Below, in pieces: positions 1 to 64,000 of a DNA stretch of 64,000 nt. The stretch is from a virus. Its lineage: Duplodnaviria > Caudoviricetes. The notes below the pieces were generated by a model. The model had not been told where the DNA came from. It did no database searches and saw only the letters and a list, made by a program, of their open reading frames with translations. A program made the position numbers and the translations under genes. Position 1 is the first letter of the stretch. Each line of letters opens with the position of its first letter. Location: the IMG/VR virus record IMGVR_UViG_3300028909_000001; one strand, 5' to 3'.

Positions 1-2
1 TG

Positions 3-617
3 TATAATGCTGCTATCTTCAATGATTATGGCGCTGGTGTTCATGTTTTGGATTTGCCTCAATCTGGTGGTGCTAGTGTGATTGATGAACATGTGAGAGG
101 GAAGCAGGCAGATGGTTCACCAAATCTAGATATTACTGACTATGAGCATGCTGTTCCAATCAATATCAAGCTAGACTTGAAAGTGAAGGGTCAACCGTGG
201 AAAATAGCTATTCAGACGCAAAAGACTTATCCTTTGCCTCGTGAATTGGCAGATACTGATTATTTGTATAATCTGGATGAAGTTATTGCATATCCTGATA
301 AACAAGCGCTTATTGATGAGCTTAAGAGTCTTGTACCTGTGGATATATTTAGAAAGGGCTTGGAAGGTTATTCAGATGGTCTCACTCCTGAATTTACATC
401 TACTCCTGAAACTCCAGAAGTAGATGTTAGGTCAGAAGTACCTCCAGTATATGAGAATCCGGTAGCTTCCATACCAAGGTCTAACACAGCTAAAACTGTG
501 GCACCAACTGTAAGTATTCCAAAAGCTAATACTGAGCCTAAAGCTTCAGAACCAGTAGCTAGTAATAGTGATGTTTTGAAACGGGCGCAGGAATTCTTGA
601 AGAATAAAGTTAAATAA
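3..617 (+). CDS. 5'-truncated protein with a Pro/Ser/Thr-rich low-complexity C-terminus; possibly an ssDNA-binding or recombination accessory protein
   Basis: The frame is open from base 3, so the TTG at 48 is probably internal. It lies directly upstream of the RecA-like gene; the function is inferred from context only. Confidence 0.35.
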   Translation, partial: YNAAIFNDYGAGVHVLDLPQSGGASVIDEHVRGKQADGSPNLDITDYEHAVPINIKLDLKVKGQPWKIAIQTQKTYPLPRELADTDYLYNLDEVIAYPDKQALIDELKSLVPVDIFRKGLEGYSDGLTPEFTSTPETPEVDVRSEVPPVYENPVASIPRSNTAKTVAPTVSIPKANTEPKASEPVASNSDVLKRAQEFLKNKVK

Positions 618-625
618 GTAACTCT

Positions 626-658
626 GGGAGCACTAATATTAATTAGTGCTCCCTTTTA
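626..658 (+). terminator. Rho-independent terminator
   Basis: GGGAGCACTAAT/ATTAGTGCTCCC 12-bp stem followed by TTTTATT. Confidence 0.75.
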
Positions 659-660
659 TT

Positions 661-1857
661 ATGCCTACAAATAACGACGAAATATTCCAGAAATTGCTGG
701 AAGCTACAGAACATCAGTTTAAGAAGAAGTTTAAAGACACCAATGCCAAGTTTATTCTAGCTAGTGAAGAAAAGCCAGCTATTGGATTAATAGTAGATAA
801 TCCGGCTCTAGAATATATATTAGATAGAAGGTTTTTAGCTTACGGCAGATTTTATCTAGTATATGGTAAAAAGAGTTCTTCCAAGACTTCCTTATTCTAT
901 GAAATTGCCAAGATATTTCAAAAGAATAATGGCAAAGTAATCTGGCTTGAGACTGAAAATGCCATTGACTTGGATTACGCTAAGAGCCAGGGTGTGGATT
1001 TGGATAGTGTAATGTTAATTCATCCTCAGACATTGGAAGAAGCATTAAGTATAGCTGAATCATTTATTAGGAATTTAAGTAAGCTAGATCCGGATGGACA
1101 GATGCCTATTTTGATTTGTTTAGATAGTATTGCTGGTAGTACAACTGAATATGAGCAAGACACCTCTAATAATGTAACTGATACAATGCCAGGAGCACAT
1201 GCTAGACTGCTAAGTAGGTTTTATCGAGAGATGGAACATCCTTTAGCAAATGAGCGTTGTGTGTTTCTGGCATTGAACCAGTTAAAGAAAGCGGTAGGTG
1301 GATTTACTCCGTTTGGTGGTGAAGCTGAGAGTATGATGGGTGGAGAAGCACCTAGATTTAGCAGTACATATCAAATTAAAATGGAAAAGATTAAGGATTT
1401 GACTGCTGAAGGAAAAGATGATGGTCCTGAGCGGAAATTTGGCTCCATTCATCAAATAACCTGTACTAGAAATAAGTTAGGGAGGGAAGGCAATACCCAA
1501 AGAATTAGATTCGATCTATATATTGAGGGTGGTATTGATTGGTATTCTCCATTAGTATCTGAAACATTAGCTAAAAGTTATAAAGACTTGGTTACTGCTA
1601 AAGGTCCTAGGTACTCATGGAACATACCTGGAATGACTTATATTGATAAAGATGGTACGGAAAAACCTCTCAGTACTGAAGAAAGTTATTATGATAGGGA
1701 TTTAGGGTATATGATAGCCCATAGTACACAAGCTAAGGAGGCTATTAGAACTGCTTTTGGAATCAGACCTCTTCCACCTCAAGCAGTAGTGGAAGAAGTT
1801 GAAGCTGAAAGACTTACTAAACGTAAGAAGAAGAAAGATGAAGAGAAATCATTATGA
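661..1857 (+). CDS. recA: RecA/UvsX-like recombinase
   Basis: Walker A-like YGKKSSSKTS, Walker B ICLDSIAG, WLETENAID, LNQL and GGEAPRF. The ATG at 661 is preferred over the GTG at 646, which lies inside the terminator stem. Confidence 0.9.
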   Translation: MPTNNDEIFQKLLEATEHQFKKKFKDTNAKFILASEEKPAIGLIVDNPALEYILDRRFLAYGRFYLVYGKKSSSKTSLFYEIAKIFQKNNGKVIWLETENAIDLDYAKSQGVDLDSVMLIHPQTLEEALSIAESFIRNLSKLDPDGQMPILICLDSIAGSTTEYEQDTSNNVTDTMPGAHARLLSRFYREMEHPLANERCVFLALNQLKKAVGGFTPFGGEAESMMGGEAPRFSSTYQIKMEKIKDLTAEGKDDGPERKFGSIHQITCTRNKLGREGNTQRIRFDLYIEGGIDWYSPLVSETLAKSYKDLVTAKGPRYSWNIPGMTYIDKDGTEKPLSTEESYYDRDLGYMIAHSTQAKEAIRTAFGIRPLPPQAVVEEVEAERLTKRKKKKDEEKSL

Positions 1858-2270
1858 AGAAATTAATCAAGAAATCTAAAGTAGTTAAACGAATTGTCAA
1901 ACCAATTGTCAAACCAGTCAAGGCTAAGGTAAAGACTAAGATAAAATCCAAGACTAAAGCTAAGCTGGTAAGAAAGAAGATCAAAGTAGAGGAACCTATT
2001 GAGCCAGTCAAGTCTCATATTGCAGTGCTTACAAATGTTGAAGTTAAAGTACCTAAGACAGCTGAACAGACTGCAAACTCAAGTACAACTACATTTGAGA
2101 AAGTAGTCAGAATTAGTAGCATGCCATTTGAGCAACAGATGTCAGTAGTCTTTAATCCGTTACAAACCATGACTAAAACTGAATCTCCTCCAAACATAAG
2201 TGAGGCCACAAAAATAATTGAACATCAAAACGAAAATGAAACAACAACTCCTGATAATAACACCCCATAG
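1854..2270 (+). CDS. Lys-rich basic hypothetical protein (histone H1-like N-terminus)
   Basis: KK/KV-rich first 45 aa; ATGA overlap with the recA stop. Confidence 0.55.
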   Translation: MKKLIKKSKVVKRIVKPIVKPVKAKVKTKIKSKTKAKLVRKKIKVEEPIEPVKSHIAVLTNVEVKVPKTAEQTANSSTTTFEKVVRISSMPFEQQMSVVFNPLQTMTKTESPPNISEATKIIEHQNENETTTPDNNTP

Positions 2271-3081
2271 TTTTGTAGACCTTATCACAAATAGTAGTAC
2301 CGAGCTATTCGTGTGTAGTACTAAGAAATCAGTTGAAATGGTCGAGGAGCTTTTAAAGAAGCTCCTCCTAAACCATAATGAGATGCTGGATACTCCTAAT
2401 CAGTATGTTTTTTCCGAAGTATTTAAGCCAGTGGAAATAGCCAAATATACATATGATAAGGAGTTATTCTCTAAAGATGTAGTAGCTAATTATCATAATT
2501 ATCATTGGGAAGACGATAATTATAAATATGTTTCACAAAGGCAAAGGCCCGATTCTTATATCCAAGCTGAAATTGAAGAAAATAAGCTGAGAAAAGAACA
2601 TCCTGCCATTGTAAATCGTCGTAAGTATGAGGAGGATGAGACAAAGGAAGAACAGAAAAAACGGGAAGAAGAAAATCGAGATTATTGGAAACAAGAGAAT
2701 AGAATTTGGACTCAGGTAGGTGTAGAAACATTAGGAACTGAAGTTGATTTGTTTATTGAATTCCTTAAATTAAACAAGGCTGAGCAGTATATTGATTTAG
2801 TGAATACTTGGGCAGATAAAGCTAAAGAAGATCACTTAAAAGAGCAAGGAGGTAAGTTTGTTGGGCTTCATAGAATAGTAAGTGAAGCTGAAGCTAACGA
2901 GGATAAAATACCCAAAGAATTGGCTGAGTTATTTGACTTCTTTACTTTGGTTAACGGATATGAATTTTCTATCCATAAAGGTCAAATTCTAATCTATTCA
3001 GCTAATGATAACACCATTCCTTATTCATTGTTTGAACAAATAGCTGAATATTTTTCAGCTAGACGATATCACATAGGTTAA
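2236..3081 (+). CDS. Hypothetical protein with N-terminal SFVDLITNSS motif
   Basis: The ATG at 2236 gives MKQQLLIITPHSFVDLITNSSTEL; the same motif opens the next gene. Confidence 0.7.
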   Translation: MKQQLLIITPHSFVDLITNSSTELFVCSTKKSVEMVEELLKKLLLNHNEMLDTPNQYVFSEVFKPVEIAKYTYDKELFSKDVVANYHNYHWEDDNYKYVSQRQRPDSYIQAEIEENKLRKEHPAIVNRRKYEEDETKEEQKKREEENRDYWKQENRIWTQVGVETLGTEVDLFIEFLKLNKAEQYIDLVNTWADKAKEDHLKEQGGKFVGLHRIVSEAEANEDKIPKELAELFDFFTLVNGYEFSIHKGQILIYSANDNTIPYSLFEQIAEYFSARRYHIG

Positions 3082-3085
3082 ATAC

Positions 3086-3487
3086 ATGATAAATACATTA
3101 AAGATTACAGTACATAGTTTCGTTGATCTAATTACGAATAGTAGCACAGAAATCTACATTCAAGCTACACAGAAGACAATAGAATCAATTACCAAACTAG
3201 TTGATAATATTTTAACTGTGGCTGGTAGTACGTTTAAGTGTGAGGATTTGTTTGATATTACCATAGATAAAGAAAGTTTCTATAAGAATTATTATCATGG
3301 TGAGGAGGAAGGTGAACCTAAAAAGACAGTAGAAGAATTTTTTGACATGGAACTTGAAGCAGATGCATATAGAGATATACATATAACTGTAAAAGCCAAG
3401 ATTAACACTTTGGCAGCTAAACAAGCAGCTGAAATATTAAGTAGCTTAACTAGTCTATTTTGTATGGAAGCTCGCTACGATGGATGA
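3086..3487 (+). CDS. Hypothetical protein with N-terminal SFVDLITNSS motif (paralog of 2236)
   Basis: MINTLKITVHSFVDLITNSSTEIY. Confidence 0.7.
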   Translation: MINTLKITVHSFVDLITNSSTEIYIQATQKTIESITKLVDNILTVAGSTFKCEDLFDITIDKESFYKNYYHGEEEGEPKKTVEEFFDMELEADAYRDIHITVKAKINTLAAKQAAEILSSLTSLFCMEARYDG

Positions 3488-3493
3488 TTAAAC

Positions 3494-4354
3494 ATGTTAA
3501 AAATAAAAAGAAGAATTGAAAAAGAAGCGAATTATAGTGCGGTATTCTTTGATGGTAAAACATTAAGAATACCGCTTAATCCTTCTAAACCAATCACAGA
3601 ATTACGATATCCAGAATTCTATGACCTTAGTTTTGGTGATAAGTGTGTAACTGGAAAATGTCCATGGTGTTATGCTAAAGGAAATCCTAAAGGTAAGCAC
3701 TATTCTAATATAGTAGGCAAGATTGAGAAGTATTTTGGTTCAATGACAGAGAACCAACGTTGTTTCCAGGTAGCTGTTGGTGGGCAGCAAGAACCATTAG
3801 AGCATCCTGAATTCTGGGATGCAATGAAGTTGCTAAAAAGTTTGGATATTGTTCCTAACTATACTACTAACGGAGTTCTATTTGATGAAAATGTAGTTAA
3901 CAAGACTAGAGAACATTGTGGTGGAGTAGCAATAACTCTACACCCTCATTTAGAAGATGATTGGAGGAAAGCGTTGGATTTGGCTATTAAGTGTAAACTT
4001 AAGGTTAATATTCATTTTATAGTATCAGATGAAGATTCAGTAGATAGGTTAATTACACTCTATAATGAATATAACGGCAAAATTGATTACTTCGTTCTAT
4101 TACCTTACATGAATGTTGGTTTTGCTGCTAAGAACCCTAAAACCATAGCTTATGATAAACTTGCTGCTTGGTTAGATAGTGTCCAGAATTACGCTAATAT
4201 TGCTTTTGGTGCTAACTTCTATAAGTTCCTTAATACTAATAAGAGGTGGGATGTCTCATTATACCCTCCAGAAATCTTGAGTAAATATCTAGTATTAGAT
4301 GACAATATGAATTTGTATAATAACAGTTTTGAAATGAAGCTAGTTAGATATTGA
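3494..4354 (+). CDS. Radical SAM protein
   Basis: CVTGKCPWCY cluster motif (CX4CX2C spacing), VAVGGQQEPL and NYTTNG. Confidence 0.85.
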   Translation: MLKIKRRIEKEANYSAVFFDGKTLRIPLNPSKPITELRYPEFYDLSFGDKCVTGKCPWCYAKGNPKGKHYSNIVGKIEKYFGSMTENQRCFQVAVGGQQEPLEHPEFWDAMKLLKSLDIVPNYTTNGVLFDENVVNKTREHCGGVAITLHPHLEDDWRKALDLAIKCKLKVNIHFIVSDEDSVDRLITLYNEYNGKIDYFVLLPYMNVGFAAKNPKTIAYDKLAAWLDSVQNYANIAFGANFYKFLNTNKRWDVSLYPPEILSKYLVLDDNMNLYNNSFEMKLVRY

Positions 4355-4386
4355 CATTAGTGTGTAGTCTGGCATATTAATCAATT

Positions 4387-4914
4387 ATGTCAGACTACAT
4401 TCTCAGCTTAGATAATGGTACAGGCAGCACAGGTATCGCTATGTTTGGACCTAATGATTTGGTTAGATACGAAAAGTTCCCTACTAAAAGTACTATAAAC
4501 TACCAGAAAGAGGAACAACATATAACTAGAGTGGATGTTCCAGCTCTTAGAATACTATTAGTTAATTGGAACATACCTAAAGATACTATTGTACTGTTAG
4601 AAAGACCACTTATTAATCCTACTAGATTTAAAGCCAGTATATCTGCTGCTAGATGTTTTGAAGCCACTATTATAGTATTAGAAGAATTAGGCCTGGATTA
4701 TAAAGTGGTTGATTCGAAAGCTTGGCAGAGAGTATTACTACCTAATATAGAAGGTAGTAATGAACTTAAGAAAGCTTCATTAGAATTAGGAAAGAAATTA
4801 TTTCCTAACTTAAAACTAAAGAAAGATGCAGATAGTTTGCTGATTGGATACTGGGCCAAAAATAAAGACAAACTAGAAACAATTAAACCTATTAAAAAGA
4901 AAATAAAATTATGA
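4387..4914 (+). CDS. RuvC-like Holliday junction resolvase
   Basis: ILSLDNG, VLLERP, KAWQR and DADSLLIG match the acidic catalytic pattern of RNase H-fold resolvases. Confidence 0.75.
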   Translation: MSDYILSLDNGTGSTGIAMFGPNDLVRYEKFPTKSTINYQKEEQHITRVDVPALRILLVNWNIPKDTIVLLERPLINPTRFKASISAARCFEATIIVLEELGLDYKVVDSKAWQRVLLPNIEGSNELKKASLELGKKLFPNLKLKKDADSLLIGYWAKNKDKLETIKPIKKKIKL

Positions 4915-4924
4915 AAACTTAACC

Positions 4925-5578
4925 ATGACTAAACCTGAAATTGAACGCTATATCTCTGAAATACCTAGACAAACTGTAACTGAATATATCAACTATTGGA
5001 ATACTATAAAACCTGTAAATAAAGATGAATACTATAATAGATTTGTATTTAGTCATCTTTCTGTGCATTGTAGTTGGCGAGCTAATATAAAAGCTTATAA
5101 GATGGTGATAGGTAGAGTAATACCTGATAAACAAACCTTAAAAGATGTAATATCTTATAGTGGGGTAGGACTTATTAACCTTAGAACCAAAGGTATGTGG
5201 GAGTTTAAGGAATCATTCTATAATAACCCTGCTCAATATTATAAGTCTGAAGCTGAGACTTGGGATTGTTTTCGAGATAGAATAATGAATCTCATACATG
5301 GATTAGGATATGCTAAAACAGCCTTCGCCCTGGAGTTATGTTATCCTAATGAAGCTGAAGTTACTTGTTTAGATGTGCATATGCTTAGATTATATGGCTA
5401 TGATAAGTCACAAACACCTAATAAAGCTTTATATAAGGAATTTGAAGAGCATTGGGTTAATACTTGTAAGACTAATAATATTCCCCCATTCATAGCTAGA
5501 TCAATATGGTGGGATAAAAATCAGGTTAATACTAATGAAAGTTTGGGTAAGTATTGGACTTATGTATTCGAAAAATAA
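4925..5578 (+). CDS. HhH-GPD family DNA glycosylase-like protein
   Basis: HhH-like IHGLGYAKTAFAL followed by CLDVHMLR. Confidence 0.7.
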   Translation: MTKPEIERYISEIPRQTVTEYINYWNTIKPVNKDEYYNRFVFSHLSVHCSWRANIKAYKMVIGRVIPDKQTLKDVISYSGVGLINLRTKGMWEFKESFYNNPAQYYKSEAETWDCFRDRIMNLIHGLGYAKTAFALELCYPNEAEVTCLDVHMLRLYGYDKSQTPNKALYKEFEEHWVNTCKTNNIPPFIARSIWWDKNQVNTNESLGKYWTYVFEK

Positions 5579-5803
5579 TGAATATTTTCTAGTCAGTTAA
5601 TTAAAACTAAAGTTAATTGACTAGAGAGTATATGGATAAACTAACCCAATTCAAAAATCTAACTTGTATTAGAGAGTTACCTATGAGATGTTATAGTAAG
5701 AAATTTAGAATATTACACGAACACCTGCCTAATATAGATAATGAAGTCTATTATCATTTAGAATGTCTGGAATGTAATATGCAATTTGCTGTAAAGGAAC
5801 TAT

Positions 5804-6103
5804 ATGATAAGTGACCCTAAAAAACAAATAGTGGATATTAATAAAACTTTTGCCAAAGAACTGACTGTCAAATACGATAAAGGTCAAAGAGAACATGGTG
5901 GTAATTTCTATGCCAAACCTACAGTAAGTAATATTAGGGAAGAGGTGGTTGATCTAGTAGCTTATACTCATGTTCTGGAAAAGCATAAAGATAAAGTGGT
6001 TCAAGATTTATGTGAGTTATGGGATAAATTGAAAGAAGCCAAATGTAAAAAAGAATTGTTAGATAGGCTAAGTGTTATTATAACTAACACTAAATATATT
6101 TGA
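5804..6103 (+). CDS. Putative all-alpha nucleotide pyrophosphohydrolase-like protein
   Basis: KYDKG...REEVVDLVAY acidic helix pattern. Confidence 0.4.
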   Translation: MISDPKKQIVDINKTFAKELTVKYDKGQREHGGNFYAKPTVSNIREEVVDLVAYTHVLEKHKDKVVQDLCELWDKLKEAKCKKELLDRLSVIITNTKYI

Positions 6104-6128
6104 CATATCATATTCTATTAATTATATT
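6100..6128 (+). promoter_or_regulatory. Sigma70-type promoter
   Basis: TTGACA-17 nt-TATATT upstream of the tRNA and small-gene region. Confidence 0.55.
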
Positions 6129-6216
6129 GAACTTAATGCAAAGTTTAGTTACATCAATTAAAACTACCTACTCCCCTAATAAGGAAGGTAGTTGACAGGG
6201 TGTATTGATATTTTAC

Positions 6217-6246
6217 ACCCTAGGTTTAAGTACCTAGGGTTTTTTT
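6217..6246 (+). terminator. Rho-independent terminator
   Basis: ACCCTAGG/CCTAGGGT stem followed by a T run. Confidence 0.7.
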
Positions 6247-6449
6247 GTGACAATTTGTTTGAGGCGTTACTCTTGTATTGCAGATATTGGCAAGACCAAT
6301 ACTCTAGTCAATATAGGTGGGATTCGTTCCTGCTAGCTGTTGTGCCTTTAAATTAACAGCTCGGTTATTATAATGTATGGTGATGAACCTAGAGTATAAT
6401 AGCGTGCGGTGAATATTGATTTATTCTATAACTAATTTCTGATCTTTAA

Positions 6450-6522
6450 GCAGGGGTGATGTAATGGTAGCATGGACGCTTTCTTGTGTCTTGTATTGGT
6501 GTAAACCCAATCCCCTGCTCCA
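6450..6522 (+). tRNA. Degenerate tRNA (Gly-like body, anticodon loop not resolvable)
   Basis: Acceptor GCAGGGG/CCCCTGC-T-CCA, D and T arms present; 6-nt anticodon loop TTTCTT and T loop TGTAAAC are non-canonical. Confidence 0.5.
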
Positions 6523-6525
6523 ACT

Positions 6526-6600
6526 GCTCGTGTCGTATAGTGGCTAATACCTCTGTCTTTCCAACAGAAAAAAGCGGGTCGGAACCGCTCACGAGTACCA
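6526..6600 (+). tRNA. tRNA-Glu(TTC)
   Basis: Cloverleaf; anticodon arm TCTGT-CTTTCCA-ACAGA; CCA end; atypical T loop GTCGGAA. Confidence 0.7.
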
Positions 6601-6609
6601 ATTAACATT

Positions 6610-6882
6610 ATGATTGCTGATATTTATGCTTTTTCTAGAGATGGATTTAGACATGATACTTTTCAAAATTTTTTAAACGGTGATTTTCATGGTGTGTTTC
6701 AGTTTGACCGGTCTACTATACCACCATATAATCTGTTTAAAGTATCAATCAATTTAGATGATTATGATATAAGTTGTGGACCTGGTGTTGTATATAATCA
6801 TACTGTCTTACATTTTAGAAAGAAAACTATAAACTCCAGACCTGCAGAAAGTGGTGAACGGAGGCTTGAACCTTATTTATGA
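6610..6882 (+). CDS. Hypothetical protein with C-terminal RxLExxL tail (ERRLEPYL)
   Basis: ORF with the shared tail; ATGA coupling to the next gene. Confidence 0.7.
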   Translation: MIADIYAFSRDGFRHDTFQNFLNGDFHGVFQFDRSTIPPYNLFKVSINLDDYDISCGPGVVYNHTVLHFRKKTINSRPAESGERRLEPYL

Positions 6883-7148
6883 ATGAATATATAGTAGGAG
6901 ATGAAGTTTCTGTAACTCTTAATTCTGGTAATCGAGTTAAAGCAAAGATTATAAGTATTGATAATGACGAGCTTGCACTAAAGTTTGTAGAGTATACAGA
7001 GCTTGTAAACATTGATGCAAGCGGTGGTTCAAGCGGTGGTTCAGGCGGTTGGCCTACTATTCATAGACACATAAATGAGGTAATCTCTTTAGTATCTAAA
7101 ACTAGAAAAGAAAATCCTTTTGATAGGAAACTGGAGTTTGATTTATGA
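6879..7148 (+). CDS. KOW/SH3-like small protein with tail (DRKLEFDL)
   Basis: MNEYIVGDEVSV N-terminus; shared tail. Confidence 0.7.
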   Translation: MNEYIVGDEVSVTLNSGNRVKAKIISIDNDELALKFVEYTELVNIDASGGSSGGSGGWPTIHRHINEVISLVSKTRKENPFDRKLEFDL

Positions 7149-7612
7149 AAATAACAAAAATAGCTAATAGATGGTATGACGAAAACAATAATAGTTGGTC
7201 TACAGAAGAACTAGCTACTCTATACTCACCTACCCTAACTAATTGTAGATGGTGTAGAGATTGTAGAGATTGTAATTATTGTTGTCTTTGTAGTGATTGT
7301 AGTAATTGTAGTAATTGTAGTGGTTGTAGTGGTTGTAGTGGTTGTAGTAATTGTTATAATTGTAATTGGTGTAGTAGTTGTGGTAGTTGTAATAGTTGTT
7401 ATAAATGTACTGATTGTAATGATTGTAGAGGTTGTAGTAATTGTAGTAGTTGTTATAGTTGTAGTTATTGTGGTAATTGTAAAGATTGTTTTCACTGCTA
7501 TTTATGTAAAATTTGTAGTAACCTTAGATTTTATGAAAAAGGATCACAATTAAATACTATTATAAGAGTGGAGGCTAATGCTTTTGACAGAAAATTAGAA
7601 ATAGACTTATGA
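7145..7612 (+). CDS. Cys-x-x repeat protein with tail (DRKLEIDL)
   Basis: Conserved head MKITKIANRWYDENNNSW...YSPTLTNC, (CxX)n repeats, tail. Confidence 0.85.
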   Translation: MKITKIANRWYDENNNSWSTEELATLYSPTLTNCRWCRDCRDCNYCCLCSDCSNCSNCSGCSGCSGCSNCYNCNWCSSCGSCNSCYKCTDCNDCRGCSNCSSCYSCSYCGNCKDCFHCYLCKICSNLRFYEKGSQLNTIIRVEANAFDRKLEIDL

Positions 7613-7914
7613 AAAAAGACACACTTGTAACATTAACCAAATTAAAACCCCTTGAAAATCCAGAGTATCCAACTCCAAATAAAGCAGACTACAGACCAGG
7701 ACAATTTAATGGAAATGTAAGTTTACCAATAGATTATACAGCTACTGGAATCTTATTAAAAGATATTGAGGTTGGAGAGCCTATTCTTATGTTCAGACAT
7801 ATTAGAAATGGGATTAAAACTCCTGGTCATTTTTCTTCTAGCCGAGTCTCTAAAATAGAAGGTAATTTGTTATACACTAATAACAGTATTTATAAAATTG
7901 AAATATTAACTTAA
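7609..7914 (+). CDS. Hypothetical phage protein
   Basis: ATGA-coupled ORF. Confidence 0.65.
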   Translation: MKKDTLVTLTKLKPLENPEYPTPNKADYRPGQFNGNVSLPIDYTATGILLKDIEVGEPILMFRHIRNGIKTPGHFSSSRVSKIEGNLLYTNNSIYKIEILT

Positions 7915-7919
7915 ACTAT

Positions 7920-8342
7920 ATGGAACAACTATATAAAAAGACAAAAAAGAACGGTAAGACTAAATATGCTAAGGTAAATTTAAAAGACTTGGCTGATAAT
8001 TTACTAGTTGATAGAATGACTCTAAGCCCAGGTCTTTGGCTGGTTAAAGAAGTTCCTAATTGTAAGTCATTAAGTTCAGTTTCTAAAGTATCTAGAATAC
8101 CGGATTACCCCTACGATTTTACTAGTATAATCATGAATCGTGACGAACTGGCCGATTTCCTCGTCAAATTTAACAATGATTATTCTAAAAAACATCCTAG
8201 CTCAGGGAATGGATGGCAAATATTTCCGAGTTATTCCGAACTAGCTGAGGCTATTTTAAATGAATTGATTAGACTGGCTGGCCTAGGATTTGGTGAAAAG
8301 CGAGAAGTACCTGTAACTAGAAAATTAGATTTAGAGTTATAA
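7920..8342 (+). CDS. Hypothetical protein with tail (TRKLDLEL)
   Basis: Paralog of 8344 (LSPGLWLVK vs LEAGIYLVK). Confidence 0.7.
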   Translation: MEQLYKKTKKNGKTKYAKVNLKDLADNLLVDRMTLSPGLWLVKEVPNCKSLSSVSKVSRIPDYPYDFTSIIMNRDELADFLVKFNNDYSKKHPSSGNGWQIFPSYSELAEAILNELIRLAGLGFGEKREVPVTRKLDLEL

Positions 8343-8343
8343 T

Positions 8344-8784
8344 ATGGCAGACCTATACTATAAAGTTGGAAAAAGATATAGAGTAGCTTTATCTGATGTA
8401 AGTGAAGGAGCTATGACAACATTTTTATCAGAAGATGGAATAAGACCTACCTTTCTAACTATAGGAAATTTGGAGGCAGGTATATATTTGGTAAAACCAC
8501 TACCTAATACTACTTTAGTGAGCATAATCTCTAAACTAGCTAAATATCCGGATAAACCTGAATTACTGGCTCAAATAAAAGTTACCCAGTCTGAAATGGA
8601 ATATTTTATTGCTGAGTATAGAAGAACTAGGATTACTAGAATAGGAACTGATACATTAAGTAATCAAGAAATAGCCAAGGTTATTTTTGATTATCTTATA
8701 GCTAAATCTGGTATTAAATTTTCGGAGAAGCCGGTTGAAAAAGTTGAACATATAGTAGAACGAAAACTAGAACTGGATTTATAA
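8344..8784 (+). CDS. Hypothetical protein with tail (ERKLELDL)
   Basis: Paralog of 7920; shared tail. Confidence 0.7.
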   Translation: MADLYYKVGKRYRVALSDVSEGAMTTFLSEDGIRPTFLTIGNLEAGIYLVKPLPNTTLVSIISKLAKYPDKPELLAQIKVTQSEMEYFIAEYRRTRITRIGTDTLSNQEIAKVIFDYLIAKSGIKFSEKPVEKVEHIVERKLELDL

Positions 8785-8794
8785 CGGGGCTATA

Positions 8795-9211
8795 GTGATA
8801 ATAGTAGCACGGAAGTTTTGCAAACTTCAGGACACAGAGCGTAACTGTGTAGTTCCAATCCGGTCTGGAAGCATTAAAGTGATGCAGAGAACTCTTAATT
8901 CTCAGAATAGGGAGCGTTACCCTAGCAGACCACCAATTAAAACGAATGATCAAATTGAACATGTAGAACTTATTACTATACCTCTGCCTATAGTACTAGA
9001 AATAGTAAAGGAGTATATAGAAGCTAAATATAATCTAACTGGTGGAGAAATATTTTTAAGAAAACAAAAAGGACCAACACCTGCTACAGGATATATGAAA
9101 CTAAATGAGCCTGAATTGTATGATTTAAAATATAGAACTGTTGCAACACAAGCTGATATACATAAAGATTTATCAGAATTGCTGGAAAGAAAGTTAGAAA
9201 TTGATTTGTAA
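8795..9211 (+). CDS. Hypothetical protein with tail (ERKLEIDL)
   Basis: Shared tail; the true start may be the ATG near 8881. Confidence 0.6.
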   Translation: MIIVARKFCKLQDTERNCVVPIRSGSIKVMQRTLNSQNRERYPSRPPIKTNDQIEHVELITIPLPIVLEIVKEYIEAKYNLTGGEIFLRKQKGPTPATGYMKLNEPELYDLKYRTVATQADIHKDLSELLERKLEIDL

Positions 9212-9217
9212 GTCATT

Positions 9218-9294
9218 GCAAACGAAGCTTATATGGATAAGCAACCGACTTTTAATCGGTAGATAGCTTGGTTCGAATCCAGCCGTTTGCACCA
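9218..9294 (+). tRNA. tRNA-Lys(TTT)
   Basis: Cloverleaf; ACCGA-CTTTTAA-TCGGT; TTCGAAT; ACCA. Confidence 0.9.
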
Positions 9295-9306
9295 ATTTAA
9301 TAATTT

Positions 9307-9392
9307 GCACTGTTATCCCGTAGAGGTAGCGGATTCGACTGTAGATCGAATGCTAAATAGCTCGGGTGGTTCAACTCCATCACAGTGCACCA
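9307..9392 (+). tRNA. tRNA-Tyr(GTA)
   Basis: TTCGA-CTGTAGA-TCGAA, long variable arm, ACCA. Confidence 0.9.
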
Positions 9393-9404
9393 AACCAAAA
9401 CAAA

Positions 9405-9662
9405 ATGAAAATAAAACTAAAATATAATGCAACGGGTGCAATGAAAATTATCATGCACATCTTAAAAAGATCTACTAAACGGCATAAGGCCCTAACTTTT
9501 AAACAAATAATGAGAGAAGGTTTAAGACTTTTTGGACCGTATCTTTATAGTGAAGACTATATGAGAAAAGGTATGGCTGACCTTAGAAGAATAAAATTTA
9601 GACTTGTTAATCATAAACCAAAAGATTTAAGGATACAATATAGTTATAGGTACATATACTAA
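9405..9662 (+). CDS. Basic hypothetical protein
   Basis: The ATG after tRNA-Tyr (MKIKLKYN...) is preferred over the GTG inside the tRNA. Confidence 0.5.
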   Translation: MKIKLKYNATGAMKIIMHILKRSTKRHKALTFKQIMREGLRLFGPYLYSEDYMRKGMADLRRIKFRLVNHKPKDLRIQYSYRYIY

Positions 9663-9677
9663 TATAGTATAGTGACA

Positions 9678-10691
9678 TTACGAAACATTTTTATGCAAGT
9701 GTAATTCAATGGTAGAATGAGGCTCCTCCAAAGCTTTAATGGGCGTTCGACTCGCCTCACTTGCTTGTAATTGTTTAATTAATAAATTAGGTTCTTTTAC
9801 TATTTCCTCCCAATTACCACCATATTTTTTAGTCTTAATGATAACTAGATTTGGCACTTTAGCTGTTTTCATTTTGTACTCTGCTTCTTTAGTAATATAT
9901 CCTTTCAATTCAACGAAAATATTGTTTAAAATAAAGTCAGGATAGTAATTGCGGGATTTACCGTCTAACGTAGTATAAGGAAATCCTTTTAAGTTTCTAG
10001 AATAAGATAGATTTAATTGTTCGGCTATTTTGCAAAAATTATATTCCATAGTTGACTGACAGTGTATTATTGTACCATCTTTTTTGGTATAGTCTGAGTG
10101 TTTACCCCAACCTCCACCTTTACGAGGGCCTCCGGTTTTACCTTTCAATACTTTTGATTGCAGTAACTTATAACAAGCTGAAGAACATGTTGACTTTCTG
10201 CAGTGTGTTTTAAATGGGTTAAGACATATTATACATATTTTATTCACTATTTTAACGACTTGTCCATTTTTATATCTAAAACGAGGAATACCGTCGTTTT
10301 CGTAACGATTTTTTAATGCTAAACTTATGTTCATATTTTTAGTTTTAATTTGTTTTGTTGTTAGATGACTATTCCTATATTTAGCGCTGCAAGACTTATT
10401 GCAAAAATTTAGTTTTGTTCGTTTGATTTCCTTCTGTAATTTATATCTTGTTTTTCCACACTGAGCACAAGTTACAAGTTTTGCAGCATTAGGTTTGCAT
10501 TGTTTTGAACAATAATCGGACACACGACAACTAAGTTTATTTGCAATCTGACGTTGCACTTCATTTTTATTTTTGTAGTATGTTTTATGACAATTACAAC
10601 ATTCTAAAGGTATAAGATCTCTAGAACCACAAGTGTCAAATATAGCTTGTAACATCAATATCTTCATATGAGTTATATTACCACTATCCAC
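9678..10691 (-). mobile_element. Free-standing homing endonuclease-like gene (Zn-ribbon repeats plus a PD-(D/E)xK-like domain)
   Basis: Multiple CxxC...CSxxC repeats and C-terminal YYPDFILNNIFVELKG; inverted orientation within the tRNA array. Confidence 0.7.
9695..9765 (+). tRNA. tRNA-Gly(TCC)
   Basis: GCAAGTG/CACTTGC acceptor; AGGCT-CCTCCAA-AGCTT; no encoded CCA. Confidence 0.8.
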
Positions 10692-10714
10692 TCCAAACTA
10701 GCAACAACGATTAT

Positions 10715-10790
10715 GCTCTATTAATGTAAGGGTTAGCAATGCCGACCTGTCACGCCGGAAGAACGGATTCGAGTTCCGTATAGAGCGCCA
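10715..10790 (+). tRNA. tRNA-Asp(GTC)
   Basis: GCTCTAT/ATAGAGC-G-CCA; anticodon loop CTGTCAC. Confidence 0.85.
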
Positions 10791-10800
10791 CTAAAACAAA

Positions 10801-11325
10801 ATGACAATAACTAAAAGAGACGATAGATGGTATGATGAACGAGGTAATAGTTGGAGAACAGAAGAATCAGCTACTACATACTCACTTACCCTAATTAATT
10901 GTAGAGATTGTAGTAATTGTAATAATTGTATAGGTTGTAGTAGTTGTAGTAGTTGTAGTGGTTGTAATAGTTGTAGTGGTTGTAGTACTTGTTATAATTG
11001 TAGTGGTTGTAGTGCTTGTAATATTTTTAATTATTGTCATGATTGCAGTAGTTGTTTTAATTGTTATAGTTGTACTGATTGTAGTAATTGTAGTGATTGT
11101 AATTATTGTAGTCGTTGTAGTGATTGTAGTAGTTGCAGTAATTGTATTGATTGTAATATTTGTAGTGATTGTAGTTATTGTAGTAGTTGTAGTAGTTGTA
11201 CTAACTGTAATCATTGTGAATTGTGTGGAAAATTAGTTGATCAAAAGTTTCAAGAAAAGATTAAAGACCCATTAATTAGGACAGAGTTTAATGTAGAAAA
11301 CAGGTTACTAGAACCAGACTTATAA
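10801..11325 (+). CDS. Cys-x-x repeat protein with tail (NRLLEPDL)
   Basis: Head, repeats and tail. Confidence 0.85.
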   Translation: MTITKRDDRWYDERGNSWRTEESATTYSLTLINCRDCSNCNNCIGCSSCSSCSGCNSCSGCSTCYNCSGCSACNIFNYCHDCSSCFNCYSCTDCSNCSDCNYCSRCSDCSSCSNCIDCNICSDCSYCSSCSSCTNCNHCELCGKLVDQKFQEKIKDPLIRTEFNVENRLLEPDL

Positions 11326-11329
11326 ATTT

Positions 11330-11611
11330 ATGCAGTTAATTGAACAAACAATACTAGACTATATTGTAAAACCTGATAAACTTGAAACTAAGTTGTCTCA
11401 TATTATTGGATTTAATATAGTCAAAAACAAGCTATCACCAACCTCAATCAAATGTGTTACTACAATACTAGAACAGGAAAAGGATGCAGTGGATTATTTT
11501 ACTGTTCATCCATATACTAGGCTAGGTTGTGATAATACCAATTATGATAGGCAAAATGATTCTTTGTACCAATCACCTAACCAATTTCGTTACTTAACAT
11601 ACACTGATTAA
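11330..11611 (+). CDS. Hypothetical protein
   Basis: ORF between coupled genes. Confidence 0.55.
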   Translation: MQLIEQTILDYIVKPDKLETKLSHIIGFNIVKNKLSPTSIKCVTTILEQEKDAVDYFTVHPYTRLGCDNTNYDRQNDSLYQSPNQFRYLTYTD

Positions 11612-12384
11612 TGACCTGGCGCTTCTCACATTCAAGTATAGGAAGTTACAAGCAATGTCCTAAGAAGTATGAACTTACCTACCTTCAAAAAGGTAAAGTA
11701 CAAAAAGAGGATACAGTTGAACTATTCTTAGGAAAAAGGGTGCATGAATGTTTAGAAGTATTATATCACTATGCTAATTTAGGCAATACCTGGCTTTTAA
11801 AAGATTTGACTGATCTATTTATCGTTTTATGGGAAGAGAAATGGAATAATGATATAAAGATAGTTAGATTCGGCCTACCTGCTCTACATTACCTTGATTT
11901 AGGTATAAAACAACTAACTGACTACTATAATAAGTATCATCCTTTCAACCAACACAAATCCCTGAGTTTAGAGCAGAAGCTATATTTTAATTTAGCCCAA
12001 GATGAAAAGTATGTAATGTCTGGAGTAATTGATAGGATAGAAGAAATTGAGCCTGACTATCTAGCTATTCATGATTATAAGACTGGTAAGAATATGATGA
12101 GTCAGAAAGAATGTGACTCAGACCGACAACTTGCTACTTATGCTATTGGGGTTTTAAATAAATATCCTGCTACTCAAAAAATTGATTTAGTCTGGCATTA
12201 TCTACTATATAATGTTGAAGTTGTATCTAGTAGGACTGCTGAACAATTAGAAAAGTTAAAGGTTGAACTGATAACAGATATTGATACTATATCTAAAGCT
12301 GTTACAGATAATAACTTCAAAACTAATATATCACGTTTATGTGATTGGTGTGAAGTTAAGAAATTTTGTCCTGCTCACAAATAA
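11611..12384 (+). CDS. PD-(D/E)xK nuclease (RecB/Cas4-like, PDDEXK_1)
   Basis: SHSSIGSYKQCP, GVIDRIE, HDYKTG, QLATYA and C-terminal CDWC...C. Confidence 0.85.
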   Translation: MTWRFSHSSIGSYKQCPKKYELTYLQKGKVQKEDTVELFLGKRVHECLEVLYHYANLGNTWLLKDLTDLFIVLWEEKWNNDIKIVRFGLPALHYLDLGIKQLTDYYNKYHPFNQHKSLSLEQKLYFNLAQDEKYVMSGVIDRIEEIEPDYLAIHDYKTGKNMMSQKECDSDRQLATYAIGVLNKYPATQKIDLVWHYLLYNVEVVSSRTAEQLEKLKVELITDIDTISKAVTDNNFKTNISRLCDWCEVKKFCPAHK

Positions 12385-12389
12385 TTTTA

Positions 12390-12465
12390 GGCTGTATAGT
12401 GAAAGTGGATATCATACAATTCTTCTAAATTTGAGTTCCTGGTTCGATCCCAGGTACAGCCACCA
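12390..12465 (+). tRNA. tRNA-Arg(TCT)
   Basis: GGCTGTA/TACAGCC-A-CCA; loop CTTCTAA. Confidence 0.85.
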
Positions 12466-12529
12466 TTTTAAAACCGAAGCCGTTGAACTTCATTAAATCT
12501 TCAACAAACAACAAATAAACACTAACTAT

Positions 12530-13072
12530 ATGAATAAAGTACCTATTACTAAAACCGCCCTACAAGCACTTTCAACTCCTACTAAAGATGTGATTGACAA
12601 GGCTTCACCACTAATTAAACGCTTTGCTGAAATTATCATGGGTTATTATAGCCCTGAAGAACCAGCTGTTTTTGAGTCTGAAGGAGATAAGACAGTCCAA
12701 GCTTTGTTTGATAAATGGCCTAAAGATGATACTACTTTGCGGCTAGCTGAATTGACTGAGGCTATTTACGGATATAAGCCTGTTGTTAAAGATAATAAGA
12801 CGATTAAATTTGGAGAATTGATTAAGTACAATAGTGACGTCTATGTAACTGTGCATAGTGATAGTAATAGTTTTTATGTTGCTTCAGTGAATGGAGCAAA
12901 TTGTCTACGTCTATATCCAAATAATGCTATTAATAAAGTTACGGCTGCTGAAGCTGGTATTTTTGTTAAAGAATTCTTGAAAGTTAAACCTAGTATATTA
13001 CTTACTACGCTAGGTAAGGTAGCTATCAGTATTGTTTTAGAGTTTTTGGAACAGGTTGGAGATAATATTTAA
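12530..13072 (+). CDS. Hypothetical protein
   Basis: 180-aa ORF. Confidence 0.65.
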   Translation: MNKVPITKTALQALSTPTKDVIDKASPLIKRFAEIIMGYYSPEEPAVFESEGDKTVQALFDKWPKDDTTLRLAELTEAIYGYKPVVKDNKTIKFGELIKYNSDVYVTVHSDSNSFYVASVNGANCLRLYPNNAINKVTAAEAGIFVKEFLKVKPSILLTTLGKVAISIVLEFLEQVGDNI

Positions 13073-13078
13073 TCTAGT

Positions 13079-13154
13079 TGGTGTGTAGCTCAATTGGTAG
13101 AGCAATCGATTGTTACTCGATAGGTTCTTGGTCCGACTCCAAGCACACCAGCCA
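13079..13154 (+). tRNA. tRNA-Asn(GTT)
   Basis: ATCGA-TTGTTAC-TCGAT; TGGTGTG/CACACCA-G-CCA. Confidence 0.85.
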
Positions 13155-13495
13155 ACATTTGCTAGGTAGTTTAATATTATGTGTTATAATGATGACTTCA
13201 ATAGACTATCTGCTAGCGTAGTTGCGACCCATTATTAAACGCACTTGTAAAACCACAGCTTTCTAAGCTGTTGATGTCGTGTCAAGAACGACCCTGGCTG
13301 TCAATTTATGAATGAACAACAACGTAAGAAAAAACTAGTAGATGTAATAAATCTGGTTGATGATGAACTTAGACTAGTTATCAAAGCAACTTATGCTAAA
13401 GAGCGTACAACTGAGGAAAGACTAGCAATTGCAGATATAATAGAGGCTCAAGGCCGACTATTAGATGCACAGTCACGTCTCGAAAAATAAACTTT

Positions 13496-13572
13496 TGCGG
13501 GAGGGTAGGTTAGATCTACAGAAGTCTCATAAGCTTCTTTAAACTAGGTGCAATTCCTAGTCTCCGCACCCA
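13496..13572 (+). tRNA. tRNA-Met(CAT), initiator-like
   Basis: TGCGGGA... body resembling tRNA-fMet; loop CTCATAA; T loop TGCAATT. Confidence 0.7.
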
Positions 13573-13579
13573 TTTAAAT

Positions 13580-14005
13580 ATGAACCATAACCTTTGTCCT
13601 AACTGTAATAATACTGGAAAATATCTTGAATACTTTGATTCTTTCTATTGTCCTGACTGTGATAACTGGCTTGAACCAATTTGTGAGGATAAAGAATGTA
13701 GATATTGTAGTGATAGGCCGGAAAAGCCTAGTTTACAATTTTTACCTAATAAAAAGACTTATTCTGACTTAATAGGTGATTTAATGGAATATAATCATTT
13801 CGTAGCTCTAACCGTATCTGGTTCTATAATAACTGAAGATGGTTATGTCGAATCTGTATTTATTGATGGTATTCATAGACCGGAGATATATATTGAGGGT
13901 GGCTGGACATTGGAACCGGATAGTAAATTTTATAAACACTACGAATTATTAGAGTTGGGTAAAGCATTTCCTGATAAGGTAATTCAATTAGAATGGTGTA
14001 CCTAG
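13580..14005 (+). CDS. Hypothetical protein with N-terminal Cys cluster (Zn finger-like)
   Basis: CPNC...CPDC...CEDKECRYC. Confidence 0.6.
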   Translation: MNHNLCPNCNNTGKYLEYFDSFYCPDCDNWLEPICEDKECRYCSDRPEKPSLQFLPNKKTYSDLIGDLMEYNHFVALTVSGSIITEDGYVESVFIDGIHRPEIYIEGGWTLEPDSKFYKHYELLELGKAFPDKVIQLEWCT

Positions 14006-14006
14006 T

Positions 14007-14414
14007 ATGACAATAACTAAAAGAGACGATAGATGGTATGATGAACGAGGTAATAGCTGGGATACTGAAGAAGCAGCTACTTTATACTCACCTACCCTAA
14101 CCGATTGTACTAATTGTTATAATTGTTATAGTTGTACTAATTGTAGTCATTGTAGTAGTAGTTGTATTAATTGTAAAGATTGTAGTAGTTGTAGAGATTG
14201 TTATAATTGTAGTAATTGTAGTAGTTGTAGAGATTGTTATTATTGTAGTAATTGTATTAATTGTAATAGTTGTAGAAGATGTAGTCGTTGTGATAGCTGT
14301 AGTGATTGTAGTGAGTGTATTGGTTGTAATGACTGGACTAATAATAAGAAATATGAACCAGTAATTAGACCATTTATAGATTGTAGAGATAGACTATTAG
14401 ACCCTTATTTATGA
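14007..14414 (+). CDS. Cys-x-x repeat protein with tail (DRLLDPYL)
   Basis: Head, repeats and tail. Confidence 0.85.
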   Translation: MTITKRDDRWYDERGNSWDTEEAATLYSPTLTDCTNCYNCYSCTNCSHCSSSCINCKDCSSCRDCYNCSNCSSCRDCYYCSNCINCNSCRRCSRCDSCSDCSECIGCNDWTNNKKYEPVIRPFIDCRDRLLDPYL

Positions 14415-14788
14415 ATTCCAAATTTGAACAATTATTACGAACTAAAGGCTGGGTAGTTGAAAATAACAATATTTATGTCAAGGATTACCATTTTATATTG
14501 AATAATATGGATAAGTTAGTATCCATCAATGTATACTTTTCAGGCTATACCAATGATGGATTTCCCAAGTTTGCTAGATATTCAGCTTTAAATAAATCAA
14601 GTATCTATTTATCCAAAGCTAATGCATATACTATAATTAAGAGTAAAGATAGAATTATATTAATGTTGGATCTAGCTGGGCAAGAATGTGCTATTAAATT
14701 TTTAATGTATAGTGAAGCAGTCCATACACTTATGCATCAAGCTAAACTAATATTGGACCAAGCTAATCAAACTTATGCAAGTATCTAG
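14411..14788 (+). CDS. Hypothetical protein
   Basis: ATGA-coupled ORF. Confidence 0.6.
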   Translation: MNSKFEQLLRTKGWVVENNNIYVKDYHFILNNMDKLVSINVYFSGYTNDGFPKFARYSALNKSSIYLSKANAYTIIKSKDRIILMLDLAGQECAIKFLMYSEAVHTLMHQAKLILDQANQTYASI

Positions 14789-15518
14789 TAATAAGCAAAG
14801 AGTGTTAGTACTATCAGATGTTCATCAAGATATAGCTAGACTAAGATATATTTTAACCCACGAAGACTACGATTTTATAGTTAATTTAGGGGATTTGTTT
14901 GATTCATTTGATTATAGGAGAGAAGATGATATAGTAGATACTTGTAAATTCATAACTGAGTATATAGATAATCCTAACTATATTTCACTTCAAGGCAATC
15001 ATGACCTACATTATCTATACAGTAGTCCTATGACTTGGTGCTCTGGTTATCATAAAAATAAAGAGAAAGTAATTAATAGGTACTTTAAACAGGATAAAAT
15101 AGAAGTAAGAAAGAAGTTTCGATGGTATTGTTGGATAGATGACTTTCTTTGTACCCATGCTGGACTACATCCTTATTACCTAAGCCCTATGCAATCTTTA
15201 AATAAGGAAGAGTTATCAATTTGGTTAGACAATGAAAGTAAGAAGGCTGAAACTAATTTACTCATAGAACAACCTCATTGGTTTTATAGTGCTGGAAAAG
15301 CTAGAGGTGGTAGAGCTAGTGTAGGAGGGATTGTTTGGTTAGATTTTAATCAAGAATTTGTAGCAATAGATGGCCTAAATCAGTTATGCGGTCATACTCC
15401 TTACAATAACATAACTCAATACAAGAATACTAATAGTTATGATATTGATTGTCATGTAGCTCAATATCTTATAATACAGAATGGTAAGTTAGAAATTAAA
15501 GACTATGTAGATTTATGA
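14775..15518 (+). CDS. Calcineurin-like metallophosphoesterase
   Basis: SDVH, GDLFD, GNHD, THAG and GHT motifs. Confidence 0.9.
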   Translation: MQVSSNKQRVLVLSDVHQDIARLRYILTHEDYDFIVNLGDLFDSFDYRREDDIVDTCKFITEYIDNPNYISLQGNHDLHYLYSSPMTWCSGYHKNKEKVINRYFKQDKIEVRKKFRWYCWIDDFLCTHAGLHPYYLSPMQSLNKEELSIWLDNESKKAETNLLIEQPHWFYSAGKARGGRASVGGIVWLDFNQEFVAIDGLNQLCGHTPYNNITQYKNTNSYDIDCHVAQYLIIQNGKLEIKDYVDL

Positions 15519-15706
15519 AATATTTCGTCACTTATAAAGAGGCTAACTATCCTAAAACTTGGACTTGTTCTAATGAACCTGCTTGGGAATCTAGTTTTCG
15601 TGAATTCAATAATCTTAAAGATGCCGAAGATCTGATAAATGGTATAATTAATCAAACTGAATATTTTAAAGATATTAATTTATCTGTTGCAGTAGTTATG
15701 TAATTT

Positions 15707-15793
15707 GGCAGCATCGCATAATGGTATTGCCCCTCATTTGAAGTGAGAGTGCGGGTAACACCGGTGAGGGTTCGAGTCCTTCTGCTGCCTCCA
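15707..15793 (+). tRNA. tRNA-Ser(TGA)
   Basis: Long variable arm; loop TTTGAAG; GGCAGCA/TGCTGCC-T-CCA. Confidence 0.85.
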
Positions 15794-15799
15794 ATTTAA

Positions 15800-15873
15800 C
15801 CAGATATAGCGTAATAGTAGCGTACAAGCCCTGGGAGCTTGTGGTGTCTGTGCAACTCAGACTATCTGGACCA
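15800..15873 (+). tRNA. tRNA-Pro(TGG)
   Basis: CCAGATA/TATCTGG-A-CCA; loop CCTGGGA. Confidence 0.85.
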
Positions 15874-15878
15874 TTATT

Positions 15879-16164
15879 TACTAGTTACCGGGTCCGAAAC
15901 TGTCCTTAACCAGACAAAGTAGGTACCAAATACAGATAGAGAACTGTAGTCAACAACGCACACTTAGTAAATGGAGTGTGGACGGAAATGAGCCAGGGAA
16001 TCTGGATGATACCGTGCAGCCAACAACTTAGTAATAAGTCTGTGGACATGATAGGTGAAGGTCAGGATAACAACCTGGACAAGTCCTAAAGGGTTATGTA
16101 AATAGTATAGCAATATACAGCCCAGTACCTTGAAATATAGGTGTGTTGAGCCTGGTAATTAGTA
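15879..16164 (+). ncRNA. Putative structured ncRNA (~285 nt) between tRNA-Pro and tRNA-Ile
   Basis: 14-bp terminal helix TACTAGTTACCGGG/CCTGGTAATTAGTA; internal hairpins, two with GNRA loops (GTAA, GCAA); no ORF in the track. Confidence 0.6.
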
Positions 16165-16170
16165 AAACAT

Positions 16171-16244
16171 ACACACGTAATTTAATAGTAGAATATTTGC
16201 CTGATTAGCGAATTGTACTTGTGCAACTCAAGTCGTGTGTACCA
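16171..16244 (+). tRNA. tRNA-Ile(GAT)
   Basis: ACACACG/CGTGTGT-A-CCA; TTTGC-CTGATTA-GCGAA. Confidence 0.8.
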
Positions 16245-16269
16245 ATTTAAACGAACAAAACAAACATCC

Positions 16270-16581
16270 ATGAACAAATTTAATACAACAATGATAAAAT
16301 TTATTCCAGCAATGGTAACATTAGCAGTATTATACTTTATTGCTGCTATTTTCGTTGGTTATTATACGGCAAACAGAGACAAACTACTTCAAAAGCAGAG
16401 AGAAGAACAATATAAAGTGATATTAATAAATGCATATCTCACAGGTTATGAAGATGCACAAGATGTTTATGGTAAGATGATTAAGAATGAATTCCATAAT
16501 CATACTGACTTAACAAATTATTCACAAACAGCCTATGATAACTTTTGTACTAACACAGTGAATAAGTATCCGTTACCATGA
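16270..16581 (+). CDS. Membrane-anchored hypothetical protein
   Basis: Hydrophobic segment MVTLAVLYFIAAIFVGYY; the ATG near 16270 is preferred over a start inside the tRNA. Confidence 0.55.
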   Translation: MNKFNTTMIKFIPAMVTLAVLYFIAAIFVGYYTANRDKLLQKQREEQYKVILINAYLTGYEDAQDVYGKMIKNEFHNHTDLTNYSQTAYDNFCTNTVNKYPLP

Positions 16582-16913
16582 AAAAGACAACTATTAATGT
16601 AATAATGGGCTTAAAAGTGATGGACGACCTTATGCACGCAACTGGTGTGTTTGAATCTTTTAAGAGATTTGGCGAACATCAAGTTATAGAGTATGAAATG
16701 CAGAAAAGTGAACCAGATTTAGATTTCATAACCAGGTTTAAAGAATCAGCTGAAAAAGAAGGCTATATAATTACAGCTATCTGGGTAGGTGAAAATCCTC
16801 AAGTCAATTTAGTGGATTGGTCAATTAAAGCAATTAGTGATGGACAAAAATGGAGTATGTTAGAACCATATTTAAACCATTTCGGTATACAAAAACAAGA
16901 AAAAACTATATAA
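16578..16913 (+). CDS. Hypothetical protein
   Basis: Coupled ORF. Confidence 0.6.
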   Translation: MKKTTINVIMGLKVMDDLMHATGVFESFKRFGEHQVIEYEMQKSEPDLDFITRFKESAEKEGYIITAIWVGENPQVNLVDWSIKAISDGQKWSMLEPYLNHFGIQKQEKTI

Positions 16914-16920
16914 TTAAAAT

Positions 16921-17217
16921 ATGAACGCTACTGAACTATTAGATAAGTTTGAAAAAGAACTCCCCAATCTAGGAACTTGGTACTGGACTGAAAAGACAGG
17001 CTCCAAACCTAGAATATTAGTATGCATCACTAAAATGCTTAAAGCAGGGCTGGAAGAAGAAACTGTTAAAGATATTATTATTAGTATGATGTATACTGGT
17101 TATGTAGAGCATGAAAGACAGGTTAAAGCCGAGACTGGTTTAAGTGTAGAAAAGTTTATGCAGAAAAAGCTTGAATCTTTGCCTGTTGAACAAGAACATT
17201 GTCTTACTAACGAATAA
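16921..17217 (+). CDS. Hypothetical protein
   Basis: ORF. Confidence 0.6.
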   Translation: MNATELLDKFEKELPNLGTWYWTEKTGSKPRILVCITKMLKAGLEEETVKDIIISMMYTGYVEHERQVKAETGLSVEKFMQKKLESLPVEQEHCLTNE

Positions 17218-17223
17218 TTTAAT

Positions 17224-17299
17224 CCGGTTCTGGTGTAGTAGGTCTGCACGCTTGACTGAAAATCAAGAGGTCGTTTTTCGATTAAACGGAACCGGGCCA
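17224..17299 (+). tRNA. tRNA-Phe(GAA)
   Basis: CTTGA-CTGAAAA-TCAAG; CCGGTTC/GAACCGG-G-CCA. Confidence 0.85.
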
Positions 17300-17310
17300 A
17301 CCTATAATTT

Positions 17311-17619
17311 ATGCTGCAAAAACTGCCAAAAAGCGTAGGTGATTCCATTACTTTGGGTTCTTTAATATGTATAGGAATTGCCCCAACTAGTAATTCTTCT
17401 TTTGTTCCATTTGCCTCTTTCGAAAGAGATGGAGAGTTAATTAGTTATGAAATAAAGAATCAAGCGTTAATAGATCAGTTATCTGATACCTTAACCGATA
17501 TGCTTATGTCTAATATGAAAGACATTGACGTTAGAATTGATTATAAGTATGTAGTAAAAGCAGGTTACATAGAATTACTCTATAATAACAACACTATAGA
17601 AATTCAAAATGAAAACTAA
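17311..17619 (+). CDS. Hypothetical protein
   Basis: ORF. Confidence 0.55.
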   Translation: MLQKLPKSVGDSITLGSLICIGIAPTSNSSFVPFASFERDGELISYEIKNQALIDQLSDTLTDMLMSNMKDIDVRIDYKYVVKAGYIELLYNNNTIEIQNEN

Positions 17620-17954
17620 AATAAACACTAGTACTCTACCTAGTCTGGCTCTTCTTTCTATATTAGGTGAGGATGCAATAAAAATATTAATAACTCATGC
17701 TTTAGATAAAAAAAGAAGATGAGAAGCATATATTTGATATTGACCTTAAAATTGATGGTAAAGAGTATGATTTTCTTGTGTTGGTAGAACAATATCAAAA
17801 AAATCTGGAGCGTATGATCGATCTTGAAGTTAATAGCAGACTTGAATCTAAGTTTAATGAGCTAACCGACAAGTTATCTTTTATATCTAGCATGTTTGAT
17901 GCAGCTAAGGCAAAAATTAAGAGTGAACTTAATTTAACTGAGGATGATTATTGA
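17609..17954 (+). pseudogene. Frameshifted hypothetical gene (+1 at the A7 run, 17708-17714)
   Basis: MKTKINTS...ALDKK stops at TGA in frame 0, while the +1 frame continues EDEKHIFDIDLKIDG...EDDY* with no good start of its own. Confidence 0.55.
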
Positions 17955-17962
17955 TAGTTAAT

Positions 17963-18036
17963 GGGGGATTAAGCTAGTAGTAGACGCAGGCTTTTACACA
18001 GCCTGAGGATTGGTGCGATTCCAATATCCCCTACCA
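17963..18036 (+). tRNA. tRNA-Val(TAC)
   Basis: CAGGCT-TTTACAC-AGCCTG; GGGGGAT/ATCCCCT-A-CCA. Confidence 0.8.
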
Positions 18037-18041
18037 TTTAT

Positions 18042-18353
18042 ATGCCTACAAAAATACAAGATTGTAAAGGTTTATCTGTTTGTATTAATAATCATGTCTT
18101 CAAATCTAATGAGGTTAGATTAATACCATTTAGTGCTGCTGAAAAAGAATGTAAATGTGTTCTTTATACTGATAGTGACTATGTTATAAAAAGACGAGAG
18201 CCAGTAGATCTAGAATTTCCTGGATTTTTATTAGCTTGTCCAGTCTGTAATGTTATTCAGATAGACGGTTTTAGAAATGCCCCTACTAATTCAACACCAA
18301 TAAAAGGTGTTGATAATACAATACCTGAGAGGAGATTAGAAATAGATTTATGA
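18042..18353 (+). CDS. Hypothetical Zn-binding protein with tail (ERRLEIDL)
   Basis: CKC and CPVC; shared tail. Confidence 0.65.
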   Translation: MPTKIQDCKGLSVCINNHVFKSNEVRLIPFSAAEKECKCVLYTDSDYVIKRREPVDLEFPGFLLACPVCNVIQIDGFRNAPTNSTPIKGVDNTIPERRLEIDL

Positions 18354-18779
18354 ATTTAGAAGCAGCTATAAACAAGATAAAAGGCAAGACTATCTATGTC
18401 TGGGTGCCTTATAATAGAATAGATCAATGTGCAGTTGAAGTTGACTATGTTAGTGCAGTTAATTGGTTAAAACACGTATATAAAGAAGAGAATGATATTG
18501 ATCCAATACTAATCTCTGATCTTAATAAAGATGTTGTGTTAGGGAATGTACAAAGATTGTTGTTATGAGTGATGAGCCCAAACCAGTAAATATGGATAAA
18601 CTTAGGGAAGCTGTGGAGTATTGTGATTTGCAAGGTAACTGTGATTACGATAATAGTATAGTTCAAGGATATGCTGGTAACTATTTGGAAGAAGTAATTA
18701 AGACTTATGAACGTGGAGATGAACAGTGGCCTATTCCTCATCCTTTGATTAAAGTACAACCGTTTTAGTAAATTTAGCA

Positions 18780-18850
18780 GGCAGACGAACTTAGGTTCAG
18801 CTAACTCTCATAAGGTAAGTGGCTGAGTGCAAATCTCAGGTTTGCCACCA
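18780..18850 (+). tRNA. tRNA-Met/Ile2(CAT) with shortened D arm
   Basis: GGCAGAC/GTTTGCC-A-CCA; loop CTCATAA; D region only GAACTTAGGTTC. Confidence 0.65.
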
Positions 18851-18915
18851 TAATTCACACAATTAAATTTGTGATAGGGCAGGCTTAAATTAGCTTGCAA
18901 AACAACAGAAAATAA

Positions 18916-19152
18916 ATGAATACAAATAATACAAATACAGAAGTTAGTCATCCTTCACCTACTGTCGAAAGTTTGATGGATGAACAAAATTCCACTTGTT
19001 GCATTGATAGTTATAAAGGGAGACCTACTTTTGCTATTAATAAAGAAAGTCCATATCCTTTTAGTTTTGGTCTATTAAAAGCTAGATTAATTGTAAAACA
19101 TATGGAGGCTTTGCAGAAGTTCGTAGAATCAGATGGTAGAAGCTTGGTTTAA
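18916..19152 (+). CDS. Hypothetical phage protein
   Basis: ORF with an A-rich leader. Confidence 0.6.
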   Translation: MNTNNTNTEVSHPSPTVESLMDEQNSTCCIDSYKGRPTFAINKESPYPFSFGLLKARLIVKHMEALQKFVESDGRSLV

Positions 19153-19158
19153 TATTTC

Positions 19159-19232
19159 GCTTCTGTAGTTTAAGAGTAAAACTCAGGTTTTGTAAACCTG
19201 GTATCCTGGTGCAAGTCCTGGCAGAAGCTCCA
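19159..19232 (+). tRNA. tRNA-Thr(TGT)
   Basis: CAGGT-TTTGTAA-ACCTG; GCTTCTG/CAGAAGC-T-CCA. Confidence 0.85.
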
Positions 19233-19272
19233 TTCCGAGGCAAGAATAACTATTATTCTTGCCTTTTATTAT

Positions 19273-19725
19273 ATGAAGATAACAAAACGAGAAGATAGAT
19301 GGTATGACGAAAACGGTAATAGTTGGTCTACAGAAGAACTAGCTACTAGATACTCTCCTACTCTAACCAATTGTAGTAATTGTAATAATTGTAATTATTG
19401 TAGAGATTGTAGTTATTGTAGTAGTTGTATTTATTCTAATGGTTGTAGTAGTTGTAGTGAGTGTAATGGTTGTAGGAATTCTCTTAATTGTATTAGTTGT
19501 AATTGGTGTAGTAGTTGTGGTAGTTGTAATAGTTGTATTAGTTGTAGTGTTTGTAGTCTTTGTAGAGATTGTACTTATTGTAGTAATTGTAATAATTGTA
19601 GAAAATGTGAAAATTGTTATTTCGTTAGTAGTCTTGAAAATTACGCCCCACTTCTTAAATTTGAACCATCTTCAACTAGACCAGAATTAGATATTAATGA
19701 TAGAAAACTAGAACCAGACTTATGA
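19273..19725 (+). CDS. Cys-x-x repeat protein with tail (DINDRKLEPDL)
   Basis: Head, repeats and tail. Confidence 0.85.
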   Translation: MKITKREDRWYDENGNSWSTEELATRYSPTLTNCSNCNNCNYCRDCSYCSSCIYSNGCSSCSECNGCRNSLNCISCNWCSSCGSCNSCISCSVCSLCRDCTYCSNCNNCRKCENCYFVSSLENYAPLLKFEPSSTRPELDINDRKLEPDL

Positions 19726-20096
19726 CTTTAAGAGACATATTAGACAATGATTTAATTGAACGTATTAGAAACCATAACGAAAAAGAAGTAAACCCTGAAT
19801 CTTCTAGATTTAGTTCGGATGCTGATTTAACCTTATTTCATAAATGGGCTTACAAAGTAGAGAAAGGTTGGTATGGATTTGATTTAGGTAATAAAGTCCC
19901 GTATTGCTGGGTACTTGCCATAGATAAAGTATTAAAAAAGATCGAAGAACTAGACCCAGAATTTACTATTCAACAAATAAAGTTAAAGTACGGTCAATTA
20001 TGTTTCTATATTGATTATAATAAGAACATAGATGAGATTAATCAATTAGCCAAGGAATTACTGGAATTATGTTGTAGTAGGCACTTAATTTATTAA
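19722..20096 (+). CDS. Conserved hypothetical phage protein
   Basis: GW...W...QIKLKYGQLCFY resembles the common phage QxKEKFGxLRFY motif. Confidence 0.6.
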   Translation: MTLRDILDNDLIERIRNHNEKEVNPESSRFSSDADLTLFHKWAYKVEKGWYGFDLGNKVPYCWVLAIDKVLKKIEELDPEFTIQQIKLKYGQLCFYIDYNKNIDEINQLAKELLELCCSRHLIY

Positions 20097-20135
20097 TTGC
20101 TAGTAAATGTAGTTTTATACCTTTAAAATATAAGT

Positions 20136-20417
20136 ATGAAGTTACCAAGGATTAATCGTTATATCCCTAAAGATACACCGGTAATTAAAGGTATGATTCT
20201 TAGAGGATTGTGTGACTATGAAGAAAAAGCAATATATATTAACCCCAAACAAAGTGATAAAGAACGGCTTATTACAGCATGCCACGAGTCAACACATTAC
20301 TTATTTCCATCTTTGACTGAAAAGAAAGTAGAAGAATACGGTTGTCTAATAGGTGAAGTGTTGTGGCGGTTAGGATATAGAAGCAGAATTAGAAAGAAAC
20401 GAAAAGCTAGTATTTAA
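20136..20417 (+). CDS. HExxH metallopeptidase-like protein
   Basis: IYINPKQS...TACHESTHY...VEE. Confidence 0.6.
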   Translation: MKLPRINRYIPKDTPVIKGMILRGLCDYEEKAIYINPKQSDKERLITACHESTHYLFPSLTEKKVEEYGCLIGEVLWRLGYRSRIRKKRKASI

Positions 20418-20441
20418 TTTAAGCTTTAATATAATATCAGA

Positions 20442-21233
20442 ATGCGTGAAATGTATGATATTGTATTAAAGAAATCTATATTTATTTTAGATAAAAAGTT
20501 AATGTCGGTTAGTCGAGAACTTGGTCTGGATTATACTGCAGTCTCCAAACTTCTACACAAAGAACAATTCCACGTAGTTGGTAGATATATACTACCAGAG
20601 AATAAAGATAAGATATTTACTTTAGTTAATTATGATACTGGTGAAGAGTATGACTGTATAACTAATAAGAGTTTAAAACATCATTTTAATCAAGAACTTA
20701 CAGAGAATGAAATTAAGTATGTATATGAATTATTATCTGGCAGGCAATATTTAGCTTCTATTTGTGATCGAGCTCTTATTAAGAAGGGTGTAATTAAAGA
20801 TGGAAATTTCGTTAATATCAAAGCTTCTTCTATTAGATATAATAAGGAAAGAGAAGCACAGTTATATCGATGTACAACTGCCAGAGATTTGAGAGGCAGG
20901 TTGGCTAATATAATACAAGCAGTAATAAATAAAAGAAAAAACTCAGCCATAAAATCATTAGTTGGTTGCACTTATAATGAATTAGCTCAACATCTATCTA
21001 ATCGATTTACTTCACAAATGACTTGGGGTAACTATGGAGAATGGGTAGTGGACCATATAATACCGTTGTCATTGTTCGATTTAAGTAATAAAGAAGAAGT
21101 ATTAAGAGCTAATCACTATACTAATTTACAACCTTTATGGTCTTCTAAAAATATTGCTGAGAAATACGGTGAGTTTAATTATATCAGCAATAGTGAGAAG
21201 AATTGTAAGAATATACTAGGCGGAAGAATTTAA
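20442..21233 (+). mobile_element. HNH/endonuclease VII-like homing endonuclease
   Basis: C-terminal WGNYGEWVVDHIIPLSLFDL...NHYTNLQPLW; abuts tRNA-Gln. Confidence 0.75.
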
Positions 21234-21234
21234 T

Positions 21235-21308
21235 TGGGATGTTGCATAATGGTAGTGCCAGGGTCTTTGGAGCCTTAGGTGAAGGTTCGATTCCTTCCAT
21301 CCCAGCCA
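21235..21308 (+). tRNA. tRNA-Gln(TTG)
   Basis: TGGGATG/CATCCCA-G-CCA; loop CTTTGGA. Confidence 0.9.
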
Positions 21309-21541
21309 TTTACAATATAAACGAAATCAAGTCACGTCAATATTAACTGAAGGTACGTTGCTCTGGCTCTATGTATCAACTAGAATAAGTTAATAAATCC
21401 CCGAAATTTATAGAGATAAAGTACGGGCAGAACCTCATTGAAAGACCACCCTTTAAAGCAATTTTATTGTGTAGACTAGGTGGGAGTTAAGCTAGAGTTG
21501 TGCCTAGCATATTGTATTTAAAACCATAAAACCATAAAACT

Positions 21542-21994
21542 ATGAAACGACCTACAAGAAAAGCAACATTAGAAGATTCAGTAACGTATATTCTAGCAGA
21601 GATTAAAGAATTAGAAGCTTGTCAATATCTGCTTACGCAGATCATTTATAAACTTACTAATGATTATGCACCGGATGATACTCTTTCTGATAGTGTAGCT
21701 AAGATAACTGAAAGAATAACTCGTAAAAAGTGCAGGCTGTTTGAACAATTAGCCACAATTTCTGTTCTTAGCCCAACTGCTGAAGCTAAGTTAAAACAAA
21801 GATTAATCGATAAATTAAATAAATCTGGTTCATATTTCAGCAATTTTGTTAATCAATCTTGGACTGATATCTCTACCAACCCTGAAGAATTAAAGCAAAC
21901 TATAAAAGATCAGATGAGTAAAGCATTACAAGTAAGAGAGGATGAGGTAGATATGATAGCAGTACCTAAAAGGAAGTTAGAACCAGATCTATGA
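21542..21994 (+). CDS. Helical hypothetical protein with tail (KRKLEPDL)
   Basis: Shared tail; ATGA coupling. Confidence 0.7.
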   Translation: MKRPTRKATLEDSVTYILAEIKELEACQYLLTQIIYKLTNDYAPDDTLSDSVAKITERITRKKCRLFEQLATISVLSPTAEAKLKQRLIDKLNKSGSYFSNFVNQSWTDISTNPEELKQTIKDQMSKALQVREDEVDMIAVPKRKLEPDL

Positions 21995-22446
21995 AGATAA
22001 CTAAACGAGAAAATGATAGATGGTATGACGAAAACAATAATAGTTGGGAAACTAAAAAATTAGCTACTTTACACTCACCTACCCTAACTAATTGTAGTTG
22101 GTGTGGTGGTTGTAGAGATTGTAGAGATTGTAGAGATTGTAGAGATTGTAGAGATTGTAGTAATTGTAGTGATTGTAGTAATTGTAGTTGGTGTGGTGGT
22201 TGTAGTTATTGTATTTGTTGTAATCAGTGTATAAGTTGTAGTTATTGTAGTGGTTGTAGTAATTGTAGTTATTGTAGTCATTGTAATAATTGTAGTGATT
22301 GTGGTTATTGTCATTATTGTAGAAAATGTGAAAATTGTTATCTCGTTAGTAGTCTTGAAAATTACGCCCCACTTCTTAAATTTGAACCATCTTCAACTAG
22401 ACCAGAATTAGATATTAATGATAGAAAACTAGAACCAGATCTATGA
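21991..22446 (+). CDS. Cys-x-x repeat protein with tail (DINDRKLEPDL)
   Basis: Head, repeats and tail; 3' end nearly identical to 19273. Confidence 0.85.
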   Translation: MKITKRENDRWYDENNNSWETKKLATLHSPTLTNCSWCGGCRDCRDCRDCRDCRDCSNCSDCSNCSWCGGCSYCICCNQCISCSYCSGCSNCSYCSHCNNCSDCGYCHYCRKCENCYLVSSLENYAPLLKFEPSSTRPELDINDRKLEPDL

Positions 22447-22817
22447 AGATAACTAAACGAGAAAATGATAGATGGTATGACGAAAACAATAATAGCTGGG
22501 ATAGTGAAGAACTAGCTACTTTCTATTCACCTACCCTAACTACTTGTAGTTATTGTAGTGGTTGTAGTTATTGTAGTAATTGTAGTAGTTGTAGAGATTG
22601 TAGTTATTGTAATCTTTGTAATGATTGTACTCGTTGTACTAATTGTGATTATTGTGATAATTGTAGTCATTGTGGTTATTGTAGTGATTGTAGTGATTGT
22701 TTAGGTTTATATAATTATCGAGATAAAGAAAATTTAGAACCTCAAGTAAGAATATTACCTCCAACATCAAGAATAGAATTAGATATTAATGATAGGAAAT
22801 TAGAACCAGACTTATGA
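22443..22817 (+). CDS. Cys-x-x repeat protein with tail (DINDRKLEPDL)
   Basis: Tandem paralog. Confidence 0.85.
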   Translation: MKITKRENDRWYDENNNSWDSEELATFYSPTLTTCSYCSGCSYCSNCSSCRDCSYCNLCNDCTRCTNCDYCDNCSHCGYCSDCSDCLGLYNYRDKENLEPQVRILPPTSRIELDINDRKLEPDL

Positions 22818-23019
22818 CTATAGATCAAAGAATAACTAGATTGGAGAAGAAGGCTGGAAGGCCAGATTTACCAGGAACTACAATTAGTAGAATACTTTAT
22901 AAGAAGAAAGGGTTTGGCTGGACTGTAGGAGTTGGAGCAATGCATTTATCTAGAATATGGTTTCATGCTAAAACTATAGAATCAGCACTATCCAAAGCTG
23001 AAAAACACTTTAAAATAAA

Positions 23020-24168
23020 ATGACTAAATTTAATACACTTTATAAGCGGGCTAGTAATGGGAAGATACAGGAATGGACCATAGTTGTAGATGATAATTCT
23101 TACATAGTTACGGAAGGCATGAAAGATGGAAAGCTAACTACTACCGCTCCTCATACATGTGAAGGTAAGAATCCTGGAAAGAAGAATGAAACTTTAGCAA
23201 CAGAACAAGCTCTGAAAGAAGCCAAAGCAGTTTATGATAAGAAACTTCGTAGAGGTTATGTAGAAAGTATTGGTGACGTTGATAATACTACTTTTGAAAA
23301 ACCTATGAAAGGTTCTAAGTTTCAGGATTATGAAAACGAAGTTGAATACCCTGTAGGTTATGACGATAAAATTAATGGGGTGAACTTTAGAATTAAGGCT
23401 AAAGGGATTGAAAGTACGGGTGGGGAATTCTTTTTAACTGCTCCTCACATCATTAATAGCCTAAAACCTTTATTCACTAAGTATCCAAATCTAGTATTGA
23501 TGGGTGAAGGTTATAATCCTAAAGCTGAGTTCCTTCATCAAATAACTGAGATTCTTACAGTAACTAAGAAAAACAAAGACATTACACCAGAATTATTAGC
23601 ATTAAGTGAGAAAGTTTGTGAATGCTGGTTATTTGATGGGTACGGCTTTGATAATATTGATGAAAATACTAATTGGATGAAGAGGAGAGAAGCAGTTAAA
23701 AAATTAGTCAAAGGTTATAAGTATGTTTATGTTTTGCCTTATAAGACAGCTAATAATAAGGCTGAGTTGGATATTGCTTTGGCTGAAAATAAGACTAGAG
23801 GTGGTGAAGGTCTTATGGTTCGTTGGAAAAATTGTGAGATAAAACATGGTAAAAGCAAATATCTACTCAAGCTAAAACATTGGGAAGATGAGGAGTTTGA
23901 ATTGGTGGATTTCGCTCTAGGGAACGGAAATTGGAGCACATTTCCTAAAAAAGCAATTTTCAAATTACCTGAACCTTGTAAAGATAGAGATGGTAATATC
24001 TTAACTACTTTTGCATCCAATATAGAAGGAGGAGAAGAATATCTTGCTAAATTATGGAAAGACCGTAAAGACTTGATAGGTAAGAAATTTACTGTGAAAT
24101 ACCAGCTTAAAAGTGCTTATGGTATTCCTCAAATTCCTTGGTTAATTGTACCTAGAACATATGAATAA
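23020..24168 (+). CDS. ATP-dependent DNA ligase
   Basis: Motif I-like DKINGV, GEGY, WLFDG, GEGLMVR, LLKLK and a C-terminal OB fold. Confidence 0.8.
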   Translation: MTKFNTLYKRASNGKIQEWTIVVDDNSYIVTEGMKDGKLTTTAPHTCEGKNPGKKNETLATEQALKEAKAVYDKKLRRGYVESIGDVDNTTFEKPMKGSKFQDYENEVEYPVGYDDKINGVNFRIKAKGIESTGGEFFLTAPHIINSLKPLFTKYPNLVLMGEGYNPKAEFLHQITEILTVTKKNKDITPELLALSEKVCECWLFDGYGFDNIDENTNWMKRREAVKKLVKGYKYVYVLPYKTANNKAELDIALAENKTRGGEGLMVRWKNCEIKHGKSKYLLKLKHWEDEEFELVDFALGNGNWSTFPKKAIFKLPEPCKDRDGNILTTFASNIEGGEEYLAKLWKDRKDLIGKKFTVKYQLKSAYGIPQIPWLIVPRTYE

Positions 24169-24346
24169 ACAAATAATGAAACAAGCAGGGTTTACTGAAG
24201 AACTTAAACAAATAGAAGTAGGTAATTGTCCTATCTGTCGTAAACCGATAAATTTAGAAGATTTCAGAAATGCTTTGTCTAAAAGAGAATATGAGATCTC
24301 GAAAATGTGTAATGCCTGTCAGGACTTAATCTTTGGCCCATGATTT

Positions 24347-24652
24347 ATGTGGATAAAATGGAAATATAATGATCATGGCTGGCCTGATTTTAAAGAACTT
24401 GAGATCCCTGATGATTTTGATGGTTGTGATTCGATAGAGGATTATCTTTGTGAGCGCGGATATGTTCCAATAGGTATTAAAAGATTTCTGTCGAGTAAGA
24501 TAAAGTGGGAGAAGATAGACCTTACTTCTCAAGAAATTAAAGCTAGAAAGATAACTTCATTAAAGAATGAAATCCACTATCATACAATGTGTTTAGCTGA
24601 CTATAAGAAAGAATTAGAGGAATTACTTAGAGATGATGTCAAAACCACTTAA
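24347..24652 (+). CDS. Hypothetical protein
   Basis: ORF. Confidence 0.55.
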   Translation: MWIKWKYNDHGWPDFKELEIPDDFDGCDSIEDYLCERGYVPIGIKRFLSSKIKWEKIDLTSQEIKARKITSLKNEIHYHTMCLADYKKELEELLRDDVKTT

Positions 24653-24980
24653 AATGTATATCTTTGTGAGAAAATCGCTACCGTCCCACAAAGTAATTAG
24701 TGTAGCTCATGGTGTATTAATAGCGCATTTAAAATTCAGTCCACTCACACCTTTAGTATATAGTAATGAAAACCAGAGAGTATATAATGAATGGCTTAAT
24801 ACCTCATTTCGCAAAGTAGTATGTGAAGTGACTGATGCGGAGTTTACGGAGCTAAAGAAGGAATCTGATTATATAACAGTAACAGAATCAGCCTTACCTG
24901 GAGAAGAATTAACACTGGTATTCTGTCCTAGATATGAATGGCCGGTAAAGTTTAAAACTTACCCTTTATTCAATATATGA
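24633..24980 (+). CDS. Peptidyl-tRNA hydrolase II-like protein
   Basis: KMYIFVRKSL...VAHG...W....RKVVCEV...TE......T...CPR pattern. Confidence 0.7.
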   Translation: MMSKPLKMYIFVRKSLPSHKVISVAHGVLIAHLKFSPLTPLVYSNENQRVYNEWLNTSFRKVVCEVTDAEFTELKKESDYITVTESALPGEELTLVFCPRYEWPVKFKTYPLFNI

Positions 24981-25221
24981 TAAAAGTAACTATAATATAC
25001 GTGGATAGCTGGTTACAAGGAAGTCATATGGTAAATTTAACTAAAATGGCTAGGGTTGAAGCCTCATCTATCAAAGCTATAATGGAATCTAAATATAGAG
25101 ATTCGATTGTCTATATGTTTGAAGGTTGGCCGCTTATGGTAGGTGAAACGATAGAAGACTTAAACAAATCTGAAATTATAACAATAAACGAAGACAGTAC
25201 TAAAATATAAATAATTAACTT

Positions 25222-25298
25222 GGGTGAGTAGACCAGTGGAAGGAGTCACATGTCTTAGGAACATGGCAGGGTGGGTTCGAATCCCATCTCACCCACCA
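25222..25298 (+). tRNA. tRNA-Leu(TAG) with short variable loop
   Basis: CATGT-CTTAGGA-ACATG; GGGTGAG/CTCACCC-A-CCA. Confidence 0.8.
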
Positions 25299-25327
25299 AA
25301 CTAATAACAACAATAATAACTAAACTT

Positions 25328-26038
25328 ATGGAACAAACATTACAATTACAACATTTAACAAATAATTCTGACAGCGCATTACCTTCTTTCTCTACTTTTA
25401 CTGAACCAGGTATGTCACAATCAGAGCTATTACTAACTAGAATAGATACTCTGGAAGCTGGGATTAGGGAGATTAAAAATATAGGAGCAACTATAGATAA
25501 AACGTTAAATAGTATACTTGATTTGATTGAACTTAAAGAAGCTAATCAACCAGCTACTACTGAAAACTTTACGCTAACTCCTACACCATCAACTAACGAT
25601 GTAGCAGTTTCAATTATACCTACAGCAACTAAAAAATTGCTTAAGAAGGCAGAACAAGAAGGTGTTGTAGAAAAAATGCATGATGCTTTTTCAAATAATC
25701 CAATATTGAATGCTAATAAAAATAAATTGGTTCACGCATCTCTACATAAATTGTTTGTATTGTCCTTGGTATTTGATGGCCGCTTTTCGAGTCAAGATGC
25801 TAAGAAGGCCTTGTTAGAATATGGCTTCAATTATGCTGAACAAAATGGACCTACCGCCTTATTACATGATTTTGCTAAACGAGATTGGTTGACCGAAGTT
25901 GCACCTGGAGATACTACTCAGAATAAAAAACTTTCGTTCTATATCGTGAATCAAAAAATCCTCTCTGTTATTGCAATATTGTTAAACCCGGCTATTTTTA
26001 TTGAATTGTATGATGATAGTAGAATAACTACTGCATAG
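25328..26038 (+). CDS. Hypothetical protein, possible winged-helix C-terminus
   Basis: The ATG at about 25328 (MEQTLQL) is preferred over the GTG inside the tRNA. Confidence 0.55.
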   Translation: MEQTLQLQHLTNNSDSALPSFSTFTEPGMSQSELLLTRIDTLEAGIREIKNIGATIDKTLNSILDLIELKEANQPATTENFTLTPTPSTNDVAVSIIPTATKKLLKKAEQEGVVEKMHDAFSNNPILNANKNKLVHASLHKLFVLSLVFDGRFSSQDAKKALLEYGFNYAEQNGPTALLHDFAKRDWLTEVAPGDTTQNKKLSFYIVNQKILSVIAILLNPAIFIELYDDSRITTA

Positions 26039-26083
26039 TTCTACATAATAGTGATTTAATAATCGAAGACTAGACCCTTTCTT

Positions 26084-26491
26084 ATGACAATAACAAAAAT
26101 AGCTAATAGATGGTATGACGAAAACAATAATAGCTGGTTATCAGAAGAAGCAGCTACTCAATACTCACTTACCCTAACTAATTGTAGTAGGTGTAGTGAT
26201 TGTAGTAATTGTATTGATTGTAGAGATTGTAGTAATTGGTGTAGTAATTGTAATAATTGTAGAGATTGTAGTTATTGTATATATTGTAGTGATTGTAGTT
26301 ATTGTATATATTGTATTGATTGTAATATTTGTAGTGATTGTAGTAGTTGTATTAATTGTAGTAATTGTAGTGATTGTAGAGATTGTAGTAGTTGTATTGA
26401 TTGTAGTGATTGTACTAATAATAAGAAGTATGAACCAGTAACTAGACCATTTATAGACTGTACTAACAGACTATTAGAACCAGATTTATGA
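26084..26491 (+). CDS. Cys-x-x repeat protein with tail (TNRLLEPDL)
   Basis: Head, repeats and tail. Confidence 0.85.
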   Translation: MTITKIANRWYDENNNSWLSEEAATQYSLTLTNCSRCSDCSNCIDCRDCSNWCSNCNNCRDCSYCIYCSDCSYCIYCIDCNICSDCSSCINCSNCSDCRDCSSCIDCSDCTNNKKYEPVTRPFIDCTNRLLEPDL

Positions 26492-26736
26492 CAAATATCA
26501 CAGTACGAGATAAATATGACCAATCTATAGAAGTAGGAAATAATGTTATAGTAAAGTATTATGGCAGTATTTATAAAGGAACTGTCATTAATATTAAACT
26601 AATAAATAGTACTGGGACTAGTACCAGTGATTTTTGTGCTCATTTAAGAGATTATTGGATTAAAGTTATCATCCATTCACCTATTAGAGGAGATAAAGAG
26701 ATAACTAGTAAATCAGGAGAAATAATAAGAATATGA
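26488..26736 (+). CDS. KOW/SH3-like small protein (no tail)
   Basis: IEVGNNVIVKYYGSIYKGTV. Confidence 0.55.
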   Translation: MTNITVRDKYDQSIEVGNNVIVKYYGSIYKGTVINIKLINSTGTSTSDFCAHLRDYWIKVIIHSPIRGDKEITSKSGEIIRI

Positions 26737-27005
26737 AATATAATCTAGTTCAAATTCGTAGTCATATAAAGAATCAACTTCGTGTTTCCTTTGAAGAAAT
26801 TGAAATAGAAGGTGAAGTAATAGAAATCAGTTCACCAATGAATACTGGATTTTATTATTGCCTGGCTAAAAGAGGCAAGAAATATGCTTTTGATAGATTA
26901 AAGAAACATTTAATAAAAATGTATGATAAAGAAATTACAAAGATAACAAAAGAGTTAGACATGCTTAAAGCCGTAGAATATCCACATCGAAAAATAAGAC
27001 ATTAA
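26733..27005 (+). CDS. Hypothetical protein whose tail lies out of frame
   Basis: DINDRKLEPDL* is encoded at 26998-27033 in the +1 frame. Confidence 0.6.
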   Translation: MKYNLVQIRSHIKNQLRVSFEEIEIEGEVIEISSPMNTGFYYCLAKRGKKYAFDRLKKHLIKMYDKEITKITKELDMLKAVEYPHRKIRH

Positions 27006-27029
27006 TGATAGAAAGTTGGAACCAGACTT

Positions 27030-27461
27030 ATGACAATAACAAAAAGAGCTGATAGATGGTATGACGAAAACGGTAATAGTTGGATAACTGAAGAACTAGC
27101 TACTACTGACTCTCCTACCCTAACTAATTGTTATAATTGTAGAGGTTGTAGTAATTGTAGAGATTGTAGTTATTGTATATATTGTAGTGATTGTAGTAAT
27201 TGTATTAGTTGTATTAGTTGTAGTGATTGTAGTAATTGTAGTAATTGTTATAGTTGTATTGATTGTAGTAATTGTAGTGATTGTTATAGTTGTAGAGATT
27301 GTAGTAGTTGTATTGATTGTAGTAGTTGTAGTGGTTGTAGAGATTGTAGTAATTGTAATAATTGTATTTATTGTAGTGATTGTACTAATAATAAGAAGTA
27401 TGAACCAGTAACTAGACCATTTATAGACTGTACTAACAGACTATTAGAACCAGATTTATGA
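27030..27461 (+). CDS. Cys-x-x repeat protein with tail (TNRLLEPDL)
   Basis: Last 92 nt identical to those of 26084. Confidence 0.85.
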   Translation: MTITKRADRWYDENGNSWITEELATTDSPTLTNCYNCRGCSNCRDCSYCIYCSDCSNCISCISCSDCSNCSNCYSCIDCSNCSDCYSCRDCSSCIDCSSCSGCRDCSNCNNCIYCSDCTNNKKYEPVTRPFIDCTNRLLEPDL

Positions 27462-28303
27462 AAGCACATTGGATCATAGAAAATTTTACAGATTCGGAGG
27501 ATTACAGGGATTTAATTAAAGCAGTAAAAGATTTAGGCAAGGAATGCTTTGTAATAGATAAACGTAATCATTTTGATTTTAATCCTGCCTCATTTGTGGA
27601 AAATGAATGTGTAATAGTTCAAGGGTCAATTCAAATGGTTAAGAATATAGAATCTAGGTTACCTAAAAATTGCTTTCCCATCAAATATTGCACCTTCAAC
27701 AATTATCTTTGCTCGGTTTACTATCCTAAATTAAAAGACTTCCTATTTAATGATAAGTATGTATTACTTCCGCTAAAAGAACTTAAAGAGAATAAGTTTG
27801 ATTATTATCAGAAGTTTGGAAAAGAAGCACTTATATTTGTAAGACCGGATAGTGGAGAAAAGACATTTCAAGCCCAACTCTTAGATTTGCAGGATTTCGA
27901 CAGATTTTGGACTAACTCTATAGCTTCCAGTACTTTAGATGATGATTTAGTACTAGTTTCTACGCCTAAAGATATAATAGGTGAGTGGCGTTTTATATGT
28001 TCAAAGTATAACGATGGGGAAATCATAACTCAATCTACTTATCGATATCAAGGCAAGTTATGTTATATACCTGCTGCACCTGTTAAAGCAACTGAACTTT
28101 GTAAAAATATATTAAAGGTTCAATATTACCCAGACTCTGTTTTTTGCATAGATATCTGCCAGGCTGGGGATAACAAGTTCTATTTATTAGAATTAACCTC
28201 CTTTTCTAGTGCTGGTCTATATGCTACCGATAAAAAGAAGATAGCAACTAGAGTAAGTGAAATAACCGAATTTGAATATGGAAGAGAAATATTCTATAGG
28301 TGA
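27458..28303 (+). CDS. ATP-grasp domain protein (R2K/DUF4343-like)
   Basis: FVRPDSGEKTF, EWRFIC and IDIC..GDNKFYLLELTSFSSAGLY. Confidence 0.75.
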   Translation: MKAHWIIENFTDSEDYRDLIKAVKDLGKECFVIDKRNHFDFNPASFVENECVIVQGSIQMVKNIESRLPKNCFPIKYCTFNNYLCSVYYPKLKDFLFNDKYVLLPLKELKENKFDYYQKFGKEALIFVRPDSGEKTFQAQLLDLQDFDRFWTNSIASSTLDDDLVLVSTPKDIIGEWRFICSKYNDGEIITQSTYRYQGKLCYIPAAPVKATELCKNILKVQYYPDSVFCIDICQAGDNKFYLLELTSFSSAGLYATDKKKIATRVSEITEFEYGREIFYR

Positions 28304-28520
28304 TCTTGTTGAATTATTAAATTTAGGTGAAGGGGAGATCGTCTCTATAAAAAACACTTATTATCATATGAGAATGTTGAATCATGTATCTATTGGTAAA
28401 CGTGATTTAGATCCGGGAGATATACTTAATGTGTGGCCTGACGAAATAGTAAAAAAGATAGTAATTCTAAGACCTGATTATAGTAACTTAGATGAAAGAA
28501 GAATTGATATTGAATTATGA
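28272..28520 (+). CDS. KOW/SH3-like small protein with tail (ERRIDIEL)
   Basis: YSIGDLVEL; tail variant. Confidence 0.65.
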   Translation: MNMEEKYSIGDLVELLNLGEGEIVSIKNTYYHMRMLNHVSIGKRDLDPGDILNVWPDEIVKKIVILRPDYSNLDERRIDIEL

Positions 28521-28765
28521 ATGATTATAAGGTAGGTGATGTGATTGAGGCTTTTTATGTAGCATCTATTTATTGTACAGGTAAAATAGTAGAATTTAAG
28601 TTTAAGGGAGTTCTCATACGTATACTAGAAGACATGAATTACAATGATATAATATGTTATCCTAGTAATACACAGTTATTTCTCCCATTTGAAAATATCA
28701 TAGGGTTTAGTCAACTTATTAGAACAGAAAACATATATGAACGAAACCTTGACCCATATTTATAA
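28517..28765 (+). CDS. KOW/SH3-like small protein with tail (ERNLDPYL)
   Basis: MNDYKVGDVI. Confidence 0.7.
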   Translation: MNDYKVGDVIEAFYVASIYCTGKIVEFKFKGVLIRILEDMNYNDIICYPSNTQLFLPFENIIGFSQLIRTENIYERNLDPYL

Positions 28766-29003
28766 TATAGGTGATGAAGTTAGTGGGAATTATGCACAAT
28801 TAGCTGAGTTTAAAGGATTTATAGTATCATATAAATTTTATTTCAATAAACCTTGGTATTATGTACAGCTAACTGAACGCATATTTATACACAAAGAATT
28901 ACCTATAGGTTGGATCATAGCTGTTTCAGAGATGGAAATTAAGGAAGTTAAAAAATTAAGAAAAGAAAACATATATGAGCGAAACCTTGACCCATATTTA
29001 TAA
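28737..29003 (+). CDS. KOW/SH3-like small protein with tail (ERNLDPYL)
   Basis: YNIGDEV; 29-nt overlap with the previous gene. Confidence 0.65.
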   Translation: MNETLTHIYNIGDEVSGNYAQLAEFKGFIVSYKFYFNKPWYYVQLTERIFIHKELPIGWIIAVSEMEIKEVKKLRKENIYERNLDPYL

Positions 29004-29193
29004 TATAGGTGATGAGGTGGCATTTTATAGAGGTACTCATAGGTTTGAAGGTAGAATAATAAATAGCGCAGCATTTCATGATCATTGGTGTGTTCAATTA
29101 TTGAACTCTAAATTTATGTCAGTACATAAACAATGTTGTAATAAAATTAGAAAAGAAAATCCTTTAGATAGGAAACTAGAGCTTGATTTATGA
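28975..29193 (+). CDS. KOW/SH3-like small protein with tail (DRKLELDL)
   Basis: YNIGDEV; 29-nt overlap with the previous gene. Confidence 0.65.
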   Translation: MSETLTHIYNIGDEVAFYRGTHRFEGRIINSAAFHDHWCVQLLNSKFMSVHKQCCNKIRKENPLDRKLELDL

Positions 29194-29747
29194 CAATAAC
29201 TAAAAGAGATAATAGATGGTTTGACGAAAACAATAATAGCTGGGATAGTGAAGAAGAAGCTACTCTATACTCACCTACCCTAACCGATTGTACTAGTTGT
29301 TTTAATTGTTATAGTTGTATTGATTGTAGTAGTTGTATTGATTGTAGAGATTGTAGTAGTTGTATTGATTGTAGTAATTGTAGAGATTGTACTAGTTGTG
29401 ATAGTTGTAGTGGTTGCATTGATTGTAGTGGTTGTGTTGATTGTAGAGATTGTAGTGGTTGTAGTGGTTGTATTTATTGTATATATTGTAGTGATTGTAG
29501 TGAGTGTTATGGATGTAGAGATTGTAGTAATTGTAGTAATTGTTATAGTTGTATTGATTGTAGTAATTGTAGTGATTGTAGAGATTGTAATAATTGTAGA
29601 GATTGTAGTAGTTGTATTGATTGTAGAGATTGTAGTTATTGTAGTAGTTGTATTGGTTGTAATGACTGGACTAATAACATGAAATATGAACCGGTAATTA
29701 GACCATTTATAGACTGTACTAACAGACTATTAGAACCAGACTTATGA
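29190..29747 (+). CDS. Cys-x-x repeat protein with tail (TNRLLEPDL), longest repeat tract
   Basis: Head, repeats and tail. Confidence 0.85.
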   Translation: MTITKRDNRWFDENNNSWDSEEEATLYSPTLTDCTSCFNCYSCIDCSSCIDCRDCSSCIDCSNCRDCTSCDSCSGCIDCSGCVDCRDCSGCSGCIYCIYCSDCSECYGCRDCSNCSNCYSCIDCSNCSDCRDCNNCRDCSSCIDCRDCSYCSSCIGCNDWTNNMKYEPVIRPFIDCTNRLLEPDL

Positions 29748-29986
29748 CACAAAAGGAATATAAAGTAGGAGATGTGGTTGATTTTGAGGTTAGTAATTTG
29801 AAAGGAATAGGAACTATAACACCATATAATGGAGACATAATGTATGCTGTAATTATAGAGGAATTTCCCGGTATACCTAGTAGAACTAAATGGCATATAT
29901 TTCCTGATGAAATAACAGGTATACATGTTGAACCTAGAATAGAATTTGACATCACAAAAGATAGAAGATTAGAGTTAGAACTATGA
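29744..29986 (+). CDS. KOW/SH3-like small protein with tail (DRRLELEL)
   Basis: EYKVGDVVDF. Confidence 0.7.
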   Translation: MTQKEYKVGDVVDFEVSNLKGIGTITPYNGDIMYAVIIEEFPGIPSRTKWHIFPDEITGIHVEPRIEFDITKDRRLELEL

Positions 29987-30237
29987 ATGAATTTGAAGAA
30001 GGAATGAAAGTTATAGTTACTTTTTATAGCGGTAATAAAGCTGTAGGAATAATAATATGGTATGCTGATGATACTTCCTATGAAGTTGAAGTCTTGCATT
30101 ATACAGAAATTAATGATAAAGAGAAAACGGTGGAGACATTTCCAAATCCTTATAGTAACATTAACTTCATAAATACCGAAGCAATACCAAGTAGAACAGA
30201 GAATCCTTTTGATAGAAAATTGGAACCAGATCTATGA
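29983..30237 (+). CDS. KOW/SH3-like small protein with tail (DRKLEPDL)
   Basis: Paralog of 6879 (VTFYSGNKA...ENPFDRKLE). Confidence 0.7.
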   Translation: MNEFEEGMKVIVTFYSGNKAVGIIIWYADDTSYEVEVLHYTEINDKEKTVETFPNPYSNINFINTEAIPSRTENPFDRKLEPDL

Positions 30238-30485
30238 GTGAATATAAAGTAGGAGATGTTGTAGTTTATTGGTCTATTAGTTCTAACTCAGAGGCAGTTG
30301 CTAAGATAGTCGAAACCGATTGGACTAGTTTTAATTATTTAAGGGTAATTATAATAAAACATGATCATCTTAGTGCAGGTACATCAATTTATTTAACAGA
30401 GAGTGAAATAATAAGATTGGACGGTCCCATTATAAAACACTGTTTTGATATTATGTTAGATAGAAGATTAGATTTGGAACTATAA
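30234..30485 (+). CDS. KOW/SH3-like small protein with tail (DRRLDLEL)
   Basis: MSEYKVGDVV. Confidence 0.7.
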   Translation: MSEYKVGDVVVYWSISSNSEAVAKIVETDWTSFNYLRVIIIKHDHLSAGTSIYLTESEIIRLDGPIIKHCFDIMLDRRLDLEL

Positions 30486-31328
30486 GTAACTGTTTTACCT
30501 TATATACCACATTCTCTACTCCAATCTACCACTCTCTCCCCATAATCCTCCCCATCACTCACAATTTCAACTACTTACGAAACTTGTATTAACTCTATAT
30601 AATAACTTTCCAACTATATGAATCCTAAAGTAGAACTAATAAAAATAAACAAAATCCCAATTAGTATAGGTGTGGATAAATACGTATTCCCTATTAAAAA
30701 TAGTATAGTACATCATAACCAAGACTCACTACTAGGCTCTACTATAGTATCAGATCCAGGTTATAGTGTATTAGGATTTCGCCGTGACCCTAAAGCTCTA
30801 TCCAACCATAATCTAGCCTTTGAACTAGCAGAACTAGCCTGGAAAATACAAGAATTTGATCTTATATATGAAAACACTAGCTAACTACCTCAATGACCCG
30901 GATAATGACTTAACTGTTGAACTTGATGCTGAATTATTAAAGAAGATTCAACTAGATACTCTTTATAGTCTATTAATTAAGAGTACTGAAGCCTTAAATC
31001 TGCCTGCTATCTCTAAGGAGCATACTGATATAATGGTAATTCATTTAATCCTTAATGAAATAGAACTTTTGAAATATGGATTCAACATTAAAGAAGTGTA
31101 AGAAACTAATAACCTGGGCTGAGCATGAAATTAAAGATTGAATACTTGAAACTACTATATAAAAGAGTACTTAACTGTATATACTATGCTTGTTTGACTG
31201 ACCAATACTTAAGTTGTATAGTACTAATTATAGTTTATCCTATATCTCTTATTATAGTGAATCTATATAACAAAGTTGTAATTAAAGATAGTAAACCTAA
31301 TTGTTGGAATGATTTTTTCTTCTAAGAT

Positions 31329-31652
31329 ATGACAATAACAAAAAGAGCTGATAGATGGTATGACGAACGAGGTAATAGTTGGTTATCAGAAGAATTAGCT
31401 ACTTTATACTCACCTACCTTAACTAATTGTAGTTATTGTGATGATTGTAGTAATTGTAGAAATTGTAGTAGTTGTAGTAATTGTAGTAGTTGTAGAGATT
31501 GTATTAGTTGTTATGATTGTAACGATTGTAAATATGTCTGTTGCCTGACAGACAGAACAAGATTTACTGCTCAATTCGAACCTGCTACAGAAGATACTAT
31601 AATAAGACCTGAACTTGACATTAATAATAGAAGACTTGAAATTGAACTATGA
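31329..31652 (+). CDS. Cys-x-x repeat protein with tail (DINNRRLEIEL)
   Basis: Head, repeats and tail. Confidence 0.85.
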   Translation: MTITKRADRWYDERGNSWLSEELATLYSPTLTNCSYCDDCSNCRNCSSCSNCSSCRDCISCYDCNDCKYVCCLTDRTRFTAQFEPATEDTIIRPELDINNRRLEIEL

Positions 31653-31915
31653 ATGAATTTAATATAGGTGACATTATTTCTGTAACATTTACTTTTTCTG
31701 GTAATCAAGCTATTGGTGTTGTAATTGACGATGATAATTTTATGATCACGTCTTATACTAAAGTACTTAAACCAGACTATGTAGTTAAAGGTTTATCAGA
31801 CCGTGAACCTCTTTATGGATGTAATATAAGGAATATTCAACTAGTATCACGGAGTATTAGACAAGAAGTTAGACAAGAAGACCCATTTTCCCGTAACCTA
31901 GACCCATATCTATGA
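31649..31915 (+). CDS. KOW/SH3-like small protein with tail (SRNLDPYL)
   Basis: MNEFNIGDIISV. Confidence 0.7.
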   Translation: MNEFNIGDIISVTFTFSGNQAIGVVIDDDNFMITSYTKVLKPDYVVKGLSDREPLYGCNIRNIQLVSRSIRQEVRQEDPFSRNLDPYL

Positions 31916-32361
31916 ATGAAGAATACCTTAAACTAGTTAAAGAACTGCAAACTACAGTAAAAATTGAATTGGACAAAGCTCCACTAAAAGATAATTACTC
32001 CCCAAACTATCCTGAAGCATCTGTTAATACCTTGGCAGTTAATATAGGTATTATTATAGATGATAGATTTAGTGTTAATGACTTATCCAATACTAACACT
32101 ATAAACCCTCCTATTAAGCTCTATTGGCTCCAGGTCACGTCCTATAATGATTTTGAAGTCTTCCTGTCTACTAGAGGTATTCCAGCCTATATCTCATTTG
32201 ACGGTGATCTAGGCCCTAAAGTAAAGGATGGTGAGGATTGCGCCAAACTACTTGTAAAGGTATGTAAGGCCAATAAGTTGAAAGAACTACCTCAATACGA
32301 ATGTCACTCCCCTACCCTCTCTAAGAAACAGAAGATAGAAGAGATACTATTAAACTATTGA
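31912..32361 (+). CDS. Cyclic-phosphate-processing receiver-like domain protein
   Basis: ISFDGDLG...DGEDCAKLL...CHS pattern. Confidence 0.6.
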   Translation: MNEEYLKLVKELQTTVKIELDKAPLKDNYSPNYPEASVNTLAVNIGIIIDDRFSVNDLSNTNTINPPIKLYWLQVTSYNDFEVFLSTRGIPAYISFDGDLGPKVKDGEDCAKLLVKVCKANKLKELPQYECHSPTLSKKQKIEEILLNY

Positions 32362-32364
32362 TTA

Positions 32365-32664
32365 ATGAGAACAGAGCTTGAATGTAATAAGAGAGACTTG
32401 GAGGATCATCTATTATCAGAAGCTATTGAAAGCTTTAGTAATATTCTCTCTAATAATGGTTGTAATGATCTTTATATACCGAATACTGAGGAAGCTAGGC
32501 TACTTTGGGATGAATATCAAGCTTGGAACCTCAAAACTCCTTTAACCGAGCTTAAAGGACATGTAGATTACTGGCCACCCTACGTCGATTCCAAGAATAG
32601 GTTAGTAGTATATGATTCTTTATTCATATACTTATTGCGAAAACGTACAGGTTTGCTAGATTAG
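32365..32664 (+). CDS. Hypothetical protein
   Basis: ORF. Confidence 0.55.
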   Translation: MRTELECNKRDLEDHLLSEAIESFSNILSNNGCNDLYIPNTEEARLLWDEYQAWNLKTPLTELKGHVDYWPPYVDSKNRLVVYDSLFIYLLRKRTGLLD

Positions 32665-32671
32665 ACTTTAT

Positions 32672-32760
32672 GCCTATGTGGTGGAATTGCTAGACACCCG
32701 GGAATTAAGATCCCGTGACCTTCAAAAGTCGTGCAGGTTGAAGTCCTGCCATGGGCACCA
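32672..32760 (+). tRNA. tRNA-Leu(TAA)
   Basis: CGGGA-ATTAAGA-TCCCG, long variable arm, ACCA. Confidence 0.85.
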
Positions 32761-32968
32761 ATTTAAATAACATTATGGCTCAATTAATAATAAAGAATAT
32801 TACCATGAATCAAGCCAAAGTATTAGCTAGTTACTACCAAAGACAAGGGGAACAACACGCTGAAGTATGGTTTGAAGACAGAAACGAAGAAACACCAATA
32901 GTAGATGTATCAAAATGTCCTTGGTTAATAGTAGATGAAAAAGAAGAAACTGTAACTATTATTTGTAA

Positions 32969-33301
32969 ATGAAACTAACAAAACGAGAAAATGATAGATT
33001 CTATGATGAAAACAATAATAGTTGGATAACAGAACAACTAGCTACTGTATATTCACCTACGCTGATTAATTGTAGATATTGTAGTGATTGTAGTAATTGT
33101 AGTAATTGTAGTAGTTGTATTAGTTGTTATATATGTGTTAATTGTAGTAATTGTAGTGAGTGTTATAGATGTAGAGATTGTATTAGTTTGTATAGACATT
33201 ACAACGAAGAAAAATTAAAACCTCAGAAGTATGACACTGAAGATACTATAATAAGACCTGAACTTGACATTAATAATAGAAGACTTGAAATTGAACTATG
33301 A
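32969..33301 (+). CDS. Cys-x-x repeat protein with tail (DINNRRLEIEL)
   Basis: Tail DNA shared with 31329. Confidence 0.85.
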   Translation: MKLTKRENDRFYDENNNSWITEQLATVYSPTLINCRYCSDCSNCSNCSSCISCYICVNCSNCSECYRCRDCISLYRHYNEEKLKPQKYDTEDTIIRPELDINNRRLEIEL

Positions 33302-34278
33302 CCACCAATAATTTAGAAGAATTTGGTACTAAACTACCAGAACATACAGCTAAATCTAATCAGATTATGATACCTGATGCTATCCTTTATGCTGCACCAG
33401 AAGAAATCAATGTAGCTAATGGATCAGCTCAAACTCCTACTCAATGGACGGAGCCAGTTTCAGGAATGTTTTTATCCACACCTGAAACAATTAAGAAGTT
33501 ACCGTCTAATGTATATAAGTATGTAGCTTATTCAGATAATAAATGGGGTTTTCTGAAAGTTAATATCAATGTTGACGAACTACTATTACTACCTGATAGT
33601 ACTTCAGATCTAGTACTTCAAGAGATTCAAACCTTTCTAGACAATGCGGAAACCTTTAAATACTATGATGTATTGCATAGAAGAGGGTTCTTATTCTATG
33701 GTCCAGCAGGTTCAGGCAAGACTTGCTTAGTACAACAAATCATTAAGAAGGTGATTGACCAGAATGGAGTGATTTTGCTTTGTGATAACCCACAAGCTAT
33801 CGAACTAGGTTTAAGAGACCTTAGAGCAGTTGAGCCAGATAGATTCATAGTTTGTCTATTCGAAGATATTGATGCCTTGATTCAGAGATATGGAGAGAAG
33901 GAGATTCTTGCTATATTAGATGGTGAAAGTCAAATCAACAAAGTCTTGAATATAGGAACAACTAATTACCCTGAAGTATTGGATAGGAGAATCATTAGAC
34001 CTCGTAGATTTGATATGGTGATTAAGATTGACTGGCCTAGTGAAGCAGTTAGACGACATTATTTTAAGAATAAGCTTAAGATTGATGACAAAGAACTGGG
34101 TAAGTGGGTTAACGCCACGGATAAGTTCTCCTTCGCTGCTTGTGCTGAGTTGATGATTAGTGTTAAATGTCTGGGTAAGGATTTTGAGAAAGCAGTGGAA
34201 CATTTACGTGAATTAATGAAACATAAACCAGATAGCCGGGATTTTAACAGCCCTGCAGACTTTAATATAGGACATTAG
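33298..34278 (+). CDS. AAA+ ATPase
   Basis: GPAGSGKT, LFEDID, TTNYPE and IRPRRFD. Confidence 0.9.
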   Translation: MTTNNLEEFGTKLPEHTAKSNQIMIPDAILYAAPEEINVANGSAQTPTQWTEPVSGMFLSTPETIKKLPSNVYKYVAYSDNKWGFLKVNINVDELLLLPDSTSDLVLQEIQTFLDNAETFKYYDVLHRRGFLFYGPAGSGKTCLVQQIIKKVIDQNGVILLCDNPQAIELGLRDLRAVEPDRFIVCLFEDIDALIQRYGEKEILAILDGESQINKVLNIGTTNYPEVLDRRIIRPRRFDMVIKIDWPSEAVRRHYFKNKLKIDDKELGKWVNATDKFSFAACAELMISVKCLGKDFEKAVEHLRELMKHKPDSRDFNSPADFNIGH

Positions 34279-34382
34279 TTTTAAAGGATAGTTAACTAGT
34301 AAAGTTACTAGAACAGTTTACTAAACTGATTGCTCCTTAACTGGAGTGGGGAGCATTACCTCAGCTATCCTCCAATTTACTT

Positions 34383-34850
34383 ATGAAACTAACAAAAAGA
34401 TATAATAGATGGTATGACGAAAATTATAATAGTTGGGATACTGAAGAATCAGCTACTCAATACTCACCTACCCTAACTAATTGTAGTAGGTGTAGTGATT
34501 GTAGATATTGTAGTCTTTGTAATTATTGTAGTAATTGTAGTAATTGTAATGATTGTATTACTTGTATTAATTGTAGTGATTGTACTCGTTGTATTAATTG
34601 TAGAGGTTGTATTTGTTGTAATCAGTGTATAAGTTGTAGTGATTGTAGTAATTGTAGTAGGTGTACTAGTTGTAATCGTTGTAGCGGTTGTAGCGGTTGT
34701 AGTGATTGTACTCGTTGTATTGATTGTAGTTGGTGTAGTTTACTTATAGATAGAATAAGATTTTTCCCACAAACTGGCCCTGACAACTCGGAACTAATAA
34801 CTAGAAAAGAAATAGCATTAACAGATCGAAATCTGGAACCATTTTTATGA
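34383..34850 (+). CDS. Cys-x-x repeat protein with tail (DRNLEPFL)
   Basis: Head, repeats and tail. Confidence 0.85.
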   Translation: MKLTKRYNRWYDENYNSWDTEESATQYSPTLTNCSRCSDCRYCSLCNYCSNCSNCNDCITCINCSDCTRCINCRGCICCNQCISCSDCSNCSRCTSCNRCSGCSGCSDCTRCIDCSWCSLLIDRIRFFPQTGPDNSELITRKEIALTDRNLEPFL

Positions 34851-35176
34851 AAATAAAACCAGGCTTTGAAGAAGAATTTGAAGTAGCCAAGACTTTAATA
34901 CATAAACATACTGATGCTATAATCAAATATGTTAATGATTGGAGTTTGGCGATGGAGAACTGTATAGCTGAAGGTCAATCATTAAAAGATATAGCCATGC
35001 CTTTAAGTGAACAGATTTCTATTATAGATAGCAGGCCTGACCATGTTAAAGTTATGGCCGCTATACTATTAATGAACTGTTGGATTTATGGGGATGAGTT
35101 GACTGAGATATTTCATCCTAGCCACCTTAACTTTGAGCTGGAACTGCTAAAACAATTAAAGTTTGCTAATTACTAG
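34847..35176 (+). CDS. Hypothetical protein
   Basis: Coupled ORF. Confidence 0.6.
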   Translation: MKIKPGFEEEFEVAKTLIHKHTDAIIKYVNDWSLAMENCIAEGQSLKDIAMPLSEQISIIDSRPDHVKVMAAILLMNCWIYGDELTEIFHPSHLNFELELLKQLKFANY

Positions 35177-35179
35177 AAT

Positions 35180-35255
35180 GAGGGTGTAGTGAAATAGCAT
35201 ATAATAACTCTTTCCTAAAGAGTAGTTACAGGTTGAAATCCTGTCATCCTTACCA
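35180..35255 (+). tRNA. tRNA-Arg(CCT)
   Basis: ACTCT-TTCCTAA-AGAGT; ACCA. Confidence 0.8.
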
Positions 35256-35264
35256 AATTAAACC

Positions 35265-35357
35265 ATGAAACTAGACGATCAAACAAAAGACAACATTATT
35301 GAAATCTTATGGGCAGTATTCTTTGTATTATTGCTCTTAAAGATATTCATATTTTAA
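35265..35357 (+). CDS. Small membrane peptide (30 aa)
   Basis: MKLDDQTKDNIIEILWAVFFVLLLLKIFIF; below the ORF-track cutoff. Confidence 0.5.
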   Translation: MKLDDQTKDNIIEILWAVFFVLLLLKIFIF

Positions 35358-35361
35358 CTTT

Positions 35362-35505
35362 ATGAAACTGCAAAAAATACTAGAAGCCTGTTTATGGATA
35401 ACTCTTATTATCTTCATAAGTGCTATAGCGGCTCTTACACATCACTTTTTACTAACTATTCTGTTTTCGATTTTTTGTTTACTCTTTATTGGTTATAAAA
35501 CTTGA
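35362..35505 (+). CDS. Small membrane peptide (47 aa, two hydrophobic segments)
   Basis: MKLQKILEACLWITLIIFISAIAALTHHFLLTILFSIFCLLFIGYKT. Confidence 0.5.
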   Translation: MKLQKILEACLWITLIIFISAIAALTHHFLLTILFSIFCLLFIGYKT

Positions 35506-35569
35506 AAATATCATTATCATTGTTGTATATAATAACACTATTCACAAAAACCTTGAATTTACAAACTAA

Positions 35570-35734
35570 ATGAAACCAGACAAAAAGAAGAAAGACCTTT
35601 TAATGCTACTATGCGTTATTGGTGGGATGAGCTTGTTTGCAGGCATGACACATACCCCAATACTATTAGTAGCAATTCCGGTTTACCTTTATCTCTATCT
35701 AGACGACCTTGATAAAGATATCAATGAAGATTAA
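35570..35734 (+). CDS. Small membrane peptide (54 aa)
   Basis: MKPDKKKKDLLMLLCVIGGMSLFAG... Confidence 0.5.
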   Translation: MKPDKKKKDLLMLLCVIGGMSLFAGMTHTPILLVAIPVYLYLYLDDLDKDINED

Positions 35735-35740
35735 CACAAA

Positions 35741-36325
35741 ATGAACAATAAACTAACTGTATTTTTAGACTTGGATGGCACTATTGTAGACTGGTTGGAT
35801 AAGATGAGAAAAGAATGTAAATTACCAATCAGTGCATTTACTCAATTTTATGAGAATCCAGACTCTCTAACTGAGGAAGCAATTACTGAATTATTTGGAG
35901 GAGAAAATAAATTTCGCAAACTAATGTATAACAGAAGTGCTAAATTCTGGTATACTCTTGATAGCTTTTGGTGGATGGAATATCTGATAGTCCAGTTAAA
36001 AAATAACTTTAATGAAGTTGCCTTCTTTACTAGCCCTGGAGATAACCCTGAAGCTGGGAAGGGTAAGATTTTATGGCAACAAAAGCATTATCCAGAGATT
36101 CCTCTTATTATGGGGAAACACAAGCATTTATGTGCTGGTCCTAATAAAGTATTAATAGATGATAACTATAGGAAGATTGGTAGGTTTATTGAATATGGAG
36201 GTTATGGCATTCTTTGGCCTAATCAGTTTCATGTAGCTAAGTTTAATGCCGGTAGAACGTACTCACTTATTTCTGATATAGTAGCTGAAATTCTAGCTTA
36301 CCAGAAATACCATACCTTGATTTAA
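35741..36325 (+). CDS. HAD-family 5'(3')-deoxyribonucleotidase
   Basis: LDLDGTIVD, FTSP, GK..W and LIDD. Confidence 0.85.
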   Translation: MNNKLTVFLDLDGTIVDWLDKMRKECKLPISAFTQFYENPDSLTEEAITELFGGENKFRKLMYNRSAKFWYTLDSFWWMEYLIVQLKNNFNEVAFFTSPGDNPEAGKGKILWQQKHYPEIPLIMGKHKHLCAGPNKVLIDDNYRKIGRFIEYGGYGILWPNQFHVAKFNAGRTYSLISDIVAEILAYQKYHTLI

Positions 36326-36326
36326 T

Positions 36327-36998
36327 ATGTCTGACCTCATTTTTAGTCGTGAAGTGCTTAAGTTGAATAAAAATCATTTACCTATAGGATTCTTCACGCC
36401 TAAAGATGTATTTACAGCTTTGGCTAATTATATGGTTGATAGAAGACAGAACTATATACTGGATGTTAAAGGTAATAAAATGCGCAAGATGCTGGCTTAT
36501 GATATTACTTATGAACAGATAGATGATGACCTATACGACTTCTCCAAACTTCTTAATATGCGGGTAGTTGACTGGGATGAATGGATAACCTTGCCAGTAA
36601 GGAGTTATGATCTATTCGTACATACCCCTAACCTTGTAGTAAGAGTGCCTAGAGTAGTTGTAAGTCTGGCTTGTGAAGAAATGCCTAAAGTTCGATATAA
36701 TACTAGCTTAAAATCTGTTTATAACCTGTATGAAGGTATTTGTCAGATAAGTAAGAAAAGATTAACAATGAAGGAGGCTAGTCGTGATCATGTAATACCT
36801 GTCTCTAAAGGTGGCGAAAATAAGCTAAATAACATCATCTTGGTCGATAGATGTATTAATAGCAGAATGGGTAATAAGTATAAACATGAGTTAGGATTGC
36901 CAGAGATTAAACCTAAAACCCCTAAAACCATGCCGGTAAAAGATACATTAAGAAATATTAAAGGTGTTCCGGAATGGGAATACTGGTTAAAAAGATGA
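36327..36998 (+). CDS. HNH endonuclease (McrA-like)
   Basis: SRDHVIPVSKGGENKLNNI...CINSRMGN. Confidence 0.8.
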   Translation: MSDLIFSREVLKLNKNHLPIGFFTPKDVFTALANYMVDRRQNYILDVKGNKMRKMLAYDITYEQIDDDLYDFSKLLNMRVVDWDEWITLPVRSYDLFVHTPNLVVRVPRVVVSLACEEMPKVRYNTSLKSVYNLYEGICQISKKRLTMKEASRDHVIPVSKGGENKLNNIILVDRCINSRMGNKYKHELGLPEIKPKTPKTMPVKDTLRNIKGVPEWEYWLKR

Positions 36999-37372
36999 GT
37001 ACTATATTAAAGAGTGAATATCTTTATAATGATAATGATAATCATGATAAAGTATATAATGTGACGCTAAAAGAAGTGGAAGGACAAATCACAACAGGTA
37101 CAGTTATTGATTTTGTAGTTACTGCCGAATATGGTAGGAGAGGTTCGGTTTTAAAGACCATAACTAAATATGATGGCATTAGCTATGGTAAAGCTAAAGA
37201 AATTTATACATCTTTAATAGCAGAAAAAATAGCCAAAGGTTACAATAAAGGACCTAAAAGAAAGAAGGTCAAATCCGAACCTGAATTGAAACCTAAACTG
37301 AAACCAAAGAAGTTGGAAACCCAGGAGCTAAACGATGTACCTTTTAGAAGATTAGACTTTGGTGACTTATGA
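36974..37372 (+). CDS. WGR domain protein with tail variant (RRLDFGDL)
   Basis: DKVYNV...AEYGRRG...KIAKGY. Confidence 0.75.
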   Translation: MGILVKKMSTILKSEYLYNDNDNHDKVYNVTLKEVEGQITTGTVIDFVVTAEYGRRGSVLKTITKYDGISYGKAKEIYTSLIAEKIAKGYNKGPKRKKVKSEPELKPKLKPKKLETQELNDVPFRRLDFGDL

Positions 37373-37875
37373 ATAACAACCTTACTCTTTTTAGTTATGT
37401 TGATAATACTACTTTAACTTTGGCTCAAGGTAGGTTAATTAGTAGTTTTGCCAGACATTTTGGGTATCCTAATAAAGTTATGAGAGGATTGATAGATATG
37501 GATAGGGCGGTACAGGAAAGACTTATTCACTTTGATTTGCCAAATTACGTTATTAGAGATACCTATTATGTAGTTAATGTTAAATTATCCATTAATAAGC
37601 TGTTTTCTGAGAAGTCTTTCTATAAAAGCGATCTGTATTGCCAGTATACCTTAAAAGCCTCAGACCCGGCTAAAACAGATTCGGTATTGGTTGTTTCCAG
37701 CCCAGATCTTTATATAGTTGTTCCTTATGATATTATAGTTAATGGTAAAACAGCTTTGGATCTTTATGGAGGGGGTATATTTTTGAATTATGAAGGCTGT
37801 ACTGGTCAGGTTCTTATACCTATTAAGCACTATTTAGATGGTAAGTTCCCAGACCCCTCCCCTCCCTCAGAATAA
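37369..37875 (+). CDS. Hypothetical protein
   Basis: Coupled ORF. Confidence 0.55.
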   Translation: MNNNLTLFSYVDNTTLTLAQGRLISSFARHFGYPNKVMRGLIDMDRAVQERLIHFDLPNYVIRDTYYVVNVKLSINKLFSEKSFYKSDLYCQYTLKASDPAKTDSVLVVSSPDLYIVVPYDIIVNGKTALDLYGGGIFLNYEGCTGQVLIPIKHYLDGKFPDPSPPSE

Positions 37876-38102
37876 TGGTTTTTTTAGGTATAATAATCTG
37901 AATAGGAGTTTTTTGACTTGCAGATTCATTTTTAGTACCTAACAAGTACTGGTTTATCTTCAAATCATTAAACATGCCTGATAGACAAATTAGACAAACC
38001 AAACAAATTGGCCCAAAAGAGAAAGGCTTCATATGAAATTCGGTTAGCTACTAAACTAGGCAAAAAGACCTTCGGCTTTAAAATTAAATTTGAACCTTAA
38101 CC

Positions 38103-38150
38103 CTCCCCTCCATCAATTGTTGTAGTGATTGATGGAGGGGAGCTTATTTT
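38103..38150 (+). terminator. Rho-independent terminator
   Basis: CTCCCCTCCATCAAT/ATTGATGGAGGGGAG 15-bp stem followed by CTTATTTT. Confidence 0.75.
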
Positions 38151-38397
38151 AACCTATTTTAACCTATTTTAACTTATGTTTAACCATACTTGTACACAAT
38201 GTAAGAAAGATTTCCAGACTCAGGACAATAAGCCTACCAAAATTGTAGCTGGTATTGCAATCCATCACCTCTATCCAAAAACTGACACCCCTAACACTTT
38301 TTGCACTATTAGATGTGCTAGACAATTTTGTGCTGACATTGCTACTAAAGATATGGTAGTGGATGCAGCTATTCTAAGGTAAACCCTATTAAATACT

Positions 38398-38787
38398 ATG
38401 ACTAGAAAAGAACGTAAACTTGCTGCTGAAAATAAGAAGGCAGGGGTTGTCCAAGATTTTATCTCTACATTCGACCGGTATCCTGAGCTATCTGTTAAAG
38501 CCAGGTTACTCAAAGTTGCTGACCTAGCTCAAAATTTGTGTAAACAACATCCTCAAGAAAAATCGATAGTGGATGAAGCATTTAATGCAGCTCTTGAACG
38601 CTTAAAAGAACAAGTTGCTAATTTAACTAAGAAAGAGGAAGACTCAGTCAAACTAACTCCTGAGCAAATAGCTAATTGGAGACTAGTACTTATGTCTGAT
38701 TTTCAAATAGGCCCTTACGCCATGATAGCCCCTGATCATGAAATTCAAGCTATTAGGGATAACATTCAAAAACACCTTAACACATAG
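38398..38787 (+). CDS. Hypothetical protein
   Basis: ORF. Confidence 0.6.
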   Translation: MTRKERKLAAENKKAGVVQDFISTFDRYPELSVKARLLKVADLAQNLCKQHPQEKSIVDEAFNAALERLKEQVANLTKKEEDSVKLTPEQIANWRLVLMSDFQIGPYAMIAPDHEIQAIRDNIQKHLNT

Positions 38788-38790
38788 AAT

Positions 38791-39438
38791 ATGAAATCTA
38801 TATTTAAAACAAAAATCGAACCAACCCTCAAAATTGTCTCTTTCAGAGAGTTTGCTACTGAGGTTGTTCCAGCTATTATAAGGGAACAGCCTTCTTTCAA
38901 GTTCACTGATGGTTGGTGTTTAGGTGAAATTGAAAGAATCACATTGGATCGAGGAATTGATACGTTAATGGGTGGTGGAGATAATAACTATCATTATACT
39001 GAACTTGATCCTGATACCAAAGTGCATATTACTACTACAGGCTTTCGTGTATCTCAAGATAAGTTACAATTCATCCTTGTTCTTCCTACAAAAGCTCTTG
39101 GAAACTTTAGAACCCTCGCTGAATTGGCAGCATATCAGAAGGAAAACAGATTTCACATGTTGATTGATTGTAAGTTTAATGAGTCTGGAGATATGGCTTG
39201 GATTTTTGAAAAGACTAAGAAAGGCATTATTACTCATGTGTTAACTGCTTTTGAAGACTTTGACACTGATCCTACTGTAAATCTTAACAAACAACCAGTT
39301 CATTTTTTACGTTCTGGCAGTATCCAAATCGACTTGCAACTGAGTCAGCTAGATCAATATACATCCGGAGAAGGAATCTTCACATTTATGTCACCTCCTT
39401 CTTGGAATGCCTGGGAAGGAATCTTTAAACGGCTCTGA
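38791..39438 (+). CDS. Hypothetical protein
   Basis: 215-aa ORF. Confidence 0.65.
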   Translation: MKSIFKTKIEPTLKIVSFREFATEVVPAIIREQPSFKFTDGWCLGEIERITLDRGIDTLMGGGDNNYHYTELDPDTKVHITTTGFRVSQDKLQFILVLPTKALGNFRTLAELAAYQKENRFHMLIDCKFNESGDMAWIFEKTKKGIITHVLTAFEDFDTDPTVNLNKQPVHFLRSGSIQIDLQLSQLDQYTSGEGIFTFMSPPSWNAWEGIFKRL

Positions 39439-39469
39439 GATTAAGTTTTCTGAAAAGTCAAATTTGGTG

Positions 39470-39975
39470 GGGAAACATACTAATACTGAATAAAGTGTGA
39501 GCTTTGAGTAAGCTCTTCAGTGTTGGTGCTAGGTAGGTGATTGGTTGTTTGTTAGGAATTTTCCAATCACCTACCTTTAATATTTTTAGCTTTGAACTGG
39601 TGCTGTATTAAATCTGGCTTACTAGACTGAATAGCAATATGGCATGAGCTGTTTATGTTGTCCACTCTTAACCAACTGTCCCGAATTGTCAATACAAGGA
39701 TAGTTCTGTTAAGACGATTGAGTCAGTAAGAAGGGTTCCTTGGCCGGGAATTCTTCTGTTGCAGCATCAGTTCTTTAATTTAGGCAGCATTGCAATAATT
39801 TTTAACTAGAAAAGCTGGTAGAGCGCGGATTCTTGACTAGCTGTATGTAGAGTTGCAGGATTAAACCGTGATCGCTGCAAACCAATCAGTATTAGTTAAA
39901 TGGACTAATTCTTGCTAGTTAGGCATTAAGATACCTCCTATTATTGCAGTGCTGTCTTCTTTTAGTCTTCTTTTT
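39470..39975 (+). ncRNA. Putative large structured non-coding RNA region
   Basis: No ORF in the track; long helices 39531-44/39563-76 (14 bp), 39594-605/39762-73 (12 bp) and 39783-99/39940-56 (17 bp). Confidence 0.5.
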
Positions 39976-40066
39976 TAAGCGGTGTGTAACAGGAACCTCT
40001 AGTTTTAAAGCAAAAAACGGATTGATGAGGTAGTTGCATATTGGTGCTTCTTAAAGGAGAAGGCTT

Positions 40067-40098
40067 GCACCTAGTCTAGTACTAGGTGCTTCAATTTT
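40067..40098 (+). terminator. Terminator-like hairpin just upstream of purA
   Basis: GCACCTAGT/ACTAGGTGC followed by TTCAATTTT. Confidence 0.55.
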
Positions 40099-40130
40099 AG
40101 TTAACATTAACAACCACAATTACTTAAACT

Positions 40131-41573
40131 ATGCAAAAAATAAAAGCTATAATCTTAGTTGGATTGAACTATGGTGATGAGGGGAAGGGATCTGTAACTG
40201 ATAGTCTAGTCCAACACTTCAAGTCAGATTTGGTGGTTCGCTATAATGGTGGATTCCAAGCTGCCCACAATGTCCACAATGAGACAGGACATCACACCTT
40301 CCATCAGTTCGGTTCTGGTACCTTGAGTGGGGCTAGGACTTATATAGGTAGTGAAGTTATTATCTCGCCTAAATTGATGATGGATGAGGCTGACAGCTTG
40401 TATAAGCTTGGAGTAGATAAACCATTATCTCTCATACATATATCGCCTAACTGCAGGATTACTACGCTATACCATATAGCGTTGAATCAAATGAGAGAAT
40501 TAGCTCGCACAAATGTACACGGCAGTACTGGAAATGGTATTGGAGTTACTGCAGAATTAGCTAGACAACGTAGTAGTTGGGTCTTGAGAGTAAGAGATTT
40601 AAGTAAACATAAAAGTGATGTCCTCCAGATTCTTAATTCAATCTATGAATACTGTTTTTTGAAATGCGTTGAATTGCAACATGATTATAAATTGGAAAGT
40701 CAAGCAGTAGAGGACTTGATGCTTACCTTTAACATACCTCAATTAAACAACCAACTATACGATATTTACCTTGAATGGTTAAATCAGGTCAACGTTTGCC
40801 ATAGTCTTGATATTATCAAAGACAGTAACCTTCCTATTTTTGAAGGAGCACAAGGAGTATTGTTGGATAAACTTCATGGTTTTCATCCTTACACTACCTG
40901 GTCTGATACTACTCCTACCTATGCTATGGATATGTTGTATATATTAGGTATCCCTATACAGAATACTTATAAGTTAGGCATTACCAGGACTTTTATGACT
41001 AGGCATGGTAATGGTCCTCTTCTGACTGAAACAAATGATTTGAATGCTTTAATAGCACATGATCATAATAAGACAGGTAAATTCCAAGGATGTCTTAGGG
41101 TAGGTAATTTAGACTTGATGGCTTTGCAATATGCTATTCAAAAGTGCGGTGGTCTTAATGGTCTGGCAGTTACTCACTGTGATTATTTAAGTAATCGTGA
41201 AGTACGTACAGTTTGCTGGACTTATGCTGGTATAGATTTGCTTAGTTACAATTGCAAGGAAGAAGCTGGTTTGGAAGCCTGGAATCTTACTAAGGCCTAC
41301 TCTAAGAATAAGGCCCTGCTATATGAAGTTCCAGATTTATTAGCTGAAATTCAAAAGGTTACGAAGTTACCTATAGTAATAACTTCACACAGTAAATTCA
41401 CAAAAGACAAATTATATATGGGACTAGAACAAAATGAACTCCCGGCAACGTATACTCCAGTTAAAACTGCAGTACCGATTGTTGAGGAAGTGAGCAATCC
41501 TGAAGAAATTCAGATTAAACAAGCTGATACGTTTCAACAAACTGAAGCAGCAAAACCAACAACAACTAATTAA
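40131..41573 (+). CDS. purA: Adenylosuccinate synthetase-like protein
   Basis: GLNYGDEGKG, VRYNGG.QAAH, HGSTGNGIG, FEGAQG and TRHGNGP. Confidence 0.85.
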   Translation: MQKIKAIILVGLNYGDEGKGSVTDSLVQHFKSDLVVRYNGGFQAAHNVHNETGHHTFHQFGSGTLSGARTYIGSEVIISPKLMMDEADSLYKLGVDKPLSLIHISPNCRITTLYHIALNQMRELARTNVHGSTGNGIGVTAELARQRSSWVLRVRDLSKHKSDVLQILNSIYEYCFLKCVELQHDYKLESQAVEDLMLTFNIPQLNNQLYDIYLEWLNQVNVCHSLDIIKDSNLPIFEGAQGVLLDKLHGFHPYTTWSDTTPTYAMDMLYILGIPIQNTYKLGITRTFMTRHGNGPLLTETNDLNALIAHDHNKTGKFQGCLRVGNLDLMALQYAIQKCGGLNGLAVTHCDYLSNREVRTVCWTYAGIDLLSYNCKEEAGLEAWNLTKAYSKNKALLYEVPDLLAEIQKVTKLPIVITSHSKFTKDKLYMGLEQNELPATYTPVKTAVPIVEEVSNPEEIQIKQADTFQQTEAAKPTTTN

Positions 41574-41575
41574 TT

Positions 41576-42523
41576 ATGGGTTTTTCACATTATGATGCAA
41601 CTATAACTAGAAGTTACATCTCTTCTAGAACTGCTGCTGGCGTATCTGTAATGGATCATGCCGTAGCAGTGAATGAAGGAAGAGCTGAAAATAAGGCTCA
41701 TCCAACGCTTGATATGAGAATTCCTAACCGGGCTGGTAGGATAATTAGAGAGAGTCTTGATAGTGAGGCTCATCCTAATAGTTTGCCAATCGCTGTATGT
41801 CTTGATACTACTGGTTCGATGAGCACAATACCTTCCAAAGTAGTTTTGCAGTTGCCTAAGCTGATGGATTTGCTAATTAAAGCAAAGTATGTCTCTGATC
41901 CTCATATTCTGTTCGGGGCTGTAAATGATGCAACTACTTATCCTGCAGCTGCTCTTGAAGTCGGCCAGTTTGAGTCCGGTAATCAGATGGATGGTTGTCT
42001 TACCAATATTTTAGTCTCCCAAGGTGGCGGAGGTGGTACTCAATGCGAAAGCTATGAGTTAATCATGTTTGTGCTGGCAAGATTGACTGAATTGGATAGC
42101 CTGAAAAAACGTAATAAGAAAGGCTACTGTTTTATTTTGGGTGATGAAAAACCCTATTCTTTTGTTAGTAAGCTAGAGGTTAAGGAGTGGATTGGAATTG
42201 ACATTGAAGCTGACATTCCTACTACCACAATTTTGGAGGAATTGAAGCAGAAGTTCAATGTTTACTGGTTGTTCCCTAGTAATGCTCAGAATAGCCGAGA
42301 TAGAGGAGTTAAGGCTCATCTTCAAGGATTGTTTGGGCAGAATCTTATCATGCTGAAAGATGAAGAGACTATCTGTACTACCATAGCAGCTACTATTGCT
42401 ATTAATGAAGGTAGAGATCCCCGTACTGTAACCGAAGAATTGAAGGATGGATTTAAGGACAATCCTGATGATATCCAAGTCATCATTGACTCCATACCGC
42501 CTCGTAGATTTGATGACTTGTAA
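41576..42523 (+). CDS. vWA-like domain protein
   Basis: CLDTTGSM MIDAS-like motif and LGDE; adjacent to purA; ends RRFDDL. Confidence 0.7.
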   Translation: MGFSHYDATITRSYISSRTAAGVSVMDHAVAVNEGRAENKAHPTLDMRIPNRAGRIIRESLDSEAHPNSLPIAVCLDTTGSMSTIPSKVVLQLPKLMDLLIKAKYVSDPHILFGAVNDATTYPAAALEVGQFESGNQMDGCLTNILVSQGGGGGTQCESYELIMFVLARLTELDSLKKRNKKGYCFILGDEKPYSFVSKLEVKEWIGIDIEADIPTTTILEELKQKFNVYWLFPSNAQNSRDRGVKAHLQGLFGQNLIMLKDEETICTTIAATIAINEGRDPRTVTEELKDGFKDNPDDIQVIIDSIPPRRFDDL

Positions 42524-42621
42524 TTGAGCAATTCGTTGCTCTGGTGGAGGCTGGCTTTAACTAGTTAGCCCTGGTGCAGTATATTCTATGTTTCTGAGTG
42601 TACTGCACTTTTAATTTTGAT

Positions 42622-42693
42622 GGTGCTATAGCTCAGTGGTAGAGCAAGCTCTTTATAAGGGTTAGGTCGATGGTTCGAATCCATCTAGCACTA
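42622..42693 (+). tRNA. tRNA-Ile(TAT)
   Basis: Canonical D arm GCTCAGTGGTAGAGC; AGCTC-TTTATAA-GGGTT; TTCGAAT; ends A-CTA, not CCA. Confidence 0.8.
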
Positions 42694-43144
42694 CTACTTT
42701 CCATACACTCCCGTATAGTAACTTTTACACAAAATAACAATGTCCTTCCCTATAATAATTAATGGTGGTGTAATGGGTATTTCTACCCAAACATGTATAG
42801 TTTGTGGCTTTCTAGCTGATGGTTTCAATGTTTTAGGTTCATTTTGTAGTGCTCATAAACACATTCTAGTAAGAGAATTCTTACTAGAAGAGGATCTGGT
42901 TGTGCTAGATATTATTCCAGATCAAGAACTTAGAGAACATATTAAGAATTATATCAGGAAAACCAGCATAGATGATAGTAATGCTGAATGGTGGTGTAAA
43001 GCATCAAATAAAGGTAAAAGAGAATTTCGAAAACAACATCCAGAACTATTTAAATAACATATAATTCTATTCTTACCAAGCGAGAAATGTGATAATAGAG
43101 TAAGAGTACTTGCAATAGTACTCATTTTATTCATAGTAGTAGTT

Positions 43145-43624
43145 TTGACATTAGTAGTATTAGCTCCTCTATCTTCTATTAAAACAATGAAAATAACATC
43201 AGATACCACGATAACAGCTAGTGAAGGTGAACTAGAAGTACGAATGGGTAAAGGTATGACTTCAGTTTATGTCAAGAAGCAAGAAAAACTTGTTTTGTAT
43301 ACTAATGAAGTATCAACTCTTATTCAACTTCTACAAACTGCTAACACTAATACTCCTGAAGCGAACAGGGATAGAGCATTATTACTACAAGAACTTGTAG
43401 CTACTGATCCTATTATAAGTAAGTTTCCTACTCATCATGTAGTAGATGCTTACCAACAAATGCTTAGAATTGCTCCAGAATTAAGTAGTGAGAAGGAAAT
43501 TACTAGAGCATTCCTTAGACAAGCTGGTGCGAGTCAGGCCATTTCACCATTTGAGGCAGCTGACTTAATTAAGGCGAATACAGGTTTATTTAAGCAACAT
43601 CAACTACAAAGAGGACTAAACTGA
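43145..43624 (+). CDS. Hypothetical protein
   Basis: ORF; the ATG near 43188 is the likely start. Confidence 0.55.
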   Translation: MTLVVLAPLSSIKTMKITSDTTITASEGELEVRMGKGMTSVYVKKQEKLVLYTNEVSTLIQLLQTANTNTPEANRDRALLLQELVATDPIISKFPTHHVVDAYQQMLRIAPELSSEKEITRAFLRQAGASQAISPFEAADLIKANTGLFKQHQLQRGLN

Positions 43625-44153
43625 ATGAAGTTAAAGTTCAATAAACTAAATATGCCATACAAAACCTTAAAATTAGTTCAGATGTTTAACACGGACGGAC
43701 AAATATATGCATTCGGTAATGTAGTTAACATGGAAGTTACACGAGCTGGAGTAAAACTTACAGTATTGGAACGAAATGTAGGTAAAAAATTGAATACAAG
43801 AAAACTAAAGCATTATAACTATCTTAGAAAGGATGGTTTTGACCGAATGTTAATTGGAATATAAACATATGATTAAACCTAATATTTATAAACTGTTAAT
43901 TTCTATAATTCAGCATCAAAGCTTTGCATGTACGCAAGCTGTTGAAGTGGATTATCATGAATATGCTGCTTATGAAAAACTCTAATTTTATAGGCTGGTT
44001 GGTTGTTTTTATGGGCTTGTATTATTGTTTAACCGAAACAATTTTCCATGGTTCCAAAATATTTCCACAATCAGATGCAGAACTGATTGAAGATGGAATT
44101 AGTGGTGTTTTAGCCGCTATCGGATTTGTAATTCTCTCACTCCCTACTAAAAG

Positions 44154-44636
44154 ATGAAAAAGGAAACAATTTCTGGTCTATTAATGTGTTTTGGTTGGAT
44201 GTGTGGATTTTTTGTAGCCTGGCTCATCTCAATTCACCAATTTAAACACATTCCTACACCTAGTTATCAAGAACAAACCCAACCTTTTTGTGGGCCTGCT
44301 ACTCTATCCATGTTTGCAGCAGAGGGACTTAACATGGATATTGAGGCTAGTACATGGAATCTGACTAATGAACCAATGACTGCTATAAAAGCAGCTTGGT
44401 TTAAACAGACTGGACAGACTTTAAAATTCGTAGGTAAGATAAAATTTAATCAACCTTATGTTTGGGTTGGTTATTACAATACCAATCCACATGCTTGTCT
44501 AGTCTATTTTACTAGTACATATGTAGTATTAAAACACGGTCTTTACAATCCTTGGACCAGAACTAATTATATGGTTACCTGGCCTTATGAACAATTCTTT
44601 AGCAATACACTTGCAGTTTACACTACTACACTATGA
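44154..44636 (+). CDS. Membrane-anchored papain-like (C39-type) peptidase-like protein
   Basis: N-terminal transmembrane segment; QPFCGPA (Cys), NPHAC (His) and YNPW. Confidence 0.55.
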   Translation: MKKETISGLLMCFGWMCGFFVAWLISIHQFKHIPTPSYQEQTQPFCGPATLSMFAAEGLNMDIEASTWNLTNEPMTAIKAAWFKQTGQTLKFVGKIKFNQPYVWVGYYNTNPHACLVYFTSTYVVLKHGLYNPWTRTNYMVTWPYEQFFSNTLAVYTTTL

Positions 44637-45028
44637 AACTAACAAAAAGAGGTAATAGATGGTATGACAAAAACGATAATAGTTGGGATACGGAAGAACT
44701 AGCTACTCTACACTCACCTACCCTAACTAATTGTAGATGTTGTAGTGATTGTAGTAGTTGTAGTTATTGTAGATGGTGTAGTAGTTGTAGTAGTTGTGCT
44801 TATTGTAGTAATTGTAGTAGTTGTATTGATTGTAGTTATTGTGGTCATTGTAGTGATTGTAATAATTGTAGTGGTTGTACATATTGTAGAGATCGTAAAG
44901 ATTATCATCATAACGTCAATTCTATACAGGACCGAAATAAATATCCTTATTTCGTTTTAAAACTATTTCTTGTATTGCTTGGAGGAACCTTGATACTTAT
45001 GTTAGTAAACTATTTAACAAAACACTAA
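44633..45028 (+). CDS. Cys-x-x repeat protein ending in a transmembrane helix instead of the tail
   Basis: Head and repeats followed by FVLKLFLVLLGGTLILMLVNYL. Confidence 0.8.
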   Translation: MKLTKRGNRWYDKNDNSWDTEELATLHSPTLTNCRCCSDCSSCSYCRWCSSCSSCAYCSNCSSCIDCSYCGHCSDCNNCSGCTYCRDRKDYHHNVNSIQDRNKYPYFVLKLFLVLLGGTLILMLVNYLTKH

Positions 45029-45032
45029 AACT

Positions 45033-45170
45033 ATGCTTGACTACAAGAAAAAAGCGATCAAATACCTAATTTTAGGTTGGGTGATTACAGTAACAATCTA
45101 TTTAACTATACTGTGCGGGGTTATTTACTTTATTTTCTGGTGCCTTAAACATTTTGGAGTAATACACTAA
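45033..45170 (+). CDS. Small membrane peptide (45 aa)
   Basis: MLDYKKKAIKYLILGWVITVTIYLTILCGVIYFIFWCLKHFGVIH. Confidence 0.5.
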   Translation: MLDYKKKAIKYLILGWVITVTIYLTILCGVIYFIFWCLKHFGVIH

Positions 45171-45174
45171 AATC

Positions 45175-45342
45175 ATGAAACACACAAAACTAGTCGAAGT
45201 ACCAACCACCTGCCTTAATTGTGGTGGGAGAGGGATTGTTGGCAAGCATCACGTAACCAACAAAAGAAACAAGCAAAAATGTCCAGTCTGTAAAGGAACT
45301 GGTGAAACAAAAAGAAACGAAGAACGGGAAGTATATTCCTGA
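45175..45342 (+). CDS. Small DnaJ-type Zn-finger protein
   Basis: CLNCGGRG...CPVCKGTG. Confidence 0.6.
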   Translation: MKHTKLVEVPTTCLNCGGRGIVGKHHVTNKRNKQKCPVCKGTGETKRNEEREVYS

Positions 45343-45354
45343 ACTAACACTAAG

Positions 45355-45390
45355 CTAAAACTCAAACTAAACATTAAACTCAAACTAATT
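45355..45390 (+). repeat. Hexamer tandem repeat in the 5' leader
   Basis: CTAAAA-CTCAAA-CTAAAC-ATTAAA-CTCAAA-CTAATT immediately before the ATG at 45391. Confidence 0.7.
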
Positions 45391-46134
45391 ATGGCTAAAC
45401 TACATGAAATCCTGGCAGTAAAGTCAGGTGTCGTTGGTAAGCTCACAAAGCTAATCAGTGACTTGACTGAACTCTTCACTAAGAAGCACCTTCACTTTGT
45501 TGAAGAACATGTTATATTCAAACCTTTGGGCGAAAATCAACAGGATGTGGTGGAGAAGAACGTGAAGCGGCAAACTACAGTACGGAAAGAACTGAGCTGG
45601 ATCGGCAATGATTTTGCTAATGTTCTGGATGTCTGTAATCGAATCAATTCCACAAATTGTCTGGCTAAGGCAGATGTAATTGTGGATGGTACAGTTCTAC
45701 TCAAGGACATTCCGGCTACTGGTCTGCTGGAACTTGAAAAGCATATTCAGACCTTCAAAAGTCTGCTCGAAAAGATCCCAACTCTTGATCCAGTCAAAAA
45801 CTTCAAGCCTGACCATGATCAAGGTGAAGATGTTTATAAAGCTGAACCTCGGGTCACTTCCAGGACTACCAAGGAGTTCTATCCTTTCGTACTGGTTCCT
45901 GCCACAGCTCAACATCCGGCCCAGGCTACGAAAGAAGTAAGGGATGTGATAATAGGTTATAAGCATGAAACGGAGTGGTCTGGCATGCTCACACCAGCTG
46001 AAAAAAGTGATCTTTTGTCTCGTTGTGAGGACTTGGTGGCCGCTATCAAGTCAGCACAAGCACGCGCCAACAATATTGATGTTGTGGGCGAGAAAATCGG
46101 CCAGGACATAGTCAAATACATCCTTGGTAAGTGA
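45391..46134 (+). CDS. Conserved uncharacterised 247-aa protein (coiled coil plus beta hairpin)
   Basis: MAKLHEILAVK, AKADVIVDG, LLELEK, AT.QHPAQ and SG.L...EK..LL.RCE.L..AIK.A.A.AN; I recall homologs as an uncharacterised bacterial/phage family but have not verified this. Confidence 0.8.
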   Translation: MAKLHEILAVKSGVVGKLTKLISDLTELFTKKHLHFVEEHVIFKPLGENQQDVVEKNVKRQTTVRKELSWIGNDFANVLDVCNRINSTNCLAKADVIVDGTVLLKDIPATGLLELEKHIQTFKSLLEKIPTLDPVKNFKPDHDQGEDVYKAEPRVTSRTTKEFYPFVLVPATAQHPAQATKEVRDVIIGYKHETEWSGMLTPAEKSDLLSRCEDLVAAIKSAQARANNIDVVGEKIGQDIVKYILGK

Positions 46135-46145
46135 TCAAACAATTT

Positions 46146-46420
46146 GGGTGAGCAGAGACATAGATATACTATGCTCTGCAACTCAAGCTCAAGTTAAAGT
46201 TAAAGATAAGGTTGAAGCTCAAGTTTTCACCCTAAGTTCAAAATTAGTTTAGGTAGTTAATTACAATAACAGATGTACTAAAGTAAAGACCTCGGTTCAA
46301 ATCCGAGCTGGGCAGCCATTTTATTCCACTTCACAGAATTGCCCGGTAGCTTAGCGGTAGAGCGTTATGATTAAGTTAAACATTTGTTGCATTGTGATTA
46401 ATAAGTTGATTAGCCTAGAC
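46146..46420 (+). ncRNA. Structured RNA with hexamer repeats and a circularly permuted tRNA-like domain
   Basis: T arm, acceptor 3' strand and GCCA (46291-46318) precede the acceptor 5' strand and D arm (46340-46364); flanking long helix; seven hexamers at 46182-46223. Confidence 0.75.
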
Positions 46421-46442
46421 GTTATATCTGAAATATAATTAT

Positions 46443-46481
46443 GGGGAGTGGATACCGTGCTAAGGGTCCACTCCCTCCTTT
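46443..46481 (+). terminator. Rho-independent terminator
   Basis: GGGGAGTGGA/TCCACTCCCT stem followed by CCTTT. Confidence 0.65.
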
Positions 46482-46507
46482 GAACAACAGCCAAAACAAA
46501 ACAAATA

Positions 46508-47299
46508 ATGAACACATTAACACCAGAACAACGTAAAGAAAGAATTCAAGCAATTGTAAAAATTGGAGGACTTTGCTTAACCGCATTGATAGTTGCTCCA
46601 TTTATATTCACCATTATCCAAGGATTGGTGGGTATGATAGTTGCTTTCGGTATCAGTTACTCCACCCTCTACTTCTGGCCTTATATCGGCATGAAATTTG
46701 CTAATTGGAGGTTGAAGGCTATTAGGGCTGAAGCTAATAAAAACCCAGTAGAAACTCTATTAGTGGAACAGCAGCGTAAGCAGAAATTGTGGGATGCTGC
46801 TAAAGTTGCAGTAGAGAATATTGGTGCCCAGTGCAAGAATTTTGACAGTAAATTGGATGGTTTTATTAAAGACTATCCTGATAGAGCAGCAGCTTATCGG
46901 GATGAGAGTGTGAAACTCCATCAAATCTATAAAGCCAGGACCCAGAAATTAATGGCGGCTAAGGATGAATTGCAGAAGTTTGGCAAGACTATTGAAAGAG
47001 TCGATGCTGAATGGCAATTAGCTCAAGCTGCTAGAGAAGCTAATGAGGCAGCTGGATTCAATGATAATGATATTTTTGCCAAGATAAAGACTACTACAGC
47101 TCTGGATAGCGTGCAGACTAGTCTTAATCAGGCATTCAGTAGTTTGGAGATCAGTCTAGCTGAGGAAGAGGCGGATAAACAGAAAGCTATTGTTAGCTCA
47201 ACCCCTAAAGCCTTAAAAGATGCTGAGATTTGGGATGCGGAAGTTACTTCAACTAGTAACAATGACATCGTGAGAATACCTAAACAAAAAATCACATGA
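46508..47299 (+). CDS. PspA/IM30-like coiled-coil membrane protein
   Basis: Two N-terminal transmembrane segments, NPVETL and a long heptad coil. Confidence 0.55.
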   Translation: MNTLTPEQRKERIQAIVKIGGLCLTALIVAPFIFTIIQGLVGMIVAFGISYSTLYFWPYIGMKFANWRLKAIRAEANKNPVETLLVEQQRKQKLWDAAKVAVENIGAQCKNFDSKLDGFIKDYPDRAAAYRDESVKLHQIYKARTQKLMAAKDELQKFGKTIERVDAEWQLAQAAREANEAAGFNDNDIFAKIKTTTALDSVQTSLNQAFSSLEISLAEEEADKQKAIVSSTPKALKDAEIWDAEVTSTSNNDIVRIPKQKIT

Positions 47300-47433
47300 A
47301 ACACTATAAACTGATGGGGTCAATTGTTATCATAGTCATCTTGATTTTGGTAGCTTTGGCCTTAAACCGTGCTCAACAACAACAAGATAGTCAAGCTGTT
47401 ATGCCTGACCAAAACCAACAACAAAACTAATAC

Positions 47434-48510
47434 ATGAACACACATCTTTGGAAAATCAACAGCTTACTCCTATCACTTCTTTTTGTGCTCGGAGTATCGG
47501 CTCAAACACCTCCCTCACCCTTATTCATTAAAGGGACAATGGACATTAAATTCAATACCTTCAATTCACCCAACATACCTGGTGTGAGGGATGTGTATAA
47601 TCTGAATTTCAACGTAGCCAATAGTGTCTTATTTCACGGTACTATTCAAGACACTCCACAAATCATTAGTGGTTGGGTGAGCAAGGCTGTGACTCAACAT
47701 CGAGCATTGGCTTATAACGTTGATTGTGATGTAGTTAACCCACATAATCCTGCTCAAACCAAGAATATTGGATCATTACATGGTATTGTACCTATTAATG
47801 ATAATGGGGTATATAACTATGATTCAGGTAGTCTAGTATTTGATATTCTACCAATGGGACAAGCTGGAGGATTTACTAGCTACTTTAAAGGAACTGCTGC
47901 TGGCAAGATACCTAATAAACCGGATAATTGGGCTGATAGTCTAAGCCTGATTAACATTACCAGATGTATTAATGGTAAGACAACTACAGTACAACTAAAG
48001 AAGTATGATAAGATGTCGTTTAATCAAGTCATAATTGGTCAAGGCCCGTTAGGTTATTATGATTCCGTTACTGTCAATGGTGAGCTGTTATATGATTATG
48101 ATAAGAAATGTTGGTTTCTTAATAATCTGACTGCTCAATACAATGATATAAGTGGTGTGAAAATTGATCGAATTGCTGGTATTTTTAGGTGGGTTCCTGA
48201 TCCTAATCGAGAATCAAATGGTTTGGGTGAATATGACTTCGATATCAGAGTTAATGAACCTCTACCTAATCCTGATGCAGCTTTTAGTGTATCAACATCT
48301 GATGAATCCTCTTTCTTTGATACTGATACCAAGATTGCAGGATTGACCGGTACGATAAAATATAAAGATACGTTGCCATTAGTAGATGATGCAACGTCAC
48401 ATTCAGCAGTTACAATTGATCTGACAGGTAACAATATTAGTAAGCAGCAATTGATGGTGCTTTTTAAGGTCATTATTCTACAATCCATCATCCCAGTAAA
48501 TTCAAACTAA
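47434..48510 (+). CDS. Secreted beta-rich protein
   Basis: Signal peptide ...LLLSLLFVLGVSA-Q. Confidence 0.65.
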   Translation: MNTHLWKINSLLLSLLFVLGVSAQTPPSPLFIKGTMDIKFNTFNSPNIPGVRDVYNLNFNVANSVLFHGTIQDTPQIISGWVSKAVTQHRALAYNVDCDVVNPHNPAQTKNIGSLHGIVPINDNGVYNYDSGSLVFDILPMGQAGGFTSYFKGTAAGKIPNKPDNWADSLSLINITRCINGKTTTVQLKKYDKMSFNQVIIGQGPLGYYDSVTVNGELLYDYDKKCWFLNNLTAQYNDISGVKIDRIAGIFRWVPDPNRESNGLGEYDFDIRVNEPLPNPDAAFSVSTSDESSFFDTDTKIAGLTGTIKYKDTLPLVDDATSHSAVTIDLTGNNISKQQLMVLFKVIILQSIIPVNSN

Positions 48511-48525
48511 AACAAAACAAAAGCA

Positions 48526-49095
48526 ATGATAAAAACTACAATCTTGCTGGCAATTACTATATTGTCAGCAATTACAACATTGGCCGAAACCAATACTAAC
48601 CACACACCAATTATACTCAGTCCGCCTACATTGAGTGAAACTAATGTAGGTAGTGTTGACTATAATAAGATCGACATTACATTTGGTGGTGCCGGTACTT
48701 CATATAACAACCACAATACAGTAGGATTTGATACCTCCTTCTCTATTGATCCGTTCAAACAGGTTCCGAGTATCTGGGTTGGTGCTAGTCAGAGCATTTA
48801 CTGGCAGCCTTTGTTTGGTGGGGCTACAGATATTGATGCAGATTGGAACCAGCAGATTTGGAGGAACCTATACTTTAACGGAGGTTGGAGTATAGGTAAC
48901 GTTTATGGTGCTGGTGTTTCTGATTTGTGGAGAACCGGGCCTGAAATCTTGCTGCAATGGTATTTTAACGATCATACCTATTCTTATGCCGGCGCTAATT
49001 ATGACTTGTTTACTCAAGAATCAGGTAAGAGTTGGCGTACTAGTGGGAGTGATAATGGAGTTCGTTGGCAGGCAGGGATCGGTCTTGAATTCTAA
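48526..49095 (+). CDS. Outer-membrane beta-barrel-like protein
   Basis: Signal peptide, alternating aromatic/Gly strands and C-terminal WQAGIGLEF (BAM-type terminal Phe). Confidence 0.65.
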   Translation: MIKTTILLAITILSAITTLAETNTNHTPIILSPPTLSETNVGSVDYNKIDITFGGAGTSYNNHNTVGFDTSFSIDPFKQVPSIWVGASQSIYWQPLFGGATDIDADWNQQIWRNLYFNGGWSIGNVYGAGVSDLWRTGPEILLQWYFNDHTYSYAGANYDLFTQESGKSWRTSGSDNGVRWQAGIGLEF

Positions 49096-49104
49096 TAAAC
49101 CAAT

Positions 49105-49608
49105 ATGCATACTTTATTCACATTGTTCGCAGTTGGCACCTTAGCTTTCTGGTTGCTACTCATAATTGCCAATCTGATATTGGCAGCCGCTATTGATCAC
49201 AATAAACCAGTATTTGGAAGTATAGTTCTGGCTAGTTTGATTTTTATGTGTTGGGAACCTATTCATCATCATTTAACTTTGGGTTCAGTCATTCTTTATT
49301 CTTTCTGTTATTTAGTGATAGGAATGCTTTGGTCCATTTTTCGGTGGTTCAAGTTTTCTGCAAAAATAATAGAAAAATTTAAAACAGCATACGGCAATGA
49401 ATTAAGTGAAGTTCAATTAATGAGTTTAAAAAGTGAGCTATCCTTGTCTTATTGGAAGTCTAAGATTATAACTTGGATTGCTTATTGGCCTTGGAGTGTG
49501 TTTTGGAATTTGTTCGGTGATATATTTGAAGCAATTTACAACAACCTCAGTAAGGTCTATTCTAGTGTTTCTCAGTATCAATTACGTAAGTTTAAGTCTA
49601 AGGAATAG
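49105..49608 (+). CDS. Multi-pass membrane protein
   Basis: 3-4 hydrophobic segments; WIAYWPWS. Confidence 0.65.
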   Translation: MHTLFTLFAVGTLAFWLLLIIANLILAAAIDHNKPVFGSIVLASLIFMCWEPIHHHLTLGSVILYSFCYLVIGMLWSIFRWFKFSAKIIEKFKTAYGNELSEVQLMSLKSELSLSYWKSKIITWIAYWPWSVFWNLFGDIFEAIYNNLSKVYSSVSQYQLRKFKSKE

Positions 49609-49612
49609 TTTT

Positions 49613-49746
49613 GCAGGTAGTGGTGGAATTGGCAGACGCAACGGATAGTAGGCTTACCTGACTTCAATCAGTAGCCGGTCTCCGTCGACGAACGTAGCAT
49701 TGAAGATATTAGATTCGTCTTGTAGGTTCGAATCCTACCTCCTGCA
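49613..49746 (+). ncRNA. Oversized tRNA-like RNA (Leu/Ser-type scaffold, 35-nt insert in the anticodon loop)
   Basis: D arm GGTGGAATTGGCAGAC, stem ACGGA/TCCGT, long variable arm, GTAGG-TTCGAAT-CCTAC, CTCCTGC-A. Confidence 0.7.
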
Positions 49747-49903
49747 CTAAATAATAAAGCCCCCTTAGTCGAAAACCTGATTCAATTATCAGGAGAATAA
49801 CAAAAATAAAGGATAAGTTCTTTAATAGAATCAAATCCTTCTTTAACTAAATTATACTAGCATATTATAATTTAGTAGTGTAACATTTTCTTATATGCTT
49901 TAT

Positions 49904-50315
49904 GGGCGTGTAACATAATCGACTTATTTTAGAAAGATATGACAGCAAGCGGTAGAAGCATTCTCGGCTACCTAAAAATGAATGCAAACGTTAAATGCTA
50001 ACAAAATGAGCATTCTTGATGAAGCGATGGCGATTTCTGCGCAAGCGGATGAGTTCGTTCCCTCCGTCAATGAAGTGTTGGTTTAACCAATACCGGTTCC
50101 TGGTCTGAAACTTATGGGACTAACGAACCGTAATCTATAAGTGAGTTGTGATAGTTTAGTCTATGTACTATTACAATCTAATTAACAAGGACAAAATACT
50201 GGAATAGCTAAGGTTGAGTCAGTTCCTTATTCTAGTATTAAAATTCTGGCTAAGCTTGTAGAAATCATATTGTTTTGAAGTAAACACGTTGGTGAGAATC
50301 CAACCACGTCCACCA
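49904..50315 (+). ncRNA. ssrA: tmRNA
   Basis: GGGCGTG/CACGTCC-A-CCA with G3:U70; 5' ...ATCGAC; tag ORF 49997-50086 ANKMSILDEAMAISAQADEFVPSVNEVLV*. Confidence 0.85.
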
Positions 50316-50352
50316 CTTTCCCTGTCAATTTCATTATTTGACAGGCCTTAAT

Positions 50353-50492
50353 GCCGTGAATTATTAACTGTACGTTGTTGGCTAGAGCGCGCGTTAATCT
50401 AGCTAATTAATGTCTTTTGAAAAAGTAGCTCAATAAGAAGAGCACCGAAGTAAATTCGGCCGATGTCGGTTCAAATCCGGCCCACGGCTCCG
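50353..50492 (+). ncRNA. Aberrant tRNA-like element
   Basis: D arm, 5-nt-loop anticodon-like arm CCGAA-GTAAA-TTCGG, T arm and CCACGGC; the matching 5' strand GCCGTG lies about 65 nt upstream of the D arm. Confidence 0.45.
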
Positions 50493-50605
50493 CTTTCATC
50501 ATTATAGGTCACGAATATTATGATGATATTACAGTACTTCATACTCGTTCCTGCTAAATATTTAGTCATCACGTAAGCTGAAGTACTGTACTAATTTTAA
50601 TCCTA

Positions 50606-50679
50606 GACGGTATGGCTGAATGGCAAAGCACTTGTCTGCAAAACAAGTTTCATAGGTTCAATTCCTATTACCGTCTCCA
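50606..50679 (+). tRNA. tRNA-Cys(GCA)
   Basis: CTTGT-CTGCAAA-ACAAG; GACGGTA/TACCGTC-T-CCA. Confidence 0.9.
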
Positions 50680-50702
50680 ACCAAAGCAACAAAACTAAAA
50701 CA

Positions 50703-50954
50703 ATGAAAAATTCTAAAATTATATTTATAGATGGACATAGGTTAGTTTTATCAGCTATAACTAATTATTATGCATATAATGAGTTTGATAGTCCATCACC
50801 TCAACCTAGAGATCTACTTAAAGCATGGTTGTATATTGGACTTACTGGTAATAAAGGTATTAATCTCAAGTATAAGGAAGGGTCAAAACGTGACCAGGCT
50901 TTAAAACAATTAGATGAAGCTTTTGAATACTATGAAAATAACAAAAAGATATAA
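50703..50954 (+). CDS. Hypothetical protein
   Basis: ORF. Confidence 0.55.
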   Translation: MKNSKIIFIDGHRLVLSAITNYYAYNEFDSPSPQPRDLLKAWLYIGLTGNKGINLKYKEGSKRDQALKQLDEAFEYYENNKKI

Positions 50955-51447
50955 TAGATGGTATGACGAAAACAATAATAGCTGGTTATCAGAAGAATTA
51001 GCTACTCTATACTCACCTACCCTAACCGGTTGTACTAGTTGTATTGATTGTGGTTGGTGTGATAATTGTAGTAGTTGTAATAATTGTAGTAATTGTAGAT
51101 ATTGCAATGATTGTATTTATTGTAAAGGTTGTAATGGTTGCTATGATTGTAGAGATTGTAATAGTTGTAATTATTGTAGAGATTGTAGAGATTGTATAAG
51201 TTGTATTACTTGTATTGGTTTCAAATCTAACCCACAAAGATTTACTTCTTCTAAAATTGGTTCTAGAAACGCTCAAACTACCATTTATTGGGTAGGAAAG
51301 AATGTTCAAGTAGATTGTGGTTGTTTTACAGGAAATTTGACTGAGTTCAAAAACAAAGTAGAAAAGACTCATAAAAACAATAAGTTTGGTAAGCAGTATA
51401 AGAAGTTAATCAATCTGGTTGAACACATTATCAAAACCAAAATCTGA
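50932..51447 (+). CDS. Cys-x-x repeat protein fused to a GSR...CGCF C-terminal domain (no tail)
   Basis: Head from the ATG at 50932; C-terminal IGSRNAQTTIYW...CGCFTGNLTEFKNKV...Y, a domain common after phage repeat proteins. Confidence 0.8.
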   Translation: MKITKRYNRWYDENNNSWLSEELATLYSPTLTGCTSCIDCGWCDNCSSCNNCSNCRYCNDCIYCKGCNGCYDCRDCNSCNYCRDCRDCISCITCIGFKSNPQRFTSSKIGSRNAQTTIYWVGKNVQVDCGCFTGNLTEFKNKVEKTHKNNKFGKQYKKLINLVEHIIKTKI

Positions 51448-51450
51448 TTT

Positions 51451-52437
51451 ATGGAAGAGCCAAAAACTGAAAAAATAACTATAGTGACCCATACAGGAAT
51501 TTTTCACGCCGATGAAGTATTTGCTTGTGCCACCCTTCAACTACTTTATTCTGAAGAGATCCCTGTAACGGTAATAAGAAGTCGTGATCCTGTTGATTGG
51601 ATAGGTGCTGATTATTTGGTAGACGTTGGGGGTGAGTATGATGCTCTTAATGGTAAGTTTGATCATCACCAACCTGGATTTAATAGTTGTAGGGAGGATG
51701 GGACACTCTATAGCTCATTTGGTCTAGTCTGGTTAGCTCATGGTTGGCAAGTTGTAAGTTATCTTCTTTATGATTGTATGCAGAAGTTAAAGATTTATGA
51801 CTCCAACTTAGAATTTGATGTTGTTGATAAAGTTGATAACTTCGTCAAAAGTATTGATTGGCAGGACCAAGGTCAACTAAACATTGTAGCTAGAAATAGT
51901 AGTCATTCAGAACTCATTTGTGAAGTAGCTACAATTCAATCAATTATAAGTAGTTTTAATCCAATTCCTTTAGTAGGCTATGATTTAGATGATGATGCAT
52001 TTAAACTAGCGGTTGGTACTGCTGGTATTGTGCTTACTAGATTGATCTTAAAGAAGGCTAGTGAGATTCTGGCCAAGCCTTATATCGAAGCTAGGATTAG
52101 CAAGCATAGTCCTTTCTTATACTTAGAGGAGTTTTGTACTTGGTATGATGTGGTAAAAGACCATCCTCATATAACCCATGTAATATTTCCTAACCAGGAA
52201 AAAACTGCTCATGTAGTCACAGCAGTCAGAATGGATGGCAATCAAAGTAATGGCCCGGAAAATCTTAGAATACCATTTCCTAAAGAATGGGCAGGATTAA
52301 CTGACCAAAAACTTCAAGCAATTTCGGGAGTAGAAGAGGCAATATTCTGTCATTCTGCTCAATTCCTGGCAACCGCAAAAACAATAGAAGGAGCAACAAA
52401 ACTAGCAATAGCAGCAACCAAACAAAATGAATTATGA
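51451..52437 (+). CDS. MYG1 (UPF0160) family metal-dependent hydrolase/exonuclease
   Basis: THTGIFHADEV, DVGGEYD, FDHHQ, SSFGLVW and FCHSAQF. Confidence 0.85.
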   Translation: MEEPKTEKITIVTHTGIFHADEVFACATLQLLYSEEIPVTVIRSRDPVDWIGADYLVDVGGEYDALNGKFDHHQPGFNSCREDGTLYSSFGLVWLAHGWQVVSYLLYDCMQKLKIYDSNLEFDVVDKVDNFVKSIDWQDQGQLNIVARNSSHSELICEVATIQSIISSFNPIPLVGYDLDDDAFKLAVGTAGIVLTRLILKKASEILAKPYIEARISKHSPFLYLEEFCTWYDVVKDHPHITHVIFPNQEKTAHVVTAVRMDGNQSNGPENLRIPFPKEWAGLTDQKLQAISGVEEAIFCHSAQFLATAKTIEGATKLAIAATKQNEL

Positions 52438-53084
52438 ATGAAAAAGTAGAAGACAAACAAAAGAAACCAGCAAAAAGGAAATGGCTTGGCAAAGTTACAG
52501 ATACAAATGTGATTGTGCTGGCTGACATTTTTGAGAATCTGGAAAAGCCAACCACAATTCGTACTACTCTGGAAAAATTGAATTACACTGTAAACGTTGA
52601 AGTAAAGCGGTTTAGTGACTGGGATGGTGTATCATTGACAAATGTGTGGAAGGAAAAATTGAGAAGATTGGGGGCAACCAATAAAGCTCAATATGTCCAT
52701 GCCCTTTCAAAGTTTAAGCGTATGTGCCAGGATGTACTTCAACCAGTACATCAACTTCATGCAAGACGAGAATTGGATGTTCTGAATGAAATTGCTGGTG
52801 GTATAGCTGAAAATTATGCCCGGCATACTAATTATATTTTTCCTAACGGCGGATCAACCAAAGTATCATTTACACATCCAGTTACTGGTAAGGTATATAC
52901 TGGAGAGTCTAAATGTTTTGTTCTTGATCCTTTTAATCATACGAAAGGTTTGCAAAGTGCCTGGGGTCAGCTTTACGGGTCACTTCTCGAAGATTTTCCT
53001 ACCGGTAAAAAGTTAGCGAAGCGGATGGTTAAACAGATAGTTAATGATTCTACGGAACACACACAAAACACACAAAACCAGTAA
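52434..53084 (+). CDS. Hypothetical protein
   Basis: 216-aa ORF. Confidence 0.65.
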   Translation: MNEKVEDKQKKPAKRKWLGKVTDTNVIVLADIFENLEKPTTIRTTLEKLNYTVNVEVKRFSDWDGVSLTNVWKEKLRRLGATNKAQYVHALSKFKRMCQDVLQPVHQLHARRELDVLNEIAGGIAENYARHTNYIFPNGGSTKVSFTHPVTGKVYTGESKCFVLDPFNHTKGLQSAWGQLYGSLLEDFPTGKKLAKRMVKQIVNDSTEHTQNTQNQ

Positions 53085-53118
53085 ACCAAAGTTAGTAAAC
53101 CACAAACAAAAATAGTAT

Positions 53119-53907
53119 ATGGAAACACAAAACTTGCCGGAAACTGAAGTCACACCCTCTCTTACAGAGGTCATTCTCACTGCTTATCGTAATGCAGTGA
53201 ACAACCTGGAAAACATTCAAAGCAAGGAGGAATTCGAAATTGAGAAAATCCGGCTAGCTCATGGATACCGGGAAGGCTCTGCGGTTGTTGGTGTTACTGA
53301 CTTCCTCTCAGTAGAAGCCATGTTTATGGAGGTCATTTCTCATCCTACCAGTATGGATAAGAATTTGACCTCTGTTACGGCTGATGGTGACATGGCCTGG
53401 GTCTTCAACTTGGTGGATTCTTATAAGGGGAAAGGTCACAGCACCATCGCTACTATTGCGGAAATCGAAAAGGCGAACTGGGGCAAATCTTTGGGTATTG
53501 CCAAGGACTATGATCCGGAGCATAACACCTACTCCTATGTAGCCCATGCAGCCGGGTTCAGGTTCTTGAAGTGTGATGTGATTACGATCATCACATCCCA
53601 GGACCAGCAGACTTTCCTGGCCTGGTTCTGCGGTAAACCGAAGAAAATATGGACACCCAGCAATGTGCATACTCTTCTCTCCAAGAATGGTAATATCGAT
53701 ATAGGAGAGTTGGAGGTACATATCGGCGTGGATTACGAGAAGCGGAACGAATTCCGGCGCAACCAGTTTAAAGGGAGCTATAACTTCAGCAAGGTGAAAT
53801 CCAAGCCCAAAATCAAGTTCGTTGCCCCTCCTCCAATCAACTCGATGCAGGAGGCTATGGCGGATTTGGATAAGGTGTTGGAGGAATCTGAACAGCACAA
53901 ATCATAA
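53119..53907 (+). CDS. Hypothetical protein with elevated GC content
   Basis: 262-aa ORF with many C/G-ending codons. Confidence 0.65.
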   Translation: METQNLPETEVTPSLTEVILTAYRNAVNNLENIQSKEEFEIEKIRLAHGYREGSAVVGVTDFLSVEAMFMEVISHPTSMDKNLTSVTADGDMAWVFNLVDSYKGKGHSTIATIAEIEKANWGKSLGIAKDYDPEHNTYSYVAHAAGFRFLKCDVITIITSQDQQTFLAWFCGKPKKIWTPSNVHTLLSKNGNIDIGELEVHIGVDYEKRNEFRRNQFKGSYNFSKVKSKPKIKFVAPPPINSMQEAMADLDKVLEESEQHKS

Positions 53908-53918
53908 CCTTCTCCTAC

Positions 53919-54149
53919 ATGCCTAAACATAAAAAGGGATCAGGTTGGAAAAGGTCCTACTACGAAGCCCAAAAATCAGTCACTATCCGTCATAAAAAGC
54001 AGCAGTTGGCTAAACGAGTTGCTAAACGGGATATGTGGATTAAGAAGGGTGTGAAGAAGAATGGTAAGAAAGTGTTGAGTTTGGCTGATCGGAAAGCCCA
54101 AAAGCTTAATCACAATACCGGTCACAAATCAAAGCCTGAAAAGGCCTAG
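53919..54149 (+). CDS. Small basic protein
   Basis: K/R-rich ORF. Confidence 0.5.
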   Translation: MPKHKKGSGWKRSYYEAQKSVTIRHKKQQLAKRVAKRDMWIKKGVKKNGKKVLSLADRKAQKLNHNTGHKSKPEKA

Positions 54150-54535
54150 ATATGTTCTTGTAGAAACATCATTAATTGCTGATAGAATTCGGGAGGTAGC
54201 CAGGTTTTAATAGCTAAAGCTGCCTCCCGAATTGCTTGTAAGGAACGTGTGCTGGTTATTTGCCACATAACATTATGGTGTTTATCACGGTTTATTCTAC
54301 TAACCGTCCCACCCCACTCTTGCTGCAAAGCTAGAGCCAAATACCTTTTAGTTTCAGGTAGATAAATTCGCATTCGTTTCTTATTATGGTTTATACACCA
54401 TTTAGAGGCAATTATACCTAATAAGAAAATGAACAAGAAGTTAACTTCCTCTGGTTGGTTGGCATTATTTATTCTAGTAGCTGGTTTATATGAAACTGGT
54501 TTGTTATTTAAAGTAGTAGTTATAGTATTTTCCAT
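54146..54535 (-). CDS. Degenerate LAGLIDADG-like protein
   Basis: FLLGIIAS helix followed by RIYL...LQQEWGGTV...WQITS; ATG at 54535. Confidence 0.4.
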   Translation of the reverse strand: MENTITTTLNNKPVSYKPATRINNANQPEEVNFLFIFLLGIIASKWCINHNKKRMRIYLPETKRYLALALQQEWGGTVSRINRDKHHNVMWQITSTRSLQAIREAALAIKTWLPPEFYQQLMMFLQEHI

Positions 54536-54665
54536 AAAAATAATGTGGGCGATTTTTAAGTATGATTGGTGTGCTGCTGATACAATCAAAAAACCTAGAG
54601 AGAAAGTGAAACTTCCTGCACCTTTGGCAGAAAAACTGGCTAAAAGGAACAAAACATAATTTTGC

Positions 54666-54693
54666 GCCCCTCCTATTCTTTAGTAGGAGGGGC
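54666..54693. terminator. GC-rich hairpin, likely terminator of the - strand block
   Basis: GCCCCTCCTAT/GTAGGAGGGGC. Confidence 0.55.
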
Positions 54694-54779
54694 CTAGTAT
54701 TGAACTGCTTTAGTTTGACTACAAGATGGAGAACTGTAGGGAAATTTTCTCTATAAGTTTTCCAGCTCATTTTTATTTT

Positions 54780-55574
54780 TTAGCTAGCAGATATAGTTAA
54801 GGTATTAGTAGCTGGATTTAAACTTAATGTAATATTAGCCCCAGCAACTATGGTTAAGGTAGTATTAGTAGATGATAATGCGTTATTGCCACCTACAGTA
54901 ACTTGATTGAAGGGTAGTCCGGTATCTAAAGTAGTAGCCGAATTAGCGTGTAGAGCATTATTAGCAGTAACAGCAGTACTGGCAGATTGCACACTAATAT
55001 TATATGCACCACTAAGCAAGCTTGATCCGATAGTACCATTAACTAGATTAGATGCATTAGTAAAGTAATCTCCTCGCTGACTACCAATTACACTATTAAC
55101 ATAAAGATAATTTGCTGTTAAATTAGTTACTAGACTAGCATTAGAAACACTGAATGGAGGATTATTAGTGAATGAGACTAAACCTGTTATTGTACCTCCA
55201 GTATTAAGCAAGGTTTTCCCTGCTAATTCATTTATCGCAGCTTGAACATTAGTGCTGGAAAACCCAGCTCCAGTAAAAGGTAATACTCCAGAACCAGTAT
55301 AGCTTATCAATAACCAACCACTTAAGGAGTAAACATAGACTGAAGAACTATCTAATATAGCTATTTCACAAGTTTTAGGACTAGTAATACTTCCTAATCC
55401 ACCACCAATAGTCGTTACTTGATATACTGATTGGGTACTAGTGAATAAGGTTGCATCTATTACTCCAGAGTTATTAGTAGATACAAGATAGTTGGGAAAA
55501 TTGATGCCACCTAAAGTTGTGGCACCATTTATATTTAATCTACTAAGTATTTCTTGTAGTGATGGACTAGACAT
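54780..55574 (-). CDS. Virion fibre/structural-like protein
   Basis: T/S/N/G-rich; VQAAINELA and GGTITG patterns typical of tail-fibre proteins. Confidence 0.5.
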   Translation of the reverse strand: MSSPSLQEILSRLNINGATTLGGINFPNYLVSTNNSGVIDATLFTSTQSVYQVTTIGGGLGSITSPKTCEIAILDSSSVYVYSLSGWLLISYTGSGVLPFTGAGFSSTNVQAAINELAGKTLLNTGGTITGLVSFTNNPPFSVSNASLVTNLTANYLYVNSVIGSQRGDYFTNASNLVNGTIGSSLLSGAYNISVQSASTAVTANNALHANSATTLDTGLPFNQVTVGGNNALSSTNTTLTIVAGANITLSLNPATNTLTISAS

Positions 55575-55577
55575 AGG

Positions 55578-55913
55578 TTAGACTTTTTCCTCTTCACTAT
55601 TATCTTCTAAATCAGTCTCTGCACTCTTAAATACACTTCTAACTGAGTCATTATATACTCTAGTACAGATCTGTAATTGACTAGTTCCACTCTCACCCAA
55701 GTATAAACCTTTAACTTTACTTACCTGACTACAACCAATACAAGTCCATCTATCTCTAGTAGTATTCATTAACTTAAGTGCCTCTAACCTTTCAGCTGGT
55801 ATGGTCTTTTCACAGATCAGACAGGTAGTAGGATAAGTTACTTCTTTAAGTATTTTAGCCTTACCTAGAATAGCGTCAGTAGTTGTAGTTTTGGGTTTGT
55901 TTGGTTTAGACAT
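55578..55913 (-). CDS. DksA/TraR C4-type zinc-finger protein
   Basis: CLICEKTIPAERLEAL...CIGC. Confidence 0.7.
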   Translation of the reverse strand: MSKPNKPKTTTTDAILGKAKILKEVTYPTTCLICEKTIPAERLEALKLMNTTRDRWTCIGCSQVSKVKGLYLGESGTSQLQICTRVYNDSVRSVFKSAETDLEDNSEEEKV

Positions 55914-55915
55914 AA

Positions 55916-57670
55916 TTATTGTTGCTGCCCGCCTTGAGCTTGTTGTTTGCTTCCTTGTACTCCCTGTGACTTAGCCTGACTAGTCATATCGTCCAAAGCA
56001 GATTTAACACTAGACCATAATGTTTGATTAGTAGCTTTAATCTTCTGCAATTCAGTTCTGCGTTGTGCTCCATCTAACGGGAATAGTTGTTGAGCAATAG
56101 TCTGGGCTTGTTGCAATACATCACCTGGACTAGAACCACCTTGTTGATTAGATTGACCAGATTCAGCCATTTGCTTAAGTTGATCTTTAATTTGTTGTTC
56201 TTCCTGCAATTCTTTTGTAATCTCATCTTCTTCCATCTTCTTCTTGAGCTGGTCTTTGAAGTCGAGATGGTAAATGTCGAGCAAGGTACTTCTAGCAATT
56301 GAATTAGCACTGACTAATTGACCAATAATACTCTTACGTTCAATATCATCTGAAAGAGTGACTGGCAATATACTCACCTTAGCCTTGGCATATCCTTGAA
56401 TTTTACTAATGATATCTGCTATTTCTTGTAATAAGTTATTATATACATCAATCATAAAAGACCAGCTATTCTCAAATAATCTAAGTGCTGGACTCATAGC
56501 TTGTACTTGTAGATTCATGGTATATAGTTCTTGAGGTATATTAAGGGCATTAAGAATATTACCTATAGTGTTCTGAATAAGCTCAGTAGGTGCAATTTGT
56601 TTACCATCACCACCTAAATGGTCATATTGAAATGGAAAGGGGAACATATGATAAGCACCTGGGTCTTGTCTATGCTTCTCTATCATATTATTTATGTGTG
56701 CCTTCCATTGACTTGCATTTTGATGAATAACAGGACTTGTTTGCCTATTATCTCCACCAGGTTGAGCCATGCTAAATACTCTAAAAGGAACTATATCTTC
56801 AAACATTATAGTTTCATTATAACGTTCTAATACTTTAAGCATGAAGAACGAATCCCATAAATAAATACAAAGTGGAATACCCTTACCAGTTTGAGGCATA
56901 AGAACTGGAGTAGGTGTTTTAATATGTACAAAGTTCTTATTGTTAAATGCAAACAATCTTTTATTATAAATAGCATCAAATATAGGTTTAGGAGTAACCT
57001 TGCTAAAAAACTTATTGTTTACTTGAGTGACTTTACTGCTGTATTCTTGAGGAATATCCCACAAGTATTCTGAGGTATTGGTAGTTCTATCAAATCTAAT
57101 CTGAATTTCCCTAGGATTCCAGAAAATAAGGTTAAGTCTTTCCAGATCTTTACTAGGTTTATCTATGCATAAATGATCACCTTTAACCTGGCATTGAGGG
57201 CATTGAAGAATATAATGTCCTTTTGCTGTAAATTCATAATTGTCTATCTTTTGTATATTAGTAATTCTCTTACAACCTTCAGTCTGACATTGAAGGAATC
57301 TATCAAATCCCTGGGCTACAGAGACCATAAGATTGCCGGAAGACAACAAGTTTAATCCTGATTCTGCAAGTCTTTCTTTCCACTTAAGTTTTTCAAAGGC
57401 ATCTTCATATTTCTGTTTAGTATCAATATCATCACATTCTATCTTAAGAGAAGTAATGAAATAGTTAGCTATTCTCTCCAATGCGGTTCTGTAAAAGCCA
57501 AAGCGTACCAAAAAATGTGCAGACCACCAAATTTGATGGTCAATATTTAATGGTAGAAATTGCTGCGGGACCCCGTAGAAGGGATTAGAATATCTTAATG
57601 GTCCTGCACCAGCTCCAAAAAAGTTAGGTATCTGTGCATTATCAATTTCAGTTAAGTGGCCTTGGCTCAT
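55916..57670 (-). CDS. Putative portal protein
   Basis: 584 aa, mostly helical, ILNALNIPQEL-type segment, Q-rich tail; next to a fibre-like gene. Confidence 0.5.
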   Translation of the reverse strand: MSQGHLTEIDNAQIPNFFGAGAGPLRYSNPFYGVPQQFLPLNIDHQIWWSAHFLVRFGFYRTALERIANYFITSLKIECDDIDTKQKYEDAFEKLKWKERLAESGLNLLSSGNLMVSVAQGFDRFLQCQTEGCKRITNIQKIDNYEFTAKGHYILQCPQCQVKGDHLCIDKPSKDLERLNLIFWNPREIQIRFDRTTNTSEYLWDIPQEYSSKVTQVNNKFFSKVTPKPIFDAIYNKRLFAFNNKNFVHIKTPTPVLMPQTGKGIPLCIYLWDSFFMLKVLERYNETIMFEDIVPFRVFSMAQPGGDNRQTSPVIHQNASQWKAHINNMIEKHRQDPGAYHMFPFPFQYDHLGGDGKQIAPTELIQNTIGNILNALNIPQELYTMNLQVQAMSPALRLFENSWSFMIDVYNNLLQEIADIISKIQGYAKAKVSILPVTLSDDIERKSIIGQLVSANSIARSTLLDIYHLDFKDQLKKKMEEDEITKELQEEQQIKDQLKQMAESGQSNQQGGSSPGDVLQQAQTIAQQLFPLDGAQRRTELQKIKATNQTLWSSVKSALDDMTSQAKSQGVQGSKQQAQGGQQQ

Positions 57671-57806
57671 ATATTATTCTTTATAATTTGTGGATTACCA
57701 ATGATTTATTACTTTTCTCTGAATTCCCTACATAGCTATCCATAATGGTTGTAAATTAGTGTAGTTTAACTTAAGTACTCTTCTTTCATTTCTTCAGAAT
57801 TGTTAT

Positions 57807-58031
57807 TCACGCTTCACTAAAATCTACATAGAACACTTGTCCTGGTTTAAACTTGTCTGTTAAAGCTGGATTAGTAATAGTAAGTGAAGCTGAAGCTACG
57901 GGTGTATATTTAGAATAGCTATTATCTTCAGGATTGTCAGAATACTTAACAGTTAAGTTTAGTATTTGTCCATATTCAGTTAAAGTGATTGAATCTACTT
58001 TAAGCTTAGCTCTCATTATTGGATTATTCAT
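57807..58031 (-). CDS. Conserved small phage protein
   Basis: MRAKLKV...YSKYTP...ITNP...FKPG..FYVDF. Confidence 0.6.
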   Translation of the reverse strand: MNNPIMRAKLKVDSITLTEYGQILNLTVKYSDNPEDNSYSKYTPVASASLTITNPALTDKFKPGQVFYVDFSEA

Positions 58032-58542
58032 ATATTATTGTAGTTATCTAGTTAGTTGCATTAACTCCCAAACTAGGGTCCTGATGCAACAGAAACAGGT
58101 AGCTTTTTTAACTAGATAACTTAATGTTTTACGGTATCAGATAACAAATAAAAGTCAAGAAGATTTTTGCTTAGTAGGTTCAATTTCTATCAATTTAGGT
58201 TCTTTAAGCTTATCTTTGTTCTGCTCATCAGCAATCTCAGTACCTAGTTCATCATAGTACTTGGCCTTTTTAGTAAGGTCGAAATCTGAATGAGAGTCTT
58301 TATCTACGATGCCATATTTAATCATATAGTTTTTGGTGGTGCTTTTTGATCTAATGAATTTAGACTAGCAATACCTGCCACTACACCACTACCTAAAACT
58401 GTAGCACTATTAGATACAGCATCATATACTTTTCTGGTAGGAGAATGTTGTTCTTCTAGTTTTTCAGGTTCTGGTTCCATTGCCATCTTGATTAAATCAT
58501 TAATATCAATCATAGAATTAATTATAGCATCATTACTTATGT

Positions 58543-59199
58543 TTAGCTAACTTTTTCCTGTTTAAGGAATAATAATATTTGTTGATTAGTATTGTACCAA
58601 TCTAATTGAGAGCCTGAAAAAACTACATTTAATTGTCTTTTATCAGGTAACAATAATTTTAATGGACTGCCTTGTTCTGGTACATAAGTTACTGATCCCT
58701 CATTATTAAATACTAGTGCCAGGAATAATTCATCTTCCAATACTGCATCTATCATACCCTTGATCTTACCTGACTCAATAATGAAAGTGACAGGGTATTC
58801 TGTTTTAGTAGGCATAGTTTCTTCCATAATAGGTAATGATTCAATTTCTTGTAGTTTAGCTTTCTTACCTTTTTTAGGTTTGGTTAAGTTTTGTACTTCT
58901 TCAGTTGCTTGCTTAGTAAATTTAATAGTTAAAGGTTCCTGCTTAGCATGTACTGCTTTTATAGGGCCAGTAGGAGTCATTACAAACCCCGGCATCAAAG
59001 AACCTCTATTCTGCATACTATCTAACATTAATCTTTTTAGTTTCTCTGCTTCTTTACTACCACCTACCATTTCACCATTTACTTTCTTTTTACCAAAATT
59101 ATCGAATTTAGGAACAATATAACTTTTAGGTGGAGCAGAAGCATCAGGGCTTACTTCAACGATTTCCGGGTCATAAGGTATGCTTAAAATACTTGCCAT
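58543..59199 (-). CDS. Hypothetical protein
   Basis: 218-aa ORF. Confidence 0.6.
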   Translation of the reverse strand: MASILSIPYDPEIVEVSPDASAPPKSYIVPKFDNFGKKKVNGEMVGGSKEAEKLKRLMLDSMQNRGSLMPGFVMTPTGPIKAVHAKQEPLTIKFTKQATEEVQNLTKPKKGKKAKLQEIESLPIMEETMPTKTEYPVTFIIESGKIKGMIDAVLEDELFLALVFNNEGSVTYVPEQGSPLKLLLPDKRQLNVVFSGSQLDWYNTNQQILLFLKQEKVS

Positions 59200-59202
59200 A
59201 AT

Positions 59203-59625
59203 TTGTTTAATATAATAATTTGTGGTATGACATCCATAACATTAACACAACAGACTGCTCAATCAACCAGACCGAGCAACTACTTATTAAATATTACCGT
59301 CACTTCTTCTAATAATATAGATTCTCATATATTTGTCAAACAACGTATTGTTAGAGCTGATGGTACTTTTGACGATACTTTCTATACTGTAGCTTCACCT
59401 ACTGAGATGGAGGATTTGCCTTATAGTAGTCCTAATCAAGGCAATATGTTTTTCAGAGATAGTGCCATATCTTTAATATCAGAAGATCCCACTTTATTAA
59501 CTGATATAAGTACACACATATATTCTGACATTCAAATTCTATGTCAACAAACGGATGATTTAAGTACTTTATCCACTCCTGAAACCGTTACCATCAATAG
59601 TTCCTCAATTACTGTCTCTCCTTGA
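59203..59625 (+). CDS. Hypothetical (possibly structural) protein
   Basis: S/T-rich ORF. Confidence 0.55.
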   Translation: MFNIIICGMTSITLTQQTAQSTRPSNYLLNITVTSSNNIDSHIFVKQRIVRADGTFDDTFYTVASPTEMEDLPYSSPNQGNMFFRDSAISLISEDPTLLTDISTHIYSDIQILCQQTDDLSTLSTPETVTINSSSITVSP

Positions 59626-59832
59626 CATATAAATAGGTTAGTATAGATTTCCTTAATGCTGGATCAAATATTAAGTATTGGCTTATTTGATTCAGCTCTA
59701 CTATTTTATACGATAAAAATTAACTCATTAGCAGACAATACTCTGCTTATAAATCAACAACTTAGGCTTAAAATATCAAATATTAAGCTTAAATCTAAAG
59801 GGGCTGGAGGGTTGGGGGTAAATTCATAATTT

Positions 59833-60360
59833 ATGTTAAACAAACTCAAAGCTAAATTCATTAATTGGTTATTCAACAGTATTAAACCTGAAACTAAAGG
59901 CGCTGATATAACTTATGTAGGTAAGCATATAATTTACATAGGTAAGAGTAATGAAGTATGTAGTTTACCTACTCATCAATTTTCGGCCCAGTCTGAATTA
60001 AAAGGACTTAAAAGTAATTTAGATAGTCGTTATAGAGACGTATGTGAACTAAGATCTAATATAGAATTATTAGCAAATTCGATTAATTCTTTAAGGACAG
60101 AGATGGAATATATAAGGCAGGTAAGCAATATTATGAGAAGAGATACTGTCGTTGGAGTTCCTGCTAGCGTAGGAGGAGTACTACAAGGAATTAGAGGATC
60201 TGAAATTGTAGTTGATACTAGAAGTGTTGTTCCATCATTAAATGAAGATCCTACAAATTATACAGCCTCTCTAAGACCTACAGTAAGACCAGTAGACGAG
60301 CAATCTACTACTAGAACTATGTATTCAGATGAAGATAGAAATTTAGATCCAAATCTATGA
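59833..60360 (+). CDS. Coiled-coil protein with tail (DRNLDPNL)
   Basis: Shared tail; ATGA coupling. Confidence 0.7.
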   Translation: MLNKLKAKFINWLFNSIKPETKGADITYVGKHIIYIGKSNEVCSLPTHQFSAQSELKGLKSNLDSRYRDVCELRSNIELLANSINSLRTEMEYIRQVSNIMRRDTVVGVPASVGGVLQGIRGSEIVVDTRSVVPSLNEDPTNYTASLRPTVRPVDEQSTTRTMYSDEDRNLDPNL

Positions 60361-60728
60361 CAATAATTAAAAGAAATAATAGATACTTTGATGAAAACAA
60401 TAATAGTTGGATAACTGAAGAAGAAGCTACTCAATACTCACCTACCCTAACTAATTGTAGTAGTTGTAGAGATTGTAGTTATTGTAGAGAGTGTAGAGAT
60501 TGTAGAGATTGTAGTCGTTGTAGTTGGTGTAATGATTGTATTGCGTGTATTAATTGTTATGATTGTAGTAATTGCAGAGATTGTTATGCTTGTCATGCTT
60601 GTAGAAGTTGCATACATTGCGCTAATTATTTAAATAAAATAAACCTAGAACCCCAAGAAATTGTTCGTGAATCAACTTTAAGAGAAGAATTTGACCCGGC
60701 CCAGAGACTTTTAGAACCAGACTTATGA
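60357..60728 (+). CDS. Cys-x-x repeat protein with tail (QRLLEPDL)
   Basis: Head, repeats and tail. Confidence 0.85.
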   Translation: MTIIKRNNRYFDENNNSWITEEEATQYSPTLTNCSSCRDCSYCRECRDCRDCSRCSWCNDCIACINCYDCSNCRDCYACHACRSCIHCANYLNKINLEPQEIVRESTLREEFDPAQRLLEPDL

Positions 60729-61537
60729 GTAATACAAATTATACACATATCGTAGTATTAGTAGACAATAGTGGTAGCATGTTTAATACTAGACAAGCTA
60801 CCGTAGATGGCATAAATAACTTCTTGAATCAACAGAAGGTATTGCCAAGCCAGGATAGAAATCTTAGTTTTGCAGAAGATTTAAGTGATAGTAGTAATAA
60901 TGTTAAATGTACTACTTCGGTAGTATTCTTTAGTAGTGTTAGTCATCCTAGTAATTGGTTTACTAACTATAATTCTAATCATGGAGAACCTGTTGATGTT
61001 AATTTCAATTATGTAGTTCATTTCGATAAAGTTAATATTAACGACATCACTCCTATTCAAGAGATAAGTCCTGTAGGTGGAACTCCATTAATAGATGCAT
61101 TTTGTAAAGCTATTGATGATTGCACACAGTTTATTAATGTGACTAAAGAAGAAGACAGGCCTGGTAGGATTATTTTTCTAGTCATTACTGATGGGGCGGA
61201 AAATAGCAGTACTAAGTTTAAGAAGGATGATCTGTCTAGAAGGATAGCGGATAAACAAAGTCTTAATTGGCAGTTTATCTATCTAGGTGCTAATCAGGAT
61301 GCAATTCAAGAAAGTTCACAATATAGTGTAGCTCCAGGGCAAAGTTTGAATTATCAGCAAACTAGTAGTGGTATTGCATATGCTTATAGTTTAGCTTCTT
61401 CCAATGTCCTACAAAAGCGTTGTGTCGATACTGTTGCCATGTTTACTTGTTCTATTGATGCCCTGGATAAAGTCACAAGTACTAGTCAGATAAGTTTCAT
61501 CACTAATCCAACTTCAACTAATGATACTAAAATATGA
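60725..61537 (+). CDS. vWA domain protein
   Basis: VLVDNSGSM, GTPLIDA and VITDGAENSS. Confidence 0.85.
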   Translation: MSNTNYTHIVVLVDNSGSMFNTRQATVDGINNFLNQQKVLPSQDRNLSFAEDLSDSSNNVKCTTSVVFFSSVSHPSNWFTNYNSNHGEPVDVNFNYVVHFDKVNINDITPIQEISPVGGTPLIDAFCKAIDDCTQFINVTKEEDRPGRIIFLVITDGAENSSTKFKKDDLSRRIADKQSLNWQFIYLGANQDAIQESSQYSVAPGQSLNYQQTSSGIAYAYSLASSNVLQKRCVDTVAMFTCSIDALDKVTSTSQISFITNPTSTNDTKI

Positions 61538-61792
61538 CTTATAAAATCTGTGAAGAAATAACTAGTAAAGGTTGGAATTATGGTGTGACTAATGCTCCAG
61601 CAGAGTTAGTTACCAAAGCTAAAAGTATGATTGACGATGAAATGCCAGTAGTATTTGGAATGATACTGAATACAGATAAACCTAAATGGGTATTGCTAAG
61701 CGTAAATAAAGATAATCAACTTTATGTTGCGGCTAGAGGTGTTGATAGCTAAAAATAAGATGGGAGGATAGTTACTATCTTCCCCTTAATAT

Positions 61793-62245
61793 ATGACAAT
61801 AACAAAAATAAACAATAGATGGTATGACGAAAACAATAATAGCTGGTTATCAGAAGAAGCAGCTACTCAATACTCACCTACCCTAACTAATTGTAGAGAT
61901 TGTAGAGGTTGTAGTAATTGTGATGATTGTAGTTATTGTGATGATTGTAGTAATTGTAGTGGTTGTAGTACTTGTAGAGGTTGTATTAGTTGTAGTGTTT
62001 GTAGTGTTTGTAGTGATTGTAGTAGTTGTAGTAGTTGTAGTGGTTGTAATAGTTGTAGTGGTTGTAGTACTTGTTATAATTGTAGTGGTTGTAATAGTTG
62101 TAGTAGTTGGTGTGATCATTGTATTAATTGTAATAATTGTAGTAGTTGTAGTGGTTGTAATGACTGGACTAATAACATGAAATATGAACCGGTAATTAGA
62201 CCATTTATAGACTGTACTAACAGACTATTAGAACCAGACTTATGA
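61793..62245 (+). CDS. Cys-x-x repeat protein with tail (TNRLLEPDL)
   Basis: Last 94 nt identical to those of 29190. Confidence 0.85.
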   Translation: MTITKINNRWYDENNNSWLSEEAATQYSPTLTNCRDCRGCSNCDDCSYCDDCSNCSGCSTCRGCISCSVCSVCSDCSSCSSCSGCNSCSGCSTCYNCSGCNSCSSWCDHCINCNNCSSCSGCNDWTNNMKYEPVIRPFIDCTNRLLEPDL

Positions 62246-62495
62246 ACAATCCAAACATATCAATAGTTATAGCTAAAAATATAGTAAATGGTAATACTAT
62301 AACCTCAGAATTTAAGCTTAAACCTGAAGAAACAGCTATTATAACTGAACCAGATCACCTAGAATTTACAAACTTCATACCTAATGAAACAGTATTCATG
62401 GAAGCTGATATGAATTTAAGGATGATGAATTCCTTCCTAGAAAAGATTAAAATTTTACCAACTAAACAAAGTATTAATATAAAAATGATAAATAT

Positions 62496-62816
62496 ATGAA
62501 TTATTTCCTCATCGTAGCCAAACCTACCAAAGAGCTAGTCCCACTTAGTATTATAAAAGATTTGTTTGATGGATTTAGTGGATCTACAAATATTTCAAAG
62601 GTATTGGACGAATCAACCGTATATATTAGAATTTCGAGTAAAGAATCACTAAAGAAGGTGGAACTTGATAATAATGATACAGTCTATTTAGCTGCTAAAG
62701 TAGATTCCACTTATTATAAAGTAATAGATAAAGATGATTTTGAATTAGCTACACAGATTTATGCTGAGCTTAAATTGAATAAATGTAGAATACACCCTAA
62801 AATATTGTTTATATGA
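62496..62816 (+). CDS. Hypothetical protein
   Basis: Coupled ORF. Confidence 0.55.
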   Translation: MNYFLIVAKPTKELVPLSIIKDLFDGFSGSTNISKVLDESTVYIRISSKESLKKVELDNNDTVYLAAKVDSTYYKVIDKDDFELATQIYAELKLNKCRIHPKILFI

Positions 62817-63292
62817 CTTTCCTAGAACAATGCTTCCAAGACCATAATAGTACAATAGTTAAAATTAATATAGATTTAGTTAATAGATTGGTTCAAATAT
62901 GGAATACTAATAATACTTATTCTAATTTAACTTTTGGTGGGATAGAACAAAAAAATAACAATAAATTAAAAGTAGGTCAATGTAGAGACATTAACATCTA
63001 TTTAGAGATTCCAATAATAAGTTCTCTTCTATATTTTGAGTTTGATAGATTAACCTATAATTACCACTATTTTAGTCCTGGTTCGGAATATATAGAAGTT
63101 GATAATAGTCTGATTAAAATACAAAGGTCGATTGTACATTATAGTAGTGTTATTCCAGCATTGATCCGAAAAGCAAAAGATATTGAAAAGAAGAAGAAAC
63201 ATTATGCTAAACTAACTACCAGAAGCATAAAAACAGCTCAGCAAGAACTCAAGAATTTCCAGGATGCTATTAAACCAAAAACCAAAAAGTAA
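62813..63292 (+). CDS. Hypothetical protein
   Basis: Coupled ORF. Confidence 0.55.
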   Translation: MTFLEQCFQDHNSTIVKINIDLVNRLVQIWNTNNTYSNLTFGGIEQKNNNKLKVGQCRDINIYLEIPIISSLLYFEFDRLTYNYHYFSPGSEYIEVDNSLIKIQRSIVHYSSVIPALIRKAKDIEKKKKHYAKLTTRSIKTAQQELKNFQDAIKPKTKK

Positions 63293-63325
63293 ACAACCAA
63301 ACCAACAAACCAACAAACTAATATT

Positions 63326-63613
63326 ATGCCTATATCACCATTACCAGCCCTAGTCTCTGACCCTAAAGATGCCATTCTTTGGGCAGTTTTAAATCAATTA
63401 GAGAATATCGATGACACTACCGGTACTAGAATGGCTTTTGCAACTAGTGTAGCTTATAACATTCACTTAGGTCTGGATCGTCCTATATTTGAAGATATTA
63501 TTAGAGAAATTAGAACTGTACTCAAGGTTCCAGAGCCGGTTATCAGTGAAGTTGAAGAACCAGGAACTATGCGGGCTGATATAACTGAATTCGATACTAT
63601 GCGTGACCTTTAA
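63326..63613 (+). CDS. Hypothetical protein
   Basis: ORF with an AAAC-rich leader. Confidence 0.6.
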   Translation: MPISPLPALVSDPKDAILWAVLNQLENIDDTTGTRMAFATSVAYNIHLGLDRPIFEDIIREIRTVLKVPEPVISEVEEPGTMRADITEFDTMRDL

Positions 63614-63625
63614 TTAAGAAGTAGT

Positions 63626-63892
63626 ATGAAAACTTATGACTATAAAGTAATACTAATAAATCATGATGGTTGTAATGATTGCTACAATTGTAGTGATTGT
63701 ATTGATTGTTGGGATTGTAGTGGTTGTAATGATTGTAATAATTGTAGTAATGGTATTAATTGTAGTGATTGTGAAGGACTTTATAATTTTATAAATAAGA
63801 AAAATTGGTCAGCGCAACCTAGCATTGATACAACAAATGAAAAACGACCTATCTTAGACATTAATGATAGAAATCTAGACCCTTTCTTATGA
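63626..63892 (+). CDS. Headless Cys-x-x repeat protein with tail (DINDRNLDPFL)
   Basis: Repeats and tail with a different N-terminus. Confidence 0.8.
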   Translation: MKTYDYKVILINHDGCNDCYNCSDCIDCWDCSGCNDCNNCSNGINCSDCEGLYNFINKKNWSAQPSIDTTNEKRPILDINDRNLDPFL

Positions 63893-64000
63893 CAATAACA
63901 AAAATAAACAATAGATGGTATGACGAAAACAATAATAGCTGGTTATCAGAAGAAGCAGCTACTCAATACTCACCTACCCTAACTAATTGTAGAGATTGTA
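63889..64000 (+). CDS. Cys-x-x repeat protein (3'-truncated by the window)
   Basis: First 112 nt identical to those of 61793. Confidence 0.85.
   Translation, partial: MTITKINNRWYDENNNSWLSEEAATQYSPTLTNCRDC

What the first reader, a model, noticed from the sequence alone, without database searches (positions are those of the whole stretch)
45343..46481. Protein + hexamer repeats + circularly permuted tRNA-like RNA: a candidate ribonucleoprotein system
Seen in the sequence: the 247-aa gene (45391-46134) has in-register hexamers directly before its ATG (CTAAAA CTCAAA CTAAAC ATTAAA CTCAAA CTAATT). It is followed by a ~275-nt RNA and a terminator. One RNA domain (GGGTGAG/TTCACCC stem) displays seven related hexamers as a loop (CTCAAG CTCAAG TTAAAG TTAAAG ATAAGG TTGAAG CTCAAG, 46182-46223). 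The second domain is a long helix (TTAATTACAAT 46257-67 with ATTGTGATTAA 46391-401; ACAGATGT with ACATTTGT) capped by a tRNA in permuted order. The T arm CTCGG-TTCAAAT-CCGAG and acceptor 3' strand CTGGGCA-G-CCA come first (46291-318); a 21-nt linker follows; then the 5' strand TGCCCGG and D arm GCTT-AGCGGTA-GAGC (46340-363). There is no anticodon loop. Established: permuted tRNA mimics occur in YrlA Y RNAs (beside Ro60/TROVE) and two-piece tmRNAs. No TROVE gene is in this window, and this acceptor lacks the Ala G3:U70 pair. Inference: the protein binds the hexamers in both the ncRNA and its own leader (autoregulation), forming an RNP that presents a tRNA elbow, perhaps as a decoy or tether for ribosomes, RNase P or anti-tRNA defences.
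Basis: partly seen in the sequence, partly recalled or inferred. Interest (0 to 1): 0.9.

Follow-up and report, generated by a model that had tools for sequence, protein, structure and literature searches.

The report
Phage tRNA-mimic RNA with DUF7873 partner
A phage gene of unknown function (DUF7873) is followed by an abundant folded RNA that combines a run of six-letter repeats with a back-to-front tRNA look-alike, and this gene-RNA pair recurs in many phages and bacteria, mostly without the Ro60 protein that normally partners such RNAs, so it probably marks an undescribed RNA-protein particle.

Summary

- **Protein:** the 247-aa protein is Pfam DUF7873. It has about 2,600 clusters at 50% identity, no known fold relative, and is predicted to form a homodimer.
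- **RNA:** all 80 related phage loci and 68 of 80 bacterial loci carry a structured RNA directly downstream on the same strand. No other neighbouring gene is conserved.
- **RNA domains:** a covarying stem encloses period-6 xUxARx repeats. One or two permuted tRNA-like modules (T arm, acceptor, D arm, no anticodon arm) follow, with YrlA/Y-RNA topology and overwhelming covariation.
- **Relation to YrlA:** Rfam YrlA matches below threshold (32 bits against 69). The Ro60-binding motif is at chance level. TROVE is missing from the window and from 20 of 21 near-complete phage genomes.
- **Acceptor end:** in phages the acceptor strand is followed by N-CCA in 57 of 65 RNAs.
- **Expression:** peat metatranscriptome contigs show an abundant species from 46153 to about 46315, the discriminator. 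This is a weak hint of tRNA-like processing, which has a precedent in M. smegmatis YrlA.
- **Leader repeats:** matching hexamers occur in about a third of 5' leaders.

Protein-RNA binding and function remain untested. The tmRNA-tag reading is rejected. This scan found the same gene-RNA pairing earlier on other genomes.

The parts
45343..45390 (+). 5' leader of the DUF7873 gene, built of six in-register hexamers (xTxAAx type) that run up to the ATG. There is no Shine-Dalgarno sequence.
   Evidence: Sequence. TRF period 6, 4.8 copies. Phased hexamers are found in 23 of 72 related leaders, 28 pairs against 10.5 +/- 3.5 in shuffles.
45391..46134 (+). DUF7873 protein gene (247 aa). The fold is unknown and a symmetric homodimer is predicted.
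   Evidence: Pfam PF25283 at 212.9 bits against a cut-off of 27. 2,635 clusters at 50% identity. AF2 model with pLDDT 84 and no known fold relative. Dimer score 0.73 against best control 0.00.
46146..46232 (+). Hexamer domain. Stem P1 (GGGTGA 46146-51 / TCACCC 46227-32) encloses the hairpin GCAGAG..CTCTGC (46152-79) and seven xUxARx hexamers (46182-46223).
   Evidence: Fold. P1 and the hairpin covary with L170. Cognate P1 strands pair better than non-cognate ones, 17.3 against 15.3, with 0 of 2000 permutations reaching the observed value. Period-6 arrays occur across the family.
46233..46256 (+). Connector with one or two further hexamer-like units (TAAGTT CAAAAT ..).
   Evidence: Sequence. 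An equivalent hexamer lies after the P1 3' strand in most loci.
46257..46401 (+). YrlA-type circularly permuted tRNA-like module. It comprises the long closing helix, T arm 46291-307, acceptor 3' strand 46308-14, G73 46315, CCA 46316-18, linker 46319-39, acceptor 5' strand 46340-46, U8A9, and D arm 46349-63. There is no anticodon arm.
   Evidence: Rfam YrlA at 32 bits, E = 1e-4, full model length. Own covariance model R1 at 109 bits. Covariation. CCA in 57 of 65 related RNAs.
46153..46315 (+). Abundant RNA species seen in peat metatranscriptome contigs (5' piece: hexamer domain, helix 5' strand, T arm, acceptor 3' strand).
   Evidence: The X17 contig spans 46153-46315 at depth 519, and the X16 contig spans 46155-46312 at depth 240. 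The X15 contig starts at 46153 with an Illumina adapter abutting it. Neighbouring contigs have depth 7-24.
46443..46482 (+). Intrinsic terminator (GGGGAGTGGA..TCCACTCCC followed by a T-rich tail) that ends the gene-RNA unit.
   Evidence: Fold. Compensatory changes in L170.

Best explanation
The DUF7873 gene and the roughly 270-nt RNA encoded directly after it form one self-contained module. Most phage genomes that carry it have no Ro60 gene, and in bacteria Ro60 is never linked to it. It is shared by many phages and at least seven bacterial phyla.

**The RNA.** It is a new family related to YrlA-type bacterial Y RNAs. A stem-closed domain displays 3-8 copies of a six-nucleotide unit, xUxARx. 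One tRNA-shaped module follows in this phage and most phage loci, and two in many bacteria and some phages. Each module has a T arm, a 7-bp acceptor stem and a D arm in permuted order, and a long helix takes the place of the anticodon arm.

**Processing (inferred, with a weak hint from RNA data).** In phages the acceptor loop carries a tRNA-style N-CCA and usually a U at position -1. The transcript is probably cut by RNase P at the 5' side of the acceptor strand and trimmed back to the CCA. That would give a two-piece tRNA mimic whose 5' piece accumulates far above the mRNA.

**The protein's role (inferred, not shown).** The DUF7873 dimer is the RNA's protein partner and reads the six-nucleotide register of the repeats. 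In about a third of loci, including this window, similar repeats in the gene's own leader would let the protein feed back on its own translation. The tRNA-like head would then stabilise the RNA and/or recruit tRNA-handling factors.

**What is shown.** Co-occurrence, RNA structure, repeat periodicity and presence in RNA libraries.

**What is inferred.** Binding, processing enzymes, autoregulation and cellular role.
For: **Linkage**
- The RNA lies just downstream on the same strand in 80 of 80 viral loci and 68 of 80 bacterial loci, 30 of them with two modules.
- No other neighbouring gene is conserved.
- Cultured Klebsiella, Arthrobacter and Rhizobium phages have it as well.

**Structure**
- 94.8% of cells are paired against 60.6% in shuffles and 36-48% in slid controls. 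There are 568 double changes.
- Every window helix is compensated in L170.
- P1 cognate strands pair better than non-cognate ones, with 0 of 2000 permutations reaching the observed value.

**Repeats**
- Phased xTxARx pairs number 134 against 13 +/- 4 in shuffles. In leaders the count is 28 against 10.5 +/- 3.5.
- Identity is raised at lags 6 and 12.
- Leader hexamers match cognate RNA hexamers better than non-cognate ones, 56 of 5000 permutations.

**Independence from Ro**
- No TROVE is in the window.
- TROVE is present in 1 of 21 phage genomes that are at least 90% complete.
- In bacteria TROVE lies megabases away or is absent.
- The Ro motif GNCGAAN0-1G occurs in 4 of 81 phage RNAs, which is the chance rate.

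**tRNA-style end**
- CCA in 57 of 65 RNAs, a variable discriminator, and U at -1 in 42 of 65.
- RNA-library contigs run from 46153 to 46312/46315 at depth 240-519, against 7-24 for neighbours. An adapter abuts 46153.
- Precedent: M. smegmatis YrlA is cut by RNase P in vivo and its 5' half carries CCA (PMC4201824).

**Protein**
- The homodimer score is 0.73 against a best control of 0.00. That mark was reached by 20 of 30 proteins solved as pairs and 1 of 23 solved as single chains. The three runs agree in at least 97% of contacts, and the partner's pLDDT is 90.
Against: - There is no direct evidence that the protein touches the RNA. The fold has no known RNA-binding relative.
- The protein's conserved polar residues (H5, E6, E48, D80, D95, H175, Q178) would fit an enzyme as well as a binder.
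- A twofold-symmetric dimer is not the obvious reader of direct repeats.
- Leader hexamers are absent from two thirds of loci.
- The leader-to-RNA hexamer match could partly reflect local base composition.
- The RNA evidence consists of assembled contigs, not reads.
- The mapped 5' end at 46153 would exclude the P1 5' strand from the abundant species, which the model does not explain.
- The closest relative, L170, has CCT rather than CCA.
- 12 of 80 bacterial loci, for example Herpetosiphon, gave no tRNA-like hit.
- The window covers only part of a genome that may exceed 200 kb, so a distant Ro gene in this particular phage cannot be excluded.
Confidence: 0.55

Rival explanations
1. The RNA is a genuine Y RNA that works with Ro60. 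The Ro60 would be the host's, or one encoded elsewhere in the phage genome. DUF7873 would be either the effector that the Y RNA tethers to Ro60 or merely a neighbour.
For: - The module has YrlA topology and a sub-threshold Rfam YrlA match.
- Where TROVE occurs on DUF7873 phage contigs it is often close: 1.5 kb in G002, under 1 kb in G035 (weak match), and about 6-7 kb in G033 and G044.
- 4 of 5 complete bacterial genomes with DUF7873 also have TROVE somewhere.
- The Ro motif is modestly enriched in bacterial loci, 17 of 87 against 5% in shuffles.
- The window is only part of the phage genome.
Against: - 20 of 21 near-complete DUF7873 phage genomes lack TROVE, and Myxococcus sp. has none.
- The Ro-binding motif is at chance level in phage RNAs and absent from the window's helix.
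- In phage G002 the TROVE gene has its own separate YrlA-like RNA right after it, at L169 4129-4238.
- Linkage to DUF7873 is near-universal, while linkage to TROVE is rare.
Confidence: 0.17
2. The RNA antagonises the protein rather than working with it. The multi-site hexamer array would soak up DUF7873, as CsrB does with CsrA or as a type III antitoxin RNA does with its toxin. The tRNA-like head would only make the sponge long-lived.
For: - It is an autonomous two-part module with no conserved neighbours and a patchy spread across phages and bacteria.
- The RNA contigs are 10-50 times deeper than the gene's contigs.
- Repeat sequences differ from phage to phage, as expected for cognate pairs.
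- Repeats also occur in some leaders.
Against: - No PADLOC defence or toxin model matches the protein.
- The repeats are 6 nt, not the roughly 36-nt units of known type III antitoxins, and they lie downstream of the gene rather than upstream.
- The elaborate and strongly conserved tRNA-like modules, two in many bacteria, seem more than a stabiliser needs.
- No toxicity data exist.
Confidence: 0.12
3. The RNA works on its own and is linked to DUF7873 only by transcription. In phages the CCA-ended tRNA mimic would be a decoy or competitor for host enzymes or defence toxins that act on tRNA acceptor ends, or simply a tRNA-like processing and stability element for a 3'-UTR-derived small RNA.
For: - The encoded N-CCA with an A-rich linker is mainly a phage feature.
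- The locus sits among phage tRNA genes and near a tmRNA gene.
- The RNA is abundant.
Against: - The same gene-RNA pair is chromosomal in hundreds of bacterial species with closed acceptor loops.
- Gene order and strand are conserved across phyla while nothing else is.
- The hexamer domain has no role in this reading.
Confidence: 0.1
4. The RNA is a new permutation of tmRNA. The hexamer array would be a start-less tag reading frame (Leu/Lys-type repeats, or the frame beginning at GCA 46178) that is translated after the CCA end is charged.
For: - The permuted order with a CCA end resembles two-piece tmRNA.
- xTxARx read as NTN-ARN gives hydrophobic-basic dipeptides, with variation at wobble-like positions.
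Against: - G3:U70 occurs in only 1 of 65 RNAs and the discriminator is variable.
- Arrays on either side of the inner hairpin share a frame in 11 of 37 cases, which is chance.
- The first in-frame stop lies 0-147 nt beyond the array, with no conserved position.
- In bacteria a whole tRNA-like module interrupts the array.
- The RNA has a true D arm, unlike tmRNA.
- No Rfam tmRNA model matches here, while the phage's real tmRNA lies at 49904-50315.
Confidence: 0.02

Closest known systems
YrlA-type bacterial and phage Y RNAs with Ro60/Rsr (Rfam RF02553; Chen et al. 2014, PMC4201824), especially M. smegmatis YrlA
   Same: - T arm, acceptor-like stem and D arm come in the same permuted order and are closed by a helix formed from the flanks.
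- tRNA-type conserved nucleotides are present.
- Tandem modules occur in one transcript, as with YrlA and YrlB.
- The 7-bp acceptor stem resembles that of M. smegmatis YrlA, which is cut by RNase P in vivo to give a 5' half ending in CCA.
   Different: - The score is below Rfam's gathering threshold (24-38 bits against 69).
- The Ro60-binding motif GNCGAAN0-1G is lacking.
- The RNA is encoded after DUF7873, not beside a TROVE gene.
- It carries a stem-closed array of xUxARx hexamers that no described Y RNA has.
- In phages the CCA is genome-encoded, with an A-rich linker.
Two-piece (circularly permuted) tmRNA with SmpB
   Same: The gene order is permuted, with the T arm and CCA-ending acceptor strand ahead of the 5' acceptor strand. 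A long helix replaces the anticodon stem. Processing in the acceptor loop is inferred.
   Different: - There is no alanine identity pair.
- There is no conserved tag frame or stop.
- A genuine D arm is present.
- No Rfam tmRNA model matches.
- The partner is DUF7873, not SmpB.
- The phage has a normal tmRNA 3.5 kb downstream.
Multi-site RNAs read by oligomeric proteins (TRAP on spaced GAG/UAG triplets; CsrB/RsmZ sponges for CsrA; Cas7 backbones with a 6-nt register)
   Same: A short motif is repeated at a fixed spacing in single-stranded stretches of a structured RNA. Similar sites lie in an mRNA leader, which suggests feedback.
Type III toxin-antitoxin systems (ToxIN and relatives)
   Same: A two-part protein plus repetitive-RNA module with no conserved neighbours, found in phages and bacteria. 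The RNA is far more abundant than the mRNA.
   Different: The repeats are 6 nt rather than about 36 nt. The RNA lies downstream of the gene. No match was found to known toxin or defence models. The RNA carries tRNA-like modules.

Membership tests
YrlA / bacterial Y RNA (Rfam RF02553) | T arm, acceptor-like stem-loop and D arm in permuted order, closed by a helix formed from the 5' and 3' flanks | tested here: met
   The full-length YrlA model alignment covers 46266-46393. Covariation appears in all four helices.
YrlA / bacterial Y RNA (Rfam RF02553) | Score at or above Rfam's gathering threshold (69 bits) | tested here: not met
   The window scores 32 bits and related loci 24-38 bits. Nothing reached the gathering score in the window or in 20 bacterial loci.
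YrlA / bacterial Y RNA (Rfam RF02553) | Ro60-binding motif GNCGAAN0-1G in the 5' strand of the stem (Chen et al. 2014) | tested here: not met
   The window has AACAGATG at the aligned place. The motif occurs in 4 of 81 phage RNAs against a shuffle rate of 3.7%, and in 17 of 87 bacterial RNAs against 5%.
YrlA / bacterial Y RNA (Rfam RF02553) | Encoded next to a Ro60/TROVE gene | tested here: not met
   No TROVE is in the window. It is present in 1 of 21 near-complete DUF7873 phage genomes. In bacteria it is megabases away or absent.
YrlA / bacterial Y RNA (Rfam RF02553) | Bound by Ro60 in vivo | not testable with these tools
   This needs immunoprecipitation.
YrlA / bacterial Y RNA (Rfam RF02553) | RNase P cleavage in the acceptor loop and a CCA-ending 5' half (known for M. 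smegmatis YrlA only) | tested here: inconclusive
   The acceptor stem has 7 bp, CCA is encoded in 57 of 65 RNAs and U is at -1 in 42 of 65. RNA-library contigs of two studies stop at 46312 and 46315, which is a weak hint from contigs and not from reads.
Two-piece tmRNA | G3:U70 alanine identity pair in the acceptor stem | tested here: not met
   The window has C3:G70. G:U occurs in 1 of 65 related RNAs.
Two-piece tmRNA | Conserved tag reading frame with a stop codon | tested here: not met
   Arrays are in frame in 11 of 37 cases, and stops are scattered 0-147 nt beyond the array. In bacteria a tRNA-like module interrupts the array.
Circularly permuted tRNA gene (as in Cyanidioschyzon) | All four tRNA arms, including an anticodon stem-loop, can be restored after circularisation | tested here: not met
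   A long irregular helix of about 19 bp plus an internal loop stands in place of the anticodon arm. ARAGORN calls no tRNA here.
Pfam DUF7873 (PF25283) | Full-length match above the curated cut-off | tested here: met
   212.9 bits against 27, covering residues 1-245 of 247.
Cas7/RAMP or TRAP-like periodic RNA binders | Shared fold with a protein known to read RNA in a fixed register | tested here: inconclusive

The most novel reading that the evidence does not exclude
DUF7873 and its RNA form a widespread RNA-protein particle that does not need Ro60 and has no described counterpart. A dimeric protein of a new fold would read a six-nucleotide register on the RNA. The RNA would be matured by the tRNA-processing machinery into a two-piece tRNA mimic with a free CCA end. 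That end would be functional, meaning it is charged, repaired by the CCA-adding enzyme, or presented to ribosomes or to enzymes that attack tRNA 3' ends. Phages would then use the particle to manipulate or protect the host's tRNA and translation apparatus.
Probability: 0.15. Interest if true: 0.9.

Novelty: new variant of a known kind. Interest (0 to 1): 0.76.

Why it matters
Y RNAs and their tRNA-like heads are known only as partners of Ro60. Here the same kind of tRNA mimic is joined to a different protein of unknown fold and to a repeat array that no Y RNA has. It occurs in about 2,600 protein clusters across phages and many bacterial phyla, including easily grown Streptomyces, Nocardia and Myxococcus, and cultured phages of Arthrobacter, Gordonia, Rhizobium, Vibrio and Klebsiella.

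If the pair is a particle, three things follow:
- It defines a second family of Y-RNA-like RNA-protein particles.
- It gives a function to a large DUF family.
- It offers a natural example of a protein that reads RNA in a six-nucleotide register.

The phage-specific CCA end also makes testable the old question of whether tRNA mimics of this kind enter tRNA pathways. On the practical side, genome annotations currently miss the RNA or mislabel it. One Klebsiella phage record calls part of it a suppressor tRNA.

Tried and rejected
- **tmRNA-tag reading of the hexamers.** No frame continuity, no conserved stop and no Ala identity.
- **Other fold and sequence searches.** PDB by Foldseek and VIA-align, AFDB clusters, the ESM Atlas and PDB sequences gave only helical-bundle or TolC-like noise, or other DUF7873 members.
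- **Family libraries.** PHROGs, NCBIfam and PADLOC gave nothing for the protein.
- **DNA search.** The blastn search of the region against GenBank phages gave no match.
- **Generic best-helix score for P1.** It did not beat mononucleotide shuffles (19.1 against 17.7). I replaced it with the cognate versus non-cognate test.
- **The 55-aa zinc-finger ORF upstream (anti-TRAP/DnaJ type) as a third component.** It is absent from 74 viral loci and present in 2 of 80 bacterial loci, so it is not part of the module.
- **Promoter.** No sigma-70-type promoter lies upstream of the mapped 5' end at 46153. Other promoter types are not covered by that scan.
- **RNA cover.** None of the four runs covers 45867-46152. 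The tool states that such a hole proves nothing.
- **Literature.**
  - 'DUF7873' gave 0 papers.
  - The 2026 preprint on three tRNA-mimic families concerns other RNAs.
I could not check it.
- **The search for related loci on genome contigs.** It failed with the broad alignment and worked with a narrower one.
Full report
**Setting.** The window is part of a large phage-like genome from peat metagenomes. It holds 17 tRNA genes and a standard tmRNA at 49904-50315. It also holds a PurZ-type adenylosuccinate synthetase, a RecA-like gene, a ligase-like gene and a MYG1-family gene. The nearest held virus record is a 41-kb fragment estimated at 19% complete, so the genome may exceed 200 kb.

**Observation.**
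- The ORF 45391-46134 encodes 247 aa.
- Six in-register hexamers run up to its ATG, and seven more lie at 46182-46223. Tandem Repeats Finder reports period 6 for both arrays.
- The minimum-free-energy fold of 46135-46485 reproduces these helices:
  - stem GGGTGA/TCACCC;
  - inner hairpin GCAGAG/CTCTGC;
  - the long helix;
  - T arm, acceptor stem and D arm;
  - the terminator.
- The fold has a z-score of -6.1 against shuffles.
- ARAGORN calls no tRNA here.

**The protein.**
- It is a full-length member of Pfam DUF7873, at 212.9 bits against a cut-off of 27.
- PHROGs, NCBIfam and PADLOC give nothing.
- A profile search of 1.84 billion representative proteins finds 2,635 clusters. The 150 best hits listed are single-domain proteins of about 250 aa.
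- The AlphaFold model is confident, with pLDDT 84. Its secondary structure runs helix, beta-hairpin, helix, beta-hairpin, helix, then a long beta-hairpin and two more helices.
- A symmetric homodimer is predicted. The score is 0.73 against a best control of 0.00. That mark was reached by 20 of 30 proteins solved as pairs and 1 of 23 solved as single chains. The runs agree in at least 97% of contacts, and pLDDT is 90. The model supports dimerisation but does not show it.

**The tRNA-like module.**
- With relaxed thresholds, Rfam's YrlA model aligns end to end to 46266-46393 at 32 bits, E = 1e-4, below the gathering score of 69.
- I fetched 80 viral loci encoding DUF7873 homologues at 34-45% identity.
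- I built a covariance model from the window and seven of those loci.
- The model finds the RNA on the same strand just after the gene in all 80 loci. The median spacer is 138 nt.
- On 86 distinct sequences, 94.8% of cells form pairs, against 60.6% in shuffles and 36-48% when partners are slid. There are 568 double changes, and all 21 pairs covary.
- The alignment was fitted to the model, which favours it. An independent MAFFT/RNAalifold run on eight sequences gave the same picture.
- The closest relative (L170, 70% protein identity) compensates every helix of the window's RNA:
  - P1: GGGTGA/TCACCC against GGGTAG/CTACCC;
  - the inner hairpin;
  - both parts of the long helix;
  - the acceptor stem: TGCCCGG/CTGGGCA against GCGGGAG/CTCCCGC;
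  - the terminator.

**The hexamer domain.**
- Nearly every phage locus has a stem of the form GGGNN...NNCCC between the stop codon and the tRNA-like module.
- The stem encloses runs of a six-nucleotide unit whose sequence differs by phage. Examples are CTCAAG, CTCAGG, TTCAGA, CTGAGA, CTTAGG and GTCAGT.
- The runs are usually split by a variable hairpin, and one more unit follows the stem.
- The common denominator is xTxARx. In 72 distinct spacers such matches number 576 against 383 +/- 15 in shuffles.
- Successive matches exactly 6 nt apart number 134 against 13 +/- 4, with a shuffle maximum of 26.
- Identity is raised at lags 6 and 12 only.
- 59 of 72 spacers have at least two strictly phased units, and 41 have at least four.
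- A generic best-helix score did not distinguish the stem from shuffles. However, each locus's 5' strand pairs better with its own 3' strand than with those of other loci (17.3 against 15.3, with 0 of 2000 permutations reaching the observed value). L170 also shows a double compensation.

**Leader repeats.**
- Phased hexamers in the 64 nt before the start codon number 28 pairs against 10.5 +/- 3.5 in shuffles. They occur in 23 of 72 leaders.
- The window's leader array is therefore real, and it is a feature of a minority of loci.
- Leader units resemble the same locus's RNA units slightly more than those of other loci (2.33 against 2.07 of four free positions; 56 of 5000 permutations). Shared base composition may contribute.

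**Bacterial version.**
- DUF7873 is encoded in at least 549 places among species-representative genomes. These include actinomycetes, Myxococcota, Acidobacteriota, Chloroflexota, Planctomycetota and others.
- 68 of the 80 fetched loci have the tRNA-like RNA just downstream, and 30 have two modules.
- An alignment of twelve loci shows one RNA of about 430 nt ending in a terminator. Its elements, in order, are:
  - stem GGAGYG/CRCTCC;
  - hexamers;
  - tRNA-like module 1, in the place where phages have the variable hairpin;
  - hexamers;
  - a conserved block;
  - tRNA-like module 2;
  - a conserved CTTAAACG..GGCGTGCGCA block.
- Rfam reports nothing but ordinary tRNAs in 20 of these loci.
- No neighbouring gene is conserved in either the viral or the bacterial set.

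**Relation to Ro60.**
- The window has no TROVE ORF.
- Only 1 of 21 DUF7873-bearing phage genomes estimated at least 90% complete has TROVE.
- In five complete bacterial genomes TROVE is megabases away in four and absent in one.
- The Ro60-binding signature defined by Chen et al. 2014, GNCGAAN0-1G, is at chance level in phage RNAs (4 of 81). It is modestly enriched in bacterial ones (17 of 87 against 5%).
- In one phage that has both genes, TROVE is followed by its own separate YrlA-like RNA.
- TROVE tends to lie near DUF7873 on the contigs where both occur. This keeps a functional connection possible.

**A tRNA-style 3' end.**
- In 57 of 65 distinct phage RNAs the 7-bp acceptor's 3' strand is followed by one variable base and then CCA.
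- The base before the 5' strand is T in 42 of 65.
- G3:U70 occurs once.
- Bacterial modules mostly have short closed loops.
- Contigs from peat metatranscriptome libraries of separate studies show the following:
  - a contig spanning 46155-46312 at depth 240;
  - a contig spanning 46153-46315 at depth 519;
  - a third contig that starts at 46153 with an Illumina adapter directly abutting it, at depth 137;
  - contigs over the gene and downstream at depth 7-24.
- These are assembled contigs, not reads.
- The stops fall at the discriminator (46315) just before the CCA (46316-18). This is what RNase P cleavage plus 3' trimming would give.
- Chen et al. 2014 showed exactly this for M. smegmatis YrlA. 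RNase P cuts it in vivo and in vitro, and its 5' half ends in CCA.
- The 5' end at 46153 lies just after the P1 5' strand, which I cannot explain.

**What it most likely is.**
- The gene and the RNA form one autonomous module that lacks a Ro60 gene in most phage genomes and is never linked to one in bacteria.
- The RNA is a new relative of YrlA, with an added hexamer domain.
- The protein is its probable partner.
- I consider direct reading of the hexamers by the DUF7873 dimer the most economical mechanism, with feedback on leaders that carry the same units. None of this is shown.
- Rivals are listed with their evidence:
  - Ro60 acting in trans;
  - the RNA as a sponge or antitoxin;
  - the RNA acting alone as a decoy or stability element;
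  - a tmRNA-like tag.
Arrays share a frame in 11 of 37 cases, and stops are scattered.

**Earlier notes of this scan.**
- Several agents reached the same gene-RNA pairing on other genomes.
- One later check put the odds of the reading that the protein binds the RNA and works without Ro60 at 22 in 100. It named Burroughs and Aravind 2016 as the nearest idea in print, which I could not retrieve.
  - the family-wide statistics of the hexamer register and its stem;
  - the leader arrays;
  - the encoded CCA statistics;
  - the absence of the Ro motif;
  - the RNA-library contigs;
  - the predicted dimer;
  - the rejection of the tag frame.

**Experimental systems.**
- Cultured phages of Rhizobium, Klebsiella, Arthrobacter, Gordonia, Vibrio and others encode DUF7873. 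The rows listed are annotated 'hypothetical protein' or come from records without annotation.
- The three inspected have an unannotated gap of about 400 nt after the gene, and that gap holds the RNA.
- In Klebsiella phage vB_KpM_FBKp24 the RNA has two heads, both followed by CCA. Part of the second head is annotated as 'tRNA-Sup-TTA'.

Noticed in passing
window 49904-50315: A phage-encoded standard (one-piece) tmRNA, Rfam 78 bits against a gathering score of 47. Its tag region holds a large insertion relative to the model. It lies 3.5 kb downstream of the tRNA-mimic RNA. The window also holds 17 tRNA genes.
   Followed up: no
window 40131-41573: An adenylosuccinate synthetase homologue that matches phrog_1211 (PurZ type). 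This hints that the phage may replace adenine with 2-aminoadenine in its DNA.
   Followed up: no
window 45175-45342: A 55-aa ORF with two CxxCxGxG motifs (DnaJ zinc-finger / anti-TRAP type) directly upstream of DUF7873. It is not a conserved neighbour: 0 of 74 viral loci and 2 of 80 bacterial loci have one.
   Followed up: yes
window 46153 (and 45867-46152): The abundant RNA-library contigs begin at 46153, just after the 5' strand of the covarying stem P1, so the stable species may lack that strand. None of the four RNA runs covers 45867-46152.
   Followed up: partly
L169 (phage contig G002) 2578-3936 and 4129-4238: A phage TROVE/Ro60 gene lies 1.5 kb downstream of DUF7873 and is followed by its own YrlA-like RNA (26 bits). 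Both systems therefore sit side by side in one phage.
   Followed up: partly
L172 (Klebsiella phage vB_KpM_FBKp24) 2518-2597: The GenBank record annotates a 'tRNA-Sup-TTA' that overlaps the T arm of the second tRNA-like module of the DUF7873-linked RNA. This is probably a mis-annotation.
   Followed up: partly
L094 (Herpetosiphon aurantiacus) 3735-3865: Here DUF7873 is followed only by a long hairpin whose arms are hexamer repeats (TTAGGG/TTCAGG type). No tRNA-like module is detected. The next gene looks like an ADP-ribosylglycohydrolase.
   Followed up: no
window 51451-52437, 23020-24168, 646-1857, 27458-28303: A MYG1-family exonuclease homologue, an ATP-dependent DNA/RNA ligase-like ORF, a RecA-like ORF and an R2K-clade ATP-grasp ORF.
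   Followed up: no
A6 alignment of bacterial loci (e.g. L089 4080-4130): A strongly conserved block, CTTAAACG..GGCGTGCGCA, lies downstream of the second tRNA-like module and upstream of the terminator. It is shared by actinomycetes, Myxococcota and Acidobacteriota. Its role is unknown, and it is absent from the window's shorter phage RNA.
   Followed up: no
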